From a virus, in IMG/VR virus record IMGVR_UViG_3300035696_001556, positions 109,495 through 173,494 of that record: a DNA stretch of 64,000 bases. One strand, given 5' to 3'. The position numbers and the translations under genes are program-made. Position 1 is the stretch's first letter. Each line of letters opens with the position of its first letter. Below, one piece after another: positions 1 through 64,000 of the stretch. Below the pieces are notes generated by a model. That model was not told where the DNA came from and searched no databases. It worked only from the letters and a program-made list of their open reading frames with translations.

Positions 1-1
1 C

Positions 2-487
2 GGTAAACTGAGGTTAAGAGACAAAAATGAAGCAGATCCAATTAAAGCCTCAAGCGTAGGTACCATATCTCTAAATGTTAACGATCCTGAGATTTTAAAT
101 ACACACGTATATTTAGGATTTTTAGGAGATATCAATTTTTATCAGATATCCGATTATGATTTGTGGAAGCAGTATGTTCTTGTAAAAAGAAGGTTGGGTA
201 TGTCTTGGGACCAAAGCTCCCCAGATTATTATGTGCCAGATAATTTGTATAGCTTCGGGAGTTATGAGTACACTTTGAATCTGGTTAAAAACGGTAAATT
301 CTTATACTATCTCAAGTATACTAGATTCAATGAACTGGCAACTAGCTTGAGCGAAGAAGACTTATATAATAACAAATACCTCTGGATATTTTTAAAAGCA
401 CACAGGGAGATAGGATGCGACTCAAAAGTGATAGCTCTTCAAAAAAAGATCAAGAGCGACAACCAGAAAGCCCTTCTGCTTCAGTAA
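2..487 (+). CDS. C-terminal part of a gene running in from the left edge (probably virion structural)
   Basis: The frame of ORF 161..487 is open without a stop from position 2; it lies in the structural gene cluster. Confidence 0.7.
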   Translation, partial: GKLRLRDKNEADPIKASSVGTISLNVNDPEILNTHVYLGFLGDINFYQISDYDLWKQYVLVKRRLGMSWDQSSPDYYVPDNLYSFGSYEYTLNLVKNGKFLYYLKYTRFNELATSLSEEDLYNNKYLWIFLKAHREIGCDSKVIALQKKIKSDNQKALLLQ

Positions 488-654
488 AGCAGGGAGATTC
501 CTGGGAACTTATTGATATGTCTCAACAGAAAGACCAAGCAGGAAGGTTAATGCAGAACCTTTTTGGTGAAGCATTGGCAAAACTACAGTATATGATAATG
601 AAAGATAAAAAGAAATTTGACAAATTAGTTAAGGAAAAAAGACATGTCAATTAG
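415..654 (+). CDS. small hypothetical protein (true start may be the ATG near 518)
   Basis: Fills the gap between neighbouring genes and overlaps the start of 644..2476. Confidence 0.4.
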   Translation: MRLKSDSSSKKDQERQPESPSASVKQGDSWELIDMSQQKDQAGRLMQNLFGEALAKLQYMIMKDKKKFDKLVKEKRHVN

Positions 655-2476
655 ACCTTCAATAATTTTTTCCACCATCAAGCCAAGCTTGAGCGGCGGC
701 TATCAAAATATAGGACTAGTAGATCCTGTTGTGCCTCCGTCTAATGTTTCTAATCTAGGTTTACCTATAACACCGGCCCCTAGCCAAGGACCTGGAGGAG
801 AGACTTGGAAGGAATTTTCTATAAATCTATCGTTGGGGGATGTTATATCTCCAGCTGATTTAAACAATTTCAACCAATTGCTGAAGAACATAAACTCTGT
901 AGCTCAGGGTTTGGTAGCAATAATTAAAATAATCAGACTGTTAACTTCTGATCTTCTTTCTTTAAACAGAGCTTTTAAGTTTGTAATACAGCTGATAGTG
1001 ACCCAGTTGAAATCTTTAATTCAGACTTTCTTGTCAACAGGTATATATGTGTCCGTGATACAACCAAGGCAAAGCCCACACGAGAAAGGATACTTCTTTC
1101 CTACATGGGCGGATTTCAATGAATTTAAAACGGTTCTTGTTTCTGCTTGTACGAATCCTGGTAATATAGGATCTCCTGCACAACTGGGGCCTAATGCAAC
1201 TGTAGGGGGTTTTATTATAGGAGCAACTGCAGGATCTAATGATCTTGGGGTGATAGATCAGGTAATTGAAAATTTCAAAATTATAGGCAATCTTTTTGGA
1301 TTCAAAACACCGTTTCCTGGTCCTCCAAAAAATGCTAAAGCTGTAGGAGGCCTTTTCGATACTAAACTAGGGATACAGCTGACTTGGGACAAGCCAGATT
1401 CTTTTATTTTTGGTGGTTTTAGGGTGTATAGATGTATGAATAAAGAGGGAACGTTCCCTTCAAGTTCGGATATGGATTTGATTATAGCTAATACGCCTAC
1501 AGCCAGTAATCCTAATCAATTAAGGGATTTTCAGACTATAAAAATGTTTGACAATGATGCAAGCGGCGGCACTCCATTTAACTCAGGGAAACCCTTATTT
1601 GTTCCGGTCTCATTGACGTCGGAAAGTTATTCGATAATAGATTATGATGTGGTGCAGGGAACAACCTATTACTATAGAATATTTACTGTAATAGAGAATT
1701 CTGGTCTTGCGAACGATCCTTACATGTTTCGTTTGGGTAGTCCTATGTCTTCAAACGAGGCATCTGCCACTGCTGCGGGATGTATACCTGTTTCTGAGAT
1801 ACCAACTGGGATCCTTACGACAGGAGGATCGTGGGTTAATGAAAAGGATTTAATGCTTGAATGGACATATGTGAACCTTAATAGATTTTTTGGTTCGCAG
1901 GTCGATCAACTTCTTAAAGTGATAGATAACTTTGCAGACAAGCTCATCGGATTTGTTAGTACCGGATCGGATGCTATCGACGAATTTTTGGATTTTTTCA
2001 GTGGGAAAATAAATGATTACATCAATATAGTCCAGACCATAACAAATGTCGTGAACATATTAATGAATTTCAGGATGCAGGGGTCATTATTATTCCTTGA
2101 TTTGACCAATACGCAACCGGGGGGTATCACAAACTTTGCAGATAGGATTGCACATGCTGGAGTTCAGTCCAGCACTTTCGGAACTATCCCGCCAAGTGCA
2201 AGTACAGTTTTAGCTAATAGCGGTATAACGAACACTAATGCAGGGCCTTTAACCAAACAAATGAGTGACAGTATAGGTCAGTCTCTGGATGCTTTAAAAG
2301 GGATTTATGTTGGTGTCATGGTAGTCTTCGGAACTGTTGATCCAACAGACAAACAAACTCTAAATACTATAACAGCTCCGTATTTGGAAGAATATAATGA
2401 TGTTCAGCAGCAACTTTCTGGAACCCAAGACTCCATAAATATGCTTGTAAAGATACTGTTAGGGAAGGGGACTTAA
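644..2476 (+). CDS. virion structural protein with fibronectin type III-like domain
   Basis: PGPPKNAKA..IQLTWDKP..GFRVYR..GTTYYYRIFTV is an FN3-type pattern; flanked by amphipathic helical segments. Confidence 0.6.
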   Translation: MSIRPSIIFSTIKPSLSGGYQNIGLVDPVVPPSNVSNLGLPITPAPSQGPGGETWKEFSINLSLGDVISPADLNNFNQLLKNINSVAQGLVAIIKIIRLLTSDLLSLNRAFKFVIQLIVTQLKSLIQTFLSTGIYVSVIQPRQSPHEKGYFFPTWADFNEFKTVLVSACTNPGNIGSPAQLGPNATVGGFIIGATAGSNDLGVIDQVIENFKIIGNLFGFKTPFPGPPKNAKAVGGLFDTKLGIQLTWDKPDSFIFGGFRVYRCMNKEGTFPSSSDMDLIIANTPTASNPNQLRDFQTIKMFDNDASGGTPFNSGKPLFVPVSLTSESYSIIDYDVVQGTTYYYRIFTVIENSGLANDPYMFRLGSPMSSNEASATAAGCIPVSEIPTGILTTGGSWVNEKDLMLEWTYVNLNRFFGSQVDQLLKVIDNFADKLIGFVSTGSDAIDEFLDFFSGKINDYINIVQTITNVVNILMNFRMQGSLLFLDLTNTQPGGITNFADRIAHAGVQSSTFGTIPPSASTVLANSGITNTNAGPLTKQMSDSIGQSLDALKGIYVGVMVVFGTVDPTDKQTLNTITAPYLEEYNDVQQQLSGTQDSINMLVKILLGKGT

Positions 2477-2477
2477 A

Positions 2478-2984
2478 ATGGGTGTTTTACGTGGAAACAT
2501 ATCTCAGTACTATAATAAGGATAATCCTTCTGAAATACAGGATTTATACTCCATTATAAAAAATACTGAGGATTACAGATCTAAAAAAGTCACAGACTTG
2601 AAAAATGAGCACTCTCTTATAATGAGAAGAATAACCAGACTTACGCAACAGAAAGAAGCATACATAAGAATGTCAGGTGTGCTGTCTAGTGCTGACGTTC
2701 CGGATAACATATCTGCCGTTTTCTATAATGATGATTTTGATACAGGAGATTCTGAGCTCAGCCAAAGCGAAGATATCAATAAAGTAATCTTATTGAGAAG
2801 GCCTGCGGATCCGGTTCTTACATATACCAGGGACACTATGCGTAAAAATATCCCTGAGATAGAGATAAAAATACGGGACTATGATTATCAGTTGATGAGA
2901 TTGTCTTTATTGGAAGAGAAGATAACATACTGGATATCCAATATCCTTAAAAGTGAAACGACAGCTCAACAGGCGGCAATCTAA
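2478..2984 (+). CDS. hypothetical coiled-coil protein
   Basis: 168-aa ORF tightly packed in the operon, with heptad-like stretches. Confidence 0.7.
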   Translation: MGVLRGNISQYYNKDNPSEIQDLYSIIKNTEDYRSKKVTDLKNEHSLIMRRITRLTQQKEAYIRMSGVLSSADVPDNISAVFYNDDFDTGDSELSQSEDINKVILLRRPADPVLTYTRDTMRKNIPEIEIKIRDYDYQLMRLSLLEEKITYWISNILKSETTAQQAAI

Positions 2985-2986
2985 AC

Positions 2987-4027
2987 ATGGCTACTTTTTT
3001 AGATCAATACAATCTTTTAGTTGGCATGTATCACGGATGCCACAATATTATTAAAGATTTAGATAACTTTCTAAATTTCCTTAATAAGTTGGTGGATCCA
3101 AATACTGTTGTGCCAGATTATGAGAGTCCAACCATATTCATAAAAAATCTTGACGTGTATAGAACAAGGGAGACATTACGTACGGATATAGGAAATTATT
3201 TGATTACCTATGGAGATAACCTGTCTTCTTCGTATTCCGACGCATTAGGATACTTGACTGAAATGAGAAATTATCTCGATGTTCTAGTTAAGGTTCCATA
3301 CATACAAGATTTAATGCCTTTCAAAGCTATTTTTTCTCAAAAACAGTATGATGCAAAATTGATGACTAGTTTGAGAGATCCACTGATGCAAAGTATCCGA
3401 GTTCTTTCGCAATCTAATACTTCTACAAGTAAAAGTGGGGTGGCAGTTAAGCCTACTAATGTTGATACTACCAACGCCCCAGCTTCTGCTTTAATGGCAG
3501 TAGTTAATAGTCATGTAAATAACCCTGCAGCAGCAGTCGCATTGGATCCTATAAAAAATACGGACATCCAGGCAGATGAAAAAGATATCATTGCTTCTAA
3601 AGCTCAGCAGGCGATTCAGCAAAAGAACGTTCAAGCAAATCTAGCTGATCCTACCTATGTAGGAAACTTGGTCAACACAGTTGATACAAAGAATCCTAGC
3701 TGGATTAAAACAGTCGCTGGAGCTCCAAATAGTATCAATAGTTTTGTTACTGATGCTATGGGAAGATATGTAACCAGGAATCTGGTTCTGTTCGACAGTC
3801 TGTTTGTAACGACTCCTACACAGACTCAAGATGACACCTCAGCAGCTCTAAGAGAGCAGACTAGAAAAAAATATGGAGGAGGTAATTTAGGCTTTTGTGA
3901 TGAAGTACCGGATGCCAAGAATCCAGGCCAATGGATTTTGAAAAAAAAGGCAGTTTCTCAGCAAGCTTTAGTAGCCAACCGTAACGCTTTGGCTTTAAAG
4001 ATTTTACAGTCTAATCCAAACACCTAA
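2987..4027 (+). CDS. hypothetical virion protein
   Basis: 346-aa ORF, tightly packed. Confidence 0.7.
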   Translation: MATFLDQYNLLVGMYHGCHNIIKDLDNFLNFLNKLVDPNTVVPDYESPTIFIKNLDVYRTRETLRTDIGNYLITYGDNLSSSYSDALGYLTEMRNYLDVLVKVPYIQDLMPFKAIFSQKQYDAKLMTSLRDPLMQSIRVLSQSNTSTSKSGVAVKPTNVDTTNAPASALMAVVNSHVNNPAAAVALDPIKNTDIQADEKDIIASKAQQAIQQKNVQANLADPTYVGNLVNTVDTKNPSWIKTVAGAPNSINSFVTDAMGRYVTRNLVLFDSLFVTTPTQTQDDTSAALREQTRKKYGGGNLGFCDEVPDAKNPGQWILKKKAVSQQALVANRNALALKILQSNPNT

Positions 4028-4034
4028 AAATAAG

Positions 4035-4042
4035 CTATTAAT
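4035..4042 (+). promoter_or_regulatory. putative phage late-promoter motif CTATTAAT
   Basis: Same 8-mer in intergenic gaps before structural genes at 17080 and 44880; variants CTACTAAT at 24593 and CTATAAAT at 20171. Confidence 0.5.
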
Positions 4043-4056
4043 ATTTTAATCTTTTT

Positions 4057-4791
4057 ATGTCTATAGATTTCAGAATACAAAATAAATGCGACCATGTTAT
4101 CAACTGGGAGAGAATTTCTCTCCAAGCTGACAGACGCTCTTTGGCTCCGACGTTCCCTTTAGGATCCACAGTGTCTCTGTCTGTGAGAATAAATGACGTA
4201 GTAATAAGTCCGAGTAATTACAATATAGCTCTGAACAATGACCAAACTTTGTCTCCTACTTCGACCGTTATGCTTAAAAAGAAGTGTCCGCTCTACTATC
4301 CTATAGTGGAGTTACAGTATGTGACATTAAAAGCATTCTGTCCAAAGTGTTGGGGAACAACTGTACTGGATGATTTCGTTTATGGACCAAGTAAAGATGT
4401 GGTAACCGTTCAAGATGAATTTCTGTTAATACAGACTTTTGAAAAACTCATAATTACAAGAATAAACAGCAATCCATATTACAGCTGGATAGGAACATCG
4501 ATCCATAAGCTGATAGGTAAAAAGATTACAGATATAGATTATTTCACAACAAAAATTTCTGAAGATGTTAAAAAGTGTGTAGATGATATTAAGAAAATAG
4601 AAGCACAATATGTGAGCACCGGAAGATCCGTTAGTGCTGGAGAATTGTTTGGTAATCTCTTAGAAGTTGACGTAACTCAAAGTACGACAGATCCAACCAT
4701 GCTGAACGTTTTGGTTAAATATACTGCTCAAAGTGGAAAAGCAGTAGAATATCAGCAACTTGTACAACTTTCGAAATTGAGACAGAGATAA
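4057..4791 (+). CDS. baseplate wedge protein, gp25/GpW-like C-terminal domain with CxxC
   Basis: LIQTFEKLIITRINSNPYYSWIGTSIHKLIG resembles gp25-family proteins; CPKC motif; directly precedes the baseplate J-like gene. Confidence 0.6.
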   Translation: MSIDFRIQNKCDHVINWERISLQADRRSLAPTFPLGSTVSLSVRINDVVISPSNYNIALNNDQTLSPTSTVMLKKKCPLYYPIVELQYVTLKAFCPKCWGTTVLDDFVYGPSKDVVTVQDEFLLIQTFEKLIITRINSNPYYSWIGTSIHKLIGKKITDIDYFTTKISEDVKKCVDDIKKIEAQYVSTGRSVSAGELFGNLLEVDVTQSTTDPTMLNVLVKYTAQSGKAVEYQQLVQLSKLRQR

Positions 4792-4800
4792 GAGGTAGAC

Positions 4801-7800
4801 ATGTCATACACAGGTCAACTAGGTCAGCTTCAATCGCCCACAATAGTATCTCCTATGACGAATTGGGTTCCTCAAGGAGAAACAGGTGCGAACTATGAAT
4901 ATTATTCTAGCAGCCTGACTCAACAGATATTAGGATCTCTTCCGGTACCACTGAGTGTACCAAACAACGTCTCGTTGGCGGTATTGTATAGCTATACTAT
5001 CACCAGGAACGGTTCCATCTCCATTCCTACTCCTTATAGTCAAGTTGGTACTACCACTGGTGCCACCAATCCTGCATTGGAAGATGTACCTTGGTCTTTC
5101 AACACGGTAAGCTATGGAACTGTTCCTATTACCTATTACATTACACTATTAGAAGGAGATATACTTACAATATCTTTTATATCCAGAGATCTTTCTGGTC
5201 AGTATTTAGACAGTAATCCTTCTGAGGTTGTAGTTAATATAGTCAGTATAAATGAAATCAATACTTCTGCTAGTATCCCTTCAGGTATCCAATTGAAATT
5301 ATTTAAAGACAATATGAAAATACTTATACCAAAAAGTAGTCTTTTAGTAAGTTCAAATAGTGATTTCCTTGGGTGTAACTTCTATATAAGCTTGAGCCCT
5401 GGTGGTGGTACAAACGGATACCAGTTAATGAATGACACTTATGTGAGTACCACGGATGACTCAGAACTTGTAGAAACTATCGTGACCCTCTCTGATGTGA
5501 CCAGTGAAGCCGACAGTACCACCACTGAAACCAAACAGACTCAACAGGTGCCAACAGAGTATTACACTTTTTCCGTTAATAAAACAGTCCTGACAAATCT
5601 TGTTAATGATGGTGTGATAAGCAACGTCTTTTTGTCGGATAATGTTTCTATAAATCAAGACATAGTTTTTTACTATGTCACAACTTCTGCAGCATACGAT
5701 AGAACCTTAAATACCGCTGTAGAAAGTTCTTATTCTCTGGAATTGAATGGAAAGTTTTTACAATATAGCACAGATTTCACAGGTCTTCCTTCTCGTACAA
5801 GACAAGACATTTTGTTAAGCGTGGTACAAAGATTGACAACAAACAATAACTTGGTTAATGTAGTTACAGGTCAAGTTATAAGAGATGTCATCGATCCTGT
5901 GACGGATATGTTTTCAAAATTTTATGTTATAGAAGACTTTGTTTTCAGATGCAACTCTATTGACTGTCTGCTCTATTTTGATGATACAAATGGAGATGGT
6001 ATCAGTGATCCGGTCGCTACCAGTCCACTGAAAACAGCCTTAGCAGATGCTTTGGGGATAACAGATTATACTGTTCTGCAATCTTTAATAGATCAGCAGT
6101 TTGATAAACAGGGTGCTAATTTTGAGATGGCAAGAAAAGCAGCCACGAATTCCCAGGGAAGCGTTGTGATTTTCACTACTAAAAAACCAGTTAGTGATTT
6201 GTCCATACCAGACGGTACTGTAGTTACCTATCCTGGAGACTTGAATTTAAACATACAGCCGCAAACTTATACGGTCATCGGTGATCATACCATGGAAGCA
6301 GCCACGATAACTAATTATTATAATCCTAGTAAACAGAGATATGAGCTGCCAGCTTCTATTACGGCTGTTACTGCAGGGTCTATTGGAAATGTCCCTTCGG
6401 GATCAATAACGATAATAACTGGTGTAGATTCCTCTCTTTCTGTGGAAAATGATGTACCTACTGATTACGGTACTGATTTGGAGATAAACAGTAGCTACGG
6501 TGCTCGTATAAAGATGGCACGTCCATCTTTCGACGCTGGAACAAAACCTGGATACACCGCTACGACATATGGAGTCCCAGGAGTACAGGAAGCAATAATC
6601 CAAGCAGCTGGCGATCCATTGATGATAAGAGACTATGATCCAACTACTGGACAGCATATCGGGGGAAAAGTTGATATTTATGTCAGGGGAACAAATGAGA
6701 CTCAGATTATAGATCAAGTAGCTTTTAAATTTGATTATCCTACTGATGTTCTCGGGAACAAAATAGGTGAAATATTCTATGTTACAGACGCATCGGAATT
6801 CAGGATTAAGACGACGAATTCTAAAGTAACGGCTACCAGTCCAATCGTTATCGTAAGTAGAGTTCACAATACTACCAGAAATGCAGACTATGATTTGTCT
6901 GATCTGGTTATAGCAACCGATACTTTGCTTTTAAGCACTACAAGTCCTCGGAATGTAAGCATAGGCATGGCTACCTTGGATGTGATAGAGGTCGATTATG
7001 AATATATGAGTTCCAATGTATTACCTTTGGAAAATCAACCTGTCATAGAGCTTATCTCTGTGTCAGACAGTGGTGGTAATACAATAGATCCTTCTCTATA
7101 TCAGATAGTGAAATCAGAAGATCCTTTGAAGACGGGTAATTCCTCAATATCCACCGATGGTATAGAGTTCCTGTTTAGTTCAGCCGATCAGCTCGCAGAA
7201 GCCATAACACTTACAAATGAACAACACGTCATACGGGTAAACTTACCGGCACAGTTAAACTATAAAGGAGTTATACTCAACACAATAGTCGTGCAATCTC
7301 AGGATTTATCGACAACATACAAGAACAATATCGACTATACCATAACTTTGGGAAATCAAACAGAATTTACATATATAAATATCAAGCCAAACGGCATGAT
7401 ACGTTCTGGATTTACGGTTTCTGTGAGCTATGAAGCAAGTCAGAACTTCTTTGTAGCATACACCTATGATAGTCTCATAAACCAAGTACAGACGCAGATA
7501 AATAATATGAAGCATGCATGTGCTGATGTGATTGTTAAAGAAGCAGTAGAAAATATGGTTGATTTAAGTTTTACTGTGACCAGGGATTTAAGTGTGGCGA
7601 CAACTAACAACGGTACTCAGACAGATGATGAGATGGCTCTAATATCTCGTATACAAACTGCAGTCTTCAATGCAGTAGCTGGGCTACAAATGGGGCAGAC
7701 TTTAAAACAGAGTTTCCTTTTAAAAACGATAATGGAAGTATCTGGGGTAGATTCCGTGGAAACTCCCTTCTCTATTATGATGAAAAGAGCTGGATCATAT

Positions 7801-8211
7801 ATCCCAATGGATAACTTGGGAACAGTATCTTTCGAAGTCTTCCAAAACTCAAGTAATAGTAATGGCGTAGTTTCTTATCAGAGTATCGATCCAGTGTTAA
7901 CATACAGTACCACAGATGGTGGTGGTCCAAGTAATCTTTTCAGGGCTGTCTATGAAAACATGATAGAGTTGAACTTGGTATCTGATCCTACCTTAGTATC
8001 CGGAGGACCAGGTAGAGCCGCTATCACGGCAGATGGAAGGATAACGGTCAGTACAACGGATGGCAGTCCTCCGCAAACAAAAAGTTATACAGCTGCTTAT
8101 TATGTGGCTTATCCGACAGGAGTTACCTATACTGAGGATTTAACGACGGATGAAATAGAATATCTAAATGTGGACAGTCTGAGTTTTCAAGGAATAGACT
8201 TTACAAATTAA
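4801..8211 (+). CDS. baseplate J / gp6-like wedge protein
   Basis: GANFEMARKAATNSQGSVVIF..IPDGTVV..ITAVTAGSIGNVPSGSI..GTDLE..VPGVQEA..GGKVDIYV matches the baseplate-J motif order. Confidence 0.8.
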   Translation: MSYTGQLGQLQSPTIVSPMTNWVPQGETGANYEYYSSSLTQQILGSLPVPLSVPNNVSLAVLYSYTITRNGSISIPTPYSQVGTTTGATNPALEDVPWSFNTVSYGTVPITYYITLLEGDILTISFISRDLSGQYLDSNPSEVVVNIVSINEINTSASIPSGIQLKLFKDNMKILIPKSSLLVSSNSDFLGCNFYISLSPGGGTNGYQLMNDTYVSTTDDSELVETIVTLSDVTSEADSTTTETKQTQQVPTEYYTFSVNKTVLTNLVNDGVISNVFLSDNVSINQDIVFYYVTTSAAYDRTLNTAVESSYSLELNGKFLQYSTDFTGLPSRTRQDILLSVVQRLTTNNNLVNVVTGQVIRDVIDPVTDMFSKFYVIEDFVFRCNSIDCLLYFDDTNGDGISDPVATSPLKTALADALGITDYTVLQSLIDQQFDKQGANFEMARKAATNSQGSVVIFTTKKPVSDLSIPDGTVVTYPGDLNLNIQPQTYTVIGDHTMEAATITNYYNPSKQRYELPASITAVTAGSIGNVPSGSITIITGVDSSLSVENDVPTDYGTDLEINSSYGARIKMARPSFDAGTKPGYTATTYGVPGVQEAIIQAAGDPLMIRDYDPTTGQHIGGKVDIYVRGTNETQIIDQVAFKFDYPTDVLGNKIGEIFYVTDASEFRIKTTNSKVTATSPIVIVSRVHNTTRNADYDLSDLVIATDTLLLSTTSPRNVSIGMATLDVIEVDYEYMSSNVLPLENQPVIELISVSDSGGNTIDPSLYQIVKSEDPLKTGNSSISTDGIEFLFSSADQLAEAITLTNEQHVIRVNLPAQLNYKGVILNTIVVQSQDLSTTYKNNIDYTITLGNQTEFTYINIKPNGMIRSGFTVSVSYEASQNFFVAYTYDSLINQVQTQINNMKHACADVIVKEAVENMVDLSFTVTRDLSVATTNNGTQTDDEMALISRIQTAVFNAVAGLQMGQTLKQSFLLKTIMEVSGVDSVETPFSIMMKRAGSYIPMDNLGTVSFEVFQNSSNSNGVVSYQSIDPVLTYSTTDGGGPSNLFRAVYENMIELNLVSDPTLVSGGPGRAAITADGRITVSTTDGSPPQTKSYTAAYYVAYPTGVTYTEDLTTDEIEYLNVDSLSFQGIDFTN

Positions 8212-8223
8212 GAGAGGTTTTAA

Positions 8224-11200
8224 ATGTCTCCAAGTGTAGAACCTAACAGCGCAAGCATTTACGAAAATCTGAATTACGCTTATGACAAGGTAGTTTTCAA
8301 TCCAGGGAATCCTCCTCTTGGCAGTGAATTGAACACGCTTCAGGAGCAACTGGAGATACTCACACAGAAAACTGCCGGGAGCATGCCGTCAGGTTGGTTA
8401 AGCTACAGGCCGTTTTATACTTCGGCTACTTTGTCTAATAGCTTCTATACGCAAGATCCTTCTCAGCCAATACCCGAAGTAGCTATGGTAAATGGTTGGC
8501 CTATTTTTGTTACCAATACTAATACTGATTTATCTCAAATTAATCAGATAAACCTCAATGACTTTGAACTGAAATCAGGATCAAGAGTTGATGGAGTCGT
8601 CTTGGAAGTGTGGAGATCGCTATTAACTCCACAGGATACTAACGTTGCTTCGAAGCCTACGAATGTGAGCCAAGTAAGTACTATCTACTCAATATACATG
8701 TATGACGAAGATCTCGGATGGGCAGTTGGTGACAGAGGAACTATCCTTAAGACAGTCAATGGAGGACTTAACTGGAACTCAATACAGACACCTATTTCCG
8801 TTCTTTTTACCAGAGTTCAGTTTTTTGATCAGTCTTTGGGTTATGCCGTAGGTCAAAATGGATATGTAATCAAGACCACTAACGGAGGAGACTCCTGGTA
8901 TCTTCTTACTTCCGTTGTAAACGATAATCTTAATGATCTGGCTGTTATAGACCAGAACACTATTATCGCGGTCGGAGATAACGGAACAGTAATAAAGTCA
9001 ATAGACGGTACCAATTTTAATCTCATTGAAAGTACTTCTGGTGTTACCGCCAATTTAAATGCAGTACATTTTTATGATGACAGAATAGGCTGGGCTGCGG
9101 GTGACAACGGAACTTTCCTCATCACGATAAATGAAGGACAATCCTGGCAGTCACAAACTGTCATAGATGCCAGTACCAATACCGTTGTAACCACAAATCT
9201 GACTTCTATATCTTTCTTCAATTTGAATGATGGACTGGTAGTTGGAGAGAATGGCACTATCCTTAAGACGACAGATGGTGGATACCACTTTGTCAACATG
9301 TCAGGTAGAATCTACAACGGAACAGCATATCAAACTATAAACCAACTGCGTCCTGGTTTGGACAATGACATCAATCGTGTTTTTGTAAGAAGGGAATTCG
9401 CAAATAATTTCAATATCAGTGTTTATCCAGCTTCCATAGGAACATTTACGAATATCATTTACAGCATATCTCCTTCTAACTATCCTGATTCATTGGTTCT
9501 TCAGTGGCAGGGGGCTTTGGATGGAAGAAATTATATAAAGACACTTGATCTGGACGATTACGATACTGCAGATGATTTAGCTACAGCTGTTAATCAGATA
9601 CAGAGTCCATACTCTCCTACTGATGTAAGCTACCCAGATAATCTGAGAAAAACAACCAGAGTGTTTATAATGACAGTAGACTACGCAAATGCTGTTAAAC
9701 CTTCTGATTTTCGTCCAGCAAGCGGTTCGATCTCTTCTACCGGTACAACAGTAATAAGTTTCTCCGTGGAAGATAAAGCTTGGATCGTAGGTAATGATGG
9801 TCTTGTGGCCAGTACTAATAACAGTGGATCTAAGTGGTCACTAATCACAAATAATTATGGATTCGATCTATATGATGTTAACATGCAGGCCAACAATTAC
9901 GGGTGGGTAGTTGGATCTGCTGGCAGTATCCTTTTATATGATCCGACAAATATCCCAACTAATTTTGCACTGCAAAATACCGATCTTCCTCTTAAATCAA
10001 AAGGAAGAATATTCCCTGAAGGAAACATCCTTTCACAGTCTGATAGTTTCCTTAACGATAATATGATCGATCCAAATGTCGGAGTGGAAACTACAGACAG
10101 AGTCCAGATACAATATGCTATAAGAGTACTCGAGGGAGTAGATCCTTTCACATATCCTGAAGGTGGGCTAGGGGCAGAATACGTTTACAGTCTGGGTCCA
10201 AATGCTACGGGGCAGGACGCGGGTAGTTACACTTTTGAAAATATGGGAGATCAAAACGGAGATTACGGACTTTGGAGAGCTCGTTGCAGGAACACTTATG
10301 ATGGATGGTCTTGGGCTATCCCTATGTTTTTTGTTGCACGCAGAAATTCTTCACCGTTTGATCCAGATACGAATATCAACGGGTCGACTATCTATAACCT
10401 CAATGCTATAAGACCGGACGGACTGACGTACGAACAAATAACAGATGATGATATAACTGATTTGAGAAAGAAGATAAATATCCAATCTTATACGGCTCTG
10501 TTCGAAAAGAATTTTGATAAGCTTCTCGGCAACAGATTACAGACCAAACTGAGTGAGCAAGATACAAAAGGTACTCAGTATGGGACTAACATCCTTTCTG
10601 CAGATACATATGTAGGTACAGCCGCTTTAGGGAACCTAATAGCCGGAGATGTAACTTCCGAGGCCGTCTTGGAATCTTTTGTAAAAATACTTAATCCAAA
10701 TGGCGCAACCCCTTTAACGGATGCTGATTGGACTGTAGGGCCTACTATAAACTGCATCTACATGACTGATCCTGCTTATCATTCAGTCATAAGTTACATA
10801 AACGGTGCAGCAACTTCCCAGGTCATACCAGGATATTTTGAGGGATTAGGAACCAACACCATAAAATTCGATATTGGAAATTATACTCCTGCTCCAGGTG
10901 AACAGTACTTGATGACAGTTTGGAGAATAAACTATTCGAATAACGGTTTGACAAATATCCCGAATGAACCTCTAGGTATTTCGTATGTTCCTTCAACTGA
11001 GGATACGAGCATATTTTACCGTGGTATAAATGCTAATACAGTGAGTCAGATCATAGAATACCTCACAGCAAATGTTCCAGGTTATAACGACTATGCTATT
11101 TTCTATTCTGCTAAAACTGTTGGAACAACTGCGGCTGATATAAACCTTTACCAAAGTTCGGACATCTATGATCAGACTACTGATGGGTATAGTCAATCTT

Positions 11201-12615
11201 TGCAGCAATTCTCTGGGCAGCAATATAGAGGATCACTCGTGGAGTATCATTATTTCTTTCAGACAACGGCATTTGTTAAGAAATTTTCGGTGCCTAAGAG
11301 CATTAACAATTATGGAGTTCTTAATGTAAAAAGCGTGGCAAATGCCGTGAATGGTACGCAGTATCTGATAAATTCTGATTATAGCACCTGGATGAATGTG
11401 TGGAGTGAGAACCAGTTATCAGACCTTACTTACGACAACGGAAGCATAGAAGTTTTCTTGGATCCTTCTTTTTCGATACCTAGTGGTGTTATAGTAGAAG
11501 TGATTTTAGAAGTTGTTCCTTCTAATATAGATCTCAATATAACAACCACCAACACCGGCCCCAATATCCAAGCGTATCGTGCTCCTTTCACCAGCAATTT
11601 CAATGTAGGTTCAAAAGGAGTGAGCGGGTTTTATAAATCCGTTCTATATGAAGCTAATCCAGCTCTCATTACAAATAATAACATAACTGTAGATTTGACT
11701 CAGACACAAGCAGATCTGGATCTCAAGAATGCTATTATTCTTGGAATAAGCTCATACAGTACCAGAAACTTGACATATCAATCTTATGTGTGGTTCCAGT
11801 CGAGTCTACCGAATGCAGGACCTTACTACTACACTGTGCCAGTAACTCTTACGACAGGTTTAGGAACAAGTACGGTTGTCATAACAATACCTCAAGGTAC
11901 TTGGGTGGGTAGCTTTTATGTTCCTATGTTGGTGCAACAGACAGCTTTTGGAACTGTTTCGGACAATTCTGAAGCATATGTCTTCTACAAATATCGTCCG
12001 TATCAGACAGTAGGAAACCTTCCACCACAGCTGACTGTGGAGGTTTTAGTAAGTTCGGATTTCCTATATATCTCTAATTTGGGTACAGGTGGAAGTAATG
12101 CTATCCCAAAGGATCCTTACGAGAATCCTATAGAGCATATCCCAGTAAATGATACAACTTTTGTTAACGACAATATGTTTACGAATATTGACGATTTGGA
12201 TTTCACAAATTTCAGTATTCCAAACGGTTTAGCAAAGATGCCTGCTATTGTATCAAGAAAACTTGGAGAAGACATCATATTCAGTGTCCCAAATAATGTA
12301 GGGGATAATCTTGGAAGGACATTCTATACGGTTTGCTCTGATAATTTCAGGTTCCAAGCTGAGGCTTTAAAGCAGGCTGTTCCTAGAAAAGTATTTCTTC
12401 CTATGGTTGGAAGAATAAGAAATGATGTAACAAGCCCGTTCGTAAGGGGAGAGATAGTTCTTATTATCTTCTCCAAAGTATTCAAGGCACGTGTCGAGAA
12501 TGAAACCGGGTATTTTGTAGATACTAATGTCGAATATTCTCCTGGATACTTTGAGGAAGCAGACACAGCCATTGCGATATATAGACTTAGTAATTTCCCA
12601 ACTGTGCGGATGTAA
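8224..12615 (+). CDS. large baseplate/tail protein with inserted YCF48/BNR-type beta-propeller
   Basis: Repeats of GWAVGDRGTILKTxNGGxxW (Asp-box propeller blades); N-terminal VVFNPGNPPLGSELNTLQ motif typical of large-phage baseplate proteins; paralogous to 26224..29463. Confidence 0.7.
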   Translation: MSPSVEPNSASIYENLNYAYDKVVFNPGNPPLGSELNTLQEQLEILTQKTAGSMPSGWLSYRPFYTSATLSNSFYTQDPSQPIPEVAMVNGWPIFVTNTNTDLSQINQINLNDFELKSGSRVDGVVLEVWRSLLTPQDTNVASKPTNVSQVSTIYSIYMYDEDLGWAVGDRGTILKTVNGGLNWNSIQTPISVLFTRVQFFDQSLGYAVGQNGYVIKTTNGGDSWYLLTSVVNDNLNDLAVIDQNTIIAVGDNGTVIKSIDGTNFNLIESTSGVTANLNAVHFYDDRIGWAAGDNGTFLITINEGQSWQSQTVIDASTNTVVTTNLTSISFFNLNDGLVVGENGTILKTTDGGYHFVNMSGRIYNGTAYQTINQLRPGLDNDINRVFVRREFANNFNISVYPASIGTFTNIIYSISPSNYPDSLVLQWQGALDGRNYIKTLDLDDYDTADDLATAVNQIQSPYSPTDVSYPDNLRKTTRVFIMTVDYANAVKPSDFRPASGSISSTGTTVISFSVEDKAWIVGNDGLVASTNNSGSKWSLITNNYGFDLYDVNMQANNYGWVVGSAGSILLYDPTNIPTNFALQNTDLPLKSKGRIFPEGNILSQSDSFLNDNMIDPNVGVETTDRVQIQYAIRVLEGVDPFTYPEGGLGAEYVYSLGPNATGQDAGSYTFENMGDQNGDYGLWRARCRNTYDGWSWAIPMFFVARRNSSPFDPDTNINGSTIYNLNAIRPDGLTYEQITDDDITDLRKKINIQSYTALFEKNFDKLLGNRLQTKLSEQDTKGTQYGTNILSADTYVGTAALGNLIAGDVTSEAVLESFVKILNPNGATPLTDADWTVGPTINCIYMTDPAYHSVISYINGAATSQVIPGYFEGLGTNTIKFDIGNYTPAPGEQYLMTVWRINYSNNGLTNIPNEPLGISYVPSTEDTSIFYRGINANTVSQIIEYLTANVPGYNDYAIFYSAKTVGTTAADINLYQSSDIYDQTTDGYSQSLQQFSGQQYRGSLVEYHYFFQTTAFVKKFSVPKSINNYGVLNVKSVANAVNGTQYLINSDYSTWMNVWSENQLSDLTYDNGSIEVFLDPSFSIPSGVIVEVILEVVPSNIDLNITTTNTGPNIQAYRAPFTSNFNVGSKGVSGFYKSVLYEANPALITNNNITVDLTQTQADLDLKNAIILGISSYSTRNLTYQSYVWFQSSLPNAGPYYYTVPVTLTTGLGTSTVVITIPQGTWVGSFYVPMLVQQTAFGTVSDNSEAYVFYKYRPYQTVGNLPPQLTVEVLVSSDFLYISNLGTGGSNAIPKDPYENPIEHIPVNDTTFVNDNMFTNIDDLDFTNFSIPNGLAKMPAIVSRKLGEDIIFSVPNNVGDNLGRTFYTVCSDNFRFQAEALKQAVPRKVFLPMVGRIRNDVTSPFVRGEIVLIIFSKVFKARVENETGYFVDTNVEYSPGYFEEADTAIAIYRLSNFPTVRM

Positions 12616-12619
12616 TTAG

Positions 12620-13780
12620 ATGCTTTCTCAGAACTCTAAAAGCAACAATATAAGAACTTCGTTTGTTGGGAGCGGACTGACAGGAGTTCAGACTTATGCT
12701 CAGGCACAACAGTACTCTGTTGACCTGGGAACAATACTGTACAATAACTCCTTCAAGAGTTTGAACAGCCTTGTCATTCCTTTAAAAGATCAAACCTTTT
12801 TTGATCTGCCCCAGGACAAGGGAAAGTATGCTGTCATAAATGTTTATTATGATGCCGAGAATGGTAATTTTGTATTCGATGAAATTTATTTGGGATATAA
12901 ATATGTAGAAAAGCTATCTGCTCCAGCGTTATACAATGTAATACCTCTAGCTCAGTTTACGCTTCAGGAGAGCCAAGGAAGTTATATAGTAGTAAGTTAC
13001 AATGAATATTCCCAGATGGCGACTTTCTCCATAACGGATACTTTTATTCAGGGAGATACTGGGATAAAAGCTGCCCCTGGGGAGACTGGTCCAGAAGGAA
13101 TAACGGGTTTATTTGGCTCGTGGGGTTGGACTGGTGTCAACGGAGTGACAGGAGATCAGGGTTTAACTGGATTATCAGCAACGGGTATAAACGGATTACA
13201 GGGAGAAACAGGGGTATATGTAGATAAAACTGTTTTACTGTATCACAAATTTAAAACAGCAGATGCTAAACAAACGGATTATTCTTTCTATGAAAGAGAC
13301 TGCATCTATCAATACACTGGTCCTAATGCTAATCCTAATTATACAGGAACTTATGGAGTTTCTGGAAGTCCATTGTCCTATTATTATCTAGAATCTGGTG
13401 TTGTGGACTATTGTCACGAGGTTGTCTATGGAGGAGGTTTATCGCAGTACATAAGAAATGAGTTTGTAGAATTTGGAGTGTCTGGGTCTCAGTTTGGAGT
13501 AACAGGAACACTAAGTGCCTGGATAAAATTAACTGAAAAGCCTATTGCAGGCTTTACTGGCACTCTAGATTCCATTAATCCTATGATAGTTCATTTTCAT
13601 GACACCTCAACTCAGCAGCCTACCTCATGGACTTGGTGGATGGATTATCTCGGACAGTCGGTTGTTCTTAATATGCAAAATCCAATATATGCCTTTCCAG
13701 TTACAGGGATGCACATAGTTAAACTGAGAGCGACTAATCTTAATGGTTATTCTGAAATATGCCATTTTGTTAATTTGTAA
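12620..13780 (+). CDS. collagen-like repeat fibre protein with C-terminal PKD domain
   Basis: GxT-rich Gly-X-Y run (GETGPEGITGLFG..); PIAGFTG..HFHDTS..PTSWTW..NPIYAF..IVKLRATN is PKD-like. Confidence 0.7.
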   Translation: MLSQNSKSNNIRTSFVGSGLTGVQTYAQAQQYSVDLGTILYNNSFKSLNSLVIPLKDQTFFDLPQDKGKYAVINVYYDAENGNFVFDEIYLGYKYVEKLSAPALYNVIPLAQFTLQESQGSYIVVSYNEYSQMATFSITDTFIQGDTGIKAAPGETGPEGITGLFGSWGWTGVNGVTGDQGLTGLSATGINGLQGETGVYVDKTVLLYHKFKTADAKQTDYSFYERDCIYQYTGPNANPNYTGTYGVSGSPLSYYYLESGVVDYCHEVVYGGGLSQYIRNEFVEFGVSGSQFGVTGTLSAWIKLTEKPIAGFTGTLDSINPMIVHFHDTSTQQPTSWTWWMDYLGQSVVLNMQNPIYAFPVTGMHIVKLRATNLNGYSEICHFVNL

Positions 13781-13788
13781 TAAAAAAT

Positions 13789-16413
13789 ATGACAACGCAA
13801 AAAATATTTCTAACTGATACTTCCTTGACGTCATGGTCTGGTGTTGCCACGGATGGCTCTGATATCACAGTTGAGTGTATTGGTGGTGGTGCTGGTGCTG
13901 GAAAAGGAACCGGTAGCGTTGCTACGTGGTGTGCAGGAGGTGGCGGAGAATATGCTAAGAAAATACTTTCATATGTATCTGGCACTCCCGTACCTGTACA
14001 TGTTGGTAAAGGTGGACTAGGTGTTCCCATCACAACAGAAGAACAAGATGTTGGCCTTGATGGTGAAGCAACTACATTTAACACTACTGCCGTCGTTGCA
14101 AATGGTGGTCAAGCAATAGGTCCTGGTGGTACCGGAGGCTCTGGAGATTTGCTTTATAATGGAGGTGCTGGTGGCACTACCACGACAACGCATTTAGCAG
14201 GTGGAGCAGGAGGAGGTGGGGCAGCAGGTCCATTAGGTCCAGGAGCAAATGGTGGTATCTCTTACAACGGTGATTATAGTGGAGGTAGCGGAGGTGGAGG
14301 TAATGGAGGAGGTACTGCCGGTGCTGATGGTTCATCTGGTGGAGGACTTGGTTATGGTGGTTATAATGCTGAAACAACAGGTAGGGGAATGCCAAATGAC
14401 TCTGGATCCGACACTCTACTGATTAATGGGACACTGGGTGGCGGAGGTGGTGGCGGAGCAGGCTATGCTAGTGATGGAGGAAATGGTGGTCCAGGAACAG
14501 AATGGGATAACTCTCACGGTAGTGGTGGAGGCGGTGCTGGAACAATATATATCCCAACATTAGATGATCCTCACGGAAATCAAATAGCAGGTAATGGTGG
14601 ACTTTATGGGGGCGGTGGTGGCCAATGTGCATGGAATGTTTCGGGACGTGGACAGGGTGGAAACGGTTCACAAGGGATAATTGTAATCACCTATAATCTC
14701 CCTGTACCTCCTTCCATAACCACACAACCAATAAATCAAACAGTGATAGCTCCTACAACCGCGACATTTATGGTTGTAGCAGCTGGTACTGGGACATTAT
14801 CTTACCAATGGTATAAAAACTCGTCACTAATCCCTAGTGCTAATTTGAGTTCCTACACGACACCACCTACAAGTTCAGGAGATAGTGGAGCTGTATTCTA
14901 TTGCGTAGTAAATAGTACTTATGGGACTGCCACATCAACCAATGCAACACTTACTGTACTACCTCCTCTAACAGCAGTCGATTTTACATTGTCCCCACAA
15001 GAAGGATTCAGTCCTTTAACTATAATTTTTACTGCAAGCTGTACAGGCACCCCCACATATCTTAAATGGATATTTGGAGATGGTACTTCTGTAGATACTC
15101 CTCTTCAGTCTATTATTTCACACACGTACGATACACCAGGTATATATTCTCCAACTCTCATAGGTTCAGATGGTACAAATACGTTTACAGAAACTAAAGA
15201 TAATTATATTATAGTCAATCAGTCCTACATCGAATCAGAAAATAGCATTGTACAATCATACTGTTCTCTTCCTTATAAAAATTGGGAATTTTATGTAGAT
15301 CCACAAATGCATTTAGTATTTGTTTTAGGACAATACAGTTATAGATCAAATTTGCCTGTTATTAATGTCGGAGAATGGACACTAGCTGAGTTTCATGCTG
15401 GTCAGAATAATATGTATGTGTCTACCGTTGCAACCGGAAGACAGCTTATACCTAGTTATCAGGTTTTTACGGGGTATGAGATTTATAGCGAAAATGAACT
15501 AATAATAGCAAAAAACACGTCCATGAAAATAGATGAATTGAGAGTGGTAGCAGTAGAAGAGGATCTAACAGATTATTTTAATTCCCTGATAGGACGCGTT
15601 TATTATCTTCGGGAGACCCCTTTATCGGTAATACAACCAGAGATTAAATTGTCTGGAATGTTTAGCTGTATAGGGTGGGTTAGAAGTCTTGTTGTACCAG
15701 ATGGTGATGTCCTAATACCGTTGACTATATCGGATCCTTATGGAAATGTTATAGGAGTCGATTCGGCAATAAGAATAGAGATCTTGAAAGACGGCTCTGA
15801 CTACAGGTTGCAGTATTTAGGGTCTCAATCTCAGTCTATTAATAAAACTTTAAAAATAAATGTCAATGATGGCAACTGGCATTTTCTTGGCTATGAGTGT
15901 GACGACAATGGTAACATGACTTTTTATGTCGATGCTATGATCGTGCCAGCACAAGATGGGTTAGATTCGTATGGCTTACCTTACTCTGTAGCCAAATCTA
16001 CCACTCCGCGTGTCGGAGGGGGAGATGTGTGGCTACCGTATCTTTATGAGTCTGGACAAGTAATATACCAGTATAATTGGAGGTTTGGAAAAAATTTCAA
16101 TCTTGGTCAATCTTGGATACAACAGTTAATGATAAAAGACCAACAAGCTCTACAAACAGCTTTTTCGAGCAATGCGATCAGTGTTGACCCAGCAATTCAA
16201 GCTATTTATTCTGAGATGTTGGCCTCGAAAGTACTGTCAACTTTGGATACAGCTTTAGATCCGTCTAATCCAGAAAGTATAATGGGTTTGACTGGTACTG
16301 TTGGCGTAGCATATGCTTCGCCTGGCTTAAGTACAAGTTCAATGGCTTATGTATCATCTTTTCAAAATGGTGGTTTCACTCACTCAAATGGACCTGATAT
16401 TATTTTCAGTTAA
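13789..16413 (+). CDS. glycine-rich tail-fibre/adhesin protein with Ig-like, PKD and LamG-like domains
   Basis: Gly-rich GGGGG repeats; PPSITTQPINQTV..LSYQWYKN..FYCVV (Ig); WIFGDG..HTYDTPGIY (PKD); NDGNWHFL..MTFYVD (LamG). Confidence 0.75.
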   Translation: MTTQKIFLTDTSLTSWSGVATDGSDITVECIGGGAGAGKGTGSVATWCAGGGGEYAKKILSYVSGTPVPVHVGKGGLGVPITTEEQDVGLDGEATTFNTTAVVANGGQAIGPGGTGGSGDLLYNGGAGGTTTTTHLAGGAGGGGAAGPLGPGANGGISYNGDYSGGSGGGGNGGGTAGADGSSGGGLGYGGYNAETTGRGMPNDSGSDTLLINGTLGGGGGGGAGYASDGGNGGPGTEWDNSHGSGGGGAGTIYIPTLDDPHGNQIAGNGGLYGGGGGQCAWNVSGRGQGGNGSQGIIVITYNLPVPPSITTQPINQTVIAPTTATFMVVAAGTGTLSYQWYKNSSLIPSANLSSYTTPPTSSGDSGAVFYCVVNSTYGTATSTNATLTVLPPLTAVDFTLSPQEGFSPLTIIFTASCTGTPTYLKWIFGDGTSVDTPLQSIISHTYDTPGIYSPTLIGSDGTNTFTETKDNYIIVNQSYIESENSIVQSYCSLPYKNWEFYVDPQMHLVFVLGQYSYRSNLPVINVGEWTLAEFHAGQNNMYVSTVATGRQLIPSYQVFTGYEIYSENELIIAKNTSMKIDELRVVAVEEDLTDYFNSLIGRVYYLRETPLSVIQPEIKLSGMFSCIGWVRSLVVPDGDVLIPLTISDPYGNVIGVDSAIRIEILKDGSDYRLQYLGSQSQSINKTLKINVNDGNWHFLGYECDDNGNMTFYVDAMIVPAQDGLDSYGLPYSVAKSTTPRVGGGDVWLPYLYESGQVIYQYNWRFGKNFNLGQSWIQQLMIKDQQALQTAFSSNAISVDPAIQAIYSEMLASKVLSTLDTALDPSNPESIMGLTGTVGVAYASPGLSTSSMAYVSSFQNGGFTHSNGPDIIFS

Positions 16414-16421
16414 GGCAATGT

Positions 16422-17069
16422 ATGCTGAACACAAAAAATAATACGTTTAATGTCAGAATCCAAAGCAACATCGCGGATTATACCGTTGTTATAGATTCCG
16501 GATCGTTGGTTATTGACAACAAGTGGATCGATTTTAAAGGTGTGCTTTTTAATATAAAACAATATTTAAGAAACGCAGTCACGGGAAGCAGAGTAAGGTT
16601 TTTTACCAACGTTAATTATGCGGGATATCTAGTACTTGGTATCGATGTAACTGGAGCTCTGATAGTTTTGGAAGGGGCACAAGTTTCATACACTACTCTG
16701 GCTTCAGTCCCTATTCCACCTGTTTTTAGTATGGTCCCGATAGCGGGGATAGTGGTAATTCAGGATGGTTCAAATAATCTGATCGATGGAATAAATCCCA
16801 TAACCGATAGTAATGTCATTTTCTATTCGGGTATGGGAAACACACTTGACAAAAATCAAAAAGGGATAATGGGTTTTGATAGTAATATACTTGGCGACAC
16901 AGGTCTCTGTGGACAGACTGGATATCCTGGATTAGACGGAGACACAGGCCTGCAAGGTTTGCCAGGGATTGTTGGACCTGTAGGTTTTGGTTTTACAGGT
17001 CTGCAGGGATCCCAAGGACTTACAGGAATAAATTGGGACATAGCCGTTGGCTTTAATATTCTGTTATAA
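16422..17069 (+). CDS. collagen-like repeat virion protein
   Basis: C-terminal Gly-X-Y run (GDTGLCGQTGYPGLDGDTG..); N-terminal domain paralogous to 17112..18110. Confidence 0.7.
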   Translation: MLNTKNNTFNVRIQSNIADYTVVIDSGSLVIDNKWIDFKGVLFNIKQYLRNAVTGSRVRFFTNVNYAGYLVLGIDVTGALIVLEGAQVSYTTLASVPIPPVFSMVPIAGIVVIQDGSNNLIDGINPITDSNVIFYSGMGNTLDKNQKGIMGFDSNILGDTGLCGQTGYPGLDGDTGLQGLPGIVGPVGFGFTGLQGSQGLTGINWDIAVGFNILL

Positions 17070-17079
17070 AACCGATATT

Positions 17080-17087
17080 CTATTAAT
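17080..17087 (+). promoter_or_regulatory. putative late-promoter motif CTATTAAT
   Basis: Recurrent intergenic motif before structural genes. Confidence 0.5.
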
Positions 17088-17111
17088 TTTTTATCTCATT
17101 TAAAGGCTAGC

Positions 17112-18110
17112 ATGTCTCTCATCACTAGAATAAATCAGCCTTTTGCATCGTTAACCAAAGATAGTGCTATCCAAGGAAATAGTATTGTCTTTATCAAAGG
17201 TGGCTCTACCATAATAAATGGTAATTGGTTGCAGTTTAATGACCTTAGGATAGACGTACAGGCGCTGGTAGAAAGTTACATAAGTCAGCAAGCAACTAGG
17301 ATTTTTAATACAGTAAACGGGATTTTGTATGTAGTTATAACTCTCAATCAAAGTAGTAAGTTAGAGGTGATACCAAGTATCTCTTTAAACCAGACAACGA
17401 CAGGGAGTGTAAAAGTTTTCAGTTCCTTGTCTGGAAGATTGCCACTGATGCTGGTTACCCTGCAACAGGACGGATCAAATGATTTATCCAGTATCATACC
17501 TATTACAGCTGATGCTATAGAAGTCTACAAAGGTTATGGAAATTTTACATTAATAGGGCAACAAGGAGAGACTGGTCCTCAAGGAGATACAGGGATACAG
17601 AACGGAATAGGACTAACTGGATTAAATGGACTAATAGGTGAACAAGGAATAACAGGTTGTATAGGATCAATAGGAGAAAACGGAGTACTAGGAGCGACAG
17701 GATTGGAAGGACAGGTTGGTGTTTCCATACCCAGAGAGGTATTCATAATACCCGTTAATCCTATAGCTAATTTCGTTGGAGTTCCCTTATCTGTAGATCA
17801 AAGTGTAGGGGTTGCTTTTACTAATCTGTCATTGGGTGATTGGAATAGCCTACTATGGGATTTTGGGGATGGATCAACTTCTACAGATAGTTCCAATCCT
17901 ATAATTCACGCATATGATAATGTTGGTGTTTATACAGTTACCCTTTATTTATACGGTGTAGGTAACAATAGCAGTTCGACTGGAAATTCACCTTTTACTG
18001 TTATTGAACCTTATGACGTTCAGGATACGATAGATCCAAATAATCCATATGGCACTTGGACAACTGTAATAGGAAATGTTAATGTCACACAGAATTCAGT
18101 AGTTCCTTAA
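17112..18110 (+). CDS. collagen-like repeat protein with PKD domain
   Basis: Gly-X-Y run followed by PIANF..FTNLS..WDFGDG..NPIIHAY..GVYTVTL. Confidence 0.75.
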   Translation: MSLITRINQPFASLTKDSAIQGNSIVFIKGGSTIINGNWLQFNDLRIDVQALVESYISQQATRIFNTVNGILYVVITLNQSSKLEVIPSISLNQTTTGSVKVFSSLSGRLPLMLVTLQQDGSNDLSSIIPITADAIEVYKGYGNFTLIGQQGETGPQGDTGIQNGIGLTGLNGLIGEQGITGCIGSIGENGVLGATGLEGQVGVSIPREVFIIPVNPIANFVGVPLSVDQSVGVAFTNLSLGDWNSLLWDFGDGSTSTDSSNPIIHAYDNVGVYTVTLYLYGVGNNSSSTGNSPFTVIEPYDVQDTIDPNNPYGTWTTVIGNVNVTQNSVVP

Positions 18111-18122
18111 TAAAGGAGATTT

Positions 18123-19286
18123 TTGATGTCAGAAACTGGAGCATTAAAGCACATCATTCAAATAAACGACCTGAGAAGTAATTTAGAGCAAGGCTTAACT
18201 GGAGCTGGTCTTACTGAACTAAAAGCTAATCAGATAGCAATAGCTTTAGGAACAACAGGCCCTTCTCCCGTTTATCGACTTTTGTTCAGAGACAGTGTTG
18301 GAGGTCCTCATGATGTCGCTAATTTAACTGATATTGGAGCTGGTCCTGCTGGAGCAACTGGAGTTCTTGGATCTACGGGTCTTAAGGGAGCAACTGGAGC
18401 ACAAGGAGTAACAGGACTTTCCGGTGTTGGTGGCGGTGGAGGTGTTACTGGAAGTGGAGTCAGCACTCAAGTAGCTGTTTGGACTGCTAATGGGTCTATT
18501 GGTGGATTTAATGGATTTATTTATACAGGAGGTTCTTATTCTCCAATTTTATCTTTAGTAAATGGGGAAACCGGTGGGACAACTGTACTTAATTTTGTTG
18601 ATGAAGATAGCCAAATTTCTTCAGAAGGTAGCTTTGACCTTAATTCAGGTGGAGATTTTAATTATTCAACAACTGATCCAACAGGAAATTTTAACATTAC
18701 CTTGGATCCTGAAGGAACTGGGAGTTTTTATTTACATTGTCAGGTAGCTTCTTTCTCACTCAGTCCAAGTGGAGGAGCAGGAAGCTATACTCTTAACTTT
18801 TCTGCTGGAACTACACTTGTTGCCAAATTTGAAGGGGGTTCCGGTTTAGATCAGGTATGGTCTGCAGGAGCAAATAATGACAATCTTATAATAGCATCTG
18901 GCGGAAGTTTTGAGCTACAGGCAAATTCAAACATTTTTTTACGGGCATCTTATTCTGTTGAAGAAGGAGTTTATAATGATAGTAATTTATATATAATGAA
19001 TTTTATTGGGTCAAGTTTTTCTCCCCCTTCAGCGGATGTGGCTGGAAGTATACAAATGTCAGCTGTTGGAGATCTTAATATTTTTTCTGGATTAGGCGCT
19101 GATGATGAGCGTACAATTAACATGTATTGTTATACTTCTGGTGGCTCAACTATAAAGTTATTAACTCTTTCTCCAAATTTTAATGGAAGTGGAACAGTTT
19201 TTATATATAGTCTTCCTAGTGACTCTGGAGGACTTACAACTGGGGCACTGTATAATTCAAGTGGTACATTAAAAATTAAATCTTAA
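18123..19286 (+). CDS. collagen-like repeat tail-fibre protein
   Basis: GAGPAGATGVLGSTGLKGATG run; C-terminal LPSDSGGLTTGALYNSSGTLKI is typical of fibre tips; RBS AAGGAG, ATG at 18126. Confidence 0.65.
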   Translation: MMSETGALKHIIQINDLRSNLEQGLTGAGLTELKANQIAIALGTTGPSPVYRLLFRDSVGGPHDVANLTDIGAGPAGATGVLGSTGLKGATGAQGVTGLSGVGGGGGVTGSGVSTQVAVWTANGSIGGFNGFIYTGGSYSPILSLVNGETGGTTVLNFVDEDSQISSEGSFDLNSGGDFNYSTTDPTGNFNITLDPEGTGSFYLHCQVASFSLSPSGGAGSYTLNFSAGTTLVAKFEGGSGLDQVWSAGANNDNLIIASGGSFELQANSNIFLRASYSVEEGVYNDSNLYIMNFIGSSFSPPSADVAGSIQMSAVGDLNIFSGLGADDERTINMYCYTSGGSTIKLLTLSPNFNGSGTVFIYSLPSDSGGLTTGALYNSSGTLKIKS

Positions 19287-19308
19287 ATAATATTAAAAAG
19301 GAGATAAA

Positions 19309-20169
19309 ATGAAGTTAAATGTAAGCATCATTTATCCGAATCATGGCCAGGTTTCTTATATAACAAAAAAAAGTGTAAATGATTTAGTCAAATCCAAAAT
19401 AGCTGAGATAACCGTAAAAATGACGCAAGGAAGCAACTTACCTTCAGCTAGGAATAATGCAATTAATTATAGCAAAAGTTTTGAGATATACCAAAAATTA
19501 GAAAATTTTGATTATATGCTTATGCTTGATTCTGATATGGGATTTGTTCCAGAAGATATTCAGAAATTGATTAATCATAATAGGGATATTATAAGCGCAG
19601 CCTATCAAAGAAGAGAAAACCTTGACATCATATGTGCGGGATATTGGAAGGATAATGTTGGTGGTATTAATGATACAGAAAGATTTATATCTTGGTCCGA
19701 AAAAGAATTGAAAAAAGTTGATTGGATTGGGGCAGGATGTCTGCTCATTAAACGGGAAGCTTTAGAGAAAATGGAATATCCTTGGTTTAGAGCGGAGTTA
19801 ATAAAATTTAAAAAAGATGATAAGGATGTCCAAATTATTACGAGTGATGATTTTGGTTTTTGTAAAAACGCAAAAAAACACAATTTAGATGTATATGTTG
19901 ATTGTTCTTGTAAAGTTGAGCATTTGTCCATGAATACTGGTACCATTGTATCTGATTTGCCTTTAGATGTTCGTAAAAATGTGGTTGAAGAAGAAATGAA
20001 AAAACTTGAAATAGAGATATATCGTGTAGCCTTAAAAGTAGAGGCAGTTAAAAATGTACCTGGTATAACAGATGACTCAACAAAAAAACTTGATGCCTTG
20101 AAATCTTTGAAGTCAGTCTATCTCAAAGAGATGGAAAAATTACAGAGAATAAATGTACATTCTTTTTAA
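19309..20169 (+). CDS. glycosyltransferase family 2-like protein
   Basis: ARNNAI..DYMLMLDSD (DxD)..VDWIGAGCLLIKREALEK..PWF..SDDFGFC..VYVD..KVEH. Confidence 0.85.
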   Translation: MKLNVSIIYPNHGQVSYITKKSVNDLVKSKIAEITVKMTQGSNLPSARNNAINYSKSFEIYQKLENFDYMLMLDSDMGFVPEDIQKLINHNRDIISAAYQRRENLDIICAGYWKDNVGGINDTERFISWSEKELKKVDWIGAGCLLIKREALEKMEYPWFRAELIKFKKDDKDVQIITSDDFGFCKNAKKHNLDVYVDCSCKVEHLSMNTGTIVSDLPLDVRKNVVEEEMKKLEIEIYRVALKVEAVKNVPGITDDSTKKLDALKSLKSVYLKEMEKLQRINVHSF

Positions 20170-20283
20170 CCTATAAATAAGAAAAAATTATGATTGAAAC
20201 CACTTGCTACAACTCAGAAACAGTTGAATAATATTAACAGTTTGTTAGCACAACTGTCCTAAATAGACAGAAAGATAAATAAA

Positions 20284-23200
20284 ATGGCAGATGTGACTTC
20301 AGAATCTCTTGCTCAACAGGAGCTAAACGGTAGAAAGAGGTTTGATACAGGGATAGAGTTTGAAAAAATAATCTCTAACCTATCTCGAACCATCCAGGAT
20401 CGTTTGATTATAAATCTGCCTAGCAACTACCCTCAAGATCGCAATACCAATCTAGCAGAGCTTTACAGAGCCTTTTCCGAGGAGTTTGCCCGTCTACAAT
20501 CTTCTTTGTCCGATGTTAACGCCGATCAATATCACGATACGACAAGATATCAATACCTCTATGAGATCCTAGGGGATACTCTCTTCCTTGATGATAACGC
20601 GATAAATAACAACATTTCGGATGTAGCGTACAGACAGTTCCTGATAACTGTTAGGAATGCATACTATGGCGGAAGCAGAACAGCTAATATCGAAAGTGCT
20701 GTGTCAGATATCTTGGGTGTCCCGGTAGTCCTAAAAGAGCTATATCTGGAAGCGAGAAAAAGTAGCTCTTCGTACACAGTCAAAGATTCTAACAAGATGT
20801 TTTTTGACGTGCTCATGGATTACGTTTCTTCATCATCTTCCATAGGGCAGATCCTGCAAAGTTTAGCTTTTTTCTTAAGTCTTATTAAACCAGGACACAC
20901 GCTCTATGATACTCGCCTAGTATGGAAAGACGCTATATCACATGACAGAGCATGCACTCCTGTTTATACAGCGGGAATGACATCAGGTACGTTTTATGGT
21001 GTAGATAAAATAGGCATGGTGACTTCTGTTATAAGTAGTTTATACTATTTCCCTAGCCCTATCCCCGATGTAAGTCAAAGATGGATAGAGGGTACTGTAG
21101 TCTCTGTAGACTCCAACAAAAGTATAGTCTATGCCCAGGATCTTCAGAGCAATAATTTAATCTTAGTAGTCGTAACAAATTCTCAGTTATATGAGAGAAC
21201 TCAAGACGAAGAAGATGAAATAATAGATACTCCGATTACTATAGATGATCTACCTGTTGGGGGAAGTATAAAATTTTATGCTACTCAAGATAGTCCAACT
21301 AGTTCTGGAGTAATAAAATCAAATTGGCTGTATACGGATGTGATTGTATCAATCGACCCTTCATTAGAGATAATAAATCTTAAATCTGGTGGAATTTTAG
21401 TTTATAACTCTGATGCTTTGATCTATACAAGAGACAGCGAAGGGGAATACAGAATATTAGTTACGGATCTGCTACCTGGATACACAATAGTGTTTAAAGG
21501 TACTCTGTACACTGAATCATTTAATTTTTACAACGTCCCAACAGAAGTCCAAGAAAATATCTACAAACAATATGATCCTGAAATAATAAGAAAGCCTTAT
21601 TTCCAGGATAACGTAAAGAAAGTCCTTGAGACAAGAGACGGTCTACCTATAGGCCCTGCAGTCGTAATGATCGATGGAGTAGCGACATCGGTATATGTAA
21701 ATGGAAAATTTTATGAAAGAGCAAACTCAGTAAATTATCAGAGCACCGAAATCTATAGATACAGTCTCTACATAAACAATGTCTATACCGATCAGTTTTC
21801 TATCCAAGCTCCTAATCCTGAGATAACAATAGATGAAGCAAAAGCTATATTTATTTCGCGTGGGGATACAGGACTAGAGACAAATCCTTATACGATAGAT
21901 GTAAGTACGACTGCTCAATTGCTTGAATCAACTGATAGCCCTACAGTCCAGGCAATAGGAATAGGAGCAACAGGTCAAACCGAGGCTTGTGACAGAAGAG
22001 CCGAATGCCATCTGATCCCTTATTATGAAGATAATAGAAAATATTATGAGTATCCAGACGTTGAGTTGACTTCAGGTTTTATTCATACCCCATACATACC
22101 TCCTATAGGTAGCCCAACAGGACTTAATCTTCCCGCATATTTTAATATATCTCAAGACCCTAACACATACCAGATGCCGCTACTCCCTATTTTGAATAGT
22201 ATAGGTACACCGGCATCTCCTGGTGATTTAACAGTATACGTAAATGGCTTGAAAGTTGTTGATGCTGTAAGTAGCGTTGATCCTTGGACAGGAGGGGTTG
22301 GCCTAAATTTTCTTCCCCCAGCTAACTCACTTATCAGAATCGATTATTATTACTCAGGGAGATACCCCCTTGCGCAATATTATATCGAAAGAATAGGAGA
22401 GGTACAATCGTCGCAACGACTACAATGGCCTTACCCACTAACGGCTACTGGGATGTATGGTGGCGCACAAGATTTTCAGGTAGATCTATATCCTATTTTA
22501 AATCAACAGGGAGAACTTGCCTGCCCTTCAGATATAGAAACCTTTGTAGGGGATCCAGGGGCTACGGGTATCATCGTAAACAACATAGGTGATTATACCC
22601 TTGTTACAAATTCTAGCCTAGCTGGAGTAGCAGGTGGTGATACACTAATAGTGAACTCCCAGGATATCTTTGAGAATACTCTCATTTATTCAATCGTCGG
22701 GATAACAGGTACAAACGATATCATAGTTGATAGGGCGTTCCCGCTAGATATAACTTTAGCCACACCTACTTTTGAAACCATAAGATTCACAGGAGTTACA
22801 GGGGCTGTAGATCAAATAAGACCGCTTTTAGGTCACATCCATACAGCCATTACAGGAGCGGTAGGTTCCTATATCAAGTTTGATTATTATTTCACGAACT
22901 TCAATAGGACATATACAATGGTCCCTGATGTCTGGGGAGCTACTGGCTTTAAAGGATATCCAGGGATTACTGGTTTTTATACGGATCAAGGACATACCCC
23001 TGATACTTTCTACGGAAATTATAGCGGATTTACCCTTGTCCCTGACCAAGGTCTTACTGGATATGTAAATCCAATATTCGAATTCGGGCAGGTAGCCAAA
23101 ACAGGATATCGTTACAGGGCTTTCAATCTTTCCAACAGTTCTGTATTAAATTCTAGAGATACTTTAGTCCTTGATGGATATACTAAAGAAGATGGAAGAG

Positions 23201-24588
23201 CGTCTTGGAAGAATAATCACAATGTCCTGGATCAATATAGCCTTCTGTTTAGCCCGGAATATCTAACTGACACAAGTCAAAGTATAGTTTTGAATGATAA
23301 ATATCTACAAAACAATTTGGATCCTGTTACCAAGCTATACCCCGGTACGCCTCCTTTTGTTCAGACATACAGCGATGATGGGCATTATGTAGATAACAAC
23401 CTTCCGCAGGAACAGAACACATATCAAGAGCCTTCTCAGGCATCGTACGATTTAAACGCAGGATTTACTATAGTAGGAACCGATACTTCTGGTTTAGTAG
23501 ATTATCAACCTGTATGCGAATATGAAAAAAACAGACGGATAAGACTGTACTCTGGATTGAAGATGGTAGAGACAGGTTATACAGGGTTCCAAGGGCCTCT
23601 GACTTCTATTACAGAGGGACAGAGATCGCTACCATTTAGGATGCTTTTTATAGATCAATATTATCCAGATAGAGAACAAAGACTGAATGACTATTTGGAT
23701 TATATAAATAGAGTCCCAGAGGAGTTGAAGAGCGGGGTCCTTAAAACCTTAAAAAATTCAAAGATTGTAAAACGGGTAGAAGGTAATTGGCTGTCTCTTA
23801 GAACAGGCGACATGCTGACTATACAAAATGTTCCGTACAACGGATCAATATTGGATATAGTCTACACTGTTCTGAATGTTATAGACTATGAAACTGTAGA
23901 ACTGACGACAACATTCAAGCAAGTTTCTGGGGAATATAATTATGAATTGACCAGAGATACCGTTTACAATGTGGATGTCTATCTTAATAAAGTAACAAGG
24001 GCGATATCAGTTACCGGTATAAATACATTACAAAGCCTAGGTGCTGTAGGTTTAGTTGGTATCCCAGAATATGGAGAGACAGGTTTATATAGCGAAATGA
24101 CTTTCCCTGATCCTGGTCTTGAGCCCTATCCTAGGAGTCCTGACAATCCCGATATTACTAGTCTACCTACAGGCGATAGAACTATCCTTCTGCATCATGA
24201 GACTGGGTTGGGGCCAACTGATACTAGATACATACCTCTTATCAGTGAGATAATAGGTGGTGAAGGAAGTTCTGTGTTTTATACTGGTATGTATCCAGGA
24301 TACACTGGATCATACACCGGCCCAAGTGGAGCCTTGAACTTAGGGTTGACTGGGCCTACTTGTGATAATGTTCCAACAGTGGTAGAAGGCGATGACAAGT
24401 ATTTCATACCTTCTGGCTATTCAGGGATTTTCTGGGCGTACAGTGAATCTGAATACCGTATTAATTGGAGAAACTGGGACATGGGTTTGATGATAATACA
24501 CAATCCAGGTGGGATAGTGGGTCTAAGTGGATCTGAGGGAATCATAGGAATAACAGGTACAACAGAGTGGGGAATCAAATTAGTCTAA
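20284..24588 (+). CDS. giant baseplate wedge protein (P2 gpI / gp7-like N-terminus)
   Basis: LPSNY..YRQFLITVRNAYYGGS..IESAVSDILG..LIKPGHT matches tail protein I-type N-termini; internal repeat PLLPILNSIG/LYPILNQQG. Confidence 0.6.
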   Translation: MADVTSESLAQQELNGRKRFDTGIEFEKIISNLSRTIQDRLIINLPSNYPQDRNTNLAELYRAFSEEFARLQSSLSDVNADQYHDTTRYQYLYEILGDTLFLDDNAINNNISDVAYRQFLITVRNAYYGGSRTANIESAVSDILGVPVVLKELYLEARKSSSSYTVKDSNKMFFDVLMDYVSSSSSIGQILQSLAFFLSLIKPGHTLYDTRLVWKDAISHDRACTPVYTAGMTSGTFYGVDKIGMVTSVISSLYYFPSPIPDVSQRWIEGTVVSVDSNKSIVYAQDLQSNNLILVVVTNSQLYERTQDEEDEIIDTPITIDDLPVGGSIKFYATQDSPTSSGVIKSNWLYTDVIVSIDPSLEIINLKSGGILVYNSDALIYTRDSEGEYRILVTDLLPGYTIVFKGTLYTESFNFYNVPTEVQENIYKQYDPEIIRKPYFQDNVKKVLETRDGLPIGPAVVMIDGVATSVYVNGKFYERANSVNYQSTEIYRYSLYINNVYTDQFSIQAPNPEITIDEAKAIFISRGDTGLETNPYTIDVSTTAQLLESTDSPTVQAIGIGATGQTEACDRRAECHLIPYYEDNRKYYEYPDVELTSGFIHTPYIPPIGSPTGLNLPAYFNISQDPNTYQMPLLPILNSIGTPASPGDLTVYVNGLKVVDAVSSVDPWTGGVGLNFLPPANSLIRIDYYYSGRYPLAQYYIERIGEVQSSQRLQWPYPLTATGMYGGAQDFQVDLYPILNQQGELACPSDIETFVGDPGATGIIVNNIGDYTLVTNSSLAGVAGGDTLIVNSQDIFENTLIYSIVGITGTNDIIVDRAFPLDITLATPTFETIRFTGVTGAVDQIRPLLGHIHTAITGAVGSYIKFDYYFTNFNRTYTMVPDVWGATGFKGYPGITGFYTDQGHTPDTFYGNYSGFTLVPDQGLTGYVNPIFEFGQVAKTGYRYRAFNLSNSSVLNSRDTLVLDGYTKEDGRASWKNNHNVLDQYSLLFSPEYLTDTSQSIVLNDKYLQNNLDPVTKLYPGTPPFVQTYSDDGHYVDNNLPQEQNTYQEPSQASYDLNAGFTIVGTDTSGLVDYQPVCEYEKNRRIRLYSGLKMVETGYTGFQGPLTSITEGQRSLPFRMLFIDQYYPDREQRLNDYLDYINRVPEELKSGVLKTLKNSKIVKRVEGNWLSLRTGDMLTIQNVPYNGSILDIVYTVLNVIDYETVELTTTFKQVSGEYNYELTRDTVYNVDVYLNKVTRAISVTGINTLQSLGAVGLVGIPEYGETGLYSEMTFPDPGLEPYPRSPDNPDITSLPTGDRTILLHHETGLGPTDTRYIPLISEIIGGEGSSVFYTGMYPGYTGSYTGPSGALNLGLTGPTCDNVPTVVEGDDKYFIPSGYSGIFWAYSESEYRINWRNWDMGLMIIHNPGGIVGLSGSEGIIGITGTTEWGIKLV

Positions 24589-24592
24589 TACT

Positions 24593-24600
24593 CTACTAAT
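24593..24600 (+). promoter_or_regulatory. putative late-promoter variant CTACTAAT
   Basis: One mismatch to CTATTAAT, followed by a T run as at 17080. Confidence 0.4.
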
Positions 24601-24647
24601 TTTTTATCCTATATAGGGCTACTATTTAATAGTTTAAGGAGATTTAT

Positions 24648-25223
24648 ATGTTTAAGGAGTTCTTAGCTAAAGGGTTGCAGCAGCTTCTTTATTTTTTTAC
24701 GGGGATAAGATACCAAGAAGAAGCAAAGAAATTAAAAGGTGAACTGTTTTTGTTTTTGAAAGAGAACGGTAAGATAATAAAAACTATCCACCAATCCAAC
24801 ATCATAGTGAATACCGCCTCTATATTGATAGCTCGTTTGCTTAAGGACAACACCGAACCTGCAGCTGGTATATCATATTTGGCTGTAGGAAGTGGAAATG
24901 ACAACTGGGATCCTTTTGATCCCCCAGCCCCAACTACCTCGCAATGCCTCTTAGAAAATGAATTATTTAGAACTAATATATCTGCTTCTACTTTCGTAGA
25001 CCCACAAACAGCAGAACCTACATCAGTGGCCACAAACATAGTTGACTATGCAACCAGCTTTTCAGAAGCACAAGCTGTAGGTCCGATAATGGAATTGGCT
25101 TTGTTCGGTGGCGAAGCTACTTCCACCATAAATACAGGTACGATGATAAATTGGAGGACATTTCCCGTTATAAACAAGACAAACGCAATGACATTGACGA
25201 TTATTTTCCGTATCACAGCATAA
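24648..25223 (+). CDS. tail-collar / fibre-attachment baseplate protein
   Basis: NIIVN..ISYLAVGSG..LENELFR..IMELALF..FPVINKT..LTIIFRIT is a phage tail-collar-fibre-like pattern. Confidence 0.65.
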   Translation: MFKEFLAKGLQQLLYFFTGIRYQEEAKKLKGELFLFLKENGKIIKTIHQSNIIVNTASILIARLLKDNTEPAAGISYLAVGSGNDNWDPFDPPAPTTSQCLLENELFRTNISASTFVDPQTAEPTSVATNIVDYATSFSEAQAVGPIMELALFGGEATSTINTGTMINWRTFPVINKTNAMTLTIIFRITA

Positions 25224-25235
25224 AGGTTTTCACGG

Positions 25236-26222
25236 ATGAAACAGATCATAAAGAGATGCTCCAATATCGGAGCCGATGTACTAGGCTTTATCAAAGTCGG
25301 CGGAGACTCTTTAGCCATTATTGAAAAGAATAATGAGATTAAGGGAGTACTTAACGGTTGTGAGATCTTCAAGACTAGTAATTTTAGAGATGACATGAAT
25401 AACATAGTCTGTGTATTTGGAGACCTAGCTAAGAATTTGTACAATAAAAATAAGCCAGAGGATTTTACCATCTACAAAGAACATTGGGCTAGCGATAAAC
25501 ATTCAATGGGAGGAGTCCTTGATCTTGTACTTTCCAATTTGAAAAAAGAGGCTAAGGTAACACTAAAAGTAAGAGCAAAAGAATCCTCTATAAACTTCGA
25601 TCCATCTTTAAAATATGGAAGCAAAATAGATCCTAGCATCCTGAACAAGAATGTGAATGTTTTTAGTCTTAAACTAAACAATGCGGGTTTGGTTCTTCAA
25701 AATTTTTTACGGTGTGCTTCGGTATTAACAAGATGTAAATTAGAGAACAAAGACCCTGTCTGGGGAGAGAAAGAGATTTCTAGTTACATAAGTGATATCA
25801 GGGGAAAAATAGCCTCGAACGATTCTGAGATAGGTAAGCTTGATTTTTATAAAGAGATGATTGAAAAAACGGCTAGTAAAATACATTTAAAACTTTCCTC
25901 AGAGCTTTTCAAAAAAAATTCAGAGGAAAGAAAGATCTTAGGTGGCGTGCTGATTCCCGAGTTGATCGACAACTATGAAGGATTTAAAAAGTTAGCTACT
26001 TCTGTTGTTTTTGCTGCGGCTCCTTTAGCGTGCGTGGACGATATGTTCAGAAAATATACAAACTATCCCGCTAGCTGGTTTATATCGGACGATGTTTTGA
26101 TCGGTCTTAATGACGGATATGCTTTTTTGATAAATTTTATGCAGGAACTTCCTAGAATAGAAACAAACGCAATTATACCGTTAGATGTGTACGGTACTCA
26201 AATCCTAAACAAAGGCAGATAA
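25236..26222 (+). CDS. hypothetical protein
   Basis: 328-aa ORF within the operon; charged composition unlike the neighbouring beta-rich proteins. Confidence 0.7.
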   Translation: MKQIIKRCSNIGADVLGFIKVGGDSLAIIEKNNEIKGVLNGCEIFKTSNFRDDMNNIVCVFGDLAKNLYNKNKPEDFTIYKEHWASDKHSMGGVLDLVLSNLKKEAKVTLKVRAKESSINFDPSLKYGSKIDPSILNKNVNVFSLKLNNAGLVLQNFLRCASVLTRCKLENKDPVWGEKEISSYISDIRGKIASNDSEIGKLDFYKEMIEKTASKIHLKLSSELFKKNSEERKILGGVLIPELIDNYEGFKKLATSVVFAAAPLACVDDMFRKYTNYPASWFISDDVLIGLNDGYAFLINFMQELPRIETNAIIPLDVYGTQILNKGR

Positions 26223-26223
26223 A

Positions 26224-29200
26224 ATGTCAGATTATTTTGGACCCGGACAGCCTAGAGTTTTAGACGTCTCCGATAGAAGTCTGGATCAGGTCGTATTCCA
26301 ACAGACACGTCCTCCTCTCACTTCCGAGTGGAATTTAATAAATCAGATAGGTGATTTTAAATCACAGCAAAATATCCAGACGAGTTTGCCTTCTGGATGG
26401 CTTAAAGTAGGGACTGTCCAAGACATAGGTGTTACTGGTATATCTACTTCTGAAGCTTCAGCCCGTAGTGGACAGGTTCTAACATCTCTAACATACGGAT
26501 CAAATAATTTCAAACTTATTTGTAGAGACACAACGAATGTTGCTGTAATAAATGGATGGCCTTTTGTTGTACAAACCAACCTTGGCATTACAGATATTAT
26601 AATGCAGTTGCCCGGTTTTACCAGTTTATACAGATATGATGTCATATTTTTGGAAGTATGGAAAAAACTGGTAAGTTACACGGATCTTTTGTATACTTAT
26701 GGAAATGTTGATGCTGGGGCTTTCCCTGATAATGAGATTCTATGGAGTGCGGTGGGAGCTGAAAGTACTAAGAGAGTTCAATTGCAATATAGGATTAGGA
26801 CATCTCCTAATAGTAATCCAACTGGATGGGTTTGGAACACCTCTTCATATCCAGATGGTTTAGGACAATCTGATGTTTATGCCGTAGGAGGAAATCCAGA
26901 TGGGTCGTATACCAGTTATTCTTTTACGAATGCCGGGGAACAAGACATAGGCCTTTACATAGCTGGAGACGGTAGCTCAACGGCCCAAACAGAACTTAAT
27001 ACCGTAGATGGATATGTTTATGCTATACCTATGTTCATGATATACAGACGGGGTTATACTCCTTTAGTACCGTTTTCATACAACAATATTTTTAGTAGTT
27101 CTATTTTATCTACTTCTGGATCAGGGTCAGATCGTCCAGATGGTAAGTACGCCGATATTGTATACAAAGACGATATAGTGGACTTAAGACATCAAATTGT
27201 TACTTCTGGTAAAGATCTAGAAGGTATCCTTCAGGAGAGCTTCAGAAAGCTAGCAACTAATCAGTTGAGTACTACTTTGGGTCAAGGTTTTACTAACGGA
27301 CATGCAATGACGCCTTGCCCAGGTGGATCAAATTTATTTAAATTAGAACAGATACAGGGGAGCATACACAACATAGGACAAGGTTGTGCGACTGGTGATT
27401 TCAAAAGAAGAGCCTACTGTAATGCCCAGCTTATCTCCGATCATAATGTTTTTGTAGTTCCACCGTTGCCTAATCCTAATGTTCCAACTGAATGGGGCTA
27501 TGGTACCATTCCTGTATCTTCTTTTTTTTCCAGCCCTATAGGAGAGATTATTTCCATAGATGGTGTGTATTTTATAGATGATGGAGTCGGAGACTCAGGA
27601 GCGGCTGTTAATGTTATATACAGCAACCCAACAGAAATAGTTTTACAGCCTGCTAGTATACCTCCAGTAACTAGATCTACTTCCTCTTGTAAATTGTACA
27701 TAGAATTTACTTTTCAATACTATGCACAACCGGCAGGATTTTTTGATGTCCCTAAAAAATTCTATGAGATCAGCAACAATGTTTATCAACCTATTGCCAC
27801 AAGGGATCAAACTATTCCAGTACGTTTTGCTAATGGAGGATCTTTTATAGCAGGATCTACTCAGGATTATGTAAAATATCAAGGTGGCAACTATACTGAA
27901 AACTATGCTTTCGGACACGAATACTATTATTACATTTCCAACTCTGGCTCATCCAATTTTTCCATCACATGTCCGAATGGGATGTATAACAATTATACCA
28001 TTTTGGGAGTTAAAACTGTCCAAACTCAAATAGGTCCAATTGGCAGCGGAGTATATGGAAACCCTGTTGATTTTACAGTAACCAGAACTGTTGTCTCTGG
28101 GACTGTAACCTACGCAATAGGAACAACCGTGATAGCTCCTGCAGACTTTTTGATTACGTTATACACAGGTACTAAGTTTTTTGAGATGTCTAAGCAAGGT
28201 AGAGGTATAATAGATATCTACGAAATGATGCTTATCTCTGCCAGCAGGGACACGAACGGTAACTATAGGCTGGATACTGGGGATCCCAGTAAACCTATAA
28301 TAGCCATAGCCACCTATACGGGCTATAGCCCTCCTTATGTAATAGGTACTGCATATGTATATGACGGAGTAACGGGATCTATGATACCAGTCTTCCTGGC
28401 AGGGGGAGTCTCGCAAATAAATGACTATCTACCTGTTTTAAATAACAGTGAATATCAGGAAGGACTATTACCGACTCGTTTGTGGCTCAGTGCTCCAAAT
28501 ACACTAAATCCCACTATATTAGTCCCAGTTTTGGTGCATAGCTACGTGGCGTCTTCAGAATCAGCTTATAGCTTTTACTATAATTTCAATCCTTATCAAG
28601 GCCTGCTTACGTCCTCAAGTACTGAAAAAGGTAAGATTGAAAAAGAAGGTCCTGCTATAGTGACTTCTGAAGGTTCAGGGATAGTAAATAACTTTACTGT
28701 AAATCCCAGTGCAACTGATAGTGCAGCATCCATTACACAGACACAGAGAACGGTCACACAGTCAGGTAGCAACATGTTATCTTGGACAACATATGTCAAG
28801 CCTGGGGACTATTTCAGTATCTCTTCTCCTTATTATTACAGAATAATAAGTGTAGATTCTGATACACAGCTGACTTTAGCTGAATTATATGTCGAAGTTA
28901 CTGCAGTAGCACAGCAGTATTCTATTGTGAGATTAGACATTCCTAATAGCAACGTCTCCAATACTATGGATATAATGCCTTCGTCAGATGCTACGGATTA
29001 TAATGGGTTGGGCTCTGAATTTTCTATAGCTTCTGGTGGGGTATTAGGAACTTTAATAGAAATAAAAGAAAAAGTAGCGTTACAAGATCCTTTAGATACC
29101 ATAGTAAACGATTTTCAATTAGGATTGAATCTGCCACCAGTTAACAGAGGAAGAGTTTACTTCCGTTTAACAGATGGAGAAAATGATTTCATTAAACTGG

Positions 29201-29463
29201 GAGTTTTAACTCCTTACATCAAATACGGCAACATAACTTGGAGCACTGCGCAAGGGTACAAAAAAGTATATCAGGCATACCTGTATAATCAAGCGTACTA
29301 TGATGGGATCAATTATCGTGATCTGACTGGTAGAGCTTATTTGCTTGTCGTATCAAGCGAGACTAATCAAGGACAACAAGAAATACTGTTAAATGGATTT
29401 TCAAAACAGGATGCTGTTGACATATTTGAATTAGTTGGAAGACCTATCATAAAAACAATTTAA
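26224..29463 (+). CDS. large baseplate/tail protein, paralog of 8224..12615
   Basis: Shared blocks VVFQQTRPPLTSEWN, PSGWL, INGWP, LEVW, ESTKRVQLQY, YAIPMF, RPDG..DDIVDLR. Confidence 0.7.
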   Translation: MSDYFGPGQPRVLDVSDRSLDQVVFQQTRPPLTSEWNLINQIGDFKSQQNIQTSLPSGWLKVGTVQDIGVTGISTSEASARSGQVLTSLTYGSNNFKLICRDTTNVAVINGWPFVVQTNLGITDIIMQLPGFTSLYRYDVIFLEVWKKLVSYTDLLYTYGNVDAGAFPDNEILWSAVGAESTKRVQLQYRIRTSPNSNPTGWVWNTSSYPDGLGQSDVYAVGGNPDGSYTSYSFTNAGEQDIGLYIAGDGSSTAQTELNTVDGYVYAIPMFMIYRRGYTPLVPFSYNNIFSSSILSTSGSGSDRPDGKYADIVYKDDIVDLRHQIVTSGKDLEGILQESFRKLATNQLSTTLGQGFTNGHAMTPCPGGSNLFKLEQIQGSIHNIGQGCATGDFKRRAYCNAQLISDHNVFVVPPLPNPNVPTEWGYGTIPVSSFFSSPIGEIISIDGVYFIDDGVGDSGAAVNVIYSNPTEIVLQPASIPPVTRSTSSCKLYIEFTFQYYAQPAGFFDVPKKFYEISNNVYQPIATRDQTIPVRFANGGSFIAGSTQDYVKYQGGNYTENYAFGHEYYYYISNSGSSNFSITCPNGMYNNYTILGVKTVQTQIGPIGSGVYGNPVDFTVTRTVVSGTVTYAIGTTVIAPADFLITLYTGTKFFEMSKQGRGIIDIYEMMLISASRDTNGNYRLDTGDPSKPIIAIATYTGYSPPYVIGTAYVYDGVTGSMIPVFLAGGVSQINDYLPVLNNSEYQEGLLPTRLWLSAPNTLNPTILVPVLVHSYVASSESAYSFYYNFNPYQGLLTSSSTEKGKIEKEGPAIVTSEGSGIVNNFTVNPSATDSAASITQTQRTVTQSGSNMLSWTTYVKPGDYFSISSPYYYRIISVDSDTQLTLAELYVEVTAVAQQYSIVRLDIPNSNVSNTMDIMPSSDATDYNGLGSEFSIASGGVLGTLIEIKEKVALQDPLDTIVNDFQLGLNLPPVNRGRVYFRLTDGENDFIKLGVLTPYIKYGNITWSTAQGYKKVYQAYLYNQAYYDGINYRDLTGRAYLLVVSSETNQGQQEILLNGFSKQDAVDIFELVGRPIIKTI

Positions 29464-29487
29464 GTGCAACTTTAGAAGGGCACTACT

Positions 29488-29805
29488 ATGAGTGGAGAAA
29501 TTTTAAAAACGGCAATCGATTTGGCTGGAGAACCAAAGAAAAACGGAAATGGCTATGGAAATGGGAACGGAAAAAGATGGCAGTTAATCAGAGATGTCCT
29601 TCTTAGTGGAACGTTTTTGTTCTGTATAGGGATATTGTGGCAGACTTCAGCTTTCGTCACTAAAGTAGATGATTTTATGGCTCTGCAGAAAGATGAATGG
29701 ATTAAGATGGATGTAAGGGTAAAAGTTGCAGAAAATGACCTACAAGTTCTGAAAGAATGGAAGGTGGCTCGTACTCAGCAGCCTTTCAGCGATAAAAAGG
29801 AATAA
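29488..29805 (+). CDS. small single-pass membrane protein with coiled coil (holin-like candidate)
   Basis: One hydrophobic segment VLLSGTFLFCIGILWQTSAFV; located at the end of the structural block. Confidence 0.5.
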   Translation: MSGEILKTAIDLAGEPKKNGNGYGNGNGKRWQLIRDVLLSGTFLFCIGILWQTSAFVTKVDDFMALQKDEWIKMDVRVKVAENDLQVLKEWKVARTQQPFSDKKE

Positions 29806-29807
29806 TA

Positions 29808-31100
29808 ATGTCTATTTCTAAGAGATCTGTGACTAATGTTTTAAGGAAGGTGTATGCTATTGATCCTTTAGGTAAACAGGACATGCCCAAGGAGCAAACA
29901 CCTGTGAAAACAGAAGTTCCTCCTCAAGCGCCAGAAACTCTACAGATAATGAATCGTATTTTCTTTTATGATGCCGATCCAAATAAGAAGATTTCTTTTT
30001 CCAATCTCAATGACATCTTGACTGGGACGGACGATAATGATAAACAGGAGCTTTTAAATAATCTTAAAGGTGGAAATACTGCAGATTTTCATGCGGACTA
30101 TTTCAAATGGAGAGCACTATTCGTTAAGGCTGTGTCCCAAAAGGATCAAACAAAAGTGGTCGTTTATAGATTCGATCTGAATCCATGGGGAACCAAAGCT
30201 TCGGGTGGAGACATGATTAAAACCAATGTGGCAGGTTTTAATCCACCATCTCCAGACGATGTAGCGAAGGATACTAACTATAAACTTTTTGCCACCATCA
30301 ATGAAATCCCTGACATGGTAAGTCTGAGCCAGGGTCCTGAGGCTATTTACAGTACGGATAGGGTTTCAGATCAGTTTTCAACCAGACTACTTAGTGCCAG
30401 AGCTGAAACTACAGTCGCAAAGAAAATGAATTATGATAATTTCAAGACAAATATATTCGCGTATTTTCGCATTTGGGTACCGATCAATGTTAACGAGCTA
30501 AGAAACGTCGATGGATCAAAACCAACCACGGATCAACTACCACTGGGGCTTCAAAGAAGCTCACCGGGACACTATAAAGGTGGTGGAGATTTCTTTAAGA
30601 AATTTGTGACAGCTGGTAAATATAATGTTGGAGAAAAGATGGAGGCACCTGTGACTAGCCCAGTAGAACAGCAACCTGAAAAAATTCAAGAAAAAGCTCC
30701 CGAGTTCACACCAGTGACCAAAGAGGCTAATCTTGTTGAGATAAAAGAAGACAAAGGCAGAGGCGTAATGCACTATACCGGAAGCTACGACATCATGCAG
30801 AAGCTTGTTGAAGCGCAACATAAAAAAATGAAAATAAGGAAAGAAGCATTGGCACAAGCGGGACAGGGAGGAACAGTTTTTCGTCCTCCAAAAGTTAATA
30901 CACCGGTACCTATAGGCAATGTTCAAGAAACAAAAAAGGTAGTGGTGCCGTTGTTAAATGCCTCTAAAAAATTAGAGACACTTATGAAAGGTCTACCTGG
31001 ATCTGGAGTTCAACAAACATCTCAAGCAGTTACGGTAGGTACTGGAATGGGGGTACAGAGCTCAGTAAAAAGCGTTCTAAAAAAATATTTTGGTTCCTAA
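29808..31100 (+). CDS. hypothetical protein
   Basis: 430-aa ORF; similar motifs at both termini (SVTNVLRKVY / SVKSVLKKYF). Confidence 0.7.
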   Translation: MSISKRSVTNVLRKVYAIDPLGKQDMPKEQTPVKTEVPPQAPETLQIMNRIFFYDADPNKKISFSNLNDILTGTDDNDKQELLNNLKGGNTADFHADYFKWRALFVKAVSQKDQTKVVVYRFDLNPWGTKASGGDMIKTNVAGFNPPSPDDVAKDTNYKLFATINEIPDMVSLSQGPEAIYSTDRVSDQFSTRLLSARAETTVAKKMNYDNFKTNIFAYFRIWVPINVNELRNVDGSKPTTDQLPLGLQRSSPGHYKGGGDFFKKFVTAGKYNVGEKMEAPVTSPVEQQPEKIQEKAPEFTPVTKEANLVEIKEDKGRGVMHYTGSYDIMQKLVEAQHKKMKIRKEALAQAGQGGTVFRPPKVNTPVPIGNVQETKKVVVPLLNASKKLETLMKGLPGSGVQQTSQAVTVGTGMGVQSSVKSVLKKYFGS

Positions 31101-31185
31101 AAGCCCACTTTAATTTCTAGTGCCTGCGTTAGTATATTATATATAATAGGTACATCATATTTACTTTTTTAAAAGATAAGATTTC

Positions 31186-32949
31186 ATGGGCGGATACAGT
31201 CTCGTACCTTCAAACTACGAATTCCTAAAGAAACTCCGGGCTAGTAAAACAGCTACCTTGAAGCCTTGTTCCTTCTTAAAAGAATCCACACAACTGAGAT
31301 ACTATCAGGTTGTAGGCGCTACAAATTTAATGTGCCTCAGCCGTATGATACTGGGCGATTCTGTGGGTTTAGGTAAGACCTGCGAGCTAATCGCCGCCTA
31401 TGCTTTCTTGTTACAAAAAGATCCCACTCTTAAACTTCTTGTTGTAACTCCCAACTCAGCCATGGATCAGTGGGCTGAGGAGTTCGAGAAGTTCTCAAAA
31501 GACATTAAAGTTCATGTTATGTCCAATGAATTTGGTAAACTTAAAGGCCAAAACAAATGTGCCCATGTAGCCTATTTGAAAAAAAGAGGAATCCCGTACA
31601 ATAAAATTACCGGTTTTGACGCGAGAAAAATGCAGTATGATTACGTTAAAGCCCACGTCCTAATAACAAGCTATTTTACTGTTCAAGAGGATTATACTTT
31701 TTTAATACAGAATAGATCCCCAAATTATATGGTAGCTTGGGACGAGTGTCAGGCATTCAAATCAAGAACAACAAAAACACACTTTGGAGCTAGTAAAATA
31801 TCTGAAAAAGCCGTCCGAGTTTATGGGCTGAGCGCCACCGTCATAAAAAACAGACTCGAGGAGGCTTACAATATTTTCCGTATTATAGTCCCAGGATTAT
31901 TTGGAAGCGTGGCCAGGTTCCATAGAAATTTTGTTAAACTAAAGAAGATGAAAAAGAAACCAGGCAGCAAAAAAAGATTTTACACCATAATAACCGGATA
32001 TAAAAATCTTAAAGATTTCAGAACTACCATTGAGCCATATTTTCTTATACGTAAAACAAAAGATGTGGCCAAAGAACTCCCTGCTATCATTTCTAAAAAA
32101 GTAGTTTTGGAGATGACGGAACCGCAAGCAGTCCTCTATAAATTGGCTTTGAACGGATATATCTACCAACAAAGGGTCAAAACTAAATACTTTGAATTCA
32201 GGGATTACTATGATAAACTGCTTACGCCTTCAGAAAAAGATGTGACCGACCTAGAGAAGTTAAGTAAAGCCTACAGTGAGTCTCTTACCGAAGACGGAAT
32301 GTTAAAAAATAAACTGGCGGCTCTGTCCTTTTGTCAGCTTGTCTCTAATGGACCGCAATGGTTAGATAAAACAGAGCCTGGAGAAAGTTCTAAAGAAACC
32401 GAGTTTAAACGCATATTTGATCAGGAGTTACGTGCAGAGAAGACGATAGTATTTACACGGTTTAAATCCGGCATCCCACGGTTAGCAACTATCCTGGATG
32501 AGTTGGAGATCAAATACACGATGATAACAGGGGATGTTATAAAAGAGGATAGAAAGAGTGCCCGTTTGGATTTTCAGAACCTCACAAACAAAATACCGGT
32601 CATATTTATTACATCAGCTGGATCTGCTGCTTTAAATCTCCAAGCCGCCAATGTTATATTATTCTATGACACTCCGTGGAGCTATGGGGATTTGTATCAA
32701 ACAATAGGCCGTGCGCAGAGGATAGGAAGCATCCATCCTCACGTTCATATTATTCATATGGTGAATAAAAAAACGATAGACGAGCATGTTTTAGATATCT
32801 TGGAGAGTAAGAAACAACTCATTACGGAAGTAGTGGGAGATATAGCAGAAGGTGCCATAGAATTTACAGGAAAAGATTCCATAATTTTTAAAGAAGACGA
32901 GAGCTCCATTGATGCTCTCTTCAAGTCAGTTTTTAAAAAAGCAGCTTAA
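31186..32949 (+). CDS. SNF2-family (SF2) helicase/ATPase
   Basis: LRYYQ, LGDSVGLGKT, WDECQ, LSATVIKNRLEE, ALNLQAANVILFYDTPW, QTIGRAQRIG. Confidence 0.92.
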   Translation: MGGYSLVPSNYEFLKKLRASKTATLKPCSFLKESTQLRYYQVVGATNLMCLSRMILGDSVGLGKTCELIAAYAFLLQKDPTLKLLVVTPNSAMDQWAEEFEKFSKDIKVHVMSNEFGKLKGQNKCAHVAYLKKRGIPYNKITGFDARKMQYDYVKAHVLITSYFTVQEDYTFLIQNRSPNYMVAWDECQAFKSRTTKTHFGASKISEKAVRVYGLSATVIKNRLEEAYNIFRIIVPGLFGSVARFHRNFVKLKKMKKKPGSKKRFYTIITGYKNLKDFRTTIEPYFLIRKTKDVAKELPAIISKKVVLEMTEPQAVLYKLALNGYIYQQRVKTKYFEFRDYYDKLLTPSEKDVTDLEKLSKAYSESLTEDGMLKNKLAALSFCQLVSNGPQWLDKTEPGESSKETEFKRIFDQELRAEKTIVFTRFKSGIPRLATILDELEIKYTMITGDVIKEDRKSARLDFQNLTNKIPVIFITSAGSAALNLQAANVILFYDTPWSYGDLYQTIGRAQRIGSIHPHVHIIHMVNKKTIDEHVLDILESKKQLITEVVGDIAEGAIEFTGKDSIIFKEDESSIDALFKSVFKKAA

Positions 32950-32987
32950 CTTTTAAAAGTTGCAGTATTTTAGAAAAAGCGACTCTA

Positions 32988-33725
32988 ATGGAAAACAAAA
33001 AAGTTTGCCCCTATTGCGGCAATTCGGGTCAGATAAAATTCATATCCGCGAACAGAAAAAGCATTGCTGTAGACAAGTACAACAAACCGCTAGTGGAGTA
33101 CAGTTATTATACTTGCCCCTGTGTTAACAATAAGGTAATCAGTGAGACCTACAATAAACTTTCTGGAACACCGGACGTAACCCTTGCAGAAGCCATTTAT
33201 GCAGGAAAATTCGCTGGATTCAGGAACCTCGTTATCCACGGCAGCGAAGAAAAATTTCTATTCCTTGTAAAAGCCACAATGCTCCTTCATGCGAACTATC
33301 ATCGAACTTTTGAAATTCTAAACGGTATAGAGCTCGTACAGAAATATTATGTTGAACAGCGTCCTGGAACTTTCAGAAGTTTGTCCGATCTCGAAGCCAA
33401 AGATCTGTTGATATTTTTGTTTGATGCAGCTCCAGAAAATAAAGTGCAAAATACGACTGTTTTTGAAGTAATAAAAAACAGATTGCGCATGAACAGTCTT
33501 GAAAAACGCTTGAAAAAAGAAGAAGTTTATCGACCCACTTGGGTCTATACCACATCACAGGAATCTATAACAAAAAGTAAAGAATACTCCAGTGATGCGG
33601 GGCAACTTCTTAAAACTCATTTTACATGGTTGAATTTAGAAGATTATGACACACCTTTTAAAGCTGCGGGGCCTGAGTCATTGCAGAAGAGATCCGCAGC
33701 TCAAGACATCACGGGAGATATTTAA
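32988..33725 (+). CDS. zinc-binding DnaC/DnaI-like helicase-loader homolog with degenerate P-loop
   Basis: CPYC..CPC zinc site, NLVIHG strand, DLLIF Walker-B-like strand, EVIKNRL..PTWVYT; directly upstream of DnaB; no GKT. Confidence 0.5.
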   Translation: MENKKVCPYCGNSGQIKFISANRKSIAVDKYNKPLVEYSYYTCPCVNNKVISETYNKLSGTPDVTLAEAIYAGKFAGFRNLVIHGSEEKFLFLVKATMLLHANYHRTFEILNGIELVQKYYVEQRPGTFRSLSDLEAKDLLIFLFDAAPENKVQNTTVFEVIKNRLRMNSLEKRLKKEEVYRPTWVYTTSQESITKSKEYSSDAGQLLKTHFTWLNLEDYDTPFKAAGPESLQKRSAAQDITGDI

Positions 33726-35282
33726 ATGCTTGATATAGCAATAATTTTCCGATCAATAATAAACTTCAAAGATGCTGCCGGACAGGAAACGATCTCACAG
33801 CCCAATCTTGTGAAGAATTTCAGAGCATTACAGGAACACGTTCCTGATCCCCCAGAAGAAAAAGCATACCAAATTCTATACCACTATATTTTGGATCATG
33901 TCAGGACTTGTGACACTTCTGATGACTACGAGCTTCCTTCGTATGAGCTGATTAAAAAATGGTTTGAAGAAAACGGGGATAAAGAGGTTGAGGCTATATT
34001 ATCTGTTTTGGAGAAAATAAGAGTACAACAGCCATACATAGGTCAAGATTATCGGAAGATCTTGAAGCAGTACAAACAAGAGGTAGATTTACTTAAGCTT
34101 GAGCAGATTCTTGTTACTGCTGAAAAAATCGCCAAGATAGGGCTAAGAGAAAGTAAAGCCAAAAATGCGCCGTTGCTGAAAGGTATCCCAGACGCTATAG
34201 ACTACTTTGCCAGGCAGTCAAGATATCTGAGGCAAAATGTTTTTGGACTGAAGTTAGAATCACAGATAGTAAGCCAGGAGGATGTTACAGAAATGAAAAC
34301 AGATTATGAAAAAGTAAAAAAAGACCCTATAGAAGTTTTAGGTATCTATACGGGACTTGATTCAATAGATACTGTGTGTAAAGGTTTGAAAAACACAGAG
34401 CTAATGCTTGTAACAGCTTTTACCTCTCATGGAAAGACTACGTTTGTAATGCATGTTGCATACAAAGCAATCATATCCGGATTCAATAGCGCAGTGATTA
34501 CCCTGGAGCAATCCTTCAAGGAGATACGCCAACAGATTTATGTGAAGCATACCTGTAATCCTAAATTCAGTCAAGAACCTTATAGCATTAAGCATCCGGA
34601 ATTTTCAAAATACATAGGAAATATAGCTTTGGAAGACATTATCTATGGTAATTTGGATGAAAAGGAACAAGCGTTTTTTGATGCAGTCTGCACTGATCTA
34701 ATTGAGACCCCCGGTTATGGTAAGCTTTATCTGTGGCAACCCCCAAAGGCTCAGATCACTGTGGCGGATATAGAGTTCAAGCTTATGCAGATCCAGCAAG
34801 AGCTGAAGGCTACAGGCAGAGATCTGGAGTTTGCAGTTATAGATTATATCAGTCTTTTGGGGTTGCCGGTTGAGGAAAGGACTAAAGATCCCAATGAAAA
34901 TCAGAACACCATCATAAAACAGCTTAAGAGGATGTGTTTAACTTTCAATAATGGAAAAGGGATAAGGATATTGTCTCCGTTTCAGGCAAGCAGAAAAGGA
35001 TATGAGGAAGCCATAGAGCATGACGGTATATACAGCTTAACGGCTTTGTCAAATGCCCATGAAGCAGAACGATCTTCAGATGTTGTGATAGCTCTATTTG
35101 TGGACAAAGATGGCAGAAACGAAGGAAAAACAAAATTCAGTTGTTTGAAAAACAGAAGACACAGGTTCTTTAATCCTTTCAATGCGATATTGAGTCATAA
35201 ATCTTTCACCTATACGGAAAGCAATTTTGATCCAGGTCTGGAAGCAGTAGCAGCAGCCGAACAAATTCAAAGTATCATATGA
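33726..35282 (+). CDS. dnaB: DnaB-like replicative helicase
   Basis: GIYTGLDSID..L..ELMLVTAFTSHGKT, ITLEQ, VIDYISLL, Q..R, AERSSDVVI, KNR. Confidence 0.85.
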   Translation: MLDIAIIFRSIINFKDAAGQETISQPNLVKNFRALQEHVPDPPEEKAYQILYHYILDHVRTCDTSDDYELPSYELIKKWFEENGDKEVEAILSVLEKIRVQQPYIGQDYRKILKQYKQEVDLLKLEQILVTAEKIAKIGLRESKAKNAPLLKGIPDAIDYFARQSRYLRQNVFGLKLESQIVSQEDVTEMKTDYEKVKKDPIEVLGIYTGLDSIDTVCKGLKNTELMLVTAFTSHGKTTFVMHVAYKAIISGFNSAVITLEQSFKEIRQQIYVKHTCNPKFSQEPYSIKHPEFSKYIGNIALEDIIYGNLDEKEQAFFDAVCTDLIETPGYGKLYLWQPPKAQITVADIEFKLMQIQQELKATGRDLEFAVIDYISLLGLPVEERTKDPNENQNTIIKQLKRMCLTFNNGKGIRILSPFQASRKGYEEAIEHDGIYSLTALSNAHEAERSSDVVIALFVDKDGRNEGKTKFSCLKNRRHRFFNPFNAILSHKSFTYTESNFDPGLEAVAAAEQIQSII

Positions 35283-35833
35283 AAGACCTTCAAAGTTTAA
35301 AGGAACACATTAAAAAATATGTTACTCTCGGAGATCTACTTCGAAATGAAGGAAAATTACTTTACAACCTTGATGAAGAACAGATCCATTGCCCTTTTCA
35401 TGGAGAAGACAGAAGAAAAAGCGCACGGTATTACAAAAGTACCGATGACATATACTGCTGGAAATGTAAAAAAATATGGGACATCTTCTCCTATCTTCAA
35501 CAGAGCAAAGGGATCTCATTAGGAGAAGCCATAAACAGTCTTGTACAGACGTACAGGATAGATATTTCATCTGTCCCAGAGCAGATGGAAGTACTTATAA
35601 AGGGAGTAACTGGGACACAAAGAATAGAGATAGATCGTAAAAAGGTTTTCTTAATGCAAGTGTATGACTATCTCATAGGGATAAGGGATAAAGTAGATTT
35701 TGAAAAATTCAGGAAGCTGGCATTTTCATATATGATTCTAAAATGTTCCATAACGGATGAAAAATTCACGGAAGCTTCAGGGAAACTCAACGAAGCCCTG
35801 ATCCGAGTAACGAAAGAAATTAACAATGGCTGA
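35279..35833 (+). CDS. stand-alone CHC2 zinc-finger (DnaG primase N-terminal domain) protein
   Basis: CPFHGEDRRKSA..YCWKC..DIFSYLQQSKGISLGEAI; no TOPRIM domain. Confidence 0.8.
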   Translation: MKDLQSLKEHIKKYVTLGDLLRNEGKLLYNLDEEQIHCPFHGEDRRKSARYYKSTDDIYCWKCKKIWDIFSYLQQSKGISLGEAINSLVQTYRIDISSVPEQMEVLIKGVTGTQRIEIDRKKVFLMQVYDYLIGIRDKVDFEKFRKLAFSYMILKCSITDEKFTEASGKLNEALIRVTKEINNG

Positions 35834-38417
35834 AGATTTTTCACTGATAACGCCACAACTTGATCCCTTCGTAAAATCCGATGTAAAACATATCTTCGAG
35901 GAGATGCCGTGGATGAAGGGTAAGAGTATCATTCTATTGCACAAGAAATTGGATATTGAAAACTACATAAACAAACTTATAAAACAAGGGATCGCTGCGT
36001 GTGACGTTGAAACCACCGGTCTGAATACTCGATTAAGTCCAGAAGGCATGCCATATGCTACCCTTGTAGGGTTGTGTTTAGCGGCCAGCAAGGATGATGG
36101 AGTCTATATCCCCATAGCCCATAAGAAGGGCGAAAAGTTGGATTCTGAATTAAATGTCCCTCTTGATTTTATACTGGGAGAACTTAAACGTCTTGCTGCA
36201 AACTGTGTCCTTATATTTCATAACGTTAAATATGACGGTGCCGTGCTCAGAAATTACGGTATTTATATAGGTGGGGAATCCTGCGACGAGACAATGTACG
36301 AAGACACTCTTATTATGGCAGTAATCCAGGATGCTTCAAGAAAGGATAACAGATTAAAACACCTTGCAAAAGTCTTACTACAGAGAGAAATGCTGGAAAT
36401 AAAAGGGCTCGGTGTTACCGTTTCAAGTGATGACATTGTAGCGTTTGATGAGGTCCCTCCGGAAAAAGCAGTTTATTATGGAGCTGCAGACGCTATGAAT
36501 ACTTTTTATTTGTATGAATATTTCAAGGCGCTCATAGATAAACAGGATCCAGATAAAAGGCAAGGGCCATGGGGTATTTATAAGATAGAGAAAAAGTGTA
36601 TGTTTGTTACGATGGAGATGGAACGAAATTATGTACGTTTGGATATAGATTATTTAAAGAAAGTAAAAGAAGACCTTGAAGCAAGGAGTGCCGAGTGTGT
36701 ACGCAAAGTGTGGGATGCTGCAGGACGACAGTTTGATGTGGCAAGCCCTAAACAGCTGGGTACTGTTTTATTCGATGAGCTGAAAATACCGTATCCGATA
36801 AAAGAGAAAACCAAAACAGAAGGTTATGTAACATCTGAGTTCGTCCTTGGAAAAATAGCGGATAAGCACCCAATAGTTAATCGTATCCTCGATTATAGAG
36901 GATATCAGAAAAGCCTGACTACTTACATAGACAATCTTCTACTCAATGCAGATGAGAATAATGAAGTTAAATTTGAATTAAATCAGACGAGGGCAGATAC
37001 TGGAAGGTACTCAGCCACTGGAGGGCAGGGGTTAAAAAAGGATGGATATTGCGGGGTAGAGTGCCAAAATCTTCCAAGAACCAATAAAAAAGACCCTAAA
37101 GCGGTAGATATCAGAAAAGCTCTGATAGCCCGTCCAGGATTTAAAATAGTAACTCTTGACTACAGTGGTGAGGAACTTCGTGTAGCTGCTAACTTTTCTA
37201 AGGAAGAAAAGTGGATAAATGAGTTTCTACACGGGACTGGAGACTTGCATACTATCACGACACAGATTATATTTAATAAAACCGAAGTCTCTAAAGATGA
37301 AAGAAATTTGGGAAAAACCTTGAACTTCACCGTTTTGTACGGGGGAGGCCCTGGGACCTTCGCAGGAAGAGCTAATATACCTTTCGATCAAGCCAAGAAA
37401 TTCATCTATAATTTCTTCAAGCAGTATACAGGCATTGAGAGGTGGGTCAAATATGAGGCGAAAATATCTAGGAAAAGAGGTTATGCCAAGACTGCTTTAG
37501 GCCGAAGAAGACCCTTGACTGACTTCTACAATTCCCCAGAAAAAGAAGTCCAGAAAAAAGGTGACCGTTGTGCGGTCAACACGGCAATCCAAGGATCAAG
37601 CGCTGACATAATAAAGATAGCTCTACATAGGGTTTCAAAGTGGATACGAGAGCAAGGACTACAAGACAAGATAAGAATGCTAATACCTATCCACGATGAA
37701 ATAGTATATGAAATAAAAAATGATGGCTCGGAAGAAGAGACAGCAGCTTTCGGGCATTACATCGAAGAAATAGCCAAAATAATGATCATAGATGACATCC
37801 CTACCAAGCTAGGCTGGCCTGTTCATCTGGCAGTCGACGCAGAATACGGAGATTCTTTCTCCATTGATCATGATTATTTCAAAGAAAAAGAAGCGGCTAA
37901 AAAAAACATGGCCGCTGTCCCTGTTTCTAAAAACGATTCAACCAAGGAGGTTCAGCAGCCGAAACAAGAGACCCCAGTTACTTACGCAGAAAATTCAAAT
38001 GATGTTAGTGTTGTGACGATACAGCATTCTTCAGTGCAGAACAAGGGATATCAATTCGAGGCAAAGATACGTAGTCAGATTTTAGGAGAAGATGACTTAC
38101 GTTTAGCAAAAGAGATTTTATTAAAAAGGGTCCAGGAAGAAGCCAGAGAGATAGATAAAGAGGTTTCTGACAACCCAACTTTGAAAACTTTGATAGATGA
38201 AAAAAATTACCTCACTTGGACGATATCCAACTTCGACACTGTCGTAGCCAAGCAGATAGCCGTCATTATTGGTATCCTCGAGAATTTTACGGACATGTAC
38301 TCGGGGCCTAAATGTCACATAAAACTGACAAGTAAAGATGGTGAAGTCTTGTACACAAGCCCAAACAAGGTCTCTGCAGATGCCTTTGTATCTCTATGCT
38401 TATGGCTTAACATTTAA
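35826..38417 (+). CDS. polA: family A DNA polymerase (3'-5' exonuclease + polymerase, no 5' nuclease)
   Basis: DVETTG, FHNVKYD, YGAAD, TGRYS, DYSGEELR, RNLGKTLNFTVLYG, NTAIQGSSAD, IHDEIV. Confidence 0.95.
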   Translation: MAEDFSLITPQLDPFVKSDVKHIFEEMPWMKGKSIILLHKKLDIENYINKLIKQGIAACDVETTGLNTRLSPEGMPYATLVGLCLAASKDDGVYIPIAHKKGEKLDSELNVPLDFILGELKRLAANCVLIFHNVKYDGAVLRNYGIYIGGESCDETMYEDTLIMAVIQDASRKDNRLKHLAKVLLQREMLEIKGLGVTVSSDDIVAFDEVPPEKAVYYGAADAMNTFYLYEYFKALIDKQDPDKRQGPWGIYKIEKKCMFVTMEMERNYVRLDIDYLKKVKEDLEARSAECVRKVWDAAGRQFDVASPKQLGTVLFDELKIPYPIKEKTKTEGYVTSEFVLGKIADKHPIVNRILDYRGYQKSLTTYIDNLLLNADENNEVKFELNQTRADTGRYSATGGQGLKKDGYCGVECQNLPRTNKKDPKAVDIRKALIARPGFKIVTLDYSGEELRVAANFSKEEKWINEFLHGTGDLHTITTQIIFNKTEVSKDERNLGKTLNFTVLYGGGPGTFAGRANIPFDQAKKFIYNFFKQYTGIERWVKYEAKISRKRGYAKTALGRRRPLTDFYNSPEKEVQKKGDRCAVNTAIQGSSADIIKIALHRVSKWIREQGLQDKIRMLIPIHDEIVYEIKNDGSEEETAAFGHYIEEIAKIMIIDDIPTKLGWPVHLAVDAEYGDSFSIDHDYFKEKEAAKKNMAAVPVSKNDSTKEVQQPKQETPVTYAENSNDVSVVTIQHSSVQNKGYQFEAKIRSQILGEDDLRLAKEILLKRVQEEAREIDKEVSDNPTLKTLIDEKNYLTWTISNFDTVVAKQIAVIIGILENFTDMYSGPKCHIKLTSKDGEVLYTSPNKVSADAFVSLCLWLNI

Positions 38418-38434
38418 AGCCTGGAGGTCCTTTT

Positions 38435-39187
38435 ATGGTCGTTGTGAAAACGGTCGAAGAATTCCAGAGAGAGAATGAAAACGAGTTAAAATCTTTTCTC
38501 TCTCACAAGACGGGTATAATAGATCAAGAAATTATCAACGATACTATTCAAGATTTTTATCTCCGTCTCATGCAAACGAAAGCTCTGGAGGGTTTTGATG
38601 AAACCAGAGCGCCAACAGACGAGCAGAACATGCTGAATTACGAGCGTTGGGTCTGCAATAATTTCTGTTGGTTCCTGCCCCTTATGCGTAAAAAGAATTA
38701 CACGCAAGTACTTAAGCTCAAGGTCCTTTCTGAGAAAGAGCGTAGAAAAAGAGAAGATTATATTCGGAAGTACGGGGAAGAATTCATAGATGAAGAAGAT
38801 CCAAGTTATGAGACTTTAAGATTTTATTCGGAGATATCCGTAAAAAAGCCTCAGTCAACGGAATCGGTCAGCATTTATGATGTCGTGAATCCAGCTTCCA
38901 AGAATAATCCGTATAAAATAAATCCGGATTATGACGCTTCTATTGTTGAGCAGGACGATGAAGATGTCCTTGTTAAAAGTTTGAATGCTTTTTTCAGGCA
39001 TGTACAAAAAGTCCTACCCGAAAAGAAAGCTCGACAGATCATCCTCTATATGAAATACCGTAAAGAGGGTTTGAACAATGTTGACATAGCTATAATTTTG
39101 GGTGTGTCGAATAACATGGTCAAGTTCATAAAACGTGACGCTCGTGCGATGTACAAAAAATGGACCAAGGAACTAGTGATAGCCTGA
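38435..39187 (+). CDS. phage sigma-70-like transcription factor
   Basis: Region-2-like NDTIQDFYLRL and region-4 HTH EGLNNVDIAIILGVSNNMVK. Confidence 0.65.
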   Translation: MVVVKTVEEFQRENENELKSFLSHKTGIIDQEIINDTIQDFYLRLMQTKALEGFDETRAPTDEQNMLNYERWVCNNFCWFLPLMRKKNYTQVLKLKVLSEKERRKREDYIRKYGEEFIDEEDPSYETLRFYSEISVKKPQSTESVSIYDVVNPASKNNPYKINPDYDASIVEQDDEDVLVKSLNAFFRHVQKVLPEKKARQIILYMKYRKEGLNNVDIAIILGVSNNMVKFIKRDARAMYKKWTKELVIA

Positions 39188-39366
39188 ACAAAGTTTCCTA
39201 TGCTGAAGTCGTTGAAGAAGTAAAAAGATTGCAGGGTCTCCTTTTAATGTATAAAAATGGAGACCCCCTTTTACCTTCAGATTTTAACTACAGGAACACG
39301 CTGTTCGCTTTAAGGCACTACAAGCTCAAACTGTCGTGCTGGAAAAAATCAGAAAGGAATTCTTAA
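39160..39366 (+). CDS. small hypothetical protein
   Basis: Fills the gap; its stop overlaps the next ATG (TAATG at 39364-39368). Confidence 0.5.
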   Translation: MDQGTSDSLNKVSYAEVVEEVKRLQGLLLMYKNGDPLLPSDFNYRNTLFALRHYKLKLSCWKKSERNS

Positions 39367-40682
39367 TGAAAGATAAAGAAAGAGATATAAATGTTAGATT
39401 AGAGGGAGCCCAAGAAGACATTGACATCACTATAGAAGGTGTCCTTGCAGGTTCTATAAAAGAAGCATATCCTATACCGGATCATGAACCAGAATATTTG
39501 GATCAACCACCGAGCACGCATCTCACTGCTAAAAAGGATAAGCTCGAGATAAATCTTATTGACAACACAAAAAAAGAAGAAGTCAAAAAAGATCCAAAGA
39601 CCATGGCTGAAGATGCCATATCCCTTGCCGGTAGACTGGAAACCTGGAATGGATCGTGCAGGGACCTTTTTCTTGATTTAAGGACGATTACTTTTACAGC
39701 AACGGATGAAGATATGTTCATAGAATGCAATGACAAGGATTATTATCCAAAACCCCTTTATTTCAAAACTGATCCACAGAAACCTAAGGATCCGAAGACA
39801 GTGCAGGCACAAAAGCAATTTTGCAAACAGATAGGGATCCCTCATAGTTTTTTCATGAATAACCGGCCACAGCTTAAGATGGATATAGTTAAAACATGGC
39901 AAGCTGGACTTGGAGCAGACAAGGATAAAGGTCGAGGGATAGTCCGATTCAGGGAGTCGCCAGATTACTGCGTACTACGTGCAATCGTACCGGAGACCTA
40001 TGCCCTCATACAGAACTATGAGATTATCAGAACAATAAACGACACTTTTATAAAAGTAGATGGTTTCAGAACAATAAACGACACTTTTATAAAAGTAGAT
40101 GGTTCTAACCCCAATGTCTTGGAATTCGCCTATGGAGACGAAAGGGATGATCTTACTCTACATGCCCGATATCTGTCAGGCCAGAAGTTCCAGATTTTAG
40201 ATTCGGATGTTTGTGTAGGGTTCTCGGTTATAGCATCTGAACTAGGAGCCAGCCCACTTATCGTTGAGGCTTTGTTACACCATATCCAAAGCAGGACAGC
40301 GTTCATAGCTTCTTATGGTGCCGAGTCTTTTTTAACGGCTAAATATGAAGGCATACAGCCTCAAGAGATCAAAGAGCTCTTCCCTAAACTTATAGAGCGT
40401 ATTACCCAGGAAATTCCTGAAATGAAGGCCCGTATAGAAAATTTGAGGGGCACGATAGATCCAGAAGAAACCTGTGAAATAATAGCTTCTTGGAAAGGTT
40501 TACCTTCAAAGTTTCAAAGAGCTCTCTTCCATGAAGTAAGTACCTGTCCTGATGATATGAAGACTATGTGGGATTTTGCAAGGCACATGTCTTTAATAGC
40601 CAAAGATTTTGATTCTTTAAAGAGACTTCAGATAGAGCGAGCGGCAGGTCAATACCTTAATTTGATGTTTAGTAAACAATAG
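39366..40682 (+). CDS. DUF932-like phage protein
   Basis: AQKQFCKQIGIP..F..VLRAIVPETY..IQNYEII..GFSVIASELGASPLIV; ATG 39366 has RBS AAAGGA. Confidence 0.55.
   Translation: MKDKERDINVRLEGAQEDIDITIEGVLAGSIKEAYPIPDHEPEYLDQPPSTHLTAKKDKLEINLIDNTKKEEVKKDPKTMAEDAISLAGRLETWNGSCRDLFLDLRTITFTATDEDMFIECNDKDYYPKPLYFKTDPQKPKDPKTVQAQKQFCKQIGIPHSFFMNNRPQLKMDIVKTWQAGLGADKDKGRGIVRFRESPDYCVLRAIVPETYALIQNYEIIRTINDTFIKVDGFRTINDTFIKVDGSNPNVLEFAYGDERDDLTLHARYLSGQKFQILDSDVCVGFSVIASELGASPLIVEALLHHIQSRTAFIASYGAESFLTAKYEGIQPQEIKELFPKLIERITQEIPEMKARIENLRGTIDPEETCEIIASWKGLPSKFQRALFHEVSTCPDDMKTMWDFARHMSLIAKDFDSLKRLQIERAAGQYLNLMFSKQ
40027..40104 (+). repeat. exact in-frame 39-bp tandem duplication
   Basis: TCAGAACAATAAACGACACTTTTATAAAAGTAGATGGTT twice, giving RTINDTFIKVDG twice. 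Confidence 0.95.
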
Positions 40683-40691
40683 GAGGATTAT

Positions 40692-41072
40692 ATGCTTAAG
40701 AAAACTTCAAAGCTCACGAGAACATACTTAAGCAGCGATGTTTTTGTCGACAGAGATATAACATGGGAAGAACTTAATAGAGCAATGTCACAATTAGGTT
40801 CAGGCCGATCAGACCCTGAAAAGTCATCAATTGCCTTAAAAGATTCGAAAGGAAAAGTACAGATATTCAAACCAGGATCAATGAAGAATTTTATGAAATT
40901 TCTTCATGCAGCTTGGTGCGAGATGCCGTCTAAAAAGGAGACAAAAGAAAGAGAAACAAAAATAAGAATTGGGACAGTTTATGCTTATAAAGGATCGAGA
41001 CAGCTTGAAGGTAAGCCATATGATGATGAAAACTGGACTATAGAAATACATACACGAGTTCCAAAATTTTAA
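40692..41072 (+). CDS. hypothetical protein
   Basis: RBS AGGAGG; 126 aa. Confidence 0.75.
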   Translation: MLKKTSKLTRTYLSSDVFVDRDITWEELNRAMSQLGSGRSDPEKSSIALKDSKGKVQIFKPGSMKNFMKFLHAAWCEMPSKKETKERETKIRIGTVYAYKGSRQLEGKPYDDENWTIEIHTRVPKF

Positions 41073-41122
41073 GTGGGATTATTGAAAAATGTTAACAAAC
41101 AGAAAAATTGAAAGGAATAGCT

Positions 41123-41773
41123 ATGGATGGAACTGCACAATTCAGATGTAGCTGTGGTAAAGAATATGTCTTTGAAGTCACTTCTCAAACTATGCAAGAA
41201 AAACTGGATGAAGATTACAGCCTCAAAGCCACGACGGAAGTAAAAATTGAAAAAGGAAATGAAGCTAAAAAACAATCTAAAAAAAGAGTTTTAGATTTGT
41301 TAAATAAAGCTCTGGGCAGTATTAATCATCCTGAGAAACGAGAAGAGTCTCAAGATTTAGTAGAGATGGCCATGATGGAAATGGAGTCTTTATATAGAGA
41401 GGATCCAGATCAGACAAACTCTACGAAAAATAAAAAAGAAGTAGATGACTGTCTTAACTGTAGAGATTTCGGTAAAGGACCTATAGAACTCTGCGGAGAG
41501 TGCGGTCCCTATCATCATTTTCGTTTTTGGTCTCCAAAAGTAAATGATAAAAAGGAGTGCGAAGACGGAATGAAATATCTACTTCAAGATTTGAGTGATT
41601 TGCTCCTTGATGAAGTTTCGAATATTACAGCTGAAATTGTAGAATACAGCTTAGAAACTCTTAACAGGATAAGAGATAAATTAATTGCATTTAGAAAGTT
41701 GGCCAAAGATAATAAGTACAAATATGACGAAGCTATAGACAGATTTATTGAGACTAAAATGTGGGAGCGTTAA
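41123..41773 (+). CDS. hypothetical Cys-containing protein
   Basis: CSCG and CLNC..CGEC motifs; RBS AAAGGA before ATG 41123. Confidence 0.7.
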   Translation: MDGTAQFRCSCGKEYVFEVTSQTMQEKLDEDYSLKATTEVKIEKGNEAKKQSKKRVLDLLNKALGSINHPEKREESQDLVEMAMMEMESLYREDPDQTNSTKNKKEVDDCLNCRDFGKGPIELCGECGPYHHFRFWSPKVNDKKECEDGMKYLLQDLSDLLLDEVSNITAEIVEYSLETLNRIRDKLIAFRKLAKDNKYKYDEAIDRFIETKMWER

Positions 41774-41774
41774 A

Positions 41775-42290
41775 ATGACTGAGGACAAAAAAGTTCTGCC
41801 GTTGGATCAGGTACTGGATAATAATAATTTTATGCTACTTGTCCACGAGGTGATTAAGACAAGAGAAGCTTTGCCTGATGGTAGATCTTTTTCATATAAG
41901 GAAGTCAAGTTTCCTTTCAATGGTAAGGTCATCTATGTGATGGGAAGGCACGTCCCTTTAGAGAGCGTATACTCCCACGGTAAAAGTAATTGCAAGACAT
42001 GTTCCGGTAAGGGTTACTATTTTACTAATTTAAGTAAGAAACAGTTTCCTGATCCGAGCGCCTTTCTTGTTCAGGAAGATGCGCTTCCGAAAGATCTTAC
42101 TCCCATTGAACAGGAAAAATGGAAAAAGGAAGAAGAAGCAAAGCCAACTTGGAGAGTACTAACGATCTGTATGTGTGCGGTGAAAGATGCCCATAGAAAA
42201 AATGCCCACCTGCTGAGCAACGAAAACCACAACATCTGGATGACTTTGGATTATGAAATAAAAGATCTTGAACCAGAGCCTTCAAAATAG
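41775..42290 (+). CDS. hypothetical zinc-binding protein
   Basis: CKTCSGKG..CMC. Confidence 0.7.
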   Translation: MTEDKKVLPLDQVLDNNNFMLLVHEVIKTREALPDGRSFSYKEVKFPFNGKVIYVMGRHVPLESVYSHGKSNCKTCSGKGYYFTNLSKKQFPDPSAFLVQEDALPKDLTPIEQEKWKKEEEAKPTWRVLTICMCAVKDAHRKNAHLLSNENHNIWMTLDYEIKDLEPEPSK

Positions 42291-42316
42291 TATATTAAGT
42301 ACAGAGGAGATAGATT

Positions 42317-42796
42317 ATGGAAGAAAAGTTCACCTTCTTTTGGTCGGGCGTTTTCAGTCAATGGCACCCCAGTTTATTTCAAATAGATGGAGTATACTAC
42401 AATACAGCGGAACAGTTTATGATGGCAGAGAAAGCCCGTCTATTTGGAGATCTAGAAACCTTAGCTAAAATTATGTCTGCAGCAGATCCCCGAGAACAAA
42501 AAGCTTATGGCCGAGAAGTCAAAGGATTTATCAAAGAAAAGTGGGACGCTATAGCAAGAGATGTTGTTCTCAGAGGCAGCATAGCCAAGTACGAACAAAA
42601 TCCAAATCTGTTGAAAGAGTTAATGGCCACAGAAGGAACGACTCTTGTTGAGGCAAGTCCGGAAGATAGAATATGGGGGATAGGGCTTCGAAAGAATGAC
42701 TCAAGGGCTAAATCACGGGATACATGGCTCGGGACTAACTGGCTTGGACAGTGCCTAACAGAAGCCAGAGAGATACTAAAAAAGAAAGCAAACTAA
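42317..42796 (+). CDS. NADAR (YbiA/DUF1768) family N-glycosidase
   Basis: FSQWHPS..TAEQFMMAEKARLFGD..KAYGREV..KYEQN..LVEASPEDRIWGIG..GTNWLG. Confidence 0.93.
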   Translation: MEEKFTFFWSGVFSQWHPSLFQIDGVYYNTAEQFMMAEKARLFGDLETLAKIMSAADPREQKAYGREVKGFIKEKWDAIARDVVLRGSIAKYEQNPNLLKELMATEGTTLVEASPEDRIWGIGLRKNDSRAKSRDTWLGTNWLGQCLTEAREILKKKAN

Positions 42797-42806
42797 AGGA
42801 ACATTT

Positions 42807-44852
42807 ATGGCTATCTCCGCATCTTTAAGAGAGAAAATCGAAAAGCTTAAAGCTTGCGATGAAGGCTATTATAGTGGTAAGGGTGAGTCAGACCTGACAG
42901 ATGAACAGTACGATCTCCTTAAAGATTATGTCATCCGTGAACTCCCGCCCGATAGCCCCGAATTAAAAGAACTACTGGCAAAAGTCGGGCATAAAGTAAG
43001 CACTGGATGGAAAAAAGAGCGCCATGTAATAGCCATGGGCTCACAGAACAAGGTTAGCAATATCCCAGCCATAGAAGCATGGTATAAAGATGCCCTGGCT
43101 AAACTTAACTTGAAGAGTCCTCCTGCTTTCGTCCTGCAACATAAAGTCGACGGATTCTCGTTGGAAACTGCATACGAGCAGGGAAAACTCACCAAAGGCG
43201 TCACACGAGGAGACGGTGTAACGGGGCAGAACATTACGCCTAATGTCAAGAAATTCCGGTTCGTGCCTAATCTTTTGTCCGTTAAAAAGAATGTGATCGT
43301 AAGGGGAGAAGGCCATTTTTCAAAAGGAGGCTTCCAGAAAATACAACCTTTTGTGACGCAAGAAAGAGGAAAGCCGTATAAAAATGCCCGTAATGCTGCT
43401 TCTGGGGTTAGTACAAGATTTGACGGAAAATATTGTGAGTATATACAGGTACTTGCATATGATGTTAACGCAAATGTGAAAACCGAAACTGAAAAAATAG
43501 ATATTATAAAGAAACTTGGTTTTAAACCGGTCCAAACCTATCCTTGCAAAGATTTGAAAGAAATCCTTAAAATCTATCAAGATTACAAAGATGGTCTGCG
43601 TGAAAAACTTGACTATGAAATTGATGGATTAGTTTTGAAGTTGAATAGTATCGAACTTCAGGAAAGAATGGGAACGACCCATAGTAGACCTGACGGCCAG
43701 ATCGCCCTCAAGTTTAATTCGGATCAAGCTGTCACCACCCTCAAAGATATAGTGATCCGAGTTGGAAGAACTGGCAAATTGACTCCTGTAGGTATCCTCG
43801 AACCTGTCGATTTGATGGGGTCTACGATAACCAGAGCAAGCCTTCATAATTTTGCTTATATCGAAGCGAACTTCCTCAGCCCTGGCGCTGAAGTGGTAAT
43901 CGAAAAGAAAGGTGATATCATCCCTCAGGTCGTAGATATAATGACTCCAGGAAAAGGATACACCAAGCCTACCAAGTGCCCTTCCTGTGGTGGTCCTCTC
44001 ATCTGGGACGATGTTAATCTATGGTGTGAGAACGACAACTGCCGTGATCGGGAAGTAAGCCGTATCCTCTATTGGGTGCAGAGTATCGACATGAAAGGTT
44101 TTTCAAGAAGTTTTGTAGAAAAGTTGTGGGATAAAGGCAAGATCAAAAAAGTTTCGGATCTGTATACTTTGAGTCCGGACGACCTAGCCGTAATAGATGG
44201 ATTAGGCGCTAAAACAATTAAATCATTCTTCGAAGTCCTAGACAGTACGAAGGAGATGTACTTGGAGCAGTTTATTACCGCTTTGGGTATCCCAGGGGCA
44301 TCTAAGGGGACAGCAGAAGATCTAGTCAAAAATTTCAAGGATTGGGAGTCCATTCTTAAAGTTAAACCGGATGACATGCTCAAGATACCTGGATATGCCA
44401 AGATTTCTTCAGAAACGGTATGCTCAGGAATCGCCGAAATTAAAGATATGGCAGCAGAGCTTCTGAAGGTGATAAAGATCAAGGCCAAGAAGAAAGGATC
44501 GCTTACAGGGCTATCCTTATGCGTTACAGGGTCTATGGAGAGTATGTCCCGCAAGGAGTTCGAGAACTTGGTAGTGGCCGAAGGAGGATCGTTTAAATCG
44601 AGCATCTCAGTGGGGCTGAACTATCTGGTCACCAACACCCCTGACTCAGGGTCTGACAAGAATTCAAAGGTGTTATACCTGAACAAGAAAATGGATCAGG
44701 ATGGGACCCCAGGAAAGAAGATTAAGATTATTACAGAAAAAGAATTTTTGAAATTAGCCAACATAGAGCCTAAGAAGGCAGATTCAAATAAATCCTCAAA
44801 AGCAGACTCCCCCGATATCGAGTTGGAATTCGAGCCCCTTTTTAAGCAATAA
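42807..44852 (+). CDS. ligA: NAD-dependent DNA ligase
   Basis: KVDG adenylation motif, TRGDGVTG, VRGE, NARNAASG, IDGLVLK, GRTGKLTP, C4 zinc finger, HhH, BRCT. Confidence 0.95.
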   Translation: MAISASLREKIEKLKACDEGYYSGKGESDLTDEQYDLLKDYVIRELPPDSPELKELLAKVGHKVSTGWKKERHVIAMGSQNKVSNIPAIEAWYKDALAKLNLKSPPAFVLQHKVDGFSLETAYEQGKLTKGVTRGDGVTGQNITPNVKKFRFVPNLLSVKKNVIVRGEGHFSKGGFQKIQPFVTQERGKPYKNARNAASGVSTRFDGKYCEYIQVLAYDVNANVKTETEKIDIIKKLGFKPVQTYPCKDLKEILKIYQDYKDGLREKLDYEIDGLVLKLNSIELQERMGTTHSRPDGQIALKFNSDQAVTTLKDIVIRVGRTGKLTPVGILEPVDLMGSTITRASLHNFAYIEANFLSPGAEVVIEKKGDIIPQVVDIMTPGKGYTKPTKCPSCGGPLIWDDVNLWCENDNCRDREVSRILYWVQSIDMKGFSRSFVEKLWDKGKIKKVSDLYTLSPDDLAVIDGLGAKTIKSFFEVLDSTKEMYLEQFITALGIPGASKGTAEDLVKNFKDWESILKVKPDDMLKIPGYAKISSETVCSGIAEIKDMAAELLKVIKIKAKKKGSLTGLSLCVTGSMESMSRKEFENLVVAEGGSFKSSISVGLNYLVTNTPDSGSDKNSKVLYLNKKMDQDGTPGKKIKIITEKEFLKLANIEPKKADSNKSSKADSPDIELEFEPLFKQ

Positions 44853-44879
44853 AAATCTGTTCGTTCTCCCCCTAATTAT

Positions 44880-44887
44880 CTATTAAT
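44880..44887 (+). promoter_or_regulatory. putative late-promoter motif CTATTAAT
   Basis: Precedes the displaced fibre-like gene at 44937. Confidence 0.5.
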
Positions 44888-44936
44888 AAAAAATGTTAAG
44901 AGATAGAATACCATTTAATTGTTAGGAGAATAACAG

Positions 44937-46583
44937 ATGGCTACCAATCCTCTTCATTCTACTGTTGGCCCGGAAGACTATATCTCGCCATATTCAGATA
45001 TTAATTACTCCAAGGGACCAAAAATACTTTACGGTAACCCAGATGTAATGACAGTTGTGTTGAATGACTCACAGGGAGATAGTGACGATGAGTGGGGCAA
45101 TACGGAAGAAATCGCTTTAAGGATGATTATAGATGAAGCCATTTCTTCGCATCAGACAGTTTTTGGATGGTCAGGCATAGTTGGTTTGCAAGGTCAGATG
45201 GCCTATCTTTTAACATTTTTTGTTAACTACGATCCCGCTTTTAATCTGGCTAATACTTCACAGGTGATTTTCACTATAGGTACCACACAGTTGTCAAACG
45301 GACAGCTCTCATTAGGCACATCAGCGCTTCTTAATTCCGCTGGACTCTCCTTGAGCAACGGGTCACTTACAATTCAAAGTCCTTCTGCAGGGATTGCAAA
45401 TATTACCACTAAAACAGGCACATCTATAAGTGAACTAAGTTTAGTTGCAGATCCAACCAATCCTTATTTAATTATTTCTCTAAATGCAACAGAATATTAT
45501 TTTAGTCCAACTGGTTTTTCACTACCAGGATTGGCTTTTTCTGCCGGTAGTGGATCATTCAATACCCTTGCCGGTGGAGCCATGAGCGGGATCTCTTTAG
45601 CTCTTACGGGAAATTTAACTTTCCCCACAAGTACTTCAGCACCATATGTGGCTACTGCTCTAAGTAACTATATTTTTGGTAATGCAGGAGGCGCATCGGA
45701 TAGCGGAGATCAGTTAGTACTAACCTCTAATGATATACGATTTTTTATAAAAACTCCTAATCCAATCACCACTTATGCTAACAATTTGGTATTGTCTTAT
45801 ACTCATGGACCTCTGTCCCCCTATCCAATTAGTGCTAATTTTTCTTCGTTTGTGAGTATATCTAACGATTTAAGTCTTACCGCTATCAATGGTACTGCTG
45901 TTATTAATTTTCTGTCTTCTAATACAAGTACTTTAACGGTGTCTTATGTCGGCGGAAATACTGTTTGGAACATCACAGGAGCCCAAGTATTTTATTTCCT
46001 TGGAGATTCGGGTAATCCTGCTGATGGAGTTTCTTTATTTTCATATGCTAAAGGTCAAGGTCCGGGAGCAGGTATAGGTTTTGTTGGTTATGATTCAAGC
46101 GGAACCACGCTGTTAGATATGTCCATGTTTTTAGGATCTGGATCAATACCAACTACACAATACGGTTTAGTTCTAGAAAACACTACGTCAAGTAATTTCA
46201 TTCTTAGTAAAATGTCTATGTATGTCACGGATCAATCGAGGAGTGCGACAGGATTTGTAAGCTTGGATGCAGTTAACGGTATTAGCACAGGTCAAACTCC
46301 TATTTTATGGAAAACTTATGATATTACTGGTATATCATGGCCTGGCCCTGCTACAGGTTTTGTAGTGGATTTACCTAATGAAACTGTAGCTGTAAATAAA
46401 GTCTGTGGATTAAGTGTTACCGTTTTAAACAGTGGTGGTGGAGTTTATTCACCGGGGTCCAATACATATTCTGTATACTATTTCTATAATGTTGCTCATA
46501 GCTGTTTTTCTTTATCTTTTGATATCACAGGTCCTTCCATTGACACAGTTACTGTTAACGCAGTGATTTTTTATACTGTTTAA
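44937..46583 (+). CDS. tail-fibre / receptor-binding-like virion protein
   Basis: S/T/G/N-rich beta composition like the structural module; late motif upstream; followed by a fibre-associated small protein. Confidence 0.5.
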   Translation: MATNPLHSTVGPEDYISPYSDINYSKGPKILYGNPDVMTVVLNDSQGDSDDEWGNTEEIALRMIIDEAISSHQTVFGWSGIVGLQGQMAYLLTFFVNYDPAFNLANTSQVIFTIGTTQLSNGQLSLGTSALLNSAGLSLSNGSLTIQSPSAGIANITTKTGTSISELSLVADPTNPYLIISLNATEYYFSPTGFSLPGLAFSAGSGSFNTLAGGAMSGISLALTGNLTFPTSTSAPYVATALSNYIFGNAGGASDSGDQLVLTSNDIRFFIKTPNPITTYANNLVLSYTHGPLSPYPISANFSSFVSISNDLSLTAINGTAVINFLSSNTSTLTVSYVGGNTVWNITGAQVFYFLGDSGNPADGVSLFSYAKGQGPGAGIGFVGYDSSGTTLLDMSMFLGSGSIPTTQYGLVLENTTSSNFILSKMSMYVTDQSRSATGFVSLDAVNGISTGQTPILWKTYDITGISWPGPATGFVVDLPNETVAVNKVCGLSVTVLNSGGGVYSPGSNTYSVYYFYNVAHSCFSLSFDITGPSIDTVTVNAVIFYTV

Positions 46584-46649
46584 TTTGAAAGCATTTAAAC
46601 TTTAAATTTTCAACTACATGATATTATATTTATATAACGAGGAGATAAT

Positions 46650-47075
46650 ATGAAATTGTCAAATCTTCAGATCATGAACCCGCAGTTTGTCCCTGCTCTT
46701 GAAAAGCTTCTCAAGAAAGAGATGCCTATTTCTACATGTGAGGCTCTTGCTGTGGCTATAACGGAGATAGAAAAGCAGGGTGCCCTACTTCAGAAAGTCC
46801 GCAACGCTTTAATTGATAAATACCTTGAGAAAGACGATAAGGGTAAACCGATAGTCATAAATGGCAACCAACCCAAATACAAGAACCCGGAAGCTCAACA
46901 GCAGTTTATGAAAGAATTAGGTGTACTCCTTCAGGAAAGTTTTGAAGTTTCTTTTGATAAAAAAATAGACATATCTGAAGATGAAATTATGAGTGCCCAG
47001 GAGTACATGCTGGTAAGAGATTTGGTAAATATCACGAAAAAAACAACAGGTGCCCTTGACATTTCTAGTAAATAG
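46650..47075 (+). CDS. DUF1617-like phage protein (commonly downstream of fibre genes)
   Basis: MKLSNLQI..LEKLLKKEMP..RNALIDKYLEKDDKGKP..FMKELGVLL pattern. Confidence 0.55.
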   Translation: MKLSNLQIMNPQFVPALEKLLKKEMPISTCEALAVAITEIEKQGALLQKVRNALIDKYLEKDDKGKPIVINGNQPKYKNPEAQQQFMKELGVLLQESFEVSFDKKIDISEDEIMSAQEYMLVRDLVNITKKTTGALDISSK

Positions 47076-47084
47076 TCATATATT
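47056..47084 (+). promoter_or_regulatory. sigma70-type promoter TTGACA-17-TATATT
   Basis: Consensus -35; same architecture as the promoter at 51976. Confidence 0.8.
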
Positions 47085-47085
47085 T

Positions 47086-47335
47086 GGTAAGGCTTGTGTA
47101 GCAGGAAAAACAAAAGCAGACTAAACCGGTGGCGGAACCGGGCAGGCAAGCTACCTCTGTTGAAAGCAACAAGGCATAAGTGCTGAAAAACAAAACGCCA
47201 TGGAAGTTTAATAAGGCTCTTCCTAAACTGCTACACTAGATAACATTCAGAACCGAACATGCAGGTTAGCGCATGTGCAGAAAGATCCTACTGCGAAAAG
47301 ATGGGTCACAACCGGCTGACCGTAAAACGTTGCCA
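47086..47335 (+). ncRNA. candidate structured leader / ncRNA
   Basis: GTGTAGCAG (47096-47104) pairs with CTGCTACAC (47228-47236), enclosing several hairpins; more hairpins downstream; lies between the promoter and the RBS of ATG 47355. Confidence 0.5.
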
Positions 47336-47354
47336 AAAAAGAAGGAGTCCAACC

Positions 47355-48395
47355 ATGGACACTGCTACAGATTCTTCCACGTCTCTTTCTACTGTCGAAG
47401 GCCGCATCAGAAAAGCGGCAGAAGTTCTCAAAGCAGATTATAGTGATTTTCAAGAGCTTCTCAAAGAGCAAATTGGTGTTGAACCGAATGACGAGGGGCT
47501 ACGACTACTCAATGCTCAAACCACCACAGAACAAGTAATAATAGAAACCCTCAAAGGCTGTTATCTTCCTGTAAAAAATTCTGAAAAGCTAATGCTGGAA
47601 TCTTCAAAAACTTCTTTAAGCCTTCCTGCTGTTGCGGCTATCCTAAAGGGTAGAAATCCTTTTGCTACAGTGCAGGATGCACTTGATAAGTCTTACAAAA
47701 CAGATACCACCGCAAAAGTCGAGAAAGATTCCTCTATCGAAGGAAATGTAATCGCCCACCAGTTTGTTGAACTCGCCAGAGGTCTCCGTGATCCCAAGGG
47801 CATGAAAGATAGAGAATTGCTGGAGCTCTATGACAAAGAGCGCGATTATGAAATTGAACAGGAGTTGCATCGTAGGGCAAATTTCCAGCATTTCGTTGTT
47901 CTCAAGCCTGGTCAAGAGGGTAAAACCCAGAAGGCTATCGATATCGAAATGAGCTTGGACCTGCTTAAAAGATCACGCCGGATAGTCAATCCCACTTTAG
48001 TCCGCCAAGGGGATATATTCGTAAATGTCTATCGGGTTACAGAGCTCAATCCAGAAGATCAGATTTTTGAGATCTGTCCGTTCTGCGGCGAGATCATGTA
48101 TGACAATTATTGTGAACGTTGTGGTGCAGATTTCGGTGGTACTGGGGATGATGAAAAAGCTTTCATCAAGCTCATAAGTGAGAAGGAAAGCTTTGACAAA
48201 AACTCTATGTCAGACCGCAAGGCAGTACTTGCAAGTGCAAGTAAAGGTCTTATGGATCTTCGTATAACATGGCCAAAAGTTAATAAAAAGTACGAAGAGC
48301 TTAAGATGCTTGGAGAGCTTCCAAAGCTTAGGAAGAGCCGTTCTCTTCCGTATTCTAAGCCAGCTGATCCATTTCACACCAAAGATAAGATTTAA
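47355..48395 (+). CDS. hypothetical protein with C4 zinc ribbon
   Basis: RBS AAGGAG before ATG 47355; CPFCGE..CERCG. Confidence 0.75.
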   Translation: MDTATDSSTSLSTVEGRIRKAAEVLKADYSDFQELLKEQIGVEPNDEGLRLLNAQTTTEQVIIETLKGCYLPVKNSEKLMLESSKTSLSLPAVAAILKGRNPFATVQDALDKSYKTDTTAKVEKDSSIEGNVIAHQFVELARGLRDPKGMKDRELLELYDKERDYEIEQELHRRANFQHFVVLKPGQEGKTQKAIDIEMSLDLLKRSRRIVNPTLVRQGDIFVNVYRVTELNPEDQIFEICPFCGEIMYDNYCERCGADFGGTGDDEKAFIKLISEKESFDKNSMSDRKAVLASASKGLMDLRITWPKVNKKYEELKMLGELPKLRKSRSLPYSKPADPFHTKDKI

Positions 48396-48414
48396 ATAAT
48401 ATGTTTCGAGAATA

Positions 48415-48442
48415 GGGGGCTCTTAGATCTCCAGGAGCCCCC
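48415..48442 (+). terminator. GC-rich intergenic hairpin (no U tract)
   Basis: GGGGGCTC..GAGCCCCC. Confidence 0.4.
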
Positions 48443-48465
48443 ACTCTACCTGAAAGGATCTTCTT

Positions 48466-48726
48466 ATGCCTAATGAAAATCTTGACTTTAAATTTTTTAG
48501 ATGCCAAGAATATTATTTTATAACTCCTGCTAGAAATCTGTGCAAGATATATGAAATCATAGAACTTAATGCTACAGGGACTGAACTATGTAGTTATTTT
48601 AGTCAACATGTACCTTATGAATACGCTGTAACTGATGAAGCAAATAAAAAAGACAAAGAAAAATTTTATCTAGGCGCTACTTTTGTGGAAGCTGCAGCGA
48701 AATTCATGAGTCTCACGAAGAAATAA
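48466..48726 (+). CDS. hypothetical protein
   Basis: RBS AAAGGA; 86 aa. Confidence 0.65.
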   Translation: MPNENLDFKFFRCQEYYFITPARNLCKIYEIIELNATGTELCSYFSQHVPYEYAVTDEANKKDKEKFYLGATFVEAAAKFMSLTKK

Positions 48727-48748
48727 CATTATATCAAAGGCGGACAAG

Positions 48749-50059
48749 ATGTATAGAGATGTTTTAGGTTTTTCAATATCGCCCTTTATGCAAAGGGTCA
48801 TGAATATACATGGATTTTTTGGTTCAATCATGCGTACAGGAAAGAAATCGGAAGACAGCAGTAACAAACTTCCTCCCGGAGTACCGATCCCGGTTTTACC
48901 AGTAGACTATTTGAAAGTTCGTCCAGATAGTTGGATAGGGGGCGAAGGAGCATATGTAGTTCCCGTTGACTCAGATTGGGGACTCTGGTTCAACTTCACC
49001 ATGAATAATCCTTTTAACACAGCAGTCCTTCCTTCTATAAAAGGCATGAATCCTCTTACGGGGCAGCGTGTGAGTGGGTATGATCTTGAAGAGTATCAAG
49101 ACAAATGTCCTGTACATAACAAACCCTTCAGCAAAGGTAATCTTTGTACGGAGTGTGGTTTCAAATGGCCCTATCAGAACTATCTTGCGCATCCTGGAAA
49201 ACTTTGGGTCGACGGATTTAGGACTCCGGATGGTAACGTACGCCAGTTTTATTTTACAGAAGAGATGGCGAAATCTATCCCAGAGCTGGTAATTGGTAAA
49301 GAAGATACAGTCCCAGCATTTGGATTTTGCTTCTACAAACTCAAGGAGTATGACGGGCATTTTGAAGAAGGAAAGTACGTCAAAAACGAATTTCCAATAA
49401 ATCCTCGCTCACAATATAGCTCTTATTGTGGAGGTAGTATAGGAATAGGTACTTCTTGTGCTTCTAGTATGTTTTATTCCCCAAGTCTGAGCACTGATTT
49501 TCTTGCTAAGCCAGCAGATATGGCCAGTAGAAGTGCCCGTTACCGTAAAGGACTAGCAGGACCAAGGAAATTCTCTACTGGAGGATCAATGCTACACATT
49601 TCTGGTGTATCTTTGGACTCAGTATCTTTTAAAACTGATTTGGCGGATGCAGACAGTTCTACAAAGGCATCTTATCTGTCAGCTAGTAATACAGCCTCAA
49701 TAGAGAGTGCTTCTAATGGAACTACTCTTAATTTTAGTTCGAGTGCAGATGGTGGAGCTTCGTATGAAAATACTTTGATAGGAGATGATGAGAAAGGCAC
49801 AGATATTTTACGTGAATATGAAAGTCCTTTACGTAAATCCGCAGAGGTGGGCATCGGAGCAGGAGCAAAAATAAAACAAGCTTTTGCAAAAAGCAGTAAG
49901 TCTTTAGAAGACTGGGAGAAGAAACCGGCAGGAGTTATCAGACTGTACTTTGTCTTCCAGGAAGAATTTGAAAGATATGCTGCAGCAGGTTTTAACAATC
50001 TCGAAGGAAATGAAACAGGATACCTTGAAGGTCTCCCAGTAGGAGGATCCCATGAATAA
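48749..50059 (+). CDS. hypothetical protein with zinc ribbon and Ser/Gly-rich linker, coupled to the vWA gene
   Basis: CPVH..CTEC, WVDGF..VRQF, C-terminal GIGAGAKIKQ; overlaps the start of the vWA ORF. Confidence 0.75.
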   Translation: MYRDVLGFSISPFMQRVMNIHGFFGSIMRTGKKSEDSSNKLPPGVPIPVLPVDYLKVRPDSWIGGEGAYVVPVDSDWGLWFNFTMNNPFNTAVLPSIKGMNPLTGQRVSGYDLEEYQDKCPVHNKPFSKGNLCTECGFKWPYQNYLAHPGKLWVDGFRTPDGNVRQFYFTEEMAKSIPELVIGKEDTVPAFGFCFYKLKEYDGHFEEGKYVKNEFPINPRSQYSSYCGGSIGIGTSCASSMFYSPSLSTDFLAKPADMASRSARYRKGLAGPRKFSTGGSMLHISGVSLDSVSFKTDLADADSSTKASYLSASNTASIESASNGTTLNFSSSADGGASYENTLIGDDEKGTDILREYESPLRKSAEVGIGAGAKIKQAFAKSSKSLEDWEKKPAGVIRLYFVFQEEFERYAAAGFNNLEGNETGYLEGLPVGGSHE

Positions 50060-50762
50060 GGTAGATTTATTATTTATATGTGATATAACGGGATCTATGG
50101 GTAGCCTCATAGATGATGCCAAAAAAAGAATGAAAGATATCTTGAGCAAGCTCTCTTCAGAATTCAATGTGGATACCCAAGTAGGTTTGTCTCTCTATCG
50201 TGATCACGTATCTCAGGGGGACCCTTTTACCGTGGTTACTTTTGATCTCATGCCTATAGATAAGATCCAAGAAAAAATAGATCAGATATTCGTTGATGGG
50301 GGTGGCGACTGGCAAGAAGCAGTCCTCGATGGAATTATTGAAGGAGTTTCCAATATGTCTTGGAGAAAAGAATCCAAGCGGATTGCTTTTCTCATAGGTG
50401 ACGCTCCCCCACATGGTATGGATGAAGATACTTTTTGCTGTACTTGTGGAAAAACTTGGGGGGACGCTATCCAGGTAGCTGAAGAGAAATGTGTGCCTAT
50501 TTATTCAATACCTTTGGATGATAAAGAAGAAGTGAGGAGTTCTTTTAGGACTCTTTCTACTTTTACCGGAGGGTTGTTAATTGAAGCTGATAATGCCTTG
50601 GATGCTGTTCTGGAAACACTCAGGGATCAGTTCGGAGAGTTAAATTTAGGCTCCAGAGTATTAGATCTACTTTCAAAAGATATATCGGCAGAAGAGATTT
50701 GTAAGATGCTTAACATTACTCGGGAAAAGTTATCTGAACTTGAAACAAAAACAACAGCATAA
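50052..50762 (+). CDS. vWA domain protein with C-terminal HTH-like tail
   Basis: MIDAS DITGSM, YRDH, GGGDWQEA, IGDAPPH. Confidence 0.88.
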   Translation: MNKVDLLFICDITGSMGSLIDDAKKRMKDILSKLSSEFNVDTQVGLSLYRDHVSQGDPFTVVTFDLMPIDKIQEKIDQIFVDGGGDWQEAVLDGIIEGVSNMSWRKESKRIAFLIGDAPPHGMDEDTFCCTCGKTWGDAIQVAEEKCVPIYSIPLDDKEEVRSSFRTLSTFTGGLLIEADNALDAVLETLRDQFGELNLGSRVLDLLSKDISAEEICKMLNITREKLSELETKTTA

Positions 50763-50777
50763 AAAGGAGATAATATC

Positions 50778-51419
50778 ATGCCTAGAAAAAACCATACCGA
50801 AATAGTCTGTATCATTGACCGTTCTGGTTCCATGGAAAGCATACGGAGCGATGCTATAGGTGGATTCAATGCGTTCATAGAGGAACAGAAGAAAATTCCA
50901 GGCACTGCCTCTGTGTCTCTCGTACTTTTTGACAATGAATACGAGACGCCGTACATAAATAAAGACATTAAGCAGATCGAAGGTTTAACGGATAAAACTT
51001 TCGTGCCTCGTGGAGGTACTGCTCTTTTTGATGCTGTAGGAAAAACTATTAACAGTACGTCAGCAAAAATAGCCTCCATGAAAAAAGAGGATCGCCCAGA
51101 GAAGGTAGTCGTTTGTATTCTTACAGACGGCGAGGAGAATAGCTCAAAAGAGTTTACCGGGGATCAGATAAAAGTCATGATTGATAATCAAAAAGGCCAA
51201 TCTCAATGGAGCTTTATCTTTCTAGCAGCTAATCAGGATGCTTTTGCAACTGCCTCTACGTTCTTTTCCTCTGCGTTTTTTAGTCCGCAACTAAGTGCAG
51301 ATAGCTTGGCTGTATGTAGTTTTGCTGCAACCGAAGATGGTACAGCCAGAGCCTTTGCTGACATGGGTAAAGCAACAACCCGTTTCAGAAGTAATGTTAA
51401 AAATAAAGATGCTAAATAG
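50778..51419 (+). CDS. vWA domain protein
   Basis: MIDAS DRSGSM, PRGGTALFDA, ILTDGEENSS, WSFIFLAAN. Confidence 0.9.
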   Translation: MPRKNHTEIVCIIDRSGSMESIRSDAIGGFNAFIEEQKKIPGTASVSLVLFDNEYETPYINKDIKQIEGLTDKTFVPRGGTALFDAVGKTINSTSAKIASMKKEDRPEKVVVCILTDGEENSSKEFTGDQIKVMIDNQKGQSQWSFIFLAANQDAFATASTFFSSAFFSPQLSADSLAVCSFAATEDGTARAFADMGKATTRFRSNVKNKDAK

Positions 51420-51430
51420 AAGGGAAGTTT

Positions 51431-51655
51431 ATGGGAAGAATGACGGTGAAAAAAGCAAAAAGACTCCTTGCTGAAGCAGGATTGCCTACCGACATAAACG
51501 TCGTGATAACCAATAGCAACGGCATCTCACAGGGTTACTATCCGAATGGGATTTATCCAGGAGCTTGGCATACTTTCGACCATGCCGGATTCTGGAGAAT
51601 GGTTTTGGCTGATCCTCAGCATTGTTTACCGCCTAAGGCATCTAAAAAAACTTAA
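51431..51655 (+). CDS. small hypothetical protein
   Basis: RBS AGGGA; 74 aa. Confidence 0.6.
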   Translation: MGRMTVKKAKRLLAEAGLPTDINVVITNSNGISQGYYPNGIYPGAWHTFDHAGFWRMVLADPQHCLPPKASKKT

Positions 51656-51666
51656 AGGAGAAAAAT

Positions 51667-51951
51667 ATGAATAAAGGATGGATTTGTCCGAAATGCGGTT
51701 CTGTTTATGCTCCGTGGGTAGAGAAGTGTGAAAAATGTTGTGGTGCATACAAGAGTTGGCCAGCTTATCCTGTTCCTGTAGATCCTGGTAATACTACTCC
51801 TAGTATATTCCCTCAGCCAGGAAATGTTCCTTGGCCTGGATATCCTCATCCGTATGTGGGAGATCCATTACCTGGTCAGATTCCATCGTCGATTATTTAT
51901 GGACCACCACCGTCGACTACTTATGGTCCAATATCCATGTGTAGGAATTAA
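51667..51951 (+). CDS. small zinc-ribbon, proline-rich phage protein
   Basis: GWICPKCGSVYAPWVEKC; RBS AAGGAG. Confidence 0.7.
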   Translation: MNKGWICPKCGSVYAPWVEKCEKCCGAYKSWPAYPVPVDPGNTTPSIFPQPGNVPWPGYPHPYVGDPLPGQIPSSIIYGPPPSTTYGPISMCRN

Positions 51952-51975
51952 AAATATTCTGATTAATAAAAAAAC

Positions 51976-52004
51976 TTGACATTTTTCTTAAATCAGTGTA
52001 TATT
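51976..52004 (+). promoter_or_regulatory. sigma70-type promoter TTGACA-17-TATATT driving the ncRNA array
   Basis: Consensus -35 at 51976-51981 and -10 at 51999-52004; A-rich upstream element. Confidence 0.85.
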
Positions 52005-52057
52005 TAGTTTCAGCAGAAGAGGCAATCTCGTTTAACTAGGTCAGTCGCCCGTTCTTT

Positions 52058-52281
52058 GAAATAGTCGGTTTGCTCACATCGTGTGGCTTACATTATTATA
52101 GCAAGTAATAACACGATACTCAGTGCTCCCTGCAAATAGCAGGGGTGCAAGAGTGTCACACGCATGGAAGCCTACCGCCGTTTTATAGTGTCAACCCTAA
52201 AGTTGAAGTTATAAAATTTTAGAGCCTAAGGCGGCAAGGTTTTCATGCAAAGCAGCACAACTCGAGCAGGCCGATTGTTTC
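52058..52281 (+). ncRNA. Y-RNA-like unit 1 (multi-hairpin, non-tRNA cargo)
   Basis: 18-bp closing stem 52058-52075/52264-52281; scaffold motifs present; three internal hairpin domains. Confidence 0.8.
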
Positions 52282-52326
52282 TTTAAAACCGGAATACTGT
52301 ACCTCGTTTCAATAAGAATGATCTTT

Positions 52327-52457
52327 GAAATAGTCGGATTACTCGCATCGTCAGGCTTACATTCTATCACAGGGACAGAACGATGCTTCTACACCTGGCC
52401 GTGGGCTGGGTAAGTAGAGGCATCAAAGCATGACAACTTGAGTAGTCTGATTGTTTC
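52327..52457 (+). ncRNA. Y-RNA-like unit 2 (long-hairpin cargo)
   Basis: 18-bp closing stem 52327-52344/52440-52457; cargo GATGCTTCTAC-ACCTGGCC..GGCTGGGT-GTAGAGGCATC. Confidence 0.8.
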
Positions 52458-52523
52458 TTTAAAATAGAAATGCACCCCATCGTTCCCTGCGGGATGGTGG
52501 TAAGAAATTTGATCTTTGAAATC

Positions 52524-52674
52524 TGAGTCTTTGCTCGTACTGTTGAGGCATACATAGCTTTTTCAGCTCGTTTGGTCGAGCAATTTCCATATATTTCCAT
52601 ATAAGGAATAGGTAGCTGGTTCAAATCCGGCAGAAAGCACCAAAAATTGCATTGACGACTTGGGCAAAGACTCA
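52524..52674 (+). ncRNA. Y-RNA-like unit 3 carrying a linear tRNA-like domain (52557-52642) ending in ACCA
   Basis: 13-bp closing stem; acceptor GCTTTTT/AGAAAGC, D arm GCTC..GAGC, T arm GCTGG-TTCAAAT-CCGGC; 10-nt duplication in the anticodon arm. Confidence 0.85.
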
Positions 52675-52703
52675 CTTTTTAAAATAAATTCTTTGAAATA
52701 ACG

Positions 52704-52843
52704 TTTGGATTTTACGACCACTGTAGAGGCGTACATTGTGATTAGCTCAATTGGTAGAGCAATCGCTATTAAGCGATGGGTTCCGGAGTTCAAATCTCCG
52801 GACACATAAAATGACCGCATCAACGACTTTCGTAAAGTCCAAA
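52704..52843 (+). ncRNA. Y-RNA-like unit 4 carrying a degenerate linear tRNA-like domain (about 52736-52807)
   Basis: 14-bp closing stem; TAGCTCAATTGGTAGAGC D arm, ATCGC/GCGAT arm with 6-nt loop, CGGAG-TTCAAAT-CTCCG T arm; weak acceptor, no CCA. Confidence 0.85.
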
Positions 52844-52861
52844 TTTTTTAAAATCGATCTT

Positions 52862-53019
52862 TGAAATATTCGTGCTCGTACTGCCAGGGCATACATTTAG
52901 TTCGTTGGTTCAAATCCAACTATCTTCGCCAAACTGAAGATGTAGACCAGTGGTTAGGTCAATAGATCGCAAATCTATCATTAAAAATCTGCAATGACGA
53001 CTTGAGCACGGATGTTTCA
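52862..53019 (+). ncRNA. Y-RNA-like unit 5 carrying a circularly permuted tRNA (52899-52978)
   Basis: 16-bp closing stem; order is T arm, 3' acceptor TATCTTC-G-CCA, AACT linker, 5' acceptor GAAGATG, D arm, anticodon arm (GCA). Confidence 0.85.
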
Positions 53020-53039
53020 CCTTTACAAATAGTTCTTTG

Positions 53040-53211
53040 ACAGTGAGCAGAATGAGGTCACACTCCCACTATTGGGGCATACATATTTCGAGGTTCGACT
53101 CCTCATCCCCCGATTACCGGGGGAAAGTCCTACGGTAGGACACTTGTATTCGGAACAAGCAAGAAAAAAATTGCATCGATGACTTGAGTGTGATCTCTTT
53201 CGACTCACTGT
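53040..53211 (+). ncRNA. Y-RNA-like unit 6 carrying a circularly permuted tRNA (53090-53159)
   Basis: Interrupted 8+12-bp closing stem; GAGG-TTCGACT-CCTC, TCCCCCG-ATTAC-CGGGGGA, GTCC-TACGGTA-GGAC, CTTGT-ATTCGGA-ACAAG (TCG). Confidence 0.85.
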
Positions 53212-53224
53212 AAAAATAAAAAGG

Positions 53225-53256
53225 ATACCGGGGCAAACGTCTCGGTATTTTTTTTT
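53225..53256 (+). terminator. intrinsic terminator closing the ncRNA array
   Basis: ATACCGGGGC-AAAC-GTCTCGGTAT followed by a run of T. Confidence 0.85.
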
Positions 53257-53268
53257 GTAAAAAGTTCT

Positions 53269-53296
53269 TTAACATCGTTATGTCAAAAAGTATATT
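53269..53296 (+). promoter_or_regulatory. putative promoter TTAACA-16-TATATT for the Ubl / Ro60-like genes
   Basis: Same TATATT -10 as the other promoters in the window; 38 nt upstream of the Ubl ATG. Confidence 0.5.
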
Positions 53297-53334
53297 ATTA
53301 TAGTCGACGATAAACCGTTAACCAGGAGGTAGCC

Positions 53335-53622
53335 ATGAACGCAGTTACGAACCAAACCGTAGTCCACGTCCATTTCGACGGACGTTCCGATGACATCCCT
53401 CTGGATGTCCTTTTTCCTGTGACCCCGCCTGAGCTCTCTGCAGAGTTCGAGCGTAATGCCAGCGGTGTAGCCGCAGCAGGGTCCGCCTTCGTTCGTACAG
53501 TCAAAGAAGGTCTTGCAAATCATTACGACCGTCCGGTCAATGAGTTTGCGGACTACATCGTTGACTTCACCGAGAACCAGAACATCACGGTTCGTCCGAA
53601 GGCCGAGTTCGGTTCGAAGTAG
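53335..53622 (+). CDS. putative ubiquitin-like (beta-grasp) protein with C-terminal Gly-Ser-Lys
   Basis: 95 aa; strand-strand-helix-strand-strand pattern VHVHFDGRSDDI..VKEGLANHY..YIVD..ITVRPKAEFG; RBS AGGAGG; E1 and JAB genes nearby. Confidence 0.6.
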   Translation: MNAVTNQTVVHVHFDGRSDDIPLDVLFPVTPPELSAEFERNASGVAAAGSAFVRTVKEGLANHYDRPVNEFADYIVDFTENQNITVRPKAEFGSK

Positions 53623-53650
53623 AGTGATCGCTCTCTTTGGTCTTTTAACT

Positions 53651-53672
53651 GGGGTACTTACAAGAGTGCCCC
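53651..53672 (+). terminator. intergenic hairpin after the Ubl gene (attenuator or stabiliser)
   Basis: GGGGTACT..AGTGCCCC. Confidence 0.4.
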
Positions 53673-53706
53673 TTCATATCCATATAATATAACAAAGGAT
53701 ACCGCC

Positions 53707-55281
53707 ATGAATCAGCAACAGCGTCAGCCTACCCAGGAAGAAGACATCCGCCTGAAAATGTTAAATAGCTTTATGACTTGTCCCCACAGGGACACGGTAG
53801 AGCTAAACAAACTTCATGCTGAGTTGCAGGAAAAAGATCCTTTGTTCTATGTGCATCTTGCAGCATGGTATCAGAGGCACGGAGATCTCCGTGACCACAA
53901 AGAGATTTTCTCAGCACGTCTTATTACCGACATCTATCTGCCAAACAGAGAGGCCGGTCTTGCCCTCTTCCAGAAGCATCCTTTCTTCCTGAAGTTCAAG
54001 ATTTTCAACTTCATCAAGGGAAAAGATGTTAAGATACGTACGAAGACCGGTAAGAAAATCGTCGTCGAAATTAAAAACAAAAAGAAAACAGTCGACGAGG
54101 TCAAGATCGACAAAAAACATGTCGGACTTGACAAAAATATCCCTTCTTCTTTCTTAACCGAACTGTCACGGTACCTAAACTGGCTGGAAGCGAATCCGGA
54201 GCAGTTTGATACCGTAGCCATGAGGAATGCTTCGGATCTGAAGGCTCTTTATGTTAATCTCAGATTCAAGCATTCGAAGAGGACCAATGATATCCTCTTT
54301 GAGAAAAAGTATCCGAAGAATAGCAAAATGGCTTCTTTCAAAGCGATTATCGAAGCCAAAGATCCCACCAAGCAAGCTGAGATGATCGTAAAGGAGAAGA
54401 TCCCTTTTACGACTGCTATTGGTCTGGTCGAAGACCCGACCCCAGCTGTTTGGGTAGCACTTATCGATGCAATGAGTCCCCAGGAAGCCATTAACCACGT
54501 GGCCACCTTTGAGGAAAAAGGTCTTTTGGATAACGTGGCTACCAAAGACCTTATTATGAAGAAGCTCAAGAAAGCGGAGACGACCAAGACTGTTTCGGCT
54601 CTTAAATCTAAAGCAGCCACAGCTACGGGTCGTATCAAGAACGAAGAAGTCGTAAAACAGATGGATAACATCGCTGACAAGCAAATTAAAAAAGGCGGTG
54701 TTATCAGGGTTTCTACGGCTATCTGTGTCGATAAATCAGGTTCCATGACTAGGGCTATTCAGGTGGGCAAGAATGTCGCGGCTCTGGTTTCTGGAGCTAC
54801 GGAAGCACCGTTGCATGTGTTTGCTTTTGATCAAATGGTTTATCCAATAGTCTCCAGGGAACAAACTCTTACGGGATGGGAAGCGGCTTTCAGGCCTATT
54901 ATCGCCAATGGTAGGACCTGCATGAGTTCTTGTGCGGACTACCTTATCAAAAAGAACATCCTGGTGGAGCAGTTTGTCTTCATTACGGATGAAGGGGAAA
55001 CGGATTCTCCTACTTTTGCCTCCAAGTACCTGGAATACAAAACAAAATTTAATACCTCTCCGCATGTCGTTATTGTTCATGTCGAGGGAGGCGAGAGGTC
55101 GAGCACTTTGTTCTCGGATCGATTAAAGCAAGCAGGGATCGAGTTTGACACCTACACGCCGAAAGAAGCGGACTACTATTCTCTACCGGGGTTGATCCCA
55201 CTTCTCGCTCGGAAGACCAAACTCGATCTTCTTTACGAGATCATGGATACTCCTTTACCGGCAAGAAAAGTGTATGCTTAA
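53707..55281 (+). CDS. Ro60/TROVE-like protein: helical N-terminal domain plus C-terminal vWA domain
   Basis: 524 aa; DPLFYVHLAAWY..DLRD resembles TROVE N-termini; MIDAS DKSGSM..GRTC..FITDEGE; adjacent to Y-RNA-like array. Confidence 0.7.
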   Translation: MNQQQRQPTQEEDIRLKMLNSFMTCPHRDTVELNKLHAELQEKDPLFYVHLAAWYQRHGDLRDHKEIFSARLITDIYLPNREAGLALFQKHPFFLKFKIFNFIKGKDVKIRTKTGKKIVVEIKNKKKTVDEVKIDKKHVGLDKNIPSSFLTELSRYLNWLEANPEQFDTVAMRNASDLKALYVNLRFKHSKRTNDILFEKKYPKNSKMASFKAIIEAKDPTKQAEMIVKEKIPFTTAIGLVEDPTPAVWVALIDAMSPQEAINHVATFEEKGLLDNVATKDLIMKKLKKAETTKTVSALKSKAATATGRIKNEEVVKQMDNIADKQIKKGGVIRVSTAICVDKSGSMTRAIQVGKNVAALVSGATEAPLHVFAFDQMVYPIVSREQTLTGWEAAFRPIIANGRTCMSSCADYLIKKNILVEQFVFITDEGETDSPTFASKYLEYKTKFNTSPHVVIVHVEGGERSSTLFSDRLKQAGIEFDTYTPKEADYYSLPGLIPLLARKTKLDLLYEIMDTPLPARKVYA

Positions 55282-55313
55282 GAAGATAGGCCACTGGTTG
55301 TATGTAACCATAT

Positions 55314-55341
55314 TTGGGGCATCACTGCCCCAATTTGGTTT
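55314..55341 (+). terminator. probable intrinsic terminator
   Basis: TTGGGGCA-TCAC-TGCCCCAA followed by TTTGGTTT. Confidence 0.55.
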
Positions 55342-55437
55342 ATCTATTTGCTTTCTTCTTGGTGTAGGTTATTCGATTTACTGGACGGTTGAAGGTATAT
55401 CCTGGATAACGAGGCACATACATATTTTGATTCAGTG

Positions 55438-55551
55438 AAATTGTGTGAGGTAGTTCCAAATATTAATTTGGCTCTCGCTGATTCCTTTATGATGGGTGGG
55501 ATAAGGCGAGATTTTAAATAGGTACTCAATCCTATCTACCTCACATAATTT
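55438..55551 (+). ncRNA. candidate four-way-junction RNA
   Basis: 16-bp closing stem AAATTGTGTGAGGTAG/CTACCTCACATAATTT enclosing three hairpins, in an intergenic gap. Confidence 0.5.
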
Positions 55552-55566
55552 TTGAAGGGATAGATT

Positions 55567-55767
55567 ATGTGGTGTGCTGTCTGCAACAAAGATCTTGTGA
55601 AATGTGTCTGTCCAGATATAGAAGAGCGACTTACTTCTCTTGCAGGGACTCCTGCTGCTCCCGCTGCTGCAATGAATCTAATGAGGCGAATGGCGACACA
55701 AGACAAAGACAGTAAAGCTGTACCAAAACTACTTCTTAAAAAGACAACTAAAAGAAAAAGGAGATAA
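55567..55767 (+). CDS. small Cys-rich protein
   Basis: CAVC..CVCP; basic tail. Confidence 0.6.
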   Translation: MWCAVCNKDLVKCVCPDIEERLTSLAGTPAAPAAAMNLMRRMATQDKDSKAVPKLLLKKTTKRKRR

Positions 55768-55770
55768 TTT

Positions 55771-56037
55771 ATGGGTTCAGGCACAGTTTATATGTACGGG
55801 ATGTTCCCTGCTAGGTTTAAGAAAAAGAAAGCACAATTACCTCCTGAGCAGAAACCCAAAGATACGCCCATATCTTATGATGACGTGGTCAGCAAACTGC
55901 TCGATCACATAGAGGCCATGTGTGATTCTCCCGATACTCCACCGAAACTAAAGGTAGAGTCTATCCAAAAGATGCTCTCTGATTTTCGAAGAGGAGATTG
56001 GGAAGACTGGCTGATTCCTCCTAAGAAAGAGGAATAA
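55771..56037 (+). CDS. hypothetical protein
   Basis: RBS AGGAG; 88 aa. Confidence 0.65.
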   Translation: MGSGTVYMYGMFPARFKKKKAQLPPEQKPKDTPISYDDVVSKLLDHIEAMCDSPDTPPKLKVESIQKMLSDFRRGDWEDWLIPPKKEE

Positions 56038-56041
56038 TAAA

Positions 56042-56893
56042 ATGAGCGACGATGTCTTAGAAATCATCCGTAAATTAGGTGAAACCGAAAACTCCCTCTC
56101 CAAGAGGGAATTCATTTCTCCGGTATACAAAAACAAATATGTAGTCACTCGAATAGATAAGATAGCCTACACATTCTCAATTCCCGAAAGTAAACCTGGG
56201 TGGTACAGGTTTCGTCCTGTAAATCGCAAAAAAGCGAAAATACTTGGCCCAAGTAGCTTCCAGGATACAGAGATTTATCAGAAATTACTTGAAAAAGTGA
56301 GGATAGTTTTAGTGCAAAGAGATGGGGATGTTTTCTACGGGGTGCCTTTTAAGACTAATCAACAAGGTTTGGACATTAAGATCCTCTATCCTGTCTATTT
56401 GGTTCTGGATGATATGGTACAAGATTTCGATGAGATTATCTGTCGCTACGATGGGGCTAATCTTTGGTATCAAGCCGTTGAAGCCAATAATGACCAAGCC
56501 AAGGTCAACTATCTTCGTGAGAGTTTGAAAGCTGCTGCCCTTCCCAAAAAACTAGCCTACTCGGGTTTACGCTTCGAAGACAAAATGGCTTATGCCATCC
56601 GGTGTGAAATTGATAAGAAAGTCCTGGAAAGAAATAAAGAATATCGTCTCAAGCATGCCGTAGAGCACGCTGGGGGTATCTTTAAATCTTTCACGGAAAA
56701 AGGGGATCATTTTAATGTGTCGTACGAAGTCGATGGAGAAAAATATACTTCCACTATCGCTAAAAACGATGAGCTGAAAGTATTGACTGCTGGGATCTGT
56801 CTGCAGAGTCAAGATCAAAAGTTTGATCTTACAAGTCTTATAAGCGTTATCCGTGAGGGGCAGCACAGGGATCTCATTCACCGTACAAGGTAA
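56042..56893 (+). CDS. putative divergent E2-like conjugating protein
   Basis: C-terminal helix, beta-meander, AGICL, then DLTSLISVI helix recalls the UBC G-x-I-C-L catalytic region; lacks HPN; context of Ubl, E1 and JAB. Confidence 0.45.
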   Translation: MSDDVLEIIRKLGETENSLSKREFISPVYKNKYVVTRIDKIAYTFSIPESKPGWYRFRPVNRKKAKILGPSSFQDTEIYQKLLEKVRIVLVQRDGDVFYGVPFKTNQQGLDIKILYPVYLVLDDMVQDFDEIICRYDGANLWYQAVEANNDQAKVNYLRESLKAAALPKKLAYSGLRFEDKMAYAIRCEIDKKVLERNKEYRLKHAVEHAGGIFKSFTEKGDHFNVSYEVDGEKYTSTIAKNDELKVLTAGICLQSQDQKFDLTSLISVIREGQHRDLIHRTR

Positions 56894-56904
56894 AGGGGTA
56901 CAAT

Positions 56905-57120
56905 ATGAATTGCCCACTAGCTCCGCGCTATGAAAGATTCAATTTTAAGGATTGTGTCACGGGCTATGAGGAGTGCAGAGAAGATAAGTGTAACTTCTAT
57001 AATGTTGCTCGTAAGAGATGCATTTTTGTGACTATGGCGGAAGACATTGAACAGATTAAAGTGTCAAATGCAGCCATAAATACGGATTTAACAACGAAAC
57101 CTCATCCGTCTGTATTGTGA
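56905..57120 (+). CDS. small Cys-rich protein
   Basis: CPL..C..C..C..C pattern. Confidence 0.6.
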   Translation: MNCPLAPRYERFNFKDCVTGYEECREDKCNFYNVARKRCIFVTMAEDIEQIKVSNAAINTDLTTKPHPSVL

Positions 57121-57317
57121 ATGAAGCCATGACTGTGAGCGATCAAATACAAGAAATTAGAACCAAATGCATGCTACAGACCAAATGCAAAAAATGTACC
57201 ATGCGCGGTATTTTTTCTTGTAAGTTTAGAAAGAATTGCAGACCATGGCAGTGGGATCTGAATAAAATTAGAGCGTGGTTACAAGAGCCAAAGGAGTACT
57301 CAGGTGACAAAAAATAA
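57117..57317 (+). CDS. small Cys-rich protein
   Basis: C..CKKC..C..CRPWQW; GTGA start/stop overlap. Confidence 0.55.
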   Translation: MNEAMTVSDQIQEIRTKCMLQTKCKKCTMRGIFSCKFRKNCRPWQWDLNKIRAWLQEPKEYSGDKK

Positions 57318-57759
57318 ACTGAAAAACAAACAGCGTGGTCTTCAGAAACTGTTTGACAGTTTCCCTACCCATATATCGCTTGCCAATCATGATGAAGGGT
57401 GGGCCATTAGACCGAAGGCAATGCAAAAAAGATTTAAAAAAATATGGGGTCAGGAACAAACTCCTAGTCTTTATTTTCCCATTATTATTCAATGGTCCGA
57501 AAAAGGTCGAGGTTTTGGAGAGTATGCTTTTTGGCAGCTTGACGGACAAATATTTTGTAACAATGGGTGTGATTCAAAGGAAACTATAAAAAGGATACTA
57601 TGTCAAATGGTCGATCAGGCTATTTTTATGGATCCTTCGGATGGAGAAAAGGTCAATCCAGAACATCGGAAACTGATAAACCGAGAAAGACTCTTGTTCT
57701 GTGCTGCGATTAAACAAGAACAAGAAAAGTCAGAAAGCAAGAAATCACACAATAACTAA
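57304..57759 (+). CDS. hypothetical phage protein
   Basis: 151 aa; WSEKGRGFGEYAF. Confidence 0.65.
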   Translation: MTKNKLKNKQRGLQKLFDSFPTHISLANHDEGWAIRPKAMQKRFKKIWGQEQTPSLYFPIIIQWSEKGRGFGEYAFWQLDGQIFCNNGCDSKETIKRILCQMVDQAIFMDPSDGEKVNPEHRKLINRERLLFCAAIKQEQEKSESKKSHNN

Positions 57760-57833
57760 AAGAGAAAGAAACTATATTAAAAAACACATGATAAAATATA
57801 ATAAAAATACAAAAGTTATTGGAGTATAAAAAC

Positions 57834-59888
57834 ATGAAGTTGATTATAGTTGAATCTCCGGCCAAAATAAGAACTATCCAAGGATTCTTGGGTGGTGAAT
57901 ATAAATTAGCTGCGAGTATGGGGCATATTTATAGGATTATTCCAAAAGATAGCTCTATAGATATAAAAAATAACTATGAACCAACATATGAGGTTATCCC
58001 TGAAAAGACTAAAGTTGTTAGTGAGTTGAAATTGACAGCAAAAAAAGCAGAAATTATTTATATAGCTAGTGATCCAGACAGAGAAGGTGAGGCTATAGGA
58101 TACGACATTTTACATAGAGTTTTAAAAGATGTTAAATGTCCTATAAAACGTATTACTTTTAATTCTATTACAAAATCTGCTGTACTTGCAGCTTTAAAAA
58201 ATCCTAGAGATATAGATTTAAATCTATACCATGCTCAACAAGCTAGGTCTGTATTAGATATGCTCGTGGGTTTTAGGGTATCAAGAGTATTGTTTTCTAA
58301 GATAATGCGAGGTTTATCAGCCGGAAGAGTCCAATCTATAGGCTTAGAACTTATAGTGAATCGTCAAAAAGAAATAGATGCTTTTATTAAAGAAGAGTAT
58401 TGGGATATTGTTGGAAAATTTCAAACAAAAGATCATAAGAGCTTCACTGCTATGTATAATAGTAAAGAGAAGCTCACTAATGGGGAACAAACTAAAAAAA
58501 TAGCTGCTGATATAGAAAAAGAGCCTAAATGGGAAATAGAGTCTATTAATAAAGACACTAAATCCAGAAGTCCTACACCCCTATTTCATACCTCATCTCT
58601 TCAACAATTTTGTTATTCAGCCTGGGGTTGGGATAATAAAAAAACCATGAGTGTGGCACAGAAGTTGTATGAAGGTTTTCCTGTAGGGAATAATCCTAGT
58701 ACAGGATTAATATCTTATATGAGAACAGATTCTTTTAATATAGATCCTGAATCTCTTAAAAATGTAAGGGATATGATTCAAAACAAATATGGCTCTACTT
58801 ATATATCTAGTACTCCAAGATACTATAAATCTAAAAACAAAGCTGAACAATCTGGACATACAGGTATATTATGCCCTCATTTAGACTATACCCCTTCTAT
58901 AGTTAAAACCAGTATACCAGTAGATGAGGCTAAACTTTATGAAGCTATTTATAATAGATTTGTAGCATGCCAAATGTCTGATGCTACATTTGATACATCT
59001 AAAGTTACTATTAAATCGGGGAGTGCTAAACATATTTTTACAGCTAATGGTCAGACTATGAAATTTGATGGATACCTTAAAGTCTGGATATATTCTACAG
59101 CTAAGGAAGAAGTACTTCCAGTATTAAAAGAAAAAGAAGAAGTTTTTTTAGAATCTTTAGATCCACAACAACACTGGACTCAGGGTCCTCCAAGAATGAA
59201 TCCCGCATCATTGACAAAAGAAATGGAGGCTTCTGGAGTTGGAAGACCTTCCACCTACGTTTCCGTAATAGAAACTATAAAGAAAAGACAGTACGCTGAG
59301 ATAGTTGACAAAGCATTTGTCCCTACAGATCTTGGTAAAAAAGTGTGCGCTTTTCTAATACCTAACTTTCCTGAGCTTATGGATGTAGAGTATACTGCAA
59401 GAATTGAAGATCAGCTTGACGATTGTGCAGAAGGCAAGATTGTGTGGTATAAAGTAGTAGATGAATTTTACAAAGAATTAAAAAAAAGACTGGTAGCTTC
59501 TAAAGATGCTCCTTCTATGCGCACTAACGAAGCCACCACTATTCTTTGCCCTACTTGTGGCAAATATAATCTTGTTAAAAAAAATGGTAGATACGGAAAC
59601 TTCTATGGATGCGCTGGATATGCCGACAAAAAGAAATGTAAAGCTACATTTAAAATAGGACCGGATGGGCAACCCATTATCGCTCCTGTTGTGGAGAAAG
59701 TATATTTAGAAGGTGTGAAATGTGACAAGTGTGGTAAAAAGATTGTTGCTAGAAAATCTAAAAGAACCGGAAAAGAATTCTATGCTTGTAGTGGTTTTCC
59801 AAAATGTAAAAGATTATTTGATGCAGGAGGTAATCACTTAGAGTTTAAAAAGAAATTTTATAATAAAAAAACCAACCAAAATGCTTAA
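57834..59888 (+). CDS. topA: type IA DNA topoisomerase I
   Basis: LIIVESPAK, ASMGH, ASDPDREGEAI, SAGRVQ, GLISYMRTDS (catalytic Tyr), GVGRPSTY, two C4 zinc ribbons; RBS GGAG before ATG 57834. Confidence 0.95.
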   Translation: MKLIIVESPAKIRTIQGFLGGEYKLAASMGHIYRIIPKDSSIDIKNNYEPTYEVIPEKTKVVSELKLTAKKAEIIYIASDPDREGEAIGYDILHRVLKDVKCPIKRITFNSITKSAVLAALKNPRDIDLNLYHAQQARSVLDMLVGFRVSRVLFSKIMRGLSAGRVQSIGLELIVNRQKEIDAFIKEEYWDIVGKFQTKDHKSFTAMYNSKEKLTNGEQTKKIAADIEKEPKWEIESINKDTKSRSPTPLFHTSSLQQFCYSAWGWDNKKTMSVAQKLYEGFPVGNNPSTGLISYMRTDSFNIDPESLKNVRDMIQNKYGSTYISSTPRYYKSKNKAEQSGHTGILCPHLDYTPSIVKTSIPVDEAKLYEAIYNRFVACQMSDATFDTSKVTIKSGSAKHIFTANGQTMKFDGYLKVWIYSTAKEEVLPVLKEKEEVFLESLDPQQHWTQGPPRMNPASLTKEMEASGVGRPSTYVSVIETIKKRQYAEIVDKAFVPTDLGKKVCAFLIPNFPELMDVEYTARIEDQLDDCAEGKIVWYKVVDEFYKELKKRLVASKDAPSMRTNEATTILCPTCGKYNLVKKNGRYGNFYGCAGYADKKKCKATFKIGPDGQPIIAPVVEKVYLEGVKCDKCGKKIVARKSKRTGKEFYACSGFPKCKRLFDAGGNHLEFKKKFYNKKTNQNA

Positions 59889-60723
59889 ACCTGTTATAAA
59901 AAATGGTAAAATTTTAAAATCTTTGGTTATTAAAATTTGTGATAGCTGTGGTAAAGAACTCGTAACAGATACCTATACAGCTAAAACTCAACGAAAGCAT
60001 AGATCTCATAACAATGATAAGGATTTTTGTTGGGGGTGTTCTCAAAAAAATAGAGTAATGCCAAAAGGAGAAAACTATGGAAATTTTATACACGGAATTA
60101 GTAATCAGGGTTATAGGAGAGTTACAGTGGATGGAGTACGTCAACAAGAGCACAAATACATATACGGTCTGAGTATAGGTAGAAAATTAGAAAATCAGGA
60201 ACAGGTTCATCATATAGATTTTAATAAATTAAACAACAACATAGAGAATCTTTACCTATGTAAGTCCCTTTCGGAGAATTTTAAATTAAACGTATCTATG
60301 CAAAAGTGTGGTTTTATTTTTTTGAATAAAAGAATATGGTTTGACTACAAAAAGAAAGTATATTCTTTAAATAAAAGTAATGTACCAGACATCAAAGAGC
60401 CCGTTGTTCTTTTACCCGCTTATGCTAAAAAACTTTATGTTAAGAAAAGCAGGGACACATTCTATGTCATGTACTTAAGAAAAAGACATGATTGGCAAAG
60501 ATATCACATTGCTGTAATGGAGGCCTTCATAGGTAGAAAATTTAAAAAAGGGGAAGGTGTTCACCACATAAATGGGAATACTTTGGATAATTCAATAAGA
60601 AATCTGTGTTTAGTAACAAATGCAGAGCATCAAAACGCACATAAATCTTTGTTGGCCTGCGCAGCAGAGCTGTTTAGAAGAGGTTTATTAACTTTCTCAA
60701 ATGGAGAGTACAAGTGTGGATAA
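59881..60723 (+). CDS. HNH homing endonuclease with two HNH domains
   Basis: EH..GRKL..VHHIDFNKLNNNIENL and YH..GRKF..VHHINGNTLDNSIRNL..H; N-terminal CxxC..CxxC. Confidence 0.85.
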   Translation: MLKPVIKNGKILKSLVIKICDSCGKELVTDTYTAKTQRKHRSHNNDKDFCWGCSQKNRVMPKGENYGNFIHGISNQGYRRVTVDGVRQQEHKYIYGLSIGRKLENQEQVHHIDFNKLNNNIENLYLCKSLSENFKLNVSMQKCGFIFLNKRIWFDYKKKVYSLNKSNVPDIKEPVVLLPAYAKKLYVKKSRDTFYVMYLRKRHDWQRYHIAVMEAFIGRKFKKGEGVHHINGNTLDNSIRNLCLVTNAEHQNAHKSLLACAAELFRRGLLTFSNGEYKCG

Positions 60724-61171
60724 AAGCATAATGGAAACTGAAGAAAAAGAAGAAGTTGTTCAGGAAGGTTTTACTGAGGAAGTCTGGTTCCTTTATGGTA
60801 TCAGGATCTTAAACTTTTTCTTTGGTTTCACTGTTTATCAGAACAAAGGAGAAGTGGCTTACGTAACCTTTGACTGGAAGAAAGCTTTCTCGTTTCTCCC
60901 TTTCATCAAAGACGCCAACAAATTCCTTATTGGGTTCTATCACACGCACCCGGGCGGTGACCCTGCTCCTAGCGGCACGGATACTTCTACGATGGGCACA
61001 TGGGTAAAAGCAATGGGAAAACCTATGCTAGCAGGAATTAAAAGCGGTAACCGTCAGAAATGCTATCTCTACAAGAGAGTCGCACCCAGATCCTCCGACA
61101 TAAAGTATAAGAGGATAAGCTCTACCTGGAACGGTAAGCTGTTTTGCGGTATATATACGGAGGGAAAATAA
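60701..61171 (+). CDS. JAB/MPN+ (Mov34) metallopeptidase
   Basis: Upstream EE plus JAMM motif GFYHTHPGGDPAPSGTD (HxH-x7-S-x2-D). Confidence 0.85.
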   Translation: MESTSVDKSIMETEEKEEVVQEGFTEEVWFLYGIRILNFFFGFTVYQNKGEVAYVTFDWKKAFSFLPFIKDANKFLIGFYHTHPGGDPAPSGTDTSTMGTWVKAMGKPMLAGIKSGNRQKCYLYKRVAPRSSDIKYKRISSTWNGKLFCGIYTEGK

Positions 61172-61220
61172 AGTTGTTGGATTCGTAGTTATTAAAAAGT
61201 ATATTAGTGCAGGAGGCATC

Positions 61221-61865
61221 GTGAACACACTCGTCCATGAAGAAGTCTACCGAGGAAAAAAGCTCCTCGATAAAATGGCTGTACAGCACCTAATAGTGTG
61301 TGGCTGCGGAGCAGTAGGCTCGAATCTTATCGATAATGCTGTACGACAGGGGTTCAAGAAGATAACGGTAATCGACTTCGACCGTATAGAGGACCACAAT
61401 AGACACACCCAGGTGTGGGATAAAAGACTCGTTGGATCCCTTAAGGCTGCGGCTATCAAAAACTATGTCTTTAACGTTATGAGCGATGCGAATGTAGAGG
61501 CTGTTACCAAGAAACTGGATGAGACCAATATCAAAAAGCTTTTCGTAACAGGAGGTATCGTTGTAGACGGGTTTGATAACTCTGCCAGCAGGAAGCTTGT
61601 TACCTCCTACTGTAAAGAGCATAAGATCACTTGTCTTCACGTAGGTCTTTATAAAGACTATGCTGAAATCATTTGGAACGAATACTACAAGCCGCCAGAG
61701 CCCTCTACGGCTGCGGATGTCTGTGAGTATCCCTTGGCCAGGAATGTCATTCTTATGGCTACTGCAGTGGCTACAGACGTCCTTATCAGGTATTTGGCCT
61801 CCGGAGTAAAAGAATGTTACATGATAACACTTAAGGATTTTAAGATCACGAAGATGGAAAGATAG
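61221..61865 (+). CDS. ThiF/E1-like ubiquitin-activating adenylyltransferase
   Basis: GCGAVGS, IDFDRIEDHNRHTQ, KA, VDGFDN..R; candidate thioester Cys in DVCEYP; GTG start with RBS AGGAGG. Confidence 0.9.
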   Translation: MNTLVHEEVYRGKKLLDKMAVQHLIVCGCGAVGSNLIDNAVRQGFKKITVIDFDRIEDHNRHTQVWDKRLVGSLKAAAIKNYVFNVMSDANVEAVTKKLDETNIKKLFVTGGIVVDGFDNSASRKLVTSYCKEHKITCLHVGLYKDYAEIIWNEYYKPPEPSTAADVCEYPLARNVILMATAVATDVLIRYLASGVKECYMITLKDFKITKMER

Positions 61866-61866
61866 C

Positions 61867-62628
61867 ATGCGTTGTCCTAATTGCGCTACAGACATATCTG
61901 AGACTCAAGGTTATGTAAAGCTCGTTGATGAGATGAATGAGGCCTTGAATTTTTTGGAAGGACACCCAGCACTTGGAGGTGGCACTGTTTTCACCATTAA
62001 CGATCTTTTGTGGTATTCTGTGCAAGAAGTTTGTAAGAGAGGCTACTGCAGGCTATGCAAAGGTGAAATAGATCTACACTACACTCCAGAGAACTACAAA
62101 AAATATAAAGAACTCTTTGATGAGGAAATTAAACAGATAGAGCCAGGACTTAAAACTTTTGCCAGGATAAGTGTTCCATATGCGGATCATTTTGGAGAGC
62201 CTTGGAAATTTGATCATGTAGAATATTGGGGAGAACTTTCTATCGTTATATTTCGTGGGATGAATTTTGACAAGTACTATGACATTAGAAATTGGGAAAG
62301 GCTCCAAGGCGTAGAAGCAAGTAGCCGCTCTTTTGAAGAACTTATTATTAACATAGCCGATGAGGTTAAGAAACTTTTTGGTAATTTTTCGGAGGAAAAT
62401 TTTCTCACAGAAAAAGAAAAAGAAAATCACAGGGCTGAGAATCCCTTCTTTTTTGTTAAATGCAAAGACAAACCGAACTGCAGTCAGATGAAACATAACA
62501 GAAGCTATATGATGGTTACAGATGCGGAGATAAATCGAAGGTGGTTTAAATGGTTTGTGAAGACTCCTTACGGTAAGAAAAACTGGGCAGAAACATATAA
62601 AGAGGCACTATCTTGGAAAGACAAATAG
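61867..62628 (+). CDS. hypothetical protein with N-terminal CxxC
   Basis: 253 aa; starts 1 nt after the E1 stop. Confidence 0.7.
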   Translation: MRCPNCATDISETQGYVKLVDEMNEALNFLEGHPALGGGTVFTINDLLWYSVQEVCKRGYCRLCKGEIDLHYTPENYKKYKELFDEEIKQIEPGLKTFARISVPYADHFGEPWKFDHVEYWGELSIVIFRGMNFDKYYDIRNWERLQGVEASSRSFEELIINIADEVKKLFGNFSEENFLTEKEKENHRAENPFFFVKCKDKPNCSQMKHNRSYMMVTDAEINRRWFKWFVKTPYGKKNWAETYKEALSWKDK

Positions 62629-62849
62629 AAGGTATATCTATGATAGATCATTTTTTAGAAATAACTAAACTGTCAAAGTATGTACCAACCCAAAAAGAAA
62701 AAGAAGATAACATATCTCACATAAAGAAAATAACTAGCACTCTTCCTGGAAAGTTATATGGTTTAAAAATTAAACCATGCAAGAAAAATGGGATAATAAT
62801 GTACAGCGTGCAGTTTAAATTTTTACCTTATCTACCACCATATTTTTAA
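62613..62849 (+). CDS. small hypothetical protein
   Basis: Fills the gap; probable ATG near 62640. Confidence 0.45.
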   Translation: MERQIEGISMIDHFLEITKLSKYVPTQKEKEDNISHIKKITSTLPGKLYGLKIKPCKKNGIIMYSVQFKFLPYLPPYF

Positions 62850-62872
62850 ACAAAAATTGAAAGGAAAGAAAA

Positions 62873-63082
62873 ATGAGTGTAAACTGGACCCCATCAGGGA
62901 AAACCATTCCTGTTGCAGAGTATAGGTCAATGGTTTCATGGCGTGAAAGTAAACGCTATCGGGAAATCACTGGTTTTGGAAATGAGACTGAGTTGAAGAA
63001 GATAGTTAAGTCTTTCAATCCAAAGCCAGAAGTGGCTATTGAGGAAGGAAAGGCTGGATCCAATAATGAAAAAACAAAATAA
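62873..63082 (+). CDS. small hypothetical protein
   Basis: RBS AAAGGA. Confidence 0.55.
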   Translation: MSVNWTPSGKTIPVAEYRSMVSWRESKRYREITGFGNETELKKIVKSFNPKPEVAIEEGKAGSNNEKTK

Positions 63083-63299
63083 AGCAGATAGCCTGGAAGA
63101 TCGCAAACTTCAACACAAGATTCGGACAAAAACAATGCTGACTCGCCGTCATATTGTTTCCCCATTCTATGTCAGGATTTCAGATAACCCTGTATCTAAA
63201 ACGAAGGAAGTAGGTGACGGAGGAGTGGTTGTTGATTTTGATAAAGAAGGCATGATCGTAGGCGTTGAGTTTCTCGTTAGCGCAACATTAGAAATTTGA
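63039..63299 (+). CDS. DUF2283-like small protein
   Basis: YVRISDNPVSKTKEVGDGGVVVDFDKEGMIVGVEF. Confidence 0.65.
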   Translation: MRKERLDPIMKKQNKADSLEDRKLQHKIRTKTMLTRRHIVSPFYVRISDNPVSKTKEVGDGGVVVDFDKEGMIVGVEFLVSATLEI

Positions 63300-63360
63300 G
63301 TTATGATACTCTGTTAATGTCCTTTCTAATACAGGAAAAGCATTAACAGAGAGGTATTAA

Positions 63361-63639
63361 GTGGAGCGCAAAGAACACAATGAGATCGCAGCAATTTGTA
63401 GAGATGCACTCATCGAGAAAAAGATTGAGATTAAAAAACTTCCAGTGATACCGTGGGACAATATTGTCTTCACTTTTTGTGAGGGATTAGACGGAACTGA
63501 GCTGGATGAAAAACGCATAGCAGACATGTTTATAGCGGTCGTGAGGCAGGACAAGAGGATACAAGCTATCCTGACGCCGGAAGAAAAAGAGCTAATAGAC
63601 AAGAATAGTGACTTGGTTGAAGAAAAAAAGCATTCTTGA
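63361..63639 (+). CDS. hypothetical protein
   Basis: GTG start with RBS GAGGT. Confidence 0.6.
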   Translation: MERKEHNEIAAICRDALIEKKIEIKKLPVIPWDNIVFTFCEGLDGTELDEKRIADMFIAVVRQDKRIQAILTPEEKELIDKNSDLVEEKKHS

Positions 63640-63649
63640 TTTGATTTAT

Positions 63650-64000
63650 GATCCCGTGAGCGAGAAAGCCCACGGCTTTAGCCGTGGGATGAAAGCGAAC
63701 AATATCGTTTGACTATTTTATAACTAAGTATATATTTAATAAGGCTTAGTTCTCTGGTTCTTTCAAAGCTGAAAACGCTGGTTAGAACCCACTAGAAAAA
63801 GAGAATTTTAAGCTTAAAAAATCTCCTTGCTTCAGAGTCACTTAACAGGGAAGTGACAACCTTTAAATAAGGCCTGATTCGGAGAAACTCCCAAAAATTT
63901 CTGTTAAAACCCAGACTCGGATTAGAGTCTGTTGAGTAGCCTACGCATTTGCTGTAAGGCATCTGCGAGGGCTAGGACTCATAGAAGCCTTCGACTTTAG
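63650..64000. mobile_element. ORF-less IS200/IS605-family derivative or element end (runs off the window)
   Basis: Subterminal-type hairpin AAGCCCACGGCTTTAGCCGTGGGATG (63666-63691) and a second related end AGAAGCCTTCGACTTTAG (63983-64000), with no ORF between. Confidence 0.65.

What the first reader, a model, noticed from the sequence alone, without database searches (positions are those of the whole stretch)
53335..53622. Ubl with a single Gly masked by a Ser-Lys extension
The protein ends ..ITVRPKAEFG-SK, with no terminal Gly-Gly. E1 enzymes need a free C-terminal Gly, so the JAB peptidase at 60701 would have to remove SK first, giving a built-in activation step. The gene has a strong RBS, looks GC-richer than its neighbours and is followed by a hairpin, consistent with high stoichiometric expression.
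Basis: inference. Interest (0 to 1): 0.7.

Follow-up and report, generated by a model that had tools for sequence, protein, structure and literature searches.

The report
Phage ubiquitin-like protein with capped glycine
A huge phage encodes a small, unannotated ubiquitin-like protein whose reactive end glycine is capped by two extra residues; it belongs to a conserved, apparently undescribed gene set that joins a protein-tagging kit (activating enzyme, trimming peptidase) to a Ro60-type RNA-binding protein.

Summary
ORF 53335-53622 is a real 95-aa gene ending ...TVRPKAEFG-SK. It has an AGGAGG ribosome-binding site, a promoter-like site, about 53% GC against 38-46% around it, and a downstream hairpin with no U-tract.

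It belongs to a family with no Pfam, NCBIfam or PHROG model. Of 101 family members with the C-terminal motif, 100 keep the Gly. 64 end exactly at it and 37 carry tails of 1-21 unconserved residues.

The model has ubiquitin's order of elements and aligns end to end with ubiquitin and MoaD, but only at Z 3.8-4.8.

The gene is the first of a fixed series: Ubl, Ro60-like TROVE/vWA protein, OB-fold protein with an invariant Cys, JAMM peptidase, minimal E1. I saw this series in dozens of phage and metagenome contigs, usually next to tRNA or tRNA-like genes.

A complex prediction puts Gly93 into the E1 adenylation pocket (ipSAE 0.74, best control 0.00).

All 13 tail-bearing modules have the JAB. The 7 JAB-less modules all have a bare Gly, but these are only 3 independent losses. 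One contig fuses the Ubl in frame to the Ro60-like protein.

Trimming by JAB is inferred, not shown. The target is unknown.

JAB trimming of a capped single-Gly Ubl is already known (BilA/BilC). The new part is the family and its Ro60 link.

This scan has already noted the same module in at least 21 other genomes.

The parts
53269..53296 (+). promoter-like site (TTAACA-N16-TATATT) in front of the Ubl gene
   Evidence: a consensus match only, 10 of 12 positions
53324..53329 (+). Shine-Dalgarno AGGAGG, 5 nt before the ATG
   Evidence: read directly from the sequence
53335..53622 (+). Ubl precursor gene (95 aa). Predicted mature part is residues 1-93 (53335-53613). The Ser-Lys cap is 53614-53619 and the stop is 53620-53622.
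53651..53672 (+). 9-bp hairpin in the spacer between the Ubl and Ro60-like genes, with no U-tract
53707..55281 (+). Ro60-like protein (524 aa): helical N-terminal part plus a vWA domain with an intact MIDAS motif DxSxS (D342, S344, S346). It is the gene most tightly linked to the Ubl.
   Evidence: The family profile hits only TROVE/Ro60 chains in the PDB (9l5y_A at E 2.6e-4; Rsr 2nvo at E 0.14).
56042..56893 (+). 283-aa protein: two OB-like barrels, a long helix, then a small beta-meander domain with an invariant Cys253 (motif AGICL). It is a candidate thioester carrier or RNA-binding adaptor. An E2 fold was not shown.
60701..61171 (+). JAB/JAMM metallopeptidase (156 aa), the candidate trimming and deconjugating enzyme
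61221..61865 (+). minimal E1-like adenylating enzyme (214 aa, ThiF fold) with an invariant Cys167 in the loop DVC[DE]YPLARN
52736..53025 (+). two tRNA-like elements (52736-52808 and 52936-53025) in the non-coding stretch just upstream. Rfam tRNA scores are 36 and 32 bits, but ARAGORN does not call them.
   Evidence: Earlier scan notes call the whole 52053-53211 stretch a Y-RNA-like array; I checked that only in this partial way.

Best explanation
The 95-aa protein is the precursor of a ubiquitin-like (beta-grasp type) modifier.

Proposed steps:
1. The Ser-Lys dipeptide after Gly93 is removed, most likely by the module's own JAMM peptidase (60701).
2. The freed Gly93 carboxylate enters the adenylation pocket of the module's minimal E1 (61221) and is adenylated.
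3. It may then pass to a Cys, either E1 Cys167 or Cys253 of the 283-aa OB-fold protein, and onto a target.
4. The JAMM peptidase can also take it off again.

The pathway works together with the Ro60-like RNA-binding protein encoded directly downstream and with tRNA-like RNAs.

Shown computationally: the gene, the family-wide Gly pattern, the fixed gene order, intact E1 and JAMM catalytic motifs, and a confident predicted E1-Ubl docking.

Inferred: that JAB does the trimming, that a covalent conjugate forms, and what the target is.
For: C-terminus. Gly93 is invariant among close homologs, and it is followed by tails that differ in nearly every one of them: E, SR, K, V, A, IK, LNVEFEK, EFGEFGE. 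Across the family, 100 of 101 members keep the Gly, 64 end at it, and the residue before it is F, Y or W.

Fold. Structural neighbours are almost only Ubls or MoaD, aligned end to end.

Gene order. Ubl, Ro60-like, p283, JAB, E1 is conserved in phage contigs whose Ro60-like proteins are only 35-56% identical, and in metagenome contigs.

E1. The Gly-rich loop, Arg/Gln, Asp and FDN residues and a loop Cys are invariant. The nearest solved relatives include Uba1, Uba2, Uba6, MoeB and ThiF.

JAB. The JAMM motif is intact. The nearest solved relative is the Caldiarchaeum Rpn11 homolog, which processes a Ub precursor (PMC6043591).

Complex prediction of E1 with Ubl residues 1-93. ipSAE was 0.74 in three runs and the best of 3 controls was 0.00. 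That mark was reached by 58 of 80 solved complexes and 2 of 110 mismatched pairs. Partner pLDDT was 83 and the runs agreed in at least 97% of contacts. The Ubl tail (87-93) lies on E1 residues 27-32, 116-120 and 140-148, with Gly93 touching residues 30 and 142.

Tail and JAB. Counts were: tail with JAB 13, tail without JAB 0, bare Gly with JAB 14, bare Gly without JAB 7.

Fusion. A natural in-frame Ubl-Ro60-like fusion reads ...RPNAKWG-TT-TEEDVRK... and has p283 and JAB downstream.

Precedent. BilC (a JAB) trims BilA after its single Gly97 (PMC10557695).
Against: - No biochemical data exist, and neither cleavage nor conjugation is shown.
- Fold matches are weak: Z is at most 4.8 and Foldseek E is at least 0.6.
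- The complex pass may reflect likeness to the solved MoeB-MoaD and ThiF-ThiS complexes.
- No recognisable E2 is present. The Cys domain of p283 gave no E2 match.
- The JAB is present in 14 modules with a bare Gly.
- The tail/JAB link rests on 3 independent JAB losses and is not significant after tree correction.
- In this window the JAB and E1 lie 7 kb from the Ubl gene because a topoisomerase and an HNH gene are inserted between them.
- Two related fragments (L016, L017) have the other four genes but no detectable Ubl.
- The fusion is a single contig from a single sample.
Confidence: 0.6

Rival explanations
1. It is a sulfur-carrier protein of the ThiS/MoaD/TtuB/Urm1 type. The E1 adenylates Gly93 and a host sulfur donor converts it to a thiocarboxylate. 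The sulfur is then used to thiolate the phage's tRNAs or tRNA-like RNAs. The JAB only trims the precursor or clears adducts, as QbsD and Mec+ do in known sulfur-carrier pathways (those two examples are from my own knowledge).
For: The E1 is a minimal single-domain enzyme, and its best NCBIfam matches are ThiF models, all below their cut-offs. MoaD is among the best structural neighbours. The module sits in or beside tRNA gene arrays in many relatives. Known Ubls such as TtuB, Urm1 and the SAMPs serve tRNA thiolation (established knowledge; review PMC3980101, listed).
Against: No conserved gene of the module has a rhodanese domain, a cysteine desulfurase, or a PP-loop or Fe-S thiolase domain. 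The E1 has no rhodanese domain and no Zn CxxC pairs. The C-terminus is aromatic-Gly, not Gly-Gly. No ThiS/MoaD Pfam match appears even at E 10. Against solved chains the E1 profile scores higher on Uba1 and Uba2 than on MoeB or ThiF. The JAB is kept in most modules with a bare Gly.
Confidence: 0.15
2. The activated C-terminus is joined to something other than a protein lysine. Candidates are the 3' end of the neighbouring tRNA-like RNAs (an aminoacylation-like ester) or a nucleotide (as with MccB). The product would be an RNA-protein or peptide-nucleotide conjugate held by the Ro60-like ring.
For: The Ubl gene is tightly and repeatedly placed beside tRNA-like RNAs and the Ro60-like gene. p283 has two OB folds of the nucleic-acid-binding kind. 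No E2 is recognisable. MccB is among the E1's solved relatives.
Against: This is pure inference and nothing in the data points to an RNA acceptor specifically. An invariant Cys in p283 and in the E1 loop fits a thioester relay to protein equally well.
Confidence: 0.08
3. It is only a non-covalent subunit or regulator of the Ro60-like particle, for example a Ubl-type domain bound by the vWA MIDAS site. On this reading it is never activated, and the E1 and JAB serve something else.
For: The strongest linkage is to the Ro60-like gene: the Ubl gene ends less than 400 nt upstream in 43 of 71 loci, and there is one in-frame fusion. The MIDAS motif is intact.
Against: A near-invariant Gly that is the terminal residue in 63% of members, with freely varying tails in the rest, is hard to explain without C-terminal chemistry. 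The E1 is part of the module in every locus long enough to judge except L003, and the predicted docking puts Gly93 in the adenylation pocket.
Confidence: 0.05

Closest known systems
BilABCD (bacterial ISG15-like) system: Ubl BilA trimmed by the JAB peptidase BilC (PMC10557695)
   Same: A Ubl with a single reactive Gly capped by a short extension (BilA Gly97-Ala98). A JAB/JAMM peptidase in the same gene set exposes the Gly and also removes conjugates. A cognate E1 is present.
   Different: Bil has a multidomain E1 with a CYS domain and a diverged E2 (CEHH). It is a bacterial anti-phage defence and has no RNA-binding partner. Here the E1 is a 214-aa single domain, no E2 is recognisable, the carrier is a phage, and the set includes a Ro60-like protein. 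The Ubl families share no detectable sequence similarity.
E2-less archaeal and bacterial Ubl systems: SAMP/UbaA/HvJAMM1 of Haloferax and TtuB/TtuC of Thermus (PMC4443979; otherwise from my own knowledge)
   Same: A small beta-grasp Ubl, a minimal MoeB/ThiF-type E1, a JAMM desampylase-type peptidase, no canonical E2 or E3, and a link to tRNA biology. The window's JAB gives a weak match to the NCBIfam desampylase model.
   Different: Those Ubls end in Gly-Gly, belong to the ThiS/MoaD families, and double as sulfur carriers. This family ends in aromatic-Gly, has no ThiS/MoaD match, and is tied to a Ro60-like protein and an OB/Cys protein.
Caldiarchaeum subterraneum ubiquitin precursor processed by its Rpn11 homolog (PMC6043591)
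   Same: The JAMM peptidase is the closest solved relative of this JAB (6fjv, E 8e-8), and it matures a Ub precursor by removing residues after the terminal Gly.
   Different: That operon has a true ubiquitin with Gly-Gly plus E1, E2 and a RING E3. It has no Ro60 link.
Eukaryotic single-Gly Ubls with caps: Atg8/LC3 (Phe-Gly plus tail, cut by Atg4), Atg12, UFM1 (Val-Gly-Ser-Cys) (from my own knowledge)
   Same: An aromatic or hydrophobic residue then Gly at the reactive end, short unconserved caps, and trimming required before E1 activation.
   Different: In those systems the trimming enzymes are Cys proteases and the E1s (Atg7, Uba5) and E2s are dedicated. No homology is shown here.
Ro60/Rsr with Y RNAs (bacterial Rsr-YrlA, PMC4201824; Thermus phage phiLo Ro60, PMC12135203, PDB 9l5y)
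   Same: The neighbouring 524-aa protein has Ro60's size and layout (helical part plus vWA with MIDAS). Its family profile hits only Ro60/TROVE chains in the PDB. tRNA-like RNAs lie beside it.
   Different: In the papers I could search, no described Ro60 locus carries a Ubl, an E1 or a JAB. The Pfam TROVE model does not match, so this is a very divergent branch.

Membership tests
Ubiquitin-like modifiers (beta-grasp Ubls activated by an E1) | beta-grasp fold | tested here: inconclusive
   The AlphaFold model has pLDDT 74. Its elements run b1 b2 (helical insert) alpha b3 b4 then a tail. Foldseek best E is 0.6, and the top rows are UBL, SUMO and NEDD8. With VIA-align, MoaD 5mpo_B gives Z 4.6 (rmsd 3.2, 66 aligned), and ubiquitin 1ubq residues 1-76 align to model 6-93 at Z 3.8 (rmsd 3.2, 60 aligned). 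No row reaches Z 5.
Ubiquitin-like modifiers (beta-grasp Ubls activated by an E1) | conserved C-terminal Gly that is terminal or followed by a removable tail | tested here: met
   Gly is kept in 100 of 101 members. 64 end at it, 19 have 1 extra residue, 10 have 2, and 8 have 3-21. The tails are unconserved.
Ubiquitin-like modifiers (beta-grasp Ubls activated by an E1) | cognate E1-like adenylating enzyme genetically linked and able to take the tail into its active site | tested here: met
   The E1 is in the module in 34 of 35 modules with enough sequence to judge. Predicted complex: ipSAE 0.74, best control 0.00; that mark was reached by 58 of 80 solved complexes and 2 of 110 mismatched pairs. 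Gly93 contacts E1 residues 30 and 142. This is a prediction only, and it may lean on solved MoeB-MoaD-type complexes.
Ubiquitin-like modifiers (beta-grasp Ubls activated by an E1) | covalent attachment to a target through the C-terminal Gly | not testable with these tools
   Needs mass spectrometry or gel-shift assays.
ThiS/MoaD sulfur carriers (Pfam ThiS) | sequence match to the ThiS/MoaD family and a Gly-Gly end | tested here: not met
   No Pfam hit even at E 10 for the window protein, and none among 64 family members. No NCBIfam hit. The end is Phe/Tyr/Trp-Gly.
BilABCD | multidomain E1 with a CYS domain plus a CEHH-type E2 | tested here: not met
   The E1 is 214 aa with only the adenylation fold. 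p283 has no conserved His or Glu pattern of the CEHH type, and its invariant residues include only one Cys.
Canonical or prokaryotic E2 (UBC fold), asked of the 283-aa neighbour | UBC fold with the catalytic Cys in the loop after strand 4 | tested here: inconclusive
   The order helix, four-strand meander, invariant Cys253 in a loop (AGICL), helix resembles the E2 core. No E2 appeared in the fold searches, which were filled by the OB domains. No Pfam E2 family matched the C-terminal domain.
JAB/JAMM Ubl peptidases, asked of the 60701 gene | Glu ... H-x-H-x(7)-S-x-x-D zinc site | tested here: met
   H81, H83, S91 and D94 are invariant in 15 homologs, and the upstream Glu is present in most. Pfam Prok-JAB scores 26.3 bits against a cut-off of 25. 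The best solved relatives are Ubl-specific JAMMs.
Ro60/TROVE, asked of the 53707 gene | TROVE helical ring plus a vWA domain with MIDAS | tested here: inconclusive
   The MIDAS motif DxSxS is invariant. The family profile hits only Ro60/TROVE chains in the PDB (9l5y_A E 2.6e-4, 2nvo E 0.14). Homologs hit Pfam vWA_Ro60. The Pfam TROVE model itself does not match, and I did not fold this protein.

The most novel reading that the evidence does not exclude
The Ubl pathway is mechanistically wired to the Ro60-like ribonucleoprotein. On this reading the phage tags the Ro60-like ring, proteins caught on its RNA clients, or even the tRNA-like RNAs themselves with this Ubl, and the JAB reverses the tag. 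That would be a protein-tagging switch on an RNA-surveillance particle, carried by huge phages. I found no description of such a link.
Probability: 0.35. Interest if true: 0.85.

Novelty: new variant of a known kind. Interest (0 to 1): 0.68.

Why it matters
Capped Ubls trimmed by a JAB peptidase are known, so the activation step itself is not new.

What is new is a whole Ubl family, with a single aromatic-Gly end, that no protein-family library names. It travels with a minimal E1, a JAMM peptidase and an OB/Cys protein as the constant companions of a divergent Ro60-like protein, beside tRNA-like RNAs, in huge phages and a few bacteria.

If the Ubl is really conjugated, this would link ubiquitin-like tagging to RNA quality control in prokaryotic viruses. 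It would also give a compact five-gene system in which that link can be reconstituted in E. coli.

For annotation, it provides a clear signature for genes now labelled 'hypothetical': ...NGN-x-T-[VIL]-R-P-x-A-x-[FYW]-G at or near the C-terminus.

Tried and rejected
**Family libraries.** Pfam, NCBIfam and PHROGs on the Ubl gave nothing, even at E 10. Pfam on 64 family members gave only scattered chance hits.

**Phage DNA.** Megablast of 52000-58000 against GenBank phages gave no match.

**Fold searches for the Ubl.** Foldseek against BFVD gave nothing below E 0.1. Foldseek against the PDB gave nothing below E 0.6.

**Decoration-protein idea.** I considered that the Ubl, the 524-aa protein and the 283-aa protein might be a decoration protein, a capsid protein and an Ig-domain protein, because p283 hit an RTX-adhesin repeat. 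I rejected this. The hit is a short strand pattern whose score is inflated by four repeats. The 524-aa profile hits Ro60 chains. The p283 model is OB-OB plus a Cys domain.

**E2 test on p283.** There was no E2 row in the fold searches and no Pfam E2 match. This is left open, not rejected.

**Did the JAB co-occur only with tailed Ubls?** No. It is also present with bare-Gly Ubls.

**Significance of the tail/JAB link.** Fisher's test gave p 0.022, but the tree shows only 3 independent contrasts and the sign test is not significant.

**Cellular spread.** The Ubl was found in 1 of 301 genomes of the Rubripirellula phylum. No JAB of this family was found in that genome.

**Missing Ubl.** A search for a Ubl in the L016 and L017 records found none.

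**Literature.** Searches for Ro60/TROVE together with ThiF, JAB, E1 or Ubl found no paper linking them. The Asgard-virus preprint lists a Ro60 gene and three ThiF genes in one virus group but treats them separately. The 2016 NAR paper on RNA-repair systems could not be fetched.

**Tool limits.** The alignment of all 64 Ubls was too divergent for pattern scans.

Full report
**1. The observation**

The ORF at 53335-53622 (+) exists as described. It starts at an ATG, encodes 95 residues and ends ...ITVRPKAEFG-SK.
- AGGAGG sits 5 nt before the start codon.
- A TTAACA-N16-TATATT promoter-like site lies at 53269-53296.
- GC is 0.53 over the ORF against 0.38-0.46 on either side.
- The 84-nt spacer that follows holds a 9-bp hairpin (53651-53672). 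It has no U-tract, and the spacer as a whole folds only slightly better than shuffled copies (z -1.8).

The window is the last 64 kb of a 173-kb virus record that CheckV rates 37% complete. All large ORFs lie on one strand and include tail-fibre, helicase and DNA-polymerase genes. This is a huge phage.

**2. A real, unnamed protein family with a telling C-terminus**

Pfam, NCBIfam and PHROGs give nothing for the protein.

Ten close homologs (59-90% identical) keep Gly93 and the preceding TVRPKAxFG without exception. After the Gly they carry E, SR, K, V, A, IK, LNVEFEK or EFGEFGE.

A profile search of 1.8 billion representatives found 99 proteins. Most are 55-126 residues long and share hVRfdGrS near the start and NGNxTvRPeAvFG at the end.

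Of 101 members in which the motif could be placed:
- 100 have the Gly;
- 64 end exactly at it;
- 19 have one more residue, 10 have two, and 8 have three to twenty-one;
- the residue before the Gly is Phe in 86, Tyr in 12 and Trp in 3.

**3. Fold**

With a 64-sequence alignment, AlphaFold gives pLDDT 74. The elements in order are two strands, a helical insert (23-42), a long helix (50-64), two strands, and a floppy tail from residue 89.

Foldseek finds nothing below E 0.6, but its top rows are UBL domains, SUMO, NEDD8 and UFM1.

VIA-align against 48,161 chains gives Z 4.0-4.8, almost only to beta-grasp proteins:
- MoaD 5mpo_B: Z 4.6, rmsd 3.2, 66 aligned;
- ISG15, PB1 and FERM F1 domains;
- a bacterial E1-E2-Ubl complex, 8tyz_B: Z 3.6.

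Ubiquitin residues 1-76 align to model residues 6-93 at Z 3.8. The fold is therefore consistent with beta-grasp, end to end, but the scores alone would not prove it.

**4. The gene set**

In a related 115-kb contig (L001; Ubl 61% identical) the order is Ubl, 525-aa protein, 283-aa protein, a small ORF, JAB, a small ORF, ThiF. In the window a topoisomerase III gene and an HNH gene (57819-60723) are inserted, which is why the JAB and E1 lie 7 kb away.

I searched six-frame ORFs of 17 phage and assembly loci and 80 metagenome loci with my own profiles. The same order (Ubl, Ro60-like, p283, JAB, E1) recurs across Ro60-like proteins that are only 35-56% identical. It is also present in a Rubripirellula chromosome.

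The components:
- **524-aa protein.** It has a helical N-terminal part and a vWA domain with an invariant MIDAS motif. Its family profile hits only three PDB sequences, all Ro60-type: the TROVE protein (9l5y_A and 9kop_A, E 2.6e-4) and Rsr 2nvo (E 0.14). Homologs hit Pfam vWA_Ro60.
- **283-aa protein.** It folds confidently (pLDDT 86) into two OB-like barrels, a long helix, a four-strand meander, an invariant Cys253 in the motif AGICL, and a final helix. The OB part resembles the Mpa interdomain, S17, IF1 and the RNase II cold-shock domains (Z 5-6.4). The Cys domain gave no E2 match. None of 66 homologs has a Pfam domain.
- **E1.** It keeps the Gly-rich loop, the Arg, Asp and FDN residues, and an invariant Cys in DVC[DE]YPLARN. 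It has no rhodanese domain and no zinc CxxC pairs. Its solved relatives run from Uba1, Uba2 and Uba6 (E 1e-17) to MoeB, MccB and ThiF (E 1e-11 to 1e-12) and Cap2.
- **JAB.** It has an intact JAMM site. It is closest to the Caldiarchaeum Rpn11 homolog, AMSH, Rpn11 and PfJAMM1.

**5. Does the E1 take the Gly?**

I ran a complex prediction with the E1 alignment and the Ubl alignment cut to residues 1-93.
- ipSAE was 0.74, 0.74 and 0.73 in three runs, and the best of three controls was 0.00. That mark was reached by 58 of 80 solved complexes and 2 of 110 mismatched pairs.
- The partner's pLDDT was 83, and the runs agreed in at least 97% of contacts.
- Ubl residues 87-93 run over E1 residues 27-32 (Gly-rich loop), 116-120 (FDN) and 140-148.
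- Gly93 touches E1 residues 30 and 142.
- The invariant Gly16-Arg17-Ser18 of the Ubl pairs with the invariant TLxD strand at the E1 C-terminus.

This is the MoeB-MoaD and ThiF-ThiS geometry. The pass may owe something to those solved complexes. It supports binding but does not show it.

**6. Does the JAB trim the cap?**

This could not be tested directly. There are three indirect results.

(a) I counted modules in which both a Ubl and an E1 were seen. All 13 with a tail have a JAB. Of 21 with a bare Gly, 14 have a JAB and 7 do not. In those 7, p283 is followed directly by the E1 and no JAMM motif occurs anywhere in the locus. Fisher's one-sided p is 0.022.

(b) On a tree of the Ro60-like proteins, the JAB state changes only three times and the tail state six times. 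That leaves three independent contrasts and no significance. The result is 'no counter-example', not proof. It also shows that the JAB must do more than trim, presumably deconjugation, as BilC and HvJAMM1 do.

(c) One contig (L105) encodes the Ubl fused in frame to the Ro60-like protein (...RPNAKWG-TT-TEEDVRK...), followed by p283 and a JAB. This resembles ubiquitin-fusion precursors, and it would need cleavage after the Gly. It is a single contig from a single sample.

**7. RNA context**

Just upstream of the Ubl gene, Rfam's tRNA model scores two elements above its threshold that ARAGORN does not call. Earlier notes of this scan describe the stretch as an array of Y-RNA-like genes.

In relatives the Ubl gene lies inside tRNA gene arrays, with tRNA genes on both sides in L011, L019 and L020. 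A tmRNA gene follows the E1 in L010.

**8. How it most likely works**

The steps below are marked as shown or inferred.
1. The precursor is made in quantity. This is inferred from the expression signals.
2. Ser-Lys is removed by the JAB. This is inferred.
3. Gly93 is adenylated by the E1. This rests on the docking prediction and the intact motifs.
4. The Ubl passes to a Cys (E1 Cys167 or p283 Cys253) and then to a target in or near the Ro60-like particle. This is inferred and the target is unknown.
5. The JAB reverses the attachment. This is inferred from its presence with bare-Gly Ubls.

The rivals are a sulfur-carrier role for RNA thiolation, a non-protein acceptor, and a purely non-covalent role. 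Each is weighed in its own section of this report.

**9. Comparison and novelty**

JAB trimming of a capped single-Gly Ubl is established for BilA/BilC (PMC10557695) and for the Caldiarchaeum Ub precursor (PMC6043591). Aromatic-Gly ends with caps recall Atg8 and UFM1 (from my own knowledge). The 'built-in activation step' is therefore a known kind of mechanism.

The Ubl family, the OB/Cys protein and the coupling to a Ro60-like protein are not in any library or paper I could search. The library lacks most subscription journals.

This scan has already noted the same five-gene module in at least 21 other genomes, and once on this window. One of those reports is marked 'part of it fell' without saying which part. 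My results were obtained independently and agree on the gene set.

Noticed in passing
window 57819-60723: A topoisomerase III gene (689 aa: Toprim, Topoisom_bac, zinc ribbons) and an HNH endonuclease gene (280 aa) sit between p283 and the JAB. They are absent from the same place in the related contig L001, so they look like an insertion that split the module.
   Followed up: partly
window 48749-50762: A 436-aa protein with no known family and a 236-aa vWA protein are conserved upstream of the module in the closer relatives (L001, L007, L008, L010) but not in the distant ones.
   Followed up: no
L010 18861-19209; L013 17829-17918; L011 3941-5131; L013 1369-1558: Related huge-phage loci carry a tmRNA gene directly after the E1, a small SRP RNA, and group I introns within the tRNA arrays that surround the module.
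   Followed up: no
L105 764-2554 (protein P0181): A natural in-frame fusion of the Ubl to the Ro60-like protein. The junction comes two Thr residues after the conserved Gly. p283 and a JAB lie downstream. It is seen in one contig of one sample.
   Followed up: partly
L016 and L017 (records of 52 and 63 kb): The Ro60-like, p283, JAB and E1 genes are present but no Ubl is detectable in the held fragments. These two have the most divergent Ro60-like proteins, and their p283 proteins have long acidic tails.
   Followed up: partly
protein P0006 (close homolog): Its tail reads EFGEFGE after the conserved AEFG, which is a tandem triplication of the EFG end. It may be slippage at the reactive end.
   Followed up: no
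L001 15787-18534: Downstream of the module, the related phage carries genes with the Flavoprotein and DFP domains (CoaBC-like), an M23 peptidase and a cytidylyltransferase-like protein. This hints at coenzyme A-related metabolism.
   Followed up: no
protein P0161 (p283 homolog): One p283 homolog is deposited as a hypothetical protein of a Njordarchaeales (Asgard) MAG. A preprint on Asgard viruses lists Ro60 and ThiF genes in one virus group (10.1101/2021.07.29.454249). The module may reach archaeal viruses.
   Followed up: no
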